Shown here: positions 1 to 16,565 of the stretch, one piece after another
Layout of the letters: each line of letters begins with the position of its first letter
Numbering within the stretch: the first letter of the stretch is position 1
Source: Marsupella aquatica
Taxonomy: Eukaryota > Plantae > Marchantiophyta
Length of the DNA: 16,565 nucleotides
NCBI GenBank assembly: GCA_973895155.1
Contig: CCZZQB010000057.1
Location: 1 to 16,565 of the forward strand
Direction: 5' to 3'
Translations under genes and position numbers: made by a program
The notes under the pieces: generated by a model
The model's database searches: none
Seen by the model: the letters and a program-made list of their open reading frames with translations, nothing else
What the model was told of the DNA's origin: nothing

Positions 1-295
1 ATGAAACAAAGCATCATATAAGCAGATCCTACATAAAACATTCATAAGAATTAAACACAATCACAATCTTGCTAAAAAATGAAGATCATTTGAATTCCAA
101 TGGAATAGTTTACAATGTGATCAATGTAATTTAGACAAAACAGGAACTCATAATTGATGACTGTAGGATGAGATAACTGAAAGCACATGCATGATACTAT
201 GAATCTCCAAGAGGACATGATTCTTGTACTGTTTCTTGACATCTAAAATCTACATAACATGACTCACACTACAAACAAATAATGGCATGACATTG

Positions 296-3200
296 TTATG
301 GATCCTCTATGAACTTGCTTGGCCATAATACCAAAGAACCTGCAGCATCTCCAAGTGTCTTTTGAGGAGGATCATCATTTGTGTTTGGAATGGGAAGGAC
401 AGCTTTAGGTTTCACTAGTAATGTGACTAACACTACTGAATAACCTGGGGGAATCCTCTTGCCATGGAACGTTGTGGAACCAACCTGCACTCTGGCAAAT
501 CCTACTCGTGTTCCACTCTCATCAACAGCTAACAAGCCACTTTGTCCCTCAGCATTAGGTGCTTTCCCCACTTCCACCTTAGATCTTTCTGCCAGCACTG
601 TTCTTGGAGGTTTGTATGAAACCTTTGACGTGGCTCTGCTCCCACCAGCAGACTTGCTTCGTGTGCGCATGCTTCCTCTCTTCACAGTAGTGAAGCTAGG
701 CTCAGTAGGTTCCTCTGTTAGGACTGTCACAGTAGCAGGTTCATCACCTGGGAGTGTCATACCAACTAACTCTTTGGTTGGATTTATCTCAACAAGAGGC
801 ACACCTGTCATTGAGAATGATACATTCTGCAAATCATTTATCTCTGCAATGGAGTCAAGATCTACATAGCATGAATCTGGCTCAATGGTATCATTGTCAT
901 GCTTGCTGATATCCTCATTTGCCCCAACATTGATATCATCCACTCCCTTGCCAATGTCATCCTCATCCAAACATGGTTGACTGCCCTCTGTCAAACAAGT
1001 TGCTTGTACAGACTGCAACTTTGTTGCCTCTAAATTACAGCGAGTATTTGCCAGGTTCTCATACTTCTTCTCTGTAGCACCTGTCTTATTCTCTATGGAC
1101 ACAACAACCACAATATATGTTACTGAAAATAACACATTCAACAAACAATGTCAATTCAAACTATACATTTAATAATCATATCCCACACAGTTGTAAAGGC
1201 CTTACCTTCAAGCCTACATGTCGTTGGCATGCCAGAAGAGTGCATCGACTTTGCCACCTCAAGTGGTGATGGTGGAACTCCTGCAGAATTGGAATCAATT
1301 TTATCTCTCACCGACACAACAGCTTCCATTAATGTCTTGAAGTTCACATGGAACAAGTCAGTCAATGAATTCAAACGTTCATTGATCTCTGGAAGACATG
1401 TTTCGACAGCCTTCAAACGACCACTTATCTCTGTAAGTGAAGATCCACCTCCCTACATGACACAGGGGTATAGGTTCAATCACTCCATATGAAATGTTGG
1501 GCAATATATGCACAATCAATGTTATATACAGTGTACACCTGAAATTCAACGCAGGTCATTCAATTACCAATCAGAACTCATATAACTTACATGCTTGGAG
1601 GATTCAGATGCACCCTCTTGAGCCCGGGTGTTCACAATTTCAGCCCTCAACTCTTCTTTTGAAGGGCTTTGCCCCAATTGGGCTTTCTGCACATGCATGG
1701 CAAACACAAGTTATCGATCAATATTCAGGGAACGTACACTAAAAAACAAAGTTTACATGTAGGGACAGTACACTAAAAAATAGTACATAGTGTAGCATAA
1801 ATTACATAGCTAGGCCATTCATTCTTACCAAACGTTTAGCTGTCGGTGCAGTGCCGGTCCTTCCTGTCAGATTAGGGTTCTGAACACTCAACCTGGCCTC
1901 GGTCATCTGTGAACTCTTCTTTTTTGAAGCATCTGTTACAAAATAAGCTACTAACCTTGCCCACACTTTATCATCACAACTGGCTGGTGGAGGCATATCT
2001 GGCTTCTCCCCACCTTCCTTCCAAGCCTTATGCATTCTCCACCTCTCTTGCTTGATAATTTTACCTGCTGTACTCTCTAGGCAACCTATGTCCACGCCAT
2101 CATCACTGCCCACATAATTCCATTTGGCAGCAACATTTTCACATACAGTCTTCCAATCTTTTGGATGCTGTTTTTTAAAATTAATAACACTCACATCTAA
2201 CCAACGCAATACTTCAGCTTTCAAATCAGCATGCCATCGGTTCTTGCGAGGACACTCAGCATCCACCCATTGTCTCTCATTCAACTTTACGTTCCCTTTC
2301 TTTGTCACCTCCCCTCGTGCACTGCTCTCGGTAGTACTGGGCGTTGTATTGGCCACCCCTTCATTCACCCTACCTGGGGTTCTGAAGCCACCTGGGAAAA
2401 TACAATGCCATTCATGCTTGAGAACTACATATAGCAGAATGGATGACGGCAACATTCAATGCTTCACTTCAAGAAAAATTCTTCAAACATACATACCTGT
2501 AGCTCTGCCTGTAGATGCCTGTGCAGGGACTGCACTCTGAAATTGTTGCGACCCTGGACCACCTGTCCAGCCTAGTACAGGGGCCGGATGATGTCACTTT
2601 CTAGGTATGTGTGTGCAAACATATGTACTGAAAACTAAGTACAAACTGTAGGAAAACAACTGAACATTCACCGACATACCTGTCCCCCTTCCGTGCTGCA
2701 TCTGCATAGGGGCATTAGTGAATACTTGAGTCGATGGTTCGACTGTCCAACCTGCACACATACATTTTCTATCATTATACATGTGCAGAGTCCCCCCCAC
2801 GTGAATGGACTCCACATATAATGAGTTCTTCCATTGCTGACAAGATCAGACATTACCTGCTCCTCTTCCAGCGTTTGTAGGTACTGAATTTTGATATCCC
2901 TGCCAATTACCTTCACCACCTTCCCAACCTTGTTCATTCCACGACCCACCACCATCCTCCCAACCTGGTTCAACCCATGTCTGTCCTTGTGGACATTGGA
3001 ACTGATCATTACTAGCATTTGCCCAATCAGGTTGGGCAGAATCTGCATGCAATGGCAGGTGGACAGAATTTCATGTTGTCTGAATCCAATACATCCCAAA
3101 CAATGTCAAAAATTGATATGCAGTCTGAAATTCAGGAGTGCCATGCCTTCACAAAGAACTGGCATATAGATATATACTCACATCCCCACGGTTGAGGTGG

Positions 3201-4003
3201 ACGTCCATACCCACGAGATTGTGGGTTTGGACCTGCTCTGCCTCTACCACGGGCATAACCTAGAGCTTGCCCCCTGCCATAGTATTGGGCACCAGCCTGG
3301 GATCTACCACTACTACCACCTCGCCAACCTTGATCAGAGGTCAGCCCCCCCTGCTGGTATGGTGCATGCACAGGCTTCGAAGGCAAAACAGAACTGGCAG
3401 GACGCTGCATCACATCACCAACTACAATGTCAGGAACTAAGCAAGGTACATATGTGTAGTACTGAACATATGAAACCTCTAAACAAGAGTTTTTAACTCA
3501 AAACCTTGTTGGGAAAACTACTTACATGTTTCTTTTGGGGCTGCTCTGCAATGTATTCATCTTCATAACCCCCATCCTCATCCATTTCCTCTGGAAAATA
3601 CTCATCATCTGCATCTTCTTGTCTAGTGTCTGCACCCACCTGTGCAGCATCAATGTCATCTCCACATTCTGCCATTGTAGGTACGACCTTCTTGCTCAAC
3701 CTGTCACTCCGACGCACAGGCCCAGAGATAGTGCTGGTCACCCTTCTTGCGTACTCCTTTTGTTTCTTTGAAAATGCTGTGGCTCTGCGACATTCCAATA
3801 TGAGAATACAGTCACAATTTCAGTGCCACATTGAACTATTCATGTCACACAAACTCAGCGGAGGGGTGTAGTTGAGAATCGTTCCCTTACAATTCAGCCA
3901 CATCCTTTTCCAGATCCAGTTCTGCGATTTTGGCTTTCACGTATGCTCGTTGTTCCATAGCTTTCCTTTCATACTCACACATCTCTGTGTCACTCTGTTC
4001 CAT
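296..4003 (-). CDS. CACTA TnpA/TNP1 (Ptta/En/Spm-like) accessory protein, 10 exons: 4003-3891, 3784-3526, 3404-3182, 3042-2857, 2751-2680, 2571-2497, 2391-1829, 1686-1591, 1452-1206, 1092-296 (2631 nt, 876 aa)
   Basis: Nine GT-AG introns (105-139 bp) link ORF-track fragments with matching phases and no internal stop. The N-terminus has a CEYERKAMEQRAYVKAKIAELDL helix typical of CACTA second ORFs. Exon 7 is Ptta/En/Spm-like (WARLVAYF...KKKSSQMTEARLSV..NLTGRTG). The C-terminus is DUF8039-like. The exon 3 acceptor (3405) and the start codon are the least certain parts. Confidence 0.82.
299..535 (-). other. DUF8039-like C-terminal domain of the TnpA/TNP1-like protein
   Basis: Motif VGFARVQ..FHG..IPPGYSVVLV....KAVLPIPN..D....LGDAAGSLVLWP matches the recalled consensus of the CACTA TNP1 C-terminal domain (HG...V.V......LP.P......LGDA.G..V.WP). 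Confidence 0.8.
2497..3404 (-). other. Low-complexity G/Q/W-rich segment (exons 3-6 of the TnpA-like gene) with GW/WG and RG/GRG motifs
   Basis: The spliced translation contains SDQGWRGG, QPWGY, EPGWEDGGGSWNEQGWEGGEGNWQG, GAGWTV and GTGWTGG: six GW/WG dipeptides and ten Trp in about 190 aa. Confidence 0.8.
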
Positions 4004-4159
4004 CCTACTGGACCACAAAAACATGTCATCTATGGTCACCCCGTATAACACAATGCAACCACAATCACCAGGCATCCATCCATACATCTGTGTTGCTTCA
4101 GAATTACTTTATTACACATCCTTCCCCTCACTAATGTCTATGCAAACAATTCACATTAC

Positions 4160-7100
4160 TCATGGCACAGGCACACTGTTGGCATCTGCATCTCTGAATT
4201 CGCCTCCTTCAGCAAATGCATCTACCCTTGTCACAGGAATGAAGTCCCCGCTATCATGAACTACAGGCACTTGGTCTGAACGCCGACGATCAAAGGCACT
4301 ATGAGAGTGTAAATGAAACTCAAGGTTTGATCCTTCCATCCGGCGTTGCCTGGCCTGTTTATGACACACTACACGCCAACCTGGGGAGTCTTCCACATCC
4401 AGGAAGAAAGCTTGCTCCACCTGACTAGGAAACACAAATGGCTCAGACCATTCGGGCAATTTCCCTCTGAAATTGGCCAGCAAGAAACCGTCGTTGTCTC
4501 TCTTCATGGTAGCCCTGTTACCAAGCCAATCCTGCCGCACCCATGAACCTTTCATAAGAATCACAGGACTGGACACCGCCCCATAGTCCAGAGCCCATAT
4601 GTCAACTAATTCTCCCACATATCCCATCTCCATCCAGGCCCTGTCGTGATTGTGGCTCTGTTGCTCAAATACAGTGATGAGCCCGCAGTCATTCGTCACC
4701 CTGTAGGCACTGTCACCATCCTTCACTCGGAAGTGATTCCCATATGCTCTCATCCGTTTGTAAGTCTTCACTTTCAGGCTAGGGGCATTAGACAGTAGGT
4801 AAACATCTGCATCCATGTCTGGGTGGGTCTCGTGATGCTCTCTAATTGCCACTCTGATCCACTCCATGAAACCTGGAAAAGTTGTTCCTGCAGTGGGATG
4901 GGCCGCCTTCAATGACTCATACTCCCTGAACGAACAACCACACAGCATTAGCTTGGGTAAACATGAACAGGCTGAAGGAGAAAACCACACGAACACAACA
5001 TTTAAGCTCATGAACTGGATTATAGCACATGTATGCACTCACTGTATCCAGGGTTCCATCACCACAGTGTTGTGCAATACAAAGTCATGTGCCAAGTCTC
5101 TCATAGATATGGTCAGGTTCTTTGTGGTTGCAGCCCCTTCCAGTACTTCACCTACCACCCCTTCCTCCTCATCAGAATTCCACACCCTGGTCTTCACATG
5201 CTCATATTGTGCTATGTATTCGGTCAGAAATCCCAGAGTCTCATCCTTGATGTAACCTTTAGCCATGCTTGCTTCAGGTTTGTAATATGTTCTCACGTGA
5301 CCTTTGAGTAGCTTCATGTACCGTTCCAAAGGGTACAACCAACGAGCACTCACAGGCCCAAATTGGTGTAGCTCTTCCACAACATGGACAAGTAGGTGGG
5401 TCATGACATCAAAAAATGCGGGAGGAAAATAAATCTCCAGGTCACACAGCACCTGAGCGACATCTTCTGTCAGTTGTGGGAAGTGTGTTTCATCCCAAAC
5501 CTTCACACAAATACGACGAAACACATCACTGAGTCGCATGATCACAGTACGAACAGGCTTCTGCAACAGGCCCCTCAGGCATAAAGGCAACACCTGTTGC
5601 ATCAACATATGGTAGTCATGGCTTTTCATACTACCAAGCTTTCTAGTCATGATATGCTTCTTGAAAGCACTGCCATAGTTTGAAGGAACCTTCAAAGAAC
5701 TCAACCTCTGCACAAATAGTTCCCACTCTGTGTCTGTCAGAACATAGGGCGCTTGGTACTTCAAGAGCACATCAGCTCTGTGGGCATGTGGCCTCAACCA
5801 AAGATGGGGTTTCATTCCCCTCTGTTCAAGATCCAATCTCACTGAACCAGTGTCTTTCTCTCCACACAAGAATCTGAGTAGACTCTCACAAATATTCTTT
5901 TCAATGTGCATAACATCAATGTTATGTTTGCTTGGCTCAAACTCCTGCATCGTTGCAATGCAAAAGCGTCAGGAAATGCCTCAAGTTTAGTCTCTCTCTT
6001 CGAAATGAATGCACATGCTCTGAACCAAAACATGTATCCCAATTAGCATCAACTCCAAGAGGCTTACCCTCCAGTACTTGAGCTCCAAGTCCAATATGCT
6101 CAGTCTTTTTACACCATATCGCTTTATTGGATCACTCACTCCATCTTCCCTGCCCCCTCGTTTGATATAGTCATCCCTCAGTGCTCCCCACTGCCTGATC
6201 TCCTCTTTGGTCACTCGTGCCGGGGGTCCACGTTGCTCAATCTCATTGCCAAAGTGTGCAATCAGTGCCTGTCTTTCTCTGTAAGGGTGATCTGTCTTCA
6301 GAAAACGACGATGGCCCATGTATATCACTTTCTGCAGGGCTCTGGAGTACTCACTGGTGACATTGCGCCCACAGATAGTACAAGCACAATATCCTTTTGT
6401 TGTTTGGCCTGATATCATCCCATGGGCTGGGTAGTCAGCTATAGTCAGAATGACAATGGCTCTAAGGATGAATGGGTTTAACCTCCCAAGCCTCTGTAGG
6501 ACATCATATGTGAGAACTCCTTCCTCCCAAAGCTTTCTCAATTCCTCCACTAGGGGAGCCAGAAACACATCTATGTTGGCAGATACAGCACTGTCTGGCC
6601 CTGGTATCAGTAGGACCATCAGAACAAAAAATCGCTTTGTAGTCATCCAAGGAGGAAGGTTATAATTCAAAATAGTTACAGGCCAGCATGAAAATTTGTT
6701 GTTCTTGTCTCCAAATGGGTTTACCCCATCCAATGACAGCCCAAGTCTGACATTCCTCGGCTCAGCAGCAAATTCGGGATACATCTCATCTATGAGTTTC
6801 CATTGCCTTGAATCTGCAGCATGTCGTTGTAGCCCATCATCACTTTTCTTGTCAGTTGCCCAAGTCATCATCTCCGAGATGGCACGGCTTCTGAACATCC
6901 GCTGAAGTCTGGGAATGAGTGGAAAATGACGAAGTACCTTGGCGGGAACCATAGACTTTCCTGAGTTCCGATACCTGTGCTTCCCACACTTAGGGCATGT
7001 CAACGATTCTTTATACTCCTTTCTGAAAAGAACATGCCCATCAGGACAGGCATGGATCGAATCATAGTTCAATCCAAGATTAGATATGCATCTTTTTGCC

Positions 7101-7891
7101 TCGTACATGTTCTTGGGCAAAATATTACCATCTGGTAGCACAGTTGTTCGCAAGAATGCCAACAACTCAGAAACCAAAACGTTGGGGACATTGTGGTTGC
7201 CGCAAATGTTCAGGAACATGATGACAAATCCCAGTTTAGAACATTTGCTACCGGGGTACAAAGACTTCCTGCCTTCCTGTATTTGCAGGGGAGAGCCAAA
7301 CATCCCATCATGCCCAGGGGTTTCCTGCCCTATCTCAAACTCATCAAGAGGCTCTTCGACAGGGGGCACACTTGCATCTGCAGCCGTATCCTCTTCATTG
7401 TCCAGCCCATCATGAAATGCATCCAAGTCTTGGAAGATGTCTCTCACCATCTCTTCCACATGAATTCCTTCGTCACGTGGTGCTGCCTGAGCACCATCCC
7501 GTTGGAGAGCTGACAACCCACAGAGACCAGCTACAACATTTTCAAATGCACCAGGCAGAACCTCACTTGCCCGTCTTGCAGCATTGGCAGCATCAAATTC
7601 TAACCTCCACTCCTCGTCGGAAGAATCTTCCTCTGCAGGATCATTCCAAACTCGATGTCGTGGATCTCTTCCATGAACCGCGATATGCCGCCAAACCTCA
7701 TTCAGACCCCTGGTACGGGATCCTTGGCAGATTGCACAAGGACATCTCATCCTACTGGCTCCTGAAAGTCTGGTTCGTAACCTTTCACGCTGCCAAAGCT
7801 TATTATCATGGCGTGATATCCTTGTGGGATGATGCAAAGGCAGTGCCTGTGCCCTGGGCTGGGTCTGGGGAGGGTGGTGACCAGGGTGCAT
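4160..7891 (-). CDS. TNP2: CACTA TNP2/TnpD-type DDE transposase, 3 exons: 7891-6068, 5944-5043, 4925-4160 (3492 nt, 1163 aa)
   Basis: Domain order: N-terminal transposase-associated Zn motif (RMRCPCAIC...RHIAVHG), HACPDGHVLF..CPKC, Transposase_21 core, HNIDVMHIEKN, DUF4218, DUF4216. Intron 6067-5945 (AGG|gtaagc...tgcag|GAG) joins YWR|EFEPSKHNIDVMH in frame. Intron 5042-4926 (CA|gtgagt...ttcag|G) joins PWIQ|EYESL in frame. Putative catalytic D (6728-6730), D (6434-6436), DxxH (5906-5917) and E (5324-5326) are all present. The exact start codon is uncertain. Confidence 0.93.
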
Positions 7892-8020
7892 TGTAACAGG
7901 CTGGGAGCTCTGCAGTCATGGACAGCAGTGAACAAGGATGCCTAATGGTGGTATTTGTGTTCCATATATCCCTGACTGTATCTGCCAAAAGAGTTAACAT
8001 AACGTGTACTAAATTCTCAC

Positions 8021-8029
8021 AAACCCTAA
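8021..8029 (+). promoter_or_regulatory. Telo-box-like motif AAACCCTAA about 130 bp upstream of the transposase start
   Basis: Exact AAACCCTAA match in the 5' region of TNP2. Related ACCCTAAA motifs occur near 11112 and 15604. A short motif like this could occur by chance. Confidence 0.25.
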
Positions 8030-8324
8030 ACCACCCCAAAAGAAAAAAACAGGTTCGCAAGTAGTGTACCTATTGTCAAGTGAATGACACAAAATTTCTA
8101 AATGTTGGAGGGTGTCACCACCTCCTCCGCTGTCCTCAAATGTACCGCCTCTGCATGTACGTTTACAGTGACACCCCCAGGCAGCAGGAAACAACAATCC
8201 GCCAACAATAAAATAAGCCCAACTGCCACCAACCATAACAAGGTACATTAGTTCAAAGATCACATTTATTTCAATGATCTGATTTATACAAAAAAACTTG
8301 TGTCCAAACTGATGCTACTACTCC

Positions 8325-9197
8325 TCACTCTGATTCAGAATCGCTAATGACCCATTCCTCACTTGTTGTCTCATAGTCCTCTCTGTAAGGATCCTGACCC
8401 TTCCGTGGCCAGGCCTCAAAAAGATCATAGTCCATTGGGTTTTGACGCTTCCCAGCTGCTACTGATTCCACAAGCCAAGCATATGAAACCACAAACACAT
8501 TATGGGACATGACATAAAAGCGAATGTCTCCCTTCCCAAACTTGCGGCAGGCTTTGGGATATGACTTAGTAATGACATGAGTGGTGTCCTCTGTTATATT
8601 CTCCTCCACTGTCCCACCTAGGTCAAGCACTGTGGACTTGTACACTTTGCACTTAACCTCTCCAATTCCCGCCTCCACAAATACCATGCTCAGCCCTTTC
8701 AGAATGGGGGTTGGTTGCTTCGTCTCCTCAGCCAACATACTCTTCAGCCTTGTAGAGCTCTGTCCTTTGTTGAGTACAGGTCCATATTGGAGATCAGCAA
8801 GCCGTGCCTTTGCTTCCCAGACTTCTTGTTCAGCCCAAGCTGATGCAGTAGCTTCTTCATCCTCCCACAACTCATATTGCTCAGTATCCTGTACAATCTT
8901 ATGTGCTATGGAATCTGTGATCCAAGAGGCCTCAACTACTTTTAGGCCTTGCTTAGTAATTGCAGAATTCATGTAGGACCATGACCACTTCTTTATCACT
9001 GATAGCCATGTCCCTGCAACAACATGTGTAGTCTCTGGAGTGATGTCCTGAACTACAGTGCCATGGAGCTCAGAGAATCGTTTCTGTACAGTTGGCCAAT
9101 GCACTTTGGTCAACCCATGCTGGCCATGGACCAAAATCGCTCTGACCCCTGTAAACACTGCTGGGTGGTCACACTTTCTACGTTTACCAGGCTCCAT
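8325..9197 (-). CDS. Tandem BRCT-domain protein (290 aa from ATG at 9197); BRCTs resemble the plant DNA polymerase lambda N-terminal BRCT; no polymerase domain
   Basis: Two repeats carry BRCT hallmarks (F/L.G, GG/HG.V, TTHVV/I, W+..S, terminal Y.L): VFTGVRAIL...LHGTVVQDITPETTHVV...SWITDSIAHK...YEL and ILKGLSMVFVEAGI...LGGTVEENITEDTTHVI...KFGK...YAWLVESVAAGKRQNPMDYDL. A basic GKRRK NLS-like motif precedes them. The ORF-track start at 9203 is a GTG. Confidence 0.88.
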   Translation of the reverse strand: MEPGKRRKCDHPAVFTGVRAILVHGQHGLTKVHWPTVQKRFSELHGTVVQDITPETTHVVAGTWLSVIKKWSWSYMNSAITKQGLKVVEASWITDSIAHKIVQDTEQYELWEDEEATASAWAEQEVWEAKARLADLQYGPVLNKGQSSTRLKSMLAEETKQPTPILKGLSMVFVEAGIGEVKCKVYKSTVLDLGGTVEENITEDTTHVITKSYPKACRKFGKGDIRFYVMSHNVFVVSYAWLVESVAAGKRQNPMDYDLFEAWPRKGQDPYREDYETTSEEWVISDSESE

Positions 9198-9790
9198 GTA
9201 CACACACCCTACGTGATGACAGTGAATTTTGGAAGAATGGGTTCACCTGACAATACAAGGACAACAAAATTCCTGCTTTTTGAGTTGATCTGGCCCACTG
9301 GTGCTCAGGTCCGATTTTGATAGGTACAAGGGATATGTCACACAATACGTACTAGGCACCTGCACGGATGCAGGACATTGTTTGAATATATACTACAAAA
9401 TCCATATCCGTGGTGAAATGAAGTGCAACCAACTTGTCATGGCACATACATATTTTGTTGTAAAGGAGGATACATTCAATGACAAACTTATAGGGCAATT
9501 TGATTAATTGCATGCCTGATAATTTATACGCTTACAACTTAGAAGTCCTGTTTTAATTTAGCAGTGTGATGAAAGTGTTTATGAAAATGACCACTCAGCC
9601 TAAATACTTCCAAGAAGGCTTGTAAGGATAAGTTTGTATAGGCATGTACCCAGCCACTGACGCCAGAGCACAAGATAAGTGCTGCCTATATAAACTCGCC
9701 TACCCAACTCCTTTTCAAAATTGGAATCTCTGCAATCTCAAAAAATAGTACATCCACATCAGGTGCACTGTGCATGTACAATGTTCAGCT

Positions 9791-10471
9791 TCACAGCCAA
9801 GATATGTGATCTCTCACAGGAGTGCGCGAGGTAGGATCAATGGCATGGCGATGACAATAAAATATCCATCGATCAACACCATGTGCAGAGTGATCATAGA
9901 TTTCTCTGTCACAAGCATAACCCTCTGCTTGATGATCTTTCAGGCAATGATAGTGCCACATAGTGGGACACCTAGCACAGTGGACTATGTCAGTCCAGTA
10001 GTCATCATCATGCTCACCACATGCCTTGCACCTATGAAGTGGGCAAGCTGTGGCATGAGCAGGCAAACACTCAAAACAGAAAAATCTCACACAAAAACGG
10101 TCTGGACATTTCCTAACATTTGCTGCAGCATCAACAGAGCCCTCATAGGACCCCAACTTCCCACACTGTGCACACTTAGCCTGCTTCTCCAAACAATCAG
10201 TGCACATCCAGTCTCCCTGGTGTGTTGACGGGAGGCCCACCCCTGGACAGTTGTTTTCTGCAGCAAGGTCAGACTCCGGGTTGAGGTGGAAATGCCTCAT
10301 GCAAGGGCCCTCACAAATGACCAGGCCCCCACCATCGTCACAAATGGCACAACAATGAGCTGCCTTCTGGAAAATCTGACTTGCAGAGAAGTTAGTAGCA
10401 TCTGCCCCAAGTACACCTGTGTTTCTCACCTCTGTCACACGCTTTTTGGCTTGAATTTTAGGCCGTGCCAT
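9791..10471 (-). CDS. Stand-alone EDM2-like triple PHD-finger protein (226 aa)
   Basis: CAICDDGGGLVICEGPCMRHFH...C...WMCTDC...CAQCGKLGS...C....C...C..C...CPLHRC..C...CARCP..WH.HCL...IFYCHRHAIDPTSRTPVRDHISW follows the recalled EDM2 PHD block (CAICDNGG...CEGSCLRSFH...CPLHKC...CRRCPKSYH..CL...LIYC.EHEID....TPVRDH). It lacks the EDM2 N-terminal and methyltransferase-like regions. An acceptor-like tgcgcag|G lies just before the ATG. Confidence 0.88.
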   Translation of the reverse strand: MARPKIQAKKRVTEVRNTGVLGADATNFSASQIFQKAAHCCAICDDGGGLVICEGPCMRHFHLNPESDLAAENNCPGVGLPSTHQGDWMCTDCLEKQAKCAQCGKLGSYEGSVDAAANVRKCPDRFCVRFFCFECLPAHATACPLHRCKACGEHDDDYWTDIVHCARCPTMWHYHCLKDHQAEGYACDREIYDHSAHGVDRWIFYCHRHAIDPTSRTPVRDHISWL

Positions 10472-10482
10472 GCCTGCGCATG

Positions 10483-10626
10483 AGATAGACTCTACAATTT
10501 AGCAGACTGCACAGAAAGTAATATATATTTAGCATTTAAGGTACAAAGGCATTTAGATAGACTCTACAATTTAGCAGACTGCACAGAAAGTAAAATATAT
10601 TTAGCATTTAAGGTACAAAGGCATTT
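10483..10626. repeat. Tandem duplication, 2 x 72 bp, one mismatch
   Basis: 10483-10554 and 10555-10626 (agatagactctacaatttagcagactgcacagaaagtaa[t/a]atatatttagcatttaaggtacaaaggcattt). Confidence 0.97.
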
Positions 10627-11241
10627 GCTACTGCAATGAATTGGAATGGCCACACAAGGATGCAGAGCACACATACTTTTGGTATGTTGAGCCCACACAC
10701 AAAACTGATCCCCTAATACAATTTCTCCACCAACACCTCAATTTTAATTGTGGCTATGATTCACCAAAGGAGATCTGCAACAACATTTCATGCATTTGAA
10801 TCACATACAATAGTCGTGACATGTAAAACAGGCATTCTTCGAAGAGGATTGGTATGAAGCAGTGTCATAAGGGTTGAAATTTATACATCCTAAATAGGTT
10901 ATGATAGTGGCTGAGACAAATAAGTGAGGCATAAATCATTTTGCATATTATCACATGGCCCATTAATTCATTCAACGTTGCAATGTTCACCAGGTTAAAG
11001 CAGTCATGAAAGCAGTCTTTCAATAGAGACTTTTATGCGAGTTTGCTAGCCTCTTAAATTAGGATATTTTGCTTAGTGCAGGCATAATAGGATATAAGTT
11101 ATATACTGTTGACCCTAAACCCTGGACCCAAAATTGCTCATACATCAAAATTTTAAGTAAATATCCTCTGTGTTGAAGTCAGAGTGTTAAGCTATAGGTC
11201 AATGGTATCTGGTCTGTGCATGCGGTGTGACAAGTGGTCCT

Positions 11242-11691
11242 CTAGAGCATGTGATCCAAACATGTGTAGACACCAAAGTCACCGGTGGTGGGGTCTGGGA
11301 GGGCAGGACAAGTGACATCACCAGGCACACTGCAGGATGGCGAGTGGTTCCAAATGATACATTGTGCTCTATGCAAAAATCGGCATCCAAGAGAACGGTC
11401 ATCCAATTCTGGGCCAGAAGCCCTACAGGCAGGACAGTCATATTGGCAACTGTGTACACACCCTTGGCACCTAATTTGTGGCGGGTCATGTACAAGAGAC
11501 ACAAATACCAAGGATGTCGGGAAGGGTACTGAAGCAAGTAGAGGCCGGCTGTAGTTGTTCCTGGAAACAACAGGGTACTCAAAGTACCATGCAGACTGGG
11601 CTGGAAGGATCCCAAGTCTGACATACTCAAGGCGCAACATCTCTGCCTTGCGTGCAAGTCGCACATGTTCAGCGTTGCGGGTCCTCACCAT
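11242..11691 (-). CDS. Hypothetical small Cys/His-rich protein (149 aa), possible zinc-binding domain
   Basis: ATG start with a basic MVRTR N-terminus and an in-frame upstream stop. The C-terminal half has 10 Cys and 4 His, including CxxC (CQGC), CxxC (CPAC), HxxxC and CxxH (CLDH). Same strand as the other genes. No family recognised. Confidence 0.45.
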   Translation of the reverse strand: MVRTRNAEHVRLARKAEMLRLEYVRLGILPAQSAWYFEYPVVSRNNYSRPLLASVPFPTSLVFVSLVHDPPQIRCQGCVHSCQYDCPACRASGPELDDRSLGCRFLHRAQCIIWNHSPSCSVPGDVTCPALPDPTTGDFGVYTCLDHML

Positions 11692-12686
11692 AAGTGTTGC
11701 TTTTGTTGTGATGTCCTCTGTTCACGTCCTTTGATGAGCAAGGTGAGCAGGAGGTCGACTTGCCTCGCCAACAGCAACCACCTAAACTAATCAGTTCCCA
11801 CTCAACTACAGGTCATAGTATACACATAGCATGAAACGTGCATAGTACATATTTGATTCTGAGTTTATGAGTTTCCTAAGACAAAGAGCTTGGTGATAAA
11901 CCCATATTCTCGATGGACATGTATATCAATCGTATTAAAATCCTGTTTTTTCATCCAGAAAGACCGAAAGTCTCACCTTGCAGGTTGCAGCAGAGAGAAA
12001 ATTCACTGGTTGTCGTGTTGTGCAAGTGAACCTCCACTGATGCCCCCGGTGTAGCCCCTCAGATGCAGGTGACACTTACCAACTCCCAAGTTGCCTGGTC
12101 TAACAGAAAATGCTTATATCTTCAGAACTTTATAGAGCAAGTACATGATCACATACTTCTGGATCTATTCATATTTGGAACTCTTGCCAACTACAACTCC
12201 CATTATGCACAAGCTCACATCAACAGAGAAAAATACAGAATGCATACTTACTATGGCTCTAAGCACCTTCACTACCTTGTTGAACCCAGTCCTGAAGTCT
12301 TTTCAGCGTGTTTGTTGTGCTGTCTCCTTTGGCACCCAACACCTTAGTCCTTGATGTAACAGAATGCGATTTTACAAGTTAGATGCTTTGGAACCTTCTA
12401 TGGTCTTAGCTGAATTGATGTCATCGTAAGTGGTGAAAGACAAGGAAGACGAAAGCTGGTTGAAGAGCTGTGGACAACACACTAGCATGAAGTGCTTCAA
12501 CCAATCCACTGCCAAACGGAACTCTTACACAGTCACATTCTTTCAGTAAACAGAAACTCAATCAAACTTCATAATCAAAGTACAGACTCTGAAGGACCAA
12601 AGGAGGATGTTGTGAGTTTCTCTGTTGTTTAATGTGTTACCCTTCTAGTTTCGAAGTTAGCAAATGCTGAATAATGTGTCTACCAG

Positions 12687-13026
12687 ATCTTCGAAAAGAA
12701 GCCCACCACAATTAAGAACTTTGGTATCTGGGTGAGGTATCAGAGTTGTACAGGTTATCCCAACATGTACAAGAAATATTGTGATACCACATTAAACAAC
12801 CACACAGCAGATGTATGATGAGATGGCTTCTTGTCATAGAGTTCGGTTCCCTTGCATCCAGATCATCAAGACTACGACAGTCCCTGTCTCTCTGTGCAAG
12901 CGAGAAAGTACCAAGCAGTTCCATGATTCAAAGATCAAGTTCCCCTTGACGTACCGCAAGATTCAACCTCCATCGCGAAAGCTAAAGACGACTTACAAGG
13001 CCACCAAGCCCAACACATTTGTTTGA
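12687..13026 (+). pseudogene. RPL18A: 60S ribosomal protein L18a (eL20) fragment, C-terminal about 113 codons, with a frameshift near 12798-12810
   Basis: Translates as [37 protein letters not shown] / [73 protein letters not shown], clearly plant eL20. There are 13 nt instead of 15 between the N and M codons, giving a frameshift. The N-terminal part is absent. The fragment starts at an acceptor-like taccag|ATC. Confidence 0.93.
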
Positions 13027-13484
13027 GTAGTGCGGGTGTAGGTTCCCAATTTTGAAACAATTTGGCTCATTTTATGTCCCGAGGGACTCCAGGAGTTTAT
13101 GTATTGAGTTTCTAGGTCAAGATGCTTAATATAAGGAAATTCAATTATCACCTCGTTCCCAACTTCTATTAATTGAATATACACAAGCTGGAAGCAAGAA
13201 GACAAGCCACAATCTAGCATCTTAGCCAAACACAATCGTCCCGACAAAGCAAAACTCAGCTGGACAGAAGTCACTCGGATCCACAAAAAATTGAAGATTC
13301 ACCTCCAAGCCGGAGGCCGATCACTTCAGTACAGCAGCTTCTGGACGGAACAAACTCTGCTCAGCCCCACAAAAACACAAATGTTAAGGCTCCAAGTCAG
13401 AGCTCACAAACAGAAACTCAGATAAATAACATTCAAAATCTGTCCAGGTTTGTGCAAAGTGTACATATTCATTCTTCTGGAATG

Positions 13485-13512
13485 AACACGCAATGCATAC
13501 ATCGCCTAGACA
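13485..13512 (+). repeat. 28-bp dispersed repeat, copy 1 (copy 2 at 15610-15637)
   Basis: aacacgcaatgcatacatc[g/a]cctagaca, 27/28 identical; the flanks are unrelated. Confidence 0.85.
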
Positions 13513-14196
13513 CAGTCATTATAAATCATTGGGCAATTGGGGACCACTAAGCAGGTGTGTTCCTATTTCGAGGCTACAAGAAAGGATAGAGTGACACCAA
13601 ACTGAAGAGTACACCAAAAGAAAAACAGCAAGAACCAAAGTCAATCATGTGTGGATATTTTGCACATGGGAAGTTCCCCTGAAGAAGCACCAGTTGCTAA
13701 CATTGTCACCCGAACCACACCCAGTTTATTACCTCAATGTCTTCAGCCTCAATATCCAATCCTCAGCCCCCTGGTGCTTCCGTGTTTGTTCTGAAAATTT
13801 CTGTGATGAAATAATTATTCAATACATTCAATAGCAAAGAGAACTCAATCACAAAAGAAAAATAGTTAGTGTGAATGCTAATTTCTCAACACTTAACTAA
13901 ATTCAAACCACCAATTCAAGTAGTAAGTTTCAAAAACTTGCCTTTACATGAAGAGAAACCAATTGGCCATGCATGTTACTAAAGCAATAAACAAATAATT
14001 AGGCTCAACCCCGGGCTCAACACACAGGCAAACTACTCGAAACATGCTGCTGAGAAGTAACATTTTTTGAATGTCAGACTATGTGTAAGTGCCATGATCG
14101 TGCTCCTACGTTTCACAAGGAGGGCTGGCCCGAAAGGGAGAAGCAACAATGTGGAGTCTATACACGTAGCACAAATCCCAGTTTAGAAGGGTGGAT

Positions 14197-14310
14197 GAAG
14201 TTCAGACAAGAGTTCAGAACTTGCCATTTGAGATTGCCAATCTGAACTTCACATTCAGACAGGACTTCATCCAGTTCAGGAGTTCAGATAGGAGTTCAGA
14301 CAATCTGAAG
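14197..14310. repeat. Cluster of short GTTCAGA/TCTGAAC motifs in direct and inverted orientation
   Basis: GTTCAGA at 14200, 14212, 14282 and 14294; variants at 14253 and 14274; inverted copies at 14241 and 14304. GAAGTTCAGA (14197-14206) and TCTGAACTTC (14241-14250) form a perfect 10-bp inverted pair. Confidence 0.75.
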
Positions 14311-14865
14311 AGGACTTTGGACTTGAATGAGGGACAGCGTGGCCATATAGTTATCCTTGTGGCCTTCAGCTGCGTGTCTCAGGCTGAATTTCACTTTCCA
14401 GTTTCGAGAGTTCTGAAGGTCTAGTTTTAGTAACTTCCTCCTGACTCGACTTGGGAGCATTCTCCCTATTTGCTAGCTTGTAGTTAGCTTTGACTCCTGT
14501 GAGCTTAGTTGACGACCCTCTTGAGATATTAACAATTAGAACAAACACAAGTTGTCAAGACAGATTCCACCGGAGCAAAAAGTCCAAAATCAGGTGAAAG
14601 AAAACCTAAGGAAAGTCCATAAGAACGAAAGTAGGAAGGCAGGTGCACGGGCCACCGAGAAAAGTAAAGGATGCATGTGATTAGTGGGGAGGGATCTTAG
14701 CAAAAATAGGGGAAAGCAAGGGAACTTGCTGCTAAAATCAGCTGAACGATTGCACGGTTCCTATAAATTTAGTGGACCTTAAGGCCGTCTGTTCAGCCCC
14801 CCACCCCATTGCCAGAGCACGGGGCACAAGGCATGTTCTGATACAGGGAGGAGCAAAACAGTCAT

Positions 14866-15087
14866 GTCAAGCAAGAAATGTGGAGAGACCAATCAGTAAG
14901 CAAAAATAGGGGAGAACATACATACATGATCAGCAGCAGCAGGAAACAAGAAAGATGATTTTGGGTGGCATCTTAGGGTCGGGGACACCACTGCAACACC
15001 GGGACTTAGGATATGAGTTGTTCTTAATCTGCTAGTAGCATCCGGCAGGCCGGCGACCCATGGCAAAAGGGCAGAGCAACAATCCGC
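14866..15087 (+). repeat. About 220-bp direct repeat, copy A
   Basis: Aligns by eye with 15693-15911 at roughly 85-90% identity (gtcaagcaagaa...gagagaccaatcagtaagcaaaaatagggga...caacaccgggacttaggatatga...aatccgc). Confidence 0.95.
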
Positions 15088-15609
15088 TAAAACTACCGAG
15101 TCTCACCTTTGCGCTACTGACTGTCACCTTTGTCCAAGGTAGCTAGTAATAGCAAGTTGAAGTCCCGCTCCAAGTTGTCGGCTTCCACTCCAAGCTCCCT
15201 AAAAGATTGTGGCCTCAGGTCCAAGTCGTTAGCTCGCACGCGCAACTCCCTAAACCTACACACAGCGGAAGCTTAGCTCACCAACAACTTGCAGAAACAA
15301 TGACCTCCCCTCTGAAACTGATAAAAACACCTGAATACAAATAGTGAAGCACGAGGACAGAACAGGGAGAAGCGTTTTGCAGTTTGGGACGACAATGCTA
15401 GGAGTGTATACACTTCGGGCAACAGGGAGGTCCAATAATAGTTTGAATCTGACGGATGAAGCTCTAGGCGAATGAGCTCCAGGAGATTGGGTGCATGATT
15501 GAGTAGGCAATTGTAACAGCAGGCACCTGGCGATTGAAGGAAGCAGCATTCGGCAATGGACCTAGGCAGCTCGCGAATTTTGCTCAGCAGCGATGTCACC
15601 TAGACCCTA

Positions 15610-15637
15610 AACACGCAATGCATACATCACCTAGACA
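15610..15637 (+). repeat. 28-bp dispersed repeat, copy 2
   Basis: Matches 13485-13512 with one mismatch. Confidence 0.85.
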
Positions 15638-15692
15638 ACTATACTTGCAGCCACGAGGTGAGTCCGCGATAGGGGATTGAAGGAAGCAGCAA

Positions 15693-15911
15693 GTCAAGCA
15701 AGAAGCGTGGAGAGACCAATCAGTAAGCAAAAATAGGGGAGAATAGACATACATCAGCAGCAGCAGGAAACAAGAAAGATGATACTCTGTTCCATCTTAG
15801 AGTCGGGGACACTACTGCAACACCGGGACTTAGGATATGACTTGTTTTTAAACTGGAGATAGCATCCAGCAGGCCGGCGACCCATGCCAAAAGGGCAGAG
15901 CAGCAATCCGC
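15693..15911 (+). repeat. About 220-bp direct repeat, copy B
   Basis: Matches 14866-15087; the copies start 827 bp apart. Confidence 0.95.
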
Positions 15912-16565
15912 CATGTAGCGATAGGCGAGAGCAGCGATTACGACGATGAAAGATGGTCAAAGCTGAAGCAAAACCCCTAAAGATGCAGCTTGGCCATACT
16001 CTCTTTCCTCACCTCATAGCGCTAGGCATTCAACCTCCCTCTTCAATGAACCTCACAACAGCTTGAAGGTCGATAGATTTTACCTCGTCTCCTGAGCAGA
16101 AACGTCTGCATTAGCTAAACAGAGCCCGGAACAGAGCTATCGCATTTAGCCTCCCGACTCCAAAATTGAACGCAACACAACCTCCAACTCCCAATGGCAG
16201 CTCAGTAGGTTGATCAGCTCGGTCAATGCAGGTCAGTCGACCTCAATAGCCACACTAGAAGCTCACCGCAAGTCACTCAAAGGTCAGACTAGAAGCTCCG
16301 CCGCCTTCACACCGTAGCAAAAAACAATGAGACCAATATCGAGCAAGGCGACCCTGTTTGAATATTTGGCGACCATCAGGCTCCACCCCTCCTTTCTCGC
16401 TACCGTTCCCCCATGTGATGGTTAAGCTTCTGAGGACACAATCAATCGCACAAATGTAGCTTAAAGCAGGACCTCACTAAGCAGACTATCGGTTAGGACC
16501 TTATAGACATAGAGATAGATAGGTCAATGCAACCTTACTTGGGCCGATGCAGCATGTCTCTTCAC

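Follow-up and report, generated by a model that had tools for sequence, protein, structure and literature searches.

Does a 16,565-nucleotide stretch of the Marsupella aquatica genome (contig CCZZQB010000057.1, hereafter the window) hold a CACTA transposon that encodes more than a transposase and its partner, and do the additional genes belong to it? Very probably, positions 296–10471 on the minus strand make up the coding part of a CACTA (En/Spm) transposon of autonomous type. With similarly high confidence, we place this element in a distinct, old TNP2 clade whose members carry two extra protein genes 5′ of the transposase, and the gene order in such elements is very probably 5′-PHD-BRCT-TNP2-TnpA-3′. 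No earlier account of this arrangement turned up in the literature.

The transposase gene, TNP2 (4160–7891, minus strand), is intact and has three exons in a single reading frame:

6068–7891, minus strand: TNP2 exon 1, with a Transpos_assoc-like zinc motif and the Transposase_21 core (Pfam Transposase_21, E 2.1e-70)
5945–6067, minus strand: TNP2 predicted intron 1, 123 nt, GTAAGC...TGCAG, with three in-frame stops
5043–5944, minus strand: TNP2 exon 2, DUF4218 (Pfam E 4.7e-28)
about 4926–5042, minus strand: TNP2 predicted intron 2, 117 nt, GTGAGT...TTCAG, with an in-frame stop at 5039–5041
4160–4925, minus strand: TNP2 exon 3, DUF4216-like C-terminal part (weak Pfam DUF4216, E 1.2e-4), with the stop codon at 4160–4162

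In-frame stops are confined to the two introns, which are canonical GT-AG introns with lengths that are multiples of three. The splice acceptor of exon 3, read from the sequence, is TTCAG/G, and homology picks up again in the same frame on both sides of intron 2. Exon 2 is 53–64% identical to the related loci L018, L019 and L004, and exon 3 is 47% identical to L018 and L019. Among 937 TNP2 homologues, the best are 53–70% identical to the window protein, and named angiosperm matches reach 35–41%.

Downstream on the same strand lies a multi-exon TnpA-like gene, extending from 296 to about 4012:

3914–4012 and 3616–3726, minus strand: two short conserved coding blocks (tblastx against L004 3830–3928 and 4100–4210)
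2849–3070, minus strand: GW/WG-rich stretch, ..PGWEDGGGSWNEQGWEGGEGNWQG.., from direct reading of the open frames; possibly exonic, candidate 'AGO hook'
1802–2455, minus strand: TnpA-like exon, weakly similar to Transposase_24 (Ptta/En/Spm; Pfam E 1.5e-4, below the cut-off)
296–1144, minus strand: TnpA-like last exon, its C-terminal ~76 residues homologous to a DUF8039 exon

The two short blocks are probably the 5′ exons of this gene. The Transposase_24-like exon has homologues in L018 (36% identity) and L004 (46–54%), where the Pfam match at the homologous position is equally weak (2e-4 and 6e-5, respectively). Residues 204–279 of the last exon are 49% identical to L018 12345–12572 (tblastn, E 1e-15), where the L018 gene bears PF26133 DUF8039; Pfam gave no match for the window's last TnpA-like ORF itself. 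A first-pass annotation had described the product as an 'AGO-hook TnpA'. The GW/WG cluster is indeed present, but it is not conserved: the matching regions of L004, L018, L019 and L017 have no dense cluster, and tblastx of window positions 2600–3500 found no match in L004. An RGG-rich stretch (3135–3497) adjoins the cluster.

The pairing of a Transposase_21/DUF4218/DUF4216 gene with a same-strand, multi-exon TnpA-like gene (Transposase_24-like, DUF8039) is that of maize En/Spm and other autonomous plant CACTA elements (TnpD/TNP2 plus TnpA). Unlike in En/Spm, two further conserved genes lie upstream of TNP2, and terminal inverted repeats (TIRs) were not found in the window. The upstream region is organised as follows:

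10483–10626, no strand assigned: tandem duplication, 2 × 72 bp, 98–99% identity, beginning 12 bp 5′ of the PHD start codon
9791–10471, minus strand: triple-PHD gene, NSD/EDM2-type, 226 aa, intronless, stand-alone, with a conserved C-terminus, ..RDHISWL
9204–9790, minus strand: PHD–BRCT spacer
8325–9197, minus strand: twin-BRCT gene, 290 aa, intronless, stand-alone, two domains (Pfam BRCT E 2e-13)
7892–8324, minus strand: BRCT–TNP2 spacer, with AATAAA at 8265–8270, 55 bp past the BRCT stop, and a GTAGTG hexamer at 8061–8066

Four of the five genes originally proposed for this locus (TNP2, TnpA-like, BRCT and PHD) are real. The fifth, a Cys-rich ORF at 11242–11691 on the minus strand, is not upheld: Pfam gave no match, tblastn and tblastx against L018 and L017 found no homologue, and on both strands several frames of this region are open. 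An RPL18a fragment reported alongside it was searched for and not located. The gaps between genes, 770, 587 and 433 bp, agree with the spacing of less than 0.8 kb given previously for the accessory genes and TNP2. A polypyrimidine-CAG motif precedes each ORF, a pattern compatible with En/Spm-style alternative splicing from one 5′ leader; each 72-bp unit of the tandem duplication reads TTTCTGTGCAG on the minus strand, resembling a splice acceptor.

CACTA elements capture host fragments, which are usually truncated and short-lived. Passive capture of this Pack-CACTA type, with PHD and BRCT as host gene fragments acquired by a single element and playing no role there, would fit a PHD module that is clearly derived from an EDM2/NSD-type host protein. 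The conservation of both genes largely refutes it, and we consider it extremely improbable. Both accessory ORFs are intact, intronless and under purifying selection, run full-length from a start to a stop codon of their own, and have six PHD and at least seven BRCT homologues, down to 27–38% identity. In five PHD homologues (217–245 aa, 37–82% identity) every zinc-ligand cysteine and histidine is invariant, and the BRCT homologues are full-length at 264–313 aa. Against a neutral expectation of about 1, dN/dS among relatives is 0.28–0.45: 0.28–0.31 for PHD against L002 and 0.45 for BRCT against L001. For the L018/L019 pair, BRCT gives 0.31 versus 0.15–0.22 for TNP2. Between the window and L002, identity is 87% in the PHD coding sequence and 82% over the whole 954-column alignment, which by arithmetic puts the flanks near 70%; about 230 bp immediately 3′ of the PHD stop are still alignable. 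In the BRCT–TNP2 spacer, a block at 8164–8238 is conserved at 60% over 25 codons with L001 1608–1682.

The layout itself recurs in very distant relatives, and for this reason we assign PHD and BRCT to the transposon. In L018, PHD, BRCT, TNP2 and TnpA are collinear on one strand, with proteins 27–53% identical to those of the window (PHD 38%, BRCT 27%, TNP2 48–53%, and the Transposase_24-like and DUF8039 exons as above). L019 has an intact 269-aa BRCT ORF ~620 bp upstream of TNP2, and L021–23 have one of 271 aa, 44% identical to the window BRCT, ~400 bp upstream of TNP2. PHD is followed by BRCT in L003, and L001 begins with the PHD C-terminus '..PARDHISWLLS*' and continues into BRCT. A single TNP2 clade of 12 rows (SH-aLRT 98) contains all four BRCT-positive elements, which are spread over its three deepest branches; L017, a CACTA element in another TNP2 clade, has neither PHD nor BRCT in the ~5 kb upstream of TNP2. 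Within the BRCT-bearing clade, the P0010 contig has no BRCT gene call over the 931 bp preceding TNP2, and no PHD was seen upstream of BRCT in the available sequence of L019 (875 bp) or L021 (624 bp), where it may have been lost or lie further away. Taken together, these comparisons show PHD and BRCT to have been passed on together with the transposase over very deep divergence. On this comparative evidence they are old, maintained genes of this CACTA lineage and no chance neighbours; the first-pass proposal of maintained element genes, as opposed to broken captures, is thus borne out by collinearity, a single TNP2 clade, dN/dS and invariant zinc ligands.

The ends of the element were sought on both sides of this coding body, and one candidate emerged:

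267–274, plus strand: CACTACAA octamer, 29 bp past the final TnpA-like stop codon; candidate 3′ end

The octamer occurs once in the window, with ~0.5 occurrences expected by chance (arithmetic). Upstream of the PHD gene, no TIR partner for it reaches 11/16; a gapped match at 13017–13032 is no better than shuffled sequence, and the flanking trinucleotides, TCA versus CGG, differ. Neither the window nor L018 yielded a TIR pair, a target-site duplication (TSD) or subterminal repeats. The GTAGTG hexamer at 8061–8066 has only six bases, CACTAC, in common with CACTACAA at 267, and a terminus between BRCT and TNP2 at this point appears very unlikely because the BRCT–TNP2 adjacency is kept in three other lineages. 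This is in keeping with the earlier observation of no TIR between the genes.

The missing TIRs, TSD and subterminal repeats could also point to a transposon-derived cluster that is no longer mobile, a domesticated, single-copy host locus in a plant group. BRCT and PHD homologues each lie on one contig per sample, and purifying selection on all ORFs is expected of a host gene. Known domesticated transposases, however, have generally shed both the second gene of the element and its compact layout, whereas here the En/Spm arrangement of all four genes persists in four lineages separated by deep divergence. In addition, the TNP2 clusters P0012 and P0014 of this clade have 6–10 members at ≥90% identity. 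These clusters, the duplicated BRCT fragment beside the full copy in L020, and the weak F-box-like ORF that occupies, in place of TNP2, the ~970 bp following BRCT in L001 look like rearranged element copies as opposed to a fixed locus. We therefore regard domestication as improbable.

What the two accessory proteins might do was approached through their domains. The 226-aa protein is best understood, from its sequence, as an EDM2/NSD-type triple-PHD module standing on its own. It has the same three consecutive NSD-type modules as EDM2 and animal NSD1–3 (Pfam PHD-1st_NSD, PHD_NSD and PHDvar_NSD, each weak and below the Pfam cut-off), and its family profile matched the NSD2/NSD3 PHD region in the PDB at 1e-10 to 1e-8; structure prediction gave a pLDDT of 45, too low for the model to be used. 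Among the relatives on metagenome contigs, 26–46% identical over the best segment, are long proteins that combine DNMT1-RFD with NSD-type PHD fingers, which we take to be the EDM2 architecture. Unlike EDM2, the window protein is the PHD module alone, lacking the RFD-like and methyltransferase-like parts, and has a family-specific C-terminus, ..DHISW. Histone H3 tails are its most likely docking site. The PHD repeat of EDM2 is reported to bind histones in a modification-dependent manner, and EDM2 alters transposon silencing (PMC3632883). The first-pass label 'H3K9me-type' is putative, as an EDM2/NSD-like sequence does not fix binding specificity.

The 290-aa protein is predicted to consist of two BRCT folds (BRCT1, ~residues 13–110; BRCT2, ~165–262) joined by a long helical linker (~114–137), in an AF2 model with a mean pLDDT of 69. 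It shares this pair of folds with TopBP1/Rad4, Rtt107, PTIP, BRCA1 and DNA ligase IV. Unlike the multi-BRCT scaffolds, members of the window family are stand-alone proteins, and unlike in BRCA1, where the linker is short, theirs is ~55 residues with a long helix. The BRCA1 S1655/K1702 pair is the rule for the phosphate pocket; judged by it, the Ser/Thr-Gly...Lys pocket is not conserved in the BRCT alignments. Since the classical phosphoserine pocket is not conserved, the protein is most likely a protein–protein adaptor.

The label 'NHEJ-type' for this protein does not survive the profile search, where the closest cellular matches are multi-BRCT TopBP1/Rtt107/PTIP-like proteins. The best PDB sequence matches are Rtt107, BRCA1 and Rad4, with Lig4 a weak match (E 0.002–0.04). 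By Foldseek, the Lig4 tandem BRCT came top (5e-12, aligned over ~280 columns including the linker), about one order ahead of Rad4/TopBP1 (7e-11) and two ahead of BRCA1 (7e-10), fold matches that do not separate the Lig4, TopBP1 and BRCA1 types. This bears on the proposal that a Cys-rich zinc-finger ORF, an H3K9me reader, an NHEJ BRCT adaptor, TNP2 and an AGO-hook TnpA jointly block RNA silencing and steer end joining. The conserved PHD and BRCT genes, the GW/WG cluster and the Lig4 fold match speak for it; the Cys-rich ORF without domain or homologue, the absence of the cluster from L004 and L018, and the profile neighbours of the BRCT protein make so complete a set very improbable.

Other mobile elements have retained genes beyond transposition. 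The VANC protein of VANDAL21/Hiun MULEs is an anti-silencing protein that serves the element, acting via sequence-specific DNA binding and loss of methylation. The window element likewise belongs to a plant DNA transposon lineage keeping an extra non-transposase gene, the functional parallel drawn in the first-pass annotation, but its proteins are unrelated to VANC, and their modules are of histone-reader and BRCT type. Helitrons, KI-MULEs and chromoviruses retain RPA-like genes, a ULP1 protease and an integrase chromodomain, respectively, similarly host-derived modules kept long-term. Unlike in those cases, the superfamily and the modules are different, and the window has two separate genes, with no fusion to transposase or integrase.

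Two roles for the accessory pair can be proposed. In the rather unlikely second choice, the BRCT protein would bring break-repair scaffolds of the host to breaks arising during excision or integration. The mechanism that we prefer, tentatively, is that the PHD protein would read the state of the chromatin on the element or close to it and, with the BRCT adaptor, would tether either the TnpA/TNP2 machinery or host factors there. As a result, the long, alternatively processed element transcript may stay expressed despite heterochromatin, in an EDM2-like anti-silencing or read-through manner, or target-site choice may be biased.

The window has a G+C content of about 45% and is eukaryotic, plant-type DNA; the plant-type character of its source shows in its TNP2, Transposase_24 and EDM2-like content. 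Two features of a CACTA (En/Spm) element are present: a TNP2-type DDE transposase (Pfam Transposase_21 with DUF4218/DUF4216) and, downstream of it on the same strand, a second, TnpA-like gene. The annotated features are listed here in the direction of transcription.

9791-10471, minus strand: triple-PHD ORF of 226 aa, matching Pfam PHD-1st_NSD, PHD_NSD and PHDvar_NSD in order, each below cut-off
8325-9197, minus strand: twin-BRCT ORF of 290 aa, matching Pfam BRCT (2e-13) in two stretches
4160-7891, minus strand: TNP2 transposase, matching Pfam Transposase_21 (E 2.1e-70), DUF4218 (4.7e-28) and, weakly, DUF4216 (1.2e-4) and Transpos_assoc
5945-6067, minus strand: predicted TNP2 intron of 123 nt, GTAAGC...TGCAG
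~4926-5042, minus strand: predicted TNP2 intron of 117 nt, GTGAGT...TTCAG
3914-4012, 3616-3726, 1642-1692 and 1258-1443, minus strand: short conserved blocks of the TnpA-like gene, collinear with the homologous contig L004
2849-3070, minus strand: GW/WG cluster, a low-complexity interval with Gly-flanked Trp residues clustered in ..PGWEDGGGSWNEQGWEGGEGNWQG..
1802-2455, minus strand: TnpA-like exon ORF with a weak Transposase_24 match (1.5e-4)

The three ORF pieces of TNP2 form one frame, with in-frame stops confined to two canonical GT-AG intervals, and homology to other TNP2 proteins picks up again on either side of both predicted introns. The TNP2 gene, of about 1,163 codons with predicted splice sites, therefore looks intact. 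TNP2 proteins of named angiosperms share no more than 35-41% identity with it, so the host probably belongs to a plant group with little annotation. Close relatives of the PHD, BRCT and TNP2 proteins all reside in unannotated Logan, JGI or ENA assemblies, and one run series (SRR18067265, 351, 352, 573, 574) supplies several of them.

Upstream of TNP2 lie the PHD and BRCT ORFs, both intronless, with spacers of 433 bp (BRCT-TNP2) and 587 bp (PHD-BRCT). Our key comparison is with L018, a 13.4-kb ENA contig found through a TNP2 homologue 48% identical to that of the window. L018 has the gene order and common strand of the window: a PHD_NSD ORF, a BRCT ORF, TNP2 (Transposase_21, DUF4218), a Transposase_24-like exon and a DUF8039 exon, with identities to the window proteins of 38%, 27%, 48-53%, 36% and 49%, respectively. 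On the JGI contig L019, about 620 bp separate an intact 269-aa BRCT ORF from the TNP2 gene downstream of it. The three Logan contigs L021-L023, which stem from a different sequencing project, carry a 271-aa BRCT ORF with TNP2 about 400 bp downstream; this TNP2 shares 44% identity with that of the window. Two further contigs preserve the PHD-BRCT junction: L003 carries PHD then BRCT with about 350 bp between them, and L001 opens with the PHD C-terminus (..PARDHISWLLS*), followed by a full BRCT ORF.

Two relatives look locally rearranged. In L001, the BRCT ORF is followed not by TNP2 but by a 126-aa ORF (1866-2246) whose F-box match is weak (E 0.003, below cut-off); immediately before this F-box-like ORF, a short part of the BRCT-TNP2 spacer (window 8164-8238) remains conserved. 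On the contig L020, a full 313-aa BRCT gene is immediately preceded by a fragment of a BRCT domain that ends in a stop (2-106), a local partial duplication.

A tree of 40 TNP2 sequences groups the four known BRCT-carrying elements within a single 12-member clade (SH-aLRT 98), spread over its three deepest branches. Pairwise identities rank alike for BRCT and TNP2, with L018 and L019 closest in both. In the CACTA contig L017, whose TNP2 belongs to another clade, neither PHD nor BRCT occurs in the 5 kb or so ahead of the transposase gene. In L019 and L021, the short sequence available ahead of BRCT showed no PHD, and in an in-clade contig known from gene calls (P0010) no BRCT was called within 931 bp upstream of its TNP2; some clade members may have lost one or both accessory genes. 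The simplest reading of these sequence comparisons is one old acquisition of PHD and BRCT, followed by co-inheritance with the transposase. Thus, the proposal of the first-pass annotation that PHD and BRCT belong to a CACTA element is borne out by the order conserved with TNP2 in L018, L019 and L021-L023 and by the grouping of BRCT-bearing elements in one TNP2 clade, and we consider both genes, as judged from sequence, to be part of the transposon. The surroundings of L017 are transposon-rich: its CACTA element has an oppositely oriented DUF8039-like fragment (1402-1578, minus strand) upstream and Ty3-type capsid and RT/RNaseH/integrase pieces (14491-18743) downstream.

Substitution rates indicate that both accessory genes are functional, under weaker constraint than the transposase. 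For PHD, between the window and L002 (82% amino-acid identity), dN/dS is 0.28-0.31 at a dS of about 0.33. For BRCT, dN/dS is 0.45 between the window and L001 and about 0.31 between L018 and L019, where dS is near saturation; the TNP2 exons of the latter pair give 0.15-0.22. The PHD coding sequence is 87% identical between the window and L002, and the whole 954-column alignment 82%, hence by arithmetic about 70% for the non-coding flanks. In line with the first-pass annotation, values of 0.28-0.45 between relatives argue that the PHD and BRCT ORFs are maintained and not neutral. Host fragments captured by Pack-CACTA elements are truncated or chimeric and not conserved between lineages; full-length ORFs conserved across lineages and purifying selection speak strongly against this explanation. 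We rate the element as an otherwise standard CACTA architecture with a conserved two-gene accessory module. A search of the accessible literature returned no paper that connects CACTA/EnSpm elements with genes for PHD or BRCT proteins.

A search of the PDB with the PHD profile gives matches to the NSD2/NSD3 PHD region at 1e-10 to 1e-8. In 6/6 PHD sequences (37-82% identity, 217-245 aa), the set of Cys/His zinc ligands is complete and the DHISW motif at the C-terminus is retained. The intact PHD ORF of L018 (2372-3043) reads CAIYDEGG against CAICD.GG in all others, with Tyr replacing one predicted zinc ligand. An AF2 model of the PHD protein was too poor for a fold search (pLDDT 45). Scanning JGI metagenome contigs with the PHD profile retrieved only remote homologues, 26-46% identical over their best segment; several lie in long or EDM2-like ORFs, and none adjoins BRCT or TNP2. 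One of them, the 1,295-aa protein L006, combines DNMT1-RFD with NSD-type PHD fingers, which we take to be the architecture of EDM2. Full-length EDM2 has N-terminal RFD-like and C-terminal methyltransferase-like regions around its PHD repeat, whereas the window ORF consists of the PHD module only. Modification-dependent histone binding has been reported for the EDM2 PHD repeat, and EDM2 alters the silencing state of transposons (PMC3632883). The ORF had initially been described as a reader of H3K9me type; the more general label of chromatin reader is reasonable because of the NSD2/NSD3 match, the EDM2-like relatives and the reported histone binding by EDM2 PHD fingers.

The BRCT proteins are all stand-alone, with lengths of 264-313 aa. 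When 1.84 billion representatives were searched exhaustively with the BRCT profile, just 18 proteins reached an E of 1e-10 or lower, and the family is therefore small. In an AF2 model (pLDDT 69), the window protein has two beta-alpha-beta BRCT units with a long helix (residues 114-137) and a disordered stretch (137-162) between them. The first-pass annotation had assigned the protein to an NHEJ type. With the tandem BRCT of the XRCC4-binding DNA ligase IV, it does have in common a long helix-containing linker between two BRCTs. Foldseek with this model placed the Lig4 tandem BRCT first (5e-12), with about 280 columns aligned to Lig4 chains, but Rad4/TopBP1 (7e-11) and BRCA1 (7e-10) followed, and the ranking is not discriminating. 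Against PDB sequences, the best matches were Rtt107, BRCA1 and Rad4/TopBP1 (3e-7 to 6e-5); Rtt107 and BRCA1 scored 3e-7 to 1e-6, compared with a weak E of 0.002-0.04 for Lig4. The first long cellular-type matches of the BRCT profile were multi-BRCT proteins with PTCB-BRCT, RTT107_BRCT_5 and TopBP1 domains, and the five best long matches that we checked were TopBP1/Rtt107/PTIP-like.

In phosphate pockets of the BRCA1 class, strand 1 is followed by a conserved Ser/Thr-Gly and helix 2 supplies a conserved Lys (S1655, G1656 and K1702 in BRCA1). In our family alignments, the position before the conserved Gly is H, P, S, D or D in BRCT1 and A, K, E and K in BRCT2 (four sequences). The transposon family has two BRCT folds in common with BRCA1-class tandem BRCTs, but the Ser/Thr-Gly...Lys pocket is not conserved. 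Because the Lig4 match is weak, Foldseek undiscriminating and the nearest long proteins TopBP1/Rtt107-like, the NHEJ-type label is not supported as a family assignment. No specific sequence kinship to Lig4 was found, and the long-linker topology of the modelled protein remains a resemblance only.

The TnpA-like gene is a multi-exon gene downstream of TNP2. Homologous exons of L018 and L004 give equally weak Transposase_24 matches at the same position (2e-4 and 6e-5), and the C-terminus of the ORF at 296-1144 is 49% identical to the DUF8039-carrying exon of L018. The gene had been read as encoding an AGO-hook protein. The GW/WG cluster behind this reading is real at 2849-3070, but it has no comparable counterpart in L004, L018, L019 or L017. 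The interval lacks homology to L004 and may be intronic. Adjoining it is an RGG/GRG-rich, low-complexity open frame (3135-3497, minus strand; ..YYGRGQALGYARGRGRAGPNPQSRGYGRPPQPWG..) that is not conserved in L004.

Upstream of PHD, no coding conservation was found anywhere. A Cys-rich or Zn-finger ORF at 11242-11691 had been put forward as a fifth gene; with no Pfam domain and no homologue in L018 or L017, it was dropped. The surrounding region (11191-11787) is unusually stop-poor, with ORFs of 82-161 codons in five frames across the two strands, and no Pfam match or homologue for any of these. A claimed RPL18a fragment was not found among the ORFs located at 1-4.3 kb or 10.5-16.5 kb of the window.

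At the element ends, a lone CACTACAA at 267, 29 bp beyond the last stop codon, is a candidate terminus. No inverted partner of at least 11/16 was found within window 10472-16565, and a gapped match at 13017-13032 is no better than expected by chance. This only candidate pair (267/13032) has differing flanking trinucleotides, TCA vs CGG, where true termini would show a 3-bp target-site duplication, and its members are candidate termini only. GTAGTG at 8061, in the BRCT-TNP2 spacer, has only the hexamer in common with CACTACAA. No 9-12-mers are enriched near either candidate end as subterminal repeats, the expected TnpA-binding sites, and no TIR pair (CACTA start, TAGTG end) was found in L018 either. 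The true ends of the element may lie outside the window.

A tandem-repeat scan of the window found no more than a duplicated 72-bp unit and, within the BRCT-TNP2 spacer, a weak 18-bp repeat. The 72-bp duplication (10483-10626) is near-perfect and starts 12 bp ahead of the PHD start codon; both units include, on the minus strand, the splice-acceptor-like TTTCTGTGCAG. A dispersed repeat of about 225 bp is present in two copies (14863-15087 and 15690-15911; 84-89% identical, 824-827 bp apart), and a shorter motif from it, AGCAAAAATAGGGGA, recurs at 14699; the repeat could be subterminal element sequence or another repeat. Rfam and tRNA scans of the window gave no matches, and a scan for bacterial promoters and terminators, irrelevant to eukaryotic DNA, stayed at background level.

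All three upstream ORFs have a polypyrimidine-CAG motif ahead of them, and an AATAAA lies beyond the BRCT stop, an arrangement that would fit alternative splicing from one leader. EDM2 supports transcripts running through heterochromatic introns, and chromodomain-bearing retrotransposons bias their target choice. We tentatively prefer a mechanism in which the accessory proteins form a chromatin interface, while putting it at less than an even chance. Within it, the PHD protein would dock on H3 tails on or close to the element, with the BRCT protein as a bridge to TnpA/TNP2 or to host factors. Such an interface could keep a long, alternatively processed En/Spm-type transcript expressed in heterochromatin or, as an alternative outcome, bias target choice. 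A role for BRCT in repair at excision or integration breaks is our second choice and rather unlikely. More broadly, it is possible, if doubtful, that an ancient CACTA lineage uses an EDM2-type reader to sense host-imposed heterochromatin and a non-canonical twin-BRCT adaptor to couple this signal to RNA-processing or DNA-damage scaffolds of the host or to TnpA/TNP2, so that, in spite of silencing, the element stays expressed or selects its targets or repair outcomes.

Descriptions of plant DNA transposons usually list a transposase and at most one DNA-binding partner, VANC in VANDAL elements being the well-studied exception. Here, a whole CACTA clade has retained two further genes for long enough to leave 27-38% protein identity. 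VANC is a DNA-binding system, whereas PHD-BRCT, if the proposed reading is true, would be a histone-based counterpart. The PHD-BRCT-TNP2 synteny offers a practical annotation marker for a lineage that is now visible mainly in unannotated environmental and raw-read assemblies. If the two proteins act on the element's own chromatin or breaks, they would constitute a second, mechanistically different counter-measure or targeting device encoded by a plant transposon, and would provide a compact, natural, stand-alone EDM2 PHD module for experiments.

Follow-up and report, generated by a model that had tools for sequence, protein, structure and literature searches.

The Gly/Trp-rich platforms that bind Argonaute (AGO), such as the C-terminal domain (CTD) of NRPE1, SPT5L/KTF1 and GW182/TNRC6, are disordered, Gly-rich and poor in hydrophobic residues, and they reiterate Trp, much of it as GW/WG, in degenerate and fast-evolving repeats. 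GW/WG residues make up 2.5–10% of genuine NRPE1 platforms, and all NRPE1 orthologues retain a platform, with a WG/GW platform present in liverwort NRPE1 and the platforms evolving without alignable conservation (PMC4476159). A different kind of system is represented by maize En/Spm TnpA and Arabidopsis TnpA(Spm1/Spm3), accessory proteins of the Transposase_24 type that are encoded alongside a CACTA transposase. TnpA binds motif clusters at the element ends, activates in a sequence-specific manner and counteracts silencing; in Arabidopsis the resulting hypomethylation needs the host DNA glycosylases ROS1/DML2/DML3, and this one anti-silencing route described from experiments does not run through Argonaute; Spm DNA-binding domains are reported often to have disordered linkers and exon junctions on either side (10.64898/2026.08.24.746577). 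For the characterised TnpA proteins, no GW platform has been reported.

We analysed a 16,565-nucleotide stretch of DNA from the liverwort Marsupella aquatica (the window), in which a TnpA-like gene accompanies a CACTA transposase gene. As in the Spm TnpA-type proteins, the folded domain of its product has predicted disordered linkers and exon junctions on its flanks, and the linker encoded by exons B–E resembles an AGO-binding platform. This segment shares the general properties of the NRPE1, SPT5L and GW182 platforms and passes a composition score derived from them. It differs from these platforms in having six GW/WG motifs against 17 to more than 40, in its excess of Y, Q, P and R, and in that its homologues do not retain the platform, whereas NRPE1 orthologues keep theirs (PMC4476159). 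Like the viral suppressors TCV P38 and SPMMV P1, the segment is parasite-encoded and carries few GW/WG motifs, its docking to AGO being putative. In the viral proteins the few GW motifs are reportedly conserved, with the need for them demonstrated by mutation, whereas the motifs of the segment lie in a low-complexity region and are mostly lineage-specific.

The CACTA element and its TnpA-like gene

The transposase gene (4160–7891, reverse strand) comprises open reading frames matching the Pfam families Transposase_21 (E = 2.1e-70), DUF4218 (E = 4.7e-28) and DUF4216 (E = 1.2e-4), and it has 935 homologues, the best of which are 56–70% identical. The TnpA-like gene follows downstream on the same strand. 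Candidate CACTA ends of the form CACTAC..AAACAAAT were located at 267 (forward strand) and 13032 (reverse strand); they have about 14 nt in common, and the flanks, where a 3-bp target duplication would be expected, read TCA and CGG. A search of the window for a long inverted repeat found none. With the three transposase families upstream and a Transposase_24-type domain downstream, the TnpA-like gene is, going by sequence, an accessory gene of a CACTA/EnSpm transposon, in agreement with the original prediction.

An explicit splice model, in which all exons lie on the reverse strand, connects an acidic exon A to a conserved domain exon F through exons B–E. Exon A (3526–3798) encodes a basic stretch followed by a highly acidic block (with Y/F; net −12 per 30 aa) and ends at the donor CAT|GTAAGT. 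Its conserved “MAE” start codon is at 3675–3673, its frame stays open upstream, without an ATG, as far as a stop at 3822–3820, and homologues of the exon are present in the related loci L001, L003 and L004. Exon B (3182–3404) contributes an RG-rich basic block of 51 aa (8 R, 14 G and 4 Y), with a GW at the start of the block and PPQPWG at the 3′ end, where the exon closes in phase 1 before GTGAGT. Exon C (2857–3042; 62 aa with 6 W) holds an acidic, Trp-dense core and is the place of the GW-rich peptide singled out in the original prediction. The two small exons that follow, D (2680–2751; 24 aa, beginning G|WTVEP) and E (2497–2571; 25 aa, beginning G|WTGGP), are both of phase 1-1. Exon F (1829–2391) encodes the conserved folded domain, where the Transposase_24 match begins, and has the donor TTG|GTAAGA at 1828.

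All five introns are of the GT..AG type and measure 105–139 nt, with a GC content of 0.36–0.42 versus 0.46–0.58 in the exons. The junction phases are 0 for A/B and 1 for B/C, C/D, D/E and E/F, which brings the segment into frame with exon F. The spliced B–E product is 186 aa long and contains 10 W and 6 GW/WG dipeptides, closely matching the earlier estimate of about 190 aa with ten Trp and six such dipeptides split over four exons. For exon B, a second phase-0 acceptor is possible about 50 nt upstream of 3404 and leaves these counts unaffected; an acceptor at 3436 was rejected as out of frame with exon A, with which the acceptor at 3404 is in frame.

On its own, exon F scores 22.3 bits against Pfam Transposase_24; it stays below the cut-off of 28.7 because the domain is interrupted by introns. 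The homologues P0127 and P0133, taken as spliced proteins and 40 and 35% identical to exon F, reach 32.2 and 30.9 bits, respectively; identity to P0122, which with P0277 is among the closest relatives, is 48.6%. The same architecture is found in an annotated gene of Calypogeia fissa, which consists of an acidic exon, a G/Y/R exon, a small 24-aa exon at the same place as exon D, and the domain exon.

Composition and hook score of the segment

The B–E segment contains 19.9% G and 12% Q, has a mean hydropathy of −1.08, and draws only 8.6% of its residues from I, L, V, F, M and C, confirming the hydrophobe-poor context first proposed for it. In an AlphaFold2 model of the homologue P0127, residues 1–241 have a pLDDT below 50, the domain exceeds 95, and long helices follow; a Foldseek comparison of this model with the PDB gave no match at E ≤ 0.001. 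On the basis of its composition and the P0127 model, the B–E segment is predicted to be disordered. Beyond the acidic N-terminal block, the charge pattern runs from an RG-rich basic block through a region of Trp and acidic residues to neutral Q/G/S/T repeats. RGG/RG-motif regions are clusters of RG/RGG repeats in Gly-rich disordered sequence, and the candidate seen here, with 15 RG/GR dipeptides, a single RGG triplet and, in exon B, one RGRGR run, is a di-RG cluster and not a tri-RGG box. The 29-aa core in exon C combines 5 W, 6 D/E and 9 G with no K/R; in this it resembles experimentally proven hooks, an observation that counts against a non-hook reading.

In acidic/aromatic activation domains, acidic residues keep aromatic ones exposed. 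The acidic Y/F block of exon A and the W and D/E content of the core give the protein a likeness to such domains at the sequence level, and the high Gly content of the core is atypical for them.

Trp accounts for 5.4% of the segment, compared with 1.35% across 8,280 linker residues from 47 family members, and the six GW/WG dipeptides stand against 0.4 expected per 186 aa in family linkers. A Trp density four times the family level would be unneeded in a merely neutral linker. When the segment was shuffled at its own composition, the mean was 4.0 GW/WG (P = 0.19 for the six observed), because a Gly content of 20% gives as much pairing by chance. The Trp density is real; Trp and Gly adjoin no more often than composition predicts.

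We re-implemented the published dos algorithm with its matrix and its threshold of 6.99 half-bits, in which G, S, W, N and D are favoured and L, I, M, Y, C, H and F are disfavoured (PMC2910046); in our implementation this threshold is also passed by 18% of unrelated family proteins. The spliced product scores 38.5 half-bits (aa 144–229), which falls into the “medium” class, a class that includes Gly-rich/RGG proteins flagged by the authors of the method as likely or possible false positives; NRPE1, SPT5L and GTB1 all score above 150 (PMC2910046). Shuffled versions of the segment have a mean best score of 30.2, and 20% of them reach 38.5, while none of 150 relatives exceeds 25. The check with a hook predictor that had been suggested therefore gives a score above threshold, and shuffled sequence comes nearly as high. 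Compared with the reference hook set, W (5.4 vs 6.3%) and G (19.9 vs 21.3%) are close and the overall composition correlates at r = 0.72; Y (3.8%), Q, P and R are in excess, and S, N, D and K are short. Of the residues in excess, Y is strongly disfavoured by the hook matrix, and the four together are disfavoured or neutral there. Gly-rich/RGG RNA-binding proteins such as Arabidopsis RGGA, with a dos of 38.9, score almost the same and likewise carry an RG-rich block beside GW; they are cellular RNA binders, whereas the segment is one region of a transposon-encoded protein that has a folded domain and a coiled coil of its own.

Relatives and internal duplications

A profile search with exon F recovered 204 family members, which come from liverwort-like genomes; the preprint 10.64898/2026.08.24.746577 detected proteins of the TnpA-like kind in flowering plants only. 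Metagenome scans with the exon F sequence and its profile yielded no confirmed locus. The exon C open reading frame had no candidate relative among 5.8 billion proteins and no homologue in the related loci. Exons B–E gave no tblastn match to these loci at E ≤ 0.01 and only weak syntenic matches at E ≤ 20, among them matches of exon B to L001 and to L005, in the latter to its RG exon (E = 0.036; Smith–Waterman z = 3.6). When the linker was compared with its relatives by Smith–Waterman alignment against composition-matched shuffles, this exon B/L005 pair alone reached marginal significance. In L001, the stretch matched by exon B ends in RQWG, followed by a phase-1 donor as in exon B.

The linkers of the relatives are diverse, being G/Q-rich and without W in P0128 and containing a G/Y/R/H 24-aa repeat in Calypogeia. 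They contain 1–3% W and 0–2 GW/WG per linker piece. Only three Trp-anchored motifs recur among relatives: PPxxWG, placed where its exon ends and before an intron of unchanged phase; [W/F]EDG; and GWT, the last of which appears as GWT/DWT in L005, L001 and Calypogeia P0127. Since the motif alignments were anchored on motifs picked beforehand, they describe this pattern and are no test of it. These motifs and the intron position span relatives that are about 35–45% identical in the folded domain. A further motif, W-x-x-[VIL]-P, is family-wide and sits in a hydrophobic context. The conserved W adjoin V, T or P, and the hook-like W are the newest. The expectation that Trp would be conserved among homologues thus largely fails for the platform, which, as far as these comparisons indicate, is lineage-specific and no family trait.

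Part of this novelty can be traced to duplication. Within exon C a 36-nt (12-aa) unit occurs twice in tandem, as GWEDGGGSWNEQ and GWEGGEGNWQGY (2914–2977, reverse strand); a repeat search places the copies at 2914–2941 and 2950–2977, 82% identical at a spacing of 36. Both W codons are kept in each of the diverged copies, in a sample too small for significance. Exon D and its intron have been duplicated to give exon E: direct repeats occur at the exon/intron borders of both, spaced 183 nt (D3, donor borders) and 271 nt (D5), and the two exons agree in length class, in phase and in the motif with which they begin. Internal duplications account for at least 3 of the 10 W. Tandem Repeats Finder reported a 9-nt period only, the 36-nt duplication coming from the separate repeat search.

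Possible roles of the segment

We put about even confidence in the view that the segment is a fast-evolving, disordered effector or linker arm of the TnpA-like protein, with RG, acidic and Trp patches. It would form the disordered middle of the protein, preceded by the conserved acidic block of the N-terminus and followed by the conserved folded domain and the coiled coil. Such a region would evolve rapidly by duplication of small symmetric exons and of the 12-aa unit, and duplication in a background of 20% Gly would produce the dense GW appearance in this lineage. The PPxxWG that closes the RG exon, [W/F]EDG and GWT would then be the likely functional contacts of a flexible, multivalent docking arm with aromatic, Arg and acidic “stickers”. 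We further hypothesize that the arm promotes self-association of the DNA-bound protein at the element ends and/or recruits host factors, as part of a TnpA-type transcriptional and anti-silencing regulator, and that it would not serve as a conserved platform dedicated to Argonaute.

Alternatively, the segment could be a functional AGO hook that binds the Trp pockets of AGO, so that the DNA-bound protein titrates, blocks or redirects siRNA-loaded AGO at the element in the manner of the viral GW mimics; we consider this unlikely. Its GW/WG residues (6.5%) fall within the range of NRPE1 platforms (PMC4476159) and its score lies well above the published threshold, but shuffling reproduces the pairing and, in a fifth of cases, the score, and the class reached includes Gly-rich/RGG proteins. 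The W and G frequencies approach those of the reference hooks, yet the excess of Y, Q, P and R and the shortage of S, N, D and K depart from them. The disordered context and the build from repeat units are as in NRPE1, which has its WG/GW platform in liverworts too, and the WG that closes the RG exon recurs in relatives; against this, the relatives otherwise have few GW/WG and low scores, and their conserved W are not the hook-like ones. Hook platforms diverge beyond alignment (PMC4476159), and the missing conservation is therefore compatible with AGO binding. Because related elements do not have the platform, however, the Argonaute role of the segment is unproven. Our literature searches turned up no AGO hook encoded by a transposon, and the anti-silencing activity of Arabidopsis TnpA depends on ROS1/DML2/DML3 (10.64898/2026.08.24.746577). 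Of the hook-like character originally proposed, the composition stands; the pairing at chance level and the lack of a homologue for exon C speak against a hook.

It is similarly improbable that the segment is a neutral low-complexity spacer, for which flexibility and a rough length suffice and in which slippage or exon duplication of TGG-carrying units created the Trp excess. The duplicated 36-nt unit and D/E exons, the absence of alignable conservation in exon C and the widely different linker compositions of the relatives would fit such a spacer, but the three Trp-anchored motifs and the intron position recur across relatives as distant as 35–45% domain identity, and W codons are kept in both 12-aa copies, although these are too few for significance. 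Very unlikely, in our view, is a mis-predicted gene model, in which the segment is read in another frame or is intronic or untranslated and no GW peptide is made. A 145-codon open frame does overlap the segment at 3105–2671, the A/B junction leaves a choice of two acceptors and the start of the protein is ambiguous, but the matches of the alternative frame are either non-syntenic or very weak, and we rejected it. Five canonical introns whose phases agree with one another and lead precisely into the reading frame of the domain exon, exon GC above intron GC, the exon architecture shared with the Calypogeia gene model, and the RG exon and WG-plus-donor position common to L001 and L005 all argue for translation as proposed.

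We regard as doubtful, and rather improbable, the more specific scenario that a liverwort CACTA transposon recently built a genuine AGO-binding GW platform by exon and 12-aa duplication, with which it tethers or titrates siRNA-loaded AGO at its own termini. If true, this would be the first AGO hook encoded by a transposon and would parallel, in a DNA transposon, the GW mimicry of viruses. Were the segment to bind Argonaute, a DNA transposon would possess its own hook into host small-RNA silencing, as viruses do, and the way in which elements evade RNA-directed DNA methylation could be approached directly in an early-diverging land plant. If it does not, the segment is a case in which GW prediction from composition responds to a Gly-rich disordered linker enlarged by duplication. 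TnpA-like (Transposase_24) accessory genes, which a recent survey placed in flowering plants only, are shown by this family to occur in the CACTA elements of liverworts too, with their exon architecture conserved.

A TnpA-like gene downstream of the transposase

Open reading frames and Pfam matches reveal a CACTA/EnSpm transposon on the minus strand of the window, with Transposase_21 (7891–5987; E=2e-70), DUF4218 (5950–5039; E=5e-28) and DUF4216 (5038–4160; E=1e-4) ORFs. The closest relatives of the transposase, found in environmental and read-archive assemblies, share just 56–70% identity with it; for angiosperm proteins the figure is ~37–41%.

A second, multi-exon gene lies downstream on the same strand. 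Its largest exon, exon F (2391–1829), alone gives a Transposase_24 match below threshold (22.3 bits, Pfam). Using a profile of exon F and two relatives, we matched 204 proteins among 1.84 billion representatives; the closest named relatives are from liverworts, namely P0127 (CAM6101639.1) of Calypogeia fissa and P0133 and P0139 of Riccia sorocarpa. P0127 and P0133 score above the gathering cut-off of Transposase_24. On the basis of these family matches we call the gene a TnpA-like accessory gene, and its host is very probably a liverwort or some other bryophyte.

Reading frames and splice sites predict exons A (3798–3526), B (3404–3182), C (3042–2857), D (2751–2680), E (2571–2497) and F, all on the minus strand. 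All five introns are GT..AG, 105–139 nt long, with a GC content of 36–42% versus 46–58% in the exons. The B/C, C/D, D/E and E/F junctions are in phase 1, and the joined frame continues exactly into the conserved, Transposase_24-family exon F. The original prediction had placed a GW/WG-rich segment within a TnpA-like protein, split over four exons; both its location and this split are borne out. We consider it highly improbable that the gene model is mis-predicted. For exon B, an acceptor at 3436 was rejected as out of frame, while the one originally proposed, 3404, is in frame; an alternative in-frame acceptor is possible ~50 nt upstream of 3404.

Ahead of the conserved "MAE" start, the reading frame (3676–3819, minus strand) is open, lacks an ATG in the window, and is conserved as ...RRSDRL... 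in relatives. Its counterparts lie at about 4019–4150 in the related locus L001 and at 9893–10000 in the Calypogeia locus L004, including 36 amino acids before the annotated ATG. This probably reflects either a further exon upstream or, as in maize En/Spm, alternative splicing with the transposase transcript. The last TnpA-like exon (299–1150, minus strand; counterparts at 12345–12572 in locus L003 and 1402–1578 in L002) ends in a conserved ~75-amino-acid region, with 49% identity to L003 and a weak Pfam DUF8039 match in relatives; this region is a second conserved module.

A 2026 preprint (10.64898/2026.08.24.746577) describes TnpA-like proteins as apparently confined to flowering plants; liverworts nevertheless have TnpA-type Transposase_24 proteins that exceed the Pfam cut-off, namely P0127, P0133 and P0139. 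At the P0127 locus (CBCUJL010000017.1, 2351064–2373345) the 10 kb to each side contain no transposase, and the neighbouring gene is an acyltransferase gene; as a TnpA-like gene, P0127 may be solo, non-autonomous or domesticated.

Composition and conservation of the linker

Spliced together, exons B–E encode 186 amino acids with 10 Trp and six GW/WG dipeptides, in agreement with the ~190 amino acids first proposed; the peptide quoted then is part of exon C. Gly accounts for 20% and Gln for 12% of residues, and I, L, V, F, M and C together for just 8.6%. The segment is clearly enriched in Trp over its family (5.4% versus 1.35% in the equivalent N-terminal/linker regions, 8,280 residues from 47 proteins, where 0.4 GW/WG would be expected per 186 amino acids). 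GW/WG pairing beyond the segment's own composition was not found (shuffle mean 4.0 versus 6, P=0.19). Duplication explains a share of the Trp count: exon C holds a 36-nt unit twice (2914–2941 and 2950–2977, 82% identical), encoding GWEDGGGSWNEQ and GWEGGEGNWQGY, and exons D (24 amino acids) and E (25 amino acids) are same-phase duplicates, each starting G|WT. The introns were duplicated along with these exons, as shown by repeats at the exon/intron borders.

The disordered part of the protein is arranged as charge blocks. It begins basic, followed by an acidic block (net −12 per 30 amino acids, Y and F included), then an RG block (8 Arg in 51 amino acids), a Trp/acidic core (29 amino acids with 5 W, 6 D/E, 9 G and zero K/R) and a neutral final block of duplicated exons. 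The Calypogeia gene model shares the exon layout: its acidic exon is followed by a G/Y/R-rich exon, a 24-amino-acid exon starting P-I-W-G, the domain exon and helical exons. AlphaFold2, run with a 48-sequence alignment, gives P0127 a pLDDT <50 for residues 1–241 and above 95 for the domain, followed by long helices (419–502). Foldseek found no PDB neighbour of this model at E<=0.001.

We compared related elements or genes (L001, L003, L005 and L006) and the annotated Calypogeia gene (L004). Conservation extends to acidic exon A, domain exon F, the transposase and the C-terminal exon. Exons B–E had no match in the related loci at E<=0.01, and local alignments were marginal at best against composition-matched shuffles (exon B versus the L005 RG exon, z=3.6, tblastn E=0.036); exon C had no candidate among 5.8 billion proteins. 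The relatives' linkers are likewise G/R/Y/Q-rich and of low complexity, with just 1–3% Trp and 0–2 GW/WG per piece. Judged by the criterion set in the original prediction, Trp conservation among homologues, the GW/WG platform itself is not conserved.

Short patterns do recur. PP-x-x-WG closes the RG exon at its 3′ end in the window, L001 and L003, with variants in L006 and Calypogeia; in L001, as in the window, a phase-1 GTRAGT donor follows one base past the Gly codon. [W/F]EDG is present in the window, L005 and L001; GWT or DWT appears twice in the window and also in L005, L001 and Calypogeia. These alignments were anchored on pre-chosen motifs and describe a pattern rather than test it. In the wider family (P0133–P0224), linker Trp in the disordered region upstream of the domain sits in a different, hydrophobic motif, W-x-x-[VIL]-P (e.g. 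PPGWTLVPIPP, YTWVQVP, GQWQFIP) or TW[VI]PGH[YF], with Pro at +4 of 31 of 112 Trp. This motif is not hook-like; its core resembles an aromatic-x-x-aliphatic docking motif.

Argonaute-hook likeness and competing readings

To score WG/GW domains we re-implemented a published composition matrix and algorithm (PMC2910046; threshold 6.99 half-bits, "medium" class 25–150). One 86-amino-acid domain scores 38.5 half-bits, above threshold and in the medium class, and two flanking domains score 17–19, but shuffled segments score nearly alike (mean 30.2; 20% attain 38.5). The threshold is exceeded by 18% of family proteins, and a score of 25 by none of 150. W and G frequencies nearly match the reference hook set (whole composition, r=0.72), with Tyr, Gln, Pro and Arg over-represented and Ser, Asn, Asp and Lys under-represented. 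At 6.5% of the segment, GW/WG residues fall inside the 2.5–10% reported for NRPE1 platforms (PMC4476159). According to the score's authors, Gly-rich, RGG-type proteins of this class are possibly false positives; Arabidopsis RGGA, at 38.9, lies near our segment (PMC2910046).

We give about even weight for and against the segment being a fast-evolving disordered effector/linker of a TnpA-type regulator, whose docking or self-association contacts would lie in a few patches of Trp, Arg and acidic residues, and whose GW-dense look would stem from lineage-specific duplication within a Gly-rich background. The 2026 preprint (10.64898/2026.08.24.746577) shows that TnpA proteins of Arabidopsis bind to clustered motifs at the ends of Spm, act as transcriptional activators and lower methylation locally in a ROS1/DML2/DML3-dependent manner; disordered linkers and exon junctions typically flank the DNA-binding domains of Spm. 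Within this regulator frame, the effector/linker reading is the most economical. A purely neutral spacer appears unlikely.

A true Argonaute hook is similarly unlikely. In its favour, hooks evolve without alignable conservation and the NRPE1 platform is present in liverworts (PMC4476159), and the Trp/acidic core is similar to proven hooks; however, the hook-like Trp are the newest of the segment, and nothing ties TnpA action to Argonaute. No AGO hook encoded by a transposon was reported in the literature searched. The original observation is confirmed. Of the hook interpretation, the location, splicing logic and hook-like composition stand, whereas function and conservation are not supported. 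On the best reading, the protein belongs to a known kind, CACTA accessory proteins that carry a low-complexity linker, with a modest chance of something new.

Further features of the window and related loci

Immediately ahead of the transposase, and in the same orientation, are two further ORFs: one with tandem BRCT domains (8325–9203; Pfam BRCT E=2e-13) and one with an NSD-like PHD finger (9791–10471). L003 has the same PHD–BRCT–transposase order (2381–3043 and 3620–4384; 38% and 27% amino acid identity), which suggests that this CACTA family carries a third, chromatin-reader-like gene. L003 has an in-frame stop within the conserved domain (10603–10605, at the window's Trp of LRWLD) and a run of N at about 10310–10420, and is therefore a degraded or gapped copy.

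Candidate element ends CACTACAAACAAAT (267–282, plus strand) and CACTACTCAAACAAAT (13017–13032, minus strand) have ~14 nt in common; the adjacent triplets differ (TCA versus CGG), and the pair therefore lacks the support of a target-site duplication. Of the two, the left candidate lies only ~30 nt past the stop of the last TnpA-like exon. The right third of the window (10500–16565) contains ORFs at 11199–11691 and elsewhere, and GC and AT skew shift near 14.5 kb.

Follow-up and report, generated by a model that had tools for sequence, protein, structure and literature searches.

A tandem-BRCT gene with a Pol lambda-like repeat upstream of a CACTA-type transposase gene in Marsupella aquatica

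Introduction

Does a transposon that makes double-strand breaks carry its own means of influencing how they are repaired? Break handling by cut-and-paste transposons is normally credited wholly to host factors, and it decides excision footprints and the restoration of the donor copy, and hence the rise in copy number. The BRCT domains of PolX polymerases (Pol lambda, also Pol mu and TdT) bind the Ku70/80 bridge via R57, L60 and F61, and Pol lambda that has lost its catalytic activity acts as a dominant negative, an effect that depends on R57 of its BRCT (PMC12056208). In the 16,565-nucleotide stretch of Marsupella aquatica DNA analyzed here (the window), a first-pass annotation had described a duplicated, polymerase-free BRCT protein, similar to the Pol lambda BRCT and encoded next to a transposase. 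Here we ask whether this gene belongs to the transposon, what its repeats are related to, and what its product might do.

Results

The window encodes a stand-alone protein with two BRCT repeats

The coordinates first assigned to the 290-aa ORF proved exact (Table 1), and both of its repeats are recovered by profile and by predicted structure. Pfam recognized BRCT (PF00533; E 2e-13, 50.8 bits against a cutoff of 21.3) in two stretches as well as BRCT_2 (PF16589; E 2e-11, 44.4 bits against a cutoff of 27.3), and AlphaFold2 predicted two beta-alpha BRCT folds for the full protein (mean pLDDT 81, pTM 0.50). With a profile score above cutoff and a predicted beta-alpha-beta-beta-alpha-beta-alpha fold, the product belongs to the BRCT superfamily. 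A domain-only model of repeat 2 reached a pLDDT of 92, and every Foldseek match, to the full model and to repeat 2 alone, was a BRCT domain. Repeat 1 holds tryptophans that are invariant in the family alignment (W64, W73 and W92), and the linker of about 50 residues, which falls below pLDDT 50 at residues 142-159, begins with a motif that is conserved in relatives (Y-E-L-x-E...T). The NLS-like N-terminus and acidic tail noticed at first pass are both present: the N-terminus is the basic PGKRRK, basic N-termini also occur in the relatives P0001, P0003, P0007 and P0028, and acidic Ser/Thr tails in P0001, P0002, P0004, P0005, P0014 and P0028. Rfam, tRNA and tandem-repeat scans of the window gave nothing bearing on the BRCT gene.

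An exhaustive search of 1.8 billion protein representatives yielded 25 matches at E < 1e-3, which makes this a tiny family; word-indexed searches returned 2 matches with the single protein and 4 with the family profile. We counted 11 of the 25 as lying outside the family on the basis of E-value, length and sequence, so that membership is judged rather than tested singly. Family members are all at most 326 aa long, and the full-length homologues (264-313 aa, 27-61% identity) have coinciding starts and stops: the position of the N-terminal Met is the same in more than 10 of them, and the stop is kept together with the acidic tail that runs up to it. Because such full-length homologues exist, the ORF is far beyond chance. 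All seven BRCT ORFs examined are intact, and dN/dS between the window ORF and that of contig L001 is about 0.45 at dS 0.78; the gene evolves fast yet under purifying selection. Within the exhaustive search, no host parent was detectable for the whole BRCT protein and no longer host protein carried the BRCT pair, which speaks against the possibility, raised at first pass, that the ORF is an exon of a larger host gene.

Table 1. Features of the BRCT gene and its neighborhood, in window coordinates
Feature	Position	Strand	Basis and remarks
Single-exon tandem-BRCT gene, 290 aa, stand-alone	8325..9197	-	ATG at 9197, stop 8327-8325; ORF list and sequence; Pfam; homologues sharing start and stop
BRCT repeat 1, aa ~12-112	8862..9164	-	AlphaFold2 secondary structure, family alignment, PDB profile search
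Inter-repeat linker, aa ~113-163	8709..8861	-	Long helix 114-138, then disordered segment (AlphaFold2)
BRCT repeat 2 (the one closer to Pol lambda), aa ~164-262	8412..8708	-	Pfam, PDB profile search, hhalign, domain-only model
C-terminal acidic Ser/Thr-rich tail, aa 263-290	8328..8411	-	Sequence; low pLDDT; tails alike in relatives
AATAAA hexamer, possible poly(A) signal	8266..8271	-	54 nt past the BRCT stop; read from sequence
Short non-coding block between BRCT stop and TNP2 start	8183..8241	-	Conserved with L001: blastn 76% over 59 nt, and alignment
TNP2-type (TnpD-like) transposase gene, inferred intact, three exons	4160..7891	-	Pfam, splice sites read from sequence, collinear homologues
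PHD-finger gene, 226 aa, NSD-like three-finger cassette, first in module	9791..10471	-	Pfam, PDB matches, L004 homologue
TnpA-like downstream region	296..3798	-	ORF pieces 3798-3493, 3413-3132, 2455-1802, 1144-296

The BRCT gene recurs within one clade of CACTA-type elements

Pfam found no polymerase domain in the BRCT ORF, and the transposase gene begins 433 nt downstream on the same strand, which bears out the earlier description of a polymerase-free protein encoded directly upstream of a transposase. The transposase, read as three exons (7891-6068, 5944-5043 and 4925-4160) separated by GT..AG introns (6067-5945, 123 nt, and 5042-4926, 117 nt), is of the TNP2/TnpD type by its Pfam domains (Transposase_21, E 2e-70; DUF4218, 5e-28; DUF4216, 1e-4). 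Named angiosperm TNP2s are only 37-41% identical to it, and the nearest relatives of both the TNP2 and the BRCT protein lie on metagenome or Logan contigs. Further downstream, in the TnpA-like region, the ORF piece 2455-1802 has a weak, below-cutoff match to Transposase_24 (E 1.5e-4), the C-terminus of 1144-296 resembles a DUF8039 ORF of L004, and homologous downstream ORFs keep their order in L004 and L006. A TNP2 gene that encodes Transposase_21, DUF4218 and DUF4216 and precedes a TnpA-like region, with typical introns and gene order, is the arrangement of En/Spm (CACTA) elements; the window differs from these in having conserved PHD and tandem-BRCT genes upstream of the transposase.

The PHD ORF matches PHD-1st_NSD, PHDvar_NSD and PHD_NSD in Pfam (E 5e-5 to 4e-3, all under the gathering score), and AIRE PHD1 (E 0.003) and the NSD2 cassette (E 0.01) in the PDB. 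L004 encodes a full-length homologue, 38% identical, upstream of its BRCT gene, with both proteins ending in HISWL, and the 3' end of the PHD gene is also found at L001:3-41. The presence of the PHD gene could be checked in L004 and L001 only, because the remaining contigs are too short upstream. The order PHD ORF, BRCT ORF, TNP2, a module common to the whole element clade, had been overlooked at first pass.

A BRCT gene followed by TNP2 at a spacing of 290-580 nt occurs in four lineages (the window, L004, L008/L009 and L010-L012), which have diverged to 27-34% identity in BRCT and 44-48% in TNP2. All BRCT-bearing TNP2s fall in one clade of the TNP2 tree (SH-aLRT 99); L008 is placed differently in the BRCT and TNP2 trees. 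In the related elements L005 and L007, both outside this clade, upstream BRCT and PHD genes were looked for and are absent, and L006 is uninformative on upstream genes since its contig begins at TNP2. Candidate element termini, CACTAC..AAACAAAT, lie at 267 and 13032 (CACTACAAACAAAT at 267, its near-complement ending at 13032), with flanks that differ (TCA versus CGG) and so give no matching 3-bp target-site duplication; we estimated by hand a chance of a few percent for such a pair. A systematic search for CACTA terminal inverted repeats gave one candidate pair in the window and nothing convincing in L004.

CACTA elements are known to capture fragments of host genes. Given this precedent, and termini that are only candidates, the BRCT ORF might be an ordinary host gene or exon that lies beside the transposon by accident, or a functionless transduplicated fragment. 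We consider this extremely unlikely: the neighborhood recurs in four highly diverged, independent contigs from different samples, the ORFs are full-length, uninterrupted and at a dN/dS below 1, the presence of the BRCT gene is clade-specific on the TNP2 tree, and the exhaustive search contains no longer host protein with the pair.

The same fixed position on a shared strand in four lineages, with a short spacer before the TNP2 start and a small conserved block within that spacer, could also mean that the BRCT ORF is spliced alternatively onto the transposase, forming an N-terminal BRCT module of TNP2 and no free protein. En/Spm produces TnpA and TnpD from one transcript, and alternative splicing of the En/Spm type is well known (discussed in PMC13547354). 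Such a fusion is nevertheless improbable in our judgment, given the conserved stop with the acidic tail leading up to it, the coincident N-terminal Met in more than 10 homologues, the AATAAA beyond the stop, and L001, where the next ORF downstream of the BRCT gene is F-box-like and not TNP2.

The repeats arose by internal duplication and repeat 2 resembles the Pol lambda BRCT

Aligned with hhalign, repeat 1 and repeat 2 match each other with an E-value of 1.2e-26 over 102 columns with one small gap, in agreement with the duplication proposed at first pass. Neither repeat has a closer relative than its partner, and this points to a duplication within the protein.

The likeness to Pol lambda noticed at the same time for repeat 2 holds for that repeat; repeat 1 shows no such preference against the PDB. 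In a PDB profile search, the best single-domain match of repeat 2 was human Pol lambda (2jw5; 35.3 bits, E 9e-8), ahead of the best single-domain scores of other families (BRCA1 31.6, Rad4 24 and Rtt107 22.5 bits), and hhalign placed Pol lambda-type BRCTs (P0019, 7e-15; P0153, 1e-12) above the BRCA1-like P0020 and above P0017. Among the 11 matches read as non-family, Pol lambda-type N-terminal BRCTs are the most frequent type, with at least 4: P0024 groups with a protein named as Pol lambda, P0021 and P0025 match nothing in the PDB but Pol lambda at E <= 0.01, and P0019 is a weaker case. The distant BRCT matches P0021 and P0025 have no adjoining transposase and proved to be Pol lambda N-termini. 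For repeat 1, however, Pol lambda ranked low (19 bits, against 35 for Rad4, 32 for REV1 and 30.5 for PARP4), the margins for repeat 2 are a matter of a few bits, and Foldseek, with the full model and with repeat 2 alone, recognized BRCT without singling out PolX or assigning a subfamily. The resemblance of repeat 2 to Pol lambda is real at the sequence level, if by small margins, and by the same kind of evidence the family is closest, among outside sequences, to Pol lambda-type N-terminal BRCT domains.

Further likenesses to the PolX domains are a basic N-terminus ahead of the BRCT, a helix-1 motif in common ('G-I-G/Q ... aromatic') and the absence of a phosphoserine pocket from both. Differences are also evident. 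PolX enzymes combine a single BRCT with a polymerase core and are host repair genes, whereas the window gene is transposon-encoded and specifies two BRCTs without a polymerase, with a longer, Trp- or Tyr-rich helix alpha-2.

Plant genes of the BRCA1/BARD1 type encode a PHD-like domain followed by two BRCTs. The order of PHD and BRCT-BRCT in the module mirrors this, BRCA1 BRCT1 was a close second for repeat 2 in the PDB (31.6 bits), and the non-family matches P0018 and P0020 are BRCA1-like on sequence inspection; the PHD and BRCT genes might therefore descend from one captured gene of this type, with the Pol lambda similarity being generic. We judge this capture very unlikely, since BRCT1 is the BRCA1 domain to which both repeats align, with no meaningful alignment of either to BRCT2, and the two are mutual closest relatives, which would be unexpected had an ancient BRCT1-BRCT2 pair been captured collinearly. 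In addition, the BRCA1 phosphoserine pocket is missing, the PHD ORF is of the NSD/AIRE type with no BRCA1/BARD1-type PHD family at E <= 0.1 in Pfam, and the commonest kind among the non-family matches is Pol lambda-type.

Ku-contact positions, phosphate pocket and packing of the repeats

At the three positions through which human Pol lambda contacts Ku, repeat 2 has conservative changes (K182, V185 and Y186, aligned with R57, L60 and F61), and repeat 1 has H33, T36 and V37. Across the family the aromatic alone of the three is conserved. The R57 column is variable (K, K, T, R, S, A, W and others); no more than some half of the members have a basic residue there, so that a Ku-bridge interface conserved across the family is at best a candidate.

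Chromatin-reading tandem BRCTs such as those of MDC1, MCPH1 and BRCA1 use a Ser/Thr-Gly...Lys phosphate pocket, and BRCTs of the PolX, LIG4 and XRCC1 class have no canonical phosphoserine pocket. At the positions of BRCA1 S1655 and K1702 we found G25 (followed by Q26) and W73 in repeat 1, and A176 (followed by G177) and K222 in repeat 2, with a Ser-equivalent column that is variable across the family; the N-terminal repeat lacks the combination of Ser/Thr-Gly after beta-1 and Lys in alpha-2.

These residues bear on a further explanation, in which the two accessory genes form a chromatin-tethering module: the PHD protein would read histone H3 tails and the BRCT protein would bind a chromatin or phospho-protein partner, serving target choice or anti-silencing with no direct role in break repair. 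Precedents for such roles are the PHD finger of RAG2 and, in VANDAL elements, VANC. The PHD ORF is conserved beside the BRCT ORF, its top matches are histone-reading fingers (AIRE PHD1 and NSD2), and transposon accessory proteins that shift integration preference or oppose silencing form a recognized class (PMC13547354). The pocket of the MDC1, MCPH1 and BRCA1 type is missing from both repeats, however, the closest sequences outside the family are BRCTs of Pol lambda and not readers of histone marks, and the PHD evidence comes from two contigs besides the window. We regard tethering alone as unlikely, while giving it more weight than the other alternatives. The adjoining PHD gene, taken by itself, points at least as strongly to chromatin reading as to repair.

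In overall architecture, the protein shares two successive BRCT folds and strong Foldseek and HMMER matches with the pairs of BRCA1, MDC1, MCPH1, Rad4 and TopBP1. Those canonical pairs have a short linker (~20-25 aa) and rigid head-to-tail packing, in contrast to the partly disordered linker of the window protein. The model predicts no head-to-tail packing and gives the relative orientation of the repeats with low confidence (pTM 0.50; query TM-scores of 0.25-0.28 to known pairs), and the 18-sequence alignment behind it may be too shallow for a firm prediction of packing. DNA ligase IV likewise has two BRCTs set apart on a long, partly helical linker rather than tightly packed, and it is among the top Foldseek matches to the full model (9cq3, 7lsy and 3ii6; E ~1e-11 to 5e-10), with TM-scores of only ~0.26-0.28 and an rmsd of 23-24 A. 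The sequence similarity is weak (E 0.047, single sequence) and the window protein has no ligase domain. Ligase IV acts in end joining and binds without phosphopeptides, and by analogy the window protein might do both; the ligase IV linker binds XRCC4, and the linker here is predicted to resemble it in being long and partly helical.

Discussion

The BRCT ORF is best explained as an accessory gene that belongs to an autonomous CACTA (En/Spm) lineage, neither a host gene nor a junk capture. Our preferred reading of its product, which we put forward tentatively as quite possible, is a PolX-like adaptor or decoy. An ancestral element would have acquired a PolX (Pol lambda)-like BRCT module, including the basic N-terminus, and then duplicated it. 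The resulting protein would act without catalysis of its own, as an adaptor or decoy where the transposase makes double-strand breaks. It would dock on Ku-bound DNA ends by analogy with PolX BRCTs, and its linker helix and acidic Ser/Thr tail might contact further repair factors. Repair of the excision gap and of the ends at the insertion site would be altered as an outcome. One option is that clean rejoining would be promoted; the other is that gap-filling end joining would be blocked, so that the donor site would be restored by homologous recombination. A putative role at excision breaks, by docking on Ku or competing for it, is plausible, in line with the recruitment of, or competition with, end-joining factors suggested at first pass; elements of this lineage may thus come with an adaptor of their own to the break-repair machinery of the host.

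A bolder and rather unlikely extension is that this CACTA clade encodes a switch between repair pathways: the BRCT protein would occupy the PolX site on Ku and suppress gap-filling end joining, the donor site would be refilled from the sister chromatid, the element would become effectively replicative, and the PHD reader would pick the chromatin. If true, this would be the first eukaryotic DNA transposon known to have a dedicated adaptor or decoy for double-strand-break repair.

Accessory genes are known from other DNA transposons, among them VANC in VANDAL elements and a RAG2-like PHD protein beside a Transib/RAG1-like transposase. Our locus shares with such cases a non-transposase gene that is stably placed beside the transposase in one lineage, evolution that is faster than that of the core enzyme, and a presumed interface with host chromatin or repair. 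Comparable genes also include TET/JBP in fungal KDZ and CACTA-like elements (PMC12730594, PMC4411706, PMC13547354), and faster evolution of accessory proteins than of the core is the reported norm (PMC13547354). What sets the window gene apart is the BRCT domain type and the presumed link to double-strand-break repair, which are undescribed for the TET/JBP, VANC and RAG2-like cases. In the CACTA literature that we searched there was no mention of upstream PHD or BRCT genes, and in the literature searched more widely no CACTA or other eukaryotic transposon was described with a BRCT gene.

The stable carriage of BRCT and PHD genes suggests that the element itself intervenes in the choice of repair or chromatin. 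Our preferred reading would put BRCT on the short list of host-derived domains that have been recruited as transposon accessory proteins, and the way in which PolX BRCTs engage Ku could then be studied on a natural "enzyme-free PolX BRCT".

A tandem BRCT gene beside a TNP2 transposase

On the same strand as TNP2, the CACTA transposase gene, we found a BRCT gene whose stop lies 433 nt before the TNP2 ATG, as expected from the first-pass annotation, which had placed a protein with two BRCT repeats directly upstream of the transposase. The repeats were recovered both by Pfam (BRCT, PF00533, in two stretches, E 2e-13; BRCT_2, E 2e-11) and in the AlphaFold2 model, which predicts two BRCT folds (residues ~12-112 and 164-262) connected through a linker in which a long helix (114-138) precedes a disordered stretch (142-159). 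This model was built from a shallow family alignment of 18 sequences and has a mean pLDDT of 81, with a pTM of only 0.50. The basic N-terminus and acidic Ser/Thr C-terminal tail described earlier are also present. The tail is found again in three distant family members (P0005, P0014, and P0028), and we take it to resemble the casein-kinase-2-type motif by which repair scaffolds bind FHA proteins.

Features of the window
Feature	Position	Strand	Remarks
BRCT ORF	8325-9197	-	290 codons; ATG at 9197, stop at 8327-8325
Acidic Ser/Thr tail	8328-8411	-	aa 263-290
Spacer block	8183-8241	-	59 nt, non-coding, within the BRCT-TNP2 spacer
TNP2 introns	6067-5945; 5042-4926	-	canonical GT..AG; join three transposase ORF pieces
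Gly/Arg/Gln/Tyr-rich ORF piece	3132-3413	-	RGG-like low complexity
PHD-finger ORF	9791-10471	-	226 aa; three NSD-like PHD modules, sub-threshold Pfam matches
72-bp unit, two tandem copies	10483-10626		98-99% identical; from 12 nt upstream of PHD ATG
Candidate terminal inverted repeat	267-284; 13013-13032		CACTAC[TC]AAACAAAT
~225-bp segments	14863-15087; 15690-15911		84-89% identity; 824-827 bp apart

The transposase carries Transposase_21 (Pfam, E 2e-70), DUF4218, and DUF4216, and its three ORF pieces connect through two canonical introns, from which we infer that it is intact. By its TNP2 relatives and ~120-nt introns, the host is plant-type. In the related contig L008, the TNP2 frame (1716-4637 (+)) is open for 974 codons, including ~108 codons of intron-like sequence at the site of a stop-containing GT..AG intron in the window and contig L004. 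The Gly/Arg/Gln/Tyr-rich ORF piece belongs to the TnpA-like region that follows the transposase. The candidate CACTA-type inverted repeat would bound an element of 12.8 kb; the triplets flanking its two ends are unlike (TCA vs CGG), and the left end would lie only 29 nt from the stop of the last ORF. The ~225-bp segments, with no recognisable genes around them, may have been left by some other repeat or element beyond the CACTA.

The BRCT gene belongs to the transposon

Genomic context is the key result for assigning the BRCT gene to the transposon. The 13.4-kb contig L004, whose BRCT protein is 27% identical, is collinear with the window over the entire element (PHD ORF, BRCT ORF, TNP2, TnpA-like ORF, and DUF8039 ORF), and in L008/L009 (BRCT 34% identical) and L010-L012 (27%) TNP2 comes next, 290-400 nt after the BRCT ORF. 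A tree of TNP2 places the four BRCT-bearing elements together in one 11-member clade (SH-aLRT 99). L005 and L007 belong to other clades, and BRCT and PHD are absent from their 6-10 kb of upstream sequence. Given this shared context and distribution, a single acquisition of the BRCT gene, kept since then by the 11-member clade, is most likely. The first-pass annotation had raised the possibility of an exon of a larger host gene; the recurring element context and the clade-limited distribution indicate that it is neither a host gene nor a host exon, and a bystander host gene is a very unlikely alternative. L008 groups with the window group in the BRCT tree (94/94) and as sister to the L004 group in the TNP2 tree (98), with L004 joining L010 in the BRCT tree (99/99); an exchange of modules between elements, or an artefact of the trees, could explain this conflict.

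In L001 (BRCT 54% identical), the next downstream ORF (1722-2246 (+)) is F-box-like (Pfam F-box, E 0.005) and not TNP2, so that L001 may be an element variant with a further accessory gene, or rearranged. The spacer block is 76% identical to L001:1605-1663, and the adjoining spacer is unalignable; the block may have a regulatory or splicing role. Alternative splicing that joins the BRCT ORF to the transposase is a lesser alternative.

The PHD ORF lies 593 nt upstream of the BRCT gene and seems to be a further accessory gene of the element. Its PDB matches are AIRE PHD1 and NSD2. L004 has a full-length counterpart in the same position (38% identical, HISWL C-terminus in both), and the 3' end of a PHD-type ORF is present at the edge of L001; these are the only BRCT-bearing contigs that reach far enough upstream for the comparison. 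Judged from these sequences, the conserved unit is therefore PHD gene, BRCT gene, and transposase. A chromatin-tethering or anti-silencing module formed by the PHD and BRCT proteins is the main rival to a role in DNA repair, and we consider it unlikely. The 72-bp tandem copies could be a duplicated promoter or a subterminal repeat of the element.

The BRCT family is small and under constraint

Homologues of the BRCT protein (264-313 aa, 27-61% identity) can be aligned from first Met to stop, and the coding sequence is intact in all seven family genes for which DNA was obtained. The gene evolves fast yet under constraint (dN/dS 0.45 at dS 0.78 between the window and L001, the closest pair with DNA). 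In an Arabidopsis transposon atlas, core enzymes evolve slower than accessory proteins (PMC13547354). The family has very few members: among 1.8 billion representatives scanned exhaustively with HMMER, 25 matched at E < 1e-3, all <= 326 aa. On the basis of E-value, length, and sequence, we read 11 of these as non-family.

Resemblance to Pol lambda

Each repeat has the other as its closest relative: hhalign matches them over 102 aligned columns, interrupted by one small gap (E 1.2e-26). They also have an unusually long alpha-2 region in common, and this supports their origin by internal duplication. In PDB profile searches, repeat 2 scored highest with Pol lambda (2jw5, 35.3 single-domain bits), followed by BRCA1 BRCT1 (31.6), Rad4 (24), and Rtt107 (22.5); repeat 1 matched Rad4 (35 bits), REV1 (32), PARP4 (30.5), TdT (23), and Pol lambda (19). 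Among the non-family matches, P0024 clusters with P0153, a protein named "DNA polymerase lambda-like", and human Pol lambda is the sole PDB match at E <= 0.01 for P0025 (E 2e-12) and P0021 (E 2e-8). In P0019, a protein of the streptophyte alga Mesotaenium, a Ser/Pro-rich region comes after the BRCT; it matches P0153 (E 2e-11), and its only PDB match, a weak one, is Pol lambda (E 0.2). By hhalign, P0019 (repeat 2, 7e-15; repeat 1, 4e-13) and P0153 (1e-12; 5e-9) outrank the other outsiders compared with repeat 2, P0020, BRCA1-like by inspection (3e-10), and P0017 (6e-9). Capture from a BRCA1/BARD1-type gene, towards which P0020 and the BRCA1 BRCT1 score would point, is a lesser alternative. The Pol lambda resemblance noted in the first pass thus holds at the sequence level (PDB and hhalign), with small margins and no preference in Foldseek, where the high-confidence repeat-2 model (pLDDT 92) matched TopBP1, XRCC1, Rad4, MCPH1, REV1, Pol mu, and TdT with values that span no more than one order of magnitude.

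The positions of the phosphate-binding BRCA1 residues Ser1655 and Lys1702 are occupied by G25 and W73 in repeat 1 and by A176 and K222 in repeat 2, and the Ser1655-equivalent column is variable across the family; by alignment, the tandem therefore does not belong to the canonical phosphopeptide-reading pairs. Superposed on the BRCA1, Rad4, and LIG4 BRCT pairs, the full-length model reached a query TM-score of only 0.25-0.28 (Foldseek), which may reflect either a different packing or the limits of the model. PolX BRCTs dock on the Ku70/80 bridge, as established by cryo-EM and mutagenesis, with R57 and L60 most critical (PMC12056208). Through the P0019 and 2jw5 alignments, the Ku-contact positions R57, L60, and F61 of Pol lambda correspond to K182, V185, and Y186 in repeat 2; the aromatic residue is kept family-wide, and only about one member in two has the basic one.

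A BRCT protein as transposon cargo

VANC and a RAG2-like PHD protein are known accessory genes of DNA transposons. TET/JBP genes are further examples, from fungal elements (PMC12730594, PMC4411706). No eukaryotic transposon-encoded BRCT protein was reported in the full-text literature searched on BRCT with CACTA, EnSpm, transposase/TIRs, or DNA-transposon accessory genes. Loss of catalytic activity makes Pol lambda dominant-negative, except when R57 is mutated (PMC12056208), which shows that an enzyme-less PolX BRCT can perturb end joining. We tentatively propose, as the most likely mechanism, that an ancestral CACTA element gained a Pol lambda-like BRCT and then duplicated it. The resulting protein would serve, without catalysis, as an adaptor or decoy on the Ku-bound ends made by TNP2 and would modulate how the excision gap or the insertion ends are repaired.

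Follow-up and report, generated by a model that had tools for sequence, protein, structure and literature searches.

A probable accessory gene for an EDM2-type PHD module in a CACTA/En-Spm transposon lineage

Results and discussion

Organisation of the locus

The window, that is the whole stretch of 16,565 nt of Marsupella aquatica DNA analysed here, contains an intact open reading frame (ORF) for a protein with three PHD fingers and, on the same strand, the genes of a CACTA/En-Spm element. The features are as follows:

10483..10626, no strand: 72-bp unit in tandem duplicate, 99% identical and in perfect register, ending 12 nt upstream of the PHD ATG
9791..10471, minus strand: PHD ORF, 226 aa, intact from ATG to TGA
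8325..9203, minus strand: two-BRCT ORF, about 290 aa from the ATG at 9197; Pfam BRCT, E 2e-13
5987..7891, minus strand: first ORF piece of a TNP2-type (TnpD-like) transposase; Transpos_assoc and Transposase_21, E 2e-70
5039..5950, minus strand: transposase continuation, DUF4218 piece; E 5e-28
4160..5038, minus strand: transposase continuation, DUF4216 piece, after the in-frame stop at 5039-5041; E 1e-4
1802..2455, minus strand: TnpA-like ORF; weak Transposase_24 match, 22.3 bits against a cut-off of 28.7
296..1144, minus strand: last ORF of the element; over its C-terminal 76 residues it shares 49% identity with an ORF of the related locus L008 that has a precomputed DUF8039 annotation

Read 5' to 3' along the minus strand, the order is PHD ORF, two-BRCT ORF, TNP2 transposase, DUF4218, DUF4216, TnpA-like ORF and last ORF. 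A frame change at 5950/5987 and the in-frame stop at 5039-5041 divide the transposase into three ORFs. Its gene set (Transposase_21, DUF4218, DUF4216) is colinear with that of three related loci, L008, L009 and L011, and in all three the transposase breaks at the same domain boundaries; the breaks are probably short conserved introns rather than decay. The TnpA-like ORF is conserved in L008 and L009 at 36-45%. Named angiosperm CACTA transposases are only 37-41% identical to the transposase of the window.

In the region upstream of the PHD ORF (10.5-16.5 kb) no conservation with related loci was found at the protein level. Therefore, the PHD ORF is taken as the first ORF of the unit. The tandem duplication that ends shortly before its start codon may serve as leader or promoter; an acceptor-like TTTCTGTGCAG is present on the minus strand of each 72-bp unit. 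One copy of the PHD ORF, which is 82% identical (L001), aligns with the window only up to 10502, inside this duplication. Further upstream, a repeat of about 225 bp occurs at 14863-15087 and 15690-15911 (spacing 824-827 bp, 84-89% identical), again with no protein-level conservation in related loci, and the plus strand is rich in A over the last part of the window, from about 13 kb onward. An antisense ORF at 9770..10228(+) was rejected as a gene candidate, its apparent conservation being a by-product of the overlap with the conserved PHD ORF on the minus strand.

Within the window, we looked for the ends of the element with repeat finders, by inspection of all CACTA/TAGTG pairs and by k-mer clustering. 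This yielded one weak pair only, CACTAC at 267(+) and 13032(-), which shares 14 bases with a 2-nt gap and has mismatching flanks (TCA/CGG) with no target duplication. A cluster of subterminal repeats was not found within the window either, and the ends of the element may lie outside it. In L008 the 3' region of the element (12757-13046) contains three 20-bp tandem units followed by repeated (G/A)AGTCACA, a pattern typical of CACTA subterminal repeats. Nothing comparable is present in positions 1-296 of the window; thus, the 3' end of its element may be missing or different.

The predicted protein is a PHD module of the EDM2/NSD type

The product of the PHD ORF starts with a basic N-terminal tail, MARPKIQAKKR, followed by three Cys/His fingers of the NSD/EDM2 type, with ligand positions within residues 41-93, 100-146 and 148-209, and by the tail motif TPVRDHISWL directly before the stop. 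The only Pfam matches are three NSD-type PHDs in the expected order, PHD-1st_NSD (PF23011, residues 39-93), PHD_NSD (PF22908, residues 96-140) and PHDvar_NSD (PF23004, residues 148-180), all of them scoring below the gathering threshold (23.9/27, 17.9/23.9 and 23.2/27 bits, respectively). Homology to the NSD-type module holds despite these low scores, because a profile made from the transposon ORFs matches NSD2 (residues 650-794) and NSD3 in their PHD regions, at E 2e-11.

An exhaustive phmmer search with the PHD ORF against 1.8e9 representatives gave 251 matches, and the long ones are mostly EDM2-family proteins. The EDM2-family matches have E values of 1e-16 to 1e-24 and include P0033, a protein named ENHANCED DOWNY MILDEW 2 (query 40-224 vs 239-436, E 1e-16); the Marchantia match P0020 carries the Mtase_EDM2 domain. 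Among the 163 proteins from the PHD searches, the RFD region of the EDM2 N-terminus was matched by 88 and the EDM2 C-terminal region by 89. By these comparisons, the PHD ORF is a homologue of the triple PHD module found in EDM2 and in NSD proteins, with a similarity far beyond what chance would produce; its identity to EDM2 is around 30-35%. Finger 1 matches AIRE PHD1 as well (E 7e-6 with the profile of transposon ORFs). It is 33-38% identical to the PHD fingers of AIRE, TRIM24, TRIM33 and TRIM66 (33-35% for the three TRIM proteins), and some AIRE/TRIM-type PHD fingers that resemble it have been solved with unmodified H3 peptides.

The initial annotation, made from the letters of the DNA, had read this ORF as a stand-alone copy of the EDM2 PHD module linked to a transposon, with three fingers ending precisely at the TPVRDH motif. 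The fingers are confirmed, the exact end is not: the ORF runs four codons further (ISWL), and the similarity to EDM2, too, extends beyond TPVRDH through RDHI..[FW], as is seen in the alignment of TPVRDHISWL with TPIRDHIRFP and TPKRDHIKFP of EDM2. That finger 2 is shortened, and that it reads FFCFEC where EDM2 has FYHPHC, was correctly noticed. In the alignment up to 21 residues are missing from this finger compared to EDM2, and at position 132 a Cys takes the place of the His ligand (RFFCFEC vs RFYHPHC in the EDM2-family protein P0037). The same annotation had allowed for zinc ligands that are not conserved among copies; in fact, 24 of 24 predicted ligand positions are filled in the copy of the window as well as in four other full-length copies (P0001, P0002, P0003, P0005).

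The other parts of EDM2 are absent. Only 38 residues precede finger 1, and there is no RFD-like (DNMT1-RFD) domain, with zero Pfam and zero phmmer matches to the EDM2 N-terminus. Likewise, the ORF stops 4 residues past TPVRDH and has no match to the methyltransferase-like ELP / Mtase_EDM2 region of the EDM2 C-terminus. AlphaFold, run on an alignment of 79 modules, gave a model that is confident from residue 30 onward (pLDDT 86.9, pTM 0.81). When Foldseek was run with this model it returned just PZP domains and the NSD PHD5-C5HCH, at TM 0.2-0.3, and no solved structure spanning the whole module. As a natural minimal EDM2 PHD module of about 190 structured residues, for which a confident model exists, the protein should be useful for finding out, by biochemical and structural methods, what such a module reads.

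A two-BRCT gene beside the PHD ORF

The initial annotation had overlooked the conserved two-BRCT ORF, which lies between the PHD ORF and the transposase and, in this sublineage, forms one accessory cassette with the PHD ORF. Its product has an acidic C-terminal tail. In the structural model (pLDDT 69) a linker of about 50 aa, helical at first and then disordered, connects two BRCT folds; the structures that match best are the tandem BRCT of LIG4, Rad4/TopBP1 and BRCA1. The ORF is found as a stand-alone gene of 271-295 aa with its own Met start in L008, P0284 and P0285; it is truncated by the contig end in L002 and absent in L003. Its position beside the PHD ORF suggests a second accessory function, and the predicted fold hints at a link to DNA-break repair.

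Related loci and conservation of gene order

Transposon-type PHD ORFs (about 165-245 aa) were all obtained from unannotated Logan, JGI or ENA assemblies, and among the search matches none was found in an annotated proteome. A metagenome scan with the PHD alignment added one locus only, L006. In every context long enough to be informative, CACTA genes are located downstream of the PHD ORF on the same strand. L008, in which the PHD ORF is 38% identical (tblastn), has PHD, BRCT, Transposase_21, DUF4218, DUF4216-like, Transposase_24-like and last ORF, which is the order of the window. In L002 (PHD 53% identical) the PHD ORF is followed by the BRCT ORF, and in L003/L004 (44-46%) directly by the transposase N-terminus, without BRCT. 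Thus, the proposed linkage to a transposon is well founded, as the PHD ORF lies upstream of a full CACTA gene set on the same strand and this arrangement recurs in the divergent loci L002, L003/L004 and L008.

L011 (ENA contig, 1-19026) is a related CACTA element, its transposase being 50% identical, and has neither PHD nor BRCT within 10 kb upstream. It was considered as a PHD-less sister lineage, which is not proven, as the N-terminus of the transposase is missing and the contig lies amid pieces of LTR retrotransposons (Ty3-type). In the JGI copy L005 (1044-1383) the C-terminus of the PHD ORF is divergent and is followed by dense ACGTCG/CGACGT motifs that resemble subterminal repeats; this copy may be a rearranged or non-autonomous derivative.

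A host gene looks different. In the Marchantia EDM2 orthologue at least 4 exons encode the module, introns of about 1 kb lie between them, and the exon that bears the motif continues beyond it. Therefore, the intronless PHD ORF is not a captured genomic exon of that kind, and the possibility raised in the initial annotation, that it might be the EDM2-like gene of the host or one of its exons, does not hold.

Selection and gene boundaries

Between the PHD ORF and its counterpart in L001 (82% aa identity) dN/dS is 0.28 at dS 0.35. The 681 nt of the ORF are 86.9% identical with 0 gaps, compared to 53% with 36 gap columns in the upstream flank and 68% with 30 gap columns in the downstream flank. 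The start MARPK is kept in most copies of 37-55% identity, and the stop follows right after HISW[LI] in 7 out of 9 full-length copies examined. A splice donor at the stop was considered as a conserved feature and rejected: the window, L001, L006 and L003 have a GT that overlaps the stop, but there is none at or near the stop in L007 and L008. With start and stop largely conserved across copies and no conserved splice donor at the stop, the description of the gene as stand-alone can be upheld. Acceptor-like sites precede the ATGs of the PHD, BRCT and transposase ORFs, which would fit alternative splicing from a common leader, as is known for En/Spm.

Decayed or truncated PHD copies occur as well (P0008, P0009, P0010), as expected within a transposon family. 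Divergent copies of the transposon keep the PHD gene intact, and for this reason the gene probably serves the transposon. On the evidence of these sequence comparisons the PHD ORF is a real accessory gene of a CACTA/En-Spm lineage that is kept by selection. We consider it highly probable that this gene is functional and encodes a PHD module that is a reader only.

Origin of the module

Two trees were calculated, one of 143 modules and a second, more careful one of 52 rows, rooted on dictyostelid PHD proteins. In the 143-module tree the transposon ORFs group in one clade (SH-aLRT 100), set off by a long branch from every protein of the EDM2 family. In the 52-row tree this clade is supported by 100/100 and appears as sister to the streptophyte EDM2 family, itself supported by 93/55, and not nested inside it; both together split from the chlorophyte/dictyostelid proteins with support 84/79. 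The motif TPxR[DN]H..[FW]P is present in streptophyte EDM2-family proteins (Mesotaenium, liverworts, Sphagnum, angiosperms), and TPxRDHI is shared between these proteins and the transposon ORFs. A tail motif of the TPxRDHI type was not found in the chlorophyte or dictyostelid relatives examined, NSD proteins being outside that comparison.

Because of the sister grouping in the tree, and because the tail motif is limited to the streptophyte EDM2 family and the transposon ORFs, it is concluded that the PHD module was taken from an EDM2-type gene of the streptophyte lineage. Its assignment to the EDM2 type, made initially from the sequence of the window, is substantiated by the same two observations. 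The tree, a check that the initial annotation had itself proposed, places the transposon ORFs as a separate clade and as sister to the streptophyte EDM2 family. Since they are not nested in that family, the capture seems to have taken place long ago or to have been followed by fast divergence, and is unlike a recent transduplication. In the description as a copy of the EDM2 module, the homology therefore stands, while the recent capture that it implied does not, the clade being old and on a long branch. Since the capture, the module seems to have been inherited together with the transposase.

Possible function and alternative explanations

EDM2 binds H3K9me2 and prevents, together with EDM3/AIPP1 and IBM2/ASI1, premature polyadenylation in heterochromatic stretches (PMC7529245, PMC9910501, PMC10852260). 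Furthermore, the silencing states of transposons are altered by edm2 mutations (PMC3632883). EDM2 is a host factor that lets transcription pass heterochromatic transposon insertions, and a version owned by a transposon would offer a handle on how such elements cope with H3K9me2 chromatin. Binding of the transposon PHD protein to histone H3 tails is rather probable, because EDM2 is reported to bind H3K9me2 and because finger 1 resembles readers of unmodified H3K4; for H3K9me2 itself, we infer binding only from the literature on EDM2. In the initial annotation three putative roles had been suggested, namely help in making the element's transcript through H3K9me2 chromatin, masking of the mark, or a dominant-negative decoy.

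The protein would be made from the 5'-most ORF of the element and, like the EDM2 module, would bind H3 tails in the silent-chromatin state, in this case in the heterochromatin that the host lays on the copies of the element. Without an effector domain it would act by occupancy or as an adaptor for other proteins of the element. In this way the long multi-ORF transcription unit might stay expressible, which would amount to anti-silencing or to the protection of full-length transcription. In this sublineage the co-encoded two-BRCT protein may form a bridge from the reader to repair or chromatin factors of the phospho-dependent kind. A PHD reader on the silent chromatin of element copies that keeps the element expressible, by occupancy or as adaptor, is the most likely reading of the mechanism and a tentative one. 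To the explanation as a whole, a selected EDM2-type, reader-only accessory gene with an anti-silencing role, we assign a probability of roughly 0.45.

Several points speak against this explanation. The specificity of EDM2 is not safely transferable across 30-35% identity, a short finger 2 and the exchange of a His ligand for Cys. A reader that has neither an effector nor DNA-sequence specificity has no evident way to act on its own element only. To our knowledge, anti-silencing factors of transposons (VANC; TnpA of Spm) are not histone readers, and the readers that transposons do carry, such as the chromodomains of chromoviruses, serve integration targeting. The BRCT partner suggests a role at the DNA breaks of transposition rather than in transcription. 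Finally, terminal inverted repeats and a target-site duplication were not found within the window, so that this copy is at most a candidate for an autonomous and active element.

A close rival of the anti-silencing reading is tethering during integration or target-site choice: the PHD protein would read a histone state and, by binding the transposase, TnpA or the BRCT protein, direct excision or insertion to particular chromatin. Established precedents, namely the targeting roles that the chromodomain of chromoviral integrases and the RAG2 PHD have for their recombinases, are in favour of tethering, as are the co-inheritance of a reader-only module with the transposase over a deep divergence and the co-encoded two-BRCT protein, whose best structural matches LIG4, Rad4/TopBP1 and BRCA1 are DNA-repair scaffolds. 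However, transposons usually have their targeting module fused to the enzyme, whereas the PHD protein is a separate polypeptide, and the L003 lineage retains the PHD ORF without the BRCT ORF. We regard tethering as a possible, though rather unlikely, function. It is improbable that the PHD ORF is a 5' coding exon which splicing, perhaps alternative, joins to the BRCT ORF or the transposase to yield a PHD-fusion protein. CACTA elements are known for alternatively spliced transcripts from a single promoter, and both the GT overlapping the stop in the window, L001, L006 and L003 and the acceptor-like sites upstream of the BRCT and TNP2 ATGs would be compatible with such a fusion. Yet most divergent copies stop directly after HISW[LI], L007 and L008 are without a GT at or near the stop, the BRCT ORFs have their own Met start and a conserved length of 271-295 aa, and most PHD ORFs share the MARPK start.

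Little probability is also left for a genome-wide decoy, which would compete with EDM2 for H3K9me2 sites, act as a dominant negative on ASI1-AIPP1-EDM2 and thereby alter polyadenylation and H3K9me2 homeostasis of the host, with no direct action on the element. The protein does possess the reading module of EDM2 while all the other domains are absent, and EDM2 acts through partners (PMC10852260). But with the host complex weakened, less full-length IBM1 and hence more H3K9me2 would be expected (PMC10852260), from which the element has nothing evident to gain, and the divergence from EDM2, at an identity of around 30-35%, is large. A dead captured fragment (a Pack-CACTA-type transduplicate), or a host gene that happens to adjoin a transposon, is largely refuted and very improbable. 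It is true that CACTA elements capture fragments of host genes (PMC13317346) and that the ends of this element were not located within the window. Against both possibilities stand the dN/dS of 0.28, the gap-free ORF between decayed flanks, the ORF boundaries and ligands kept at 37-55% identity, the same gene order in four independent divergent contexts, the single clade distinct from all host EDM2-family proteins and the introns that a host-type gene has within the module; a Pack-CACTA transduplicate is further contradicted by the presence of the full transposase gene set.

Capture of host genes by transposons is known, and so are a few elements that encode functions in anti-silencing or targeting. 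In a literature search with thin cover of subscription journals and Repbase reports, we found no paper that describes an accessory PHD or BRCT gene in a CACTA element. An EDM2-type gene for a histone reader only, under purifying selection in an autonomous DNA transposon lineage, was likewise not found in the literature searched. Taking the anti-silencing reading further, a CACTA lineage might have carried, from early streptophyte evolution on, its own mimic of EDM2, the heterochromatin reader of the host, and in one branch a two-BRCT partner as well, and this 'chromatin module' might permit transcription or mobilisation within H3K9me2 heterochromatin. We consider this extended scenario speculative and rather doubtful. 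If true, it would mean counter-silencing by a transposon through mimicry of a host histone reader, a strategy undescribed for DNA transposons in the literature searched.

Comparison with known systems

With EDM2, the transposon protein shares the triple atypical PHD module, the ligand pattern and the TPxRDHI tail motif. A last finger of the type C4HC2H has been described for EDM2 and NSD1 (PMC3776765), and it is also present in the ligand pattern of the PHD ORF. EDM2 has about 1200-1600 aa, whereas the transposon protein has about 220 aa and lacks both the RFD-like N-terminal domain and the Mtase_EDM2/ELP domain. Its finger 2 is shorter, with Cys replacing a His ligand, and its gene is transposon-encoded and intronless, in contrast to the Marchantia EDM2 orthologue with its at least 4 exons over the module. 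The order of the three finger types (PHD-1st_NSD, PHD_NSD, PHDvar_NSD) is identical to that in NSD1/2/3, but in the PHD ORF these score below the Pfam gathering thresholds and have no SET or PWWP context.

Short EDM2-like proteins of liverworts, from Calypogeia (P0014) and Marchantia (P0019, P0029), are the best-scoring NCBI-annotated full-length matches (E 1e-22 to 7e-19). In P0014 and P0029 the chain ends 4-6 residues past TPxRDH, paralleling the C-terminus of the transposon ORF, whereas P0019 has about 48 further residues past this motif. All three differ from the transposon protein in that they are host proteins of 619-768 aa, consisting of an RFD-like N-terminal region and the PHD module only, and in that they cluster within the streptophyte EDM2 family, away from the transposon clade.

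The chromodomain of chromoviruses (Ty3/Gypsy) and the PHD of RAG2 resemble the proposed system in that a reader of histone marks works together with a transposition or recombination enzyme. The chromoviral chromodomain is fused to the integrase, in contrast to the stand-alone triple-PHD protein of the CACTA element, and the PHD of RAG2 is a single canonical finger that is unrelated in sequence. With VANC of the VANDAL Mutator-like elements and TnpA of En/Spm the likeness concerns the proposed function only, namely a separate accessory ORF that acts on the epigenetic state of the element (PMC5735166, PMC10398659). Neither of them has a sequence relationship to the PHD protein, and VANC binds DNA motifs of its own element, whereas the PHD protein is a module of the histone-reader type with no known DNA specificity.
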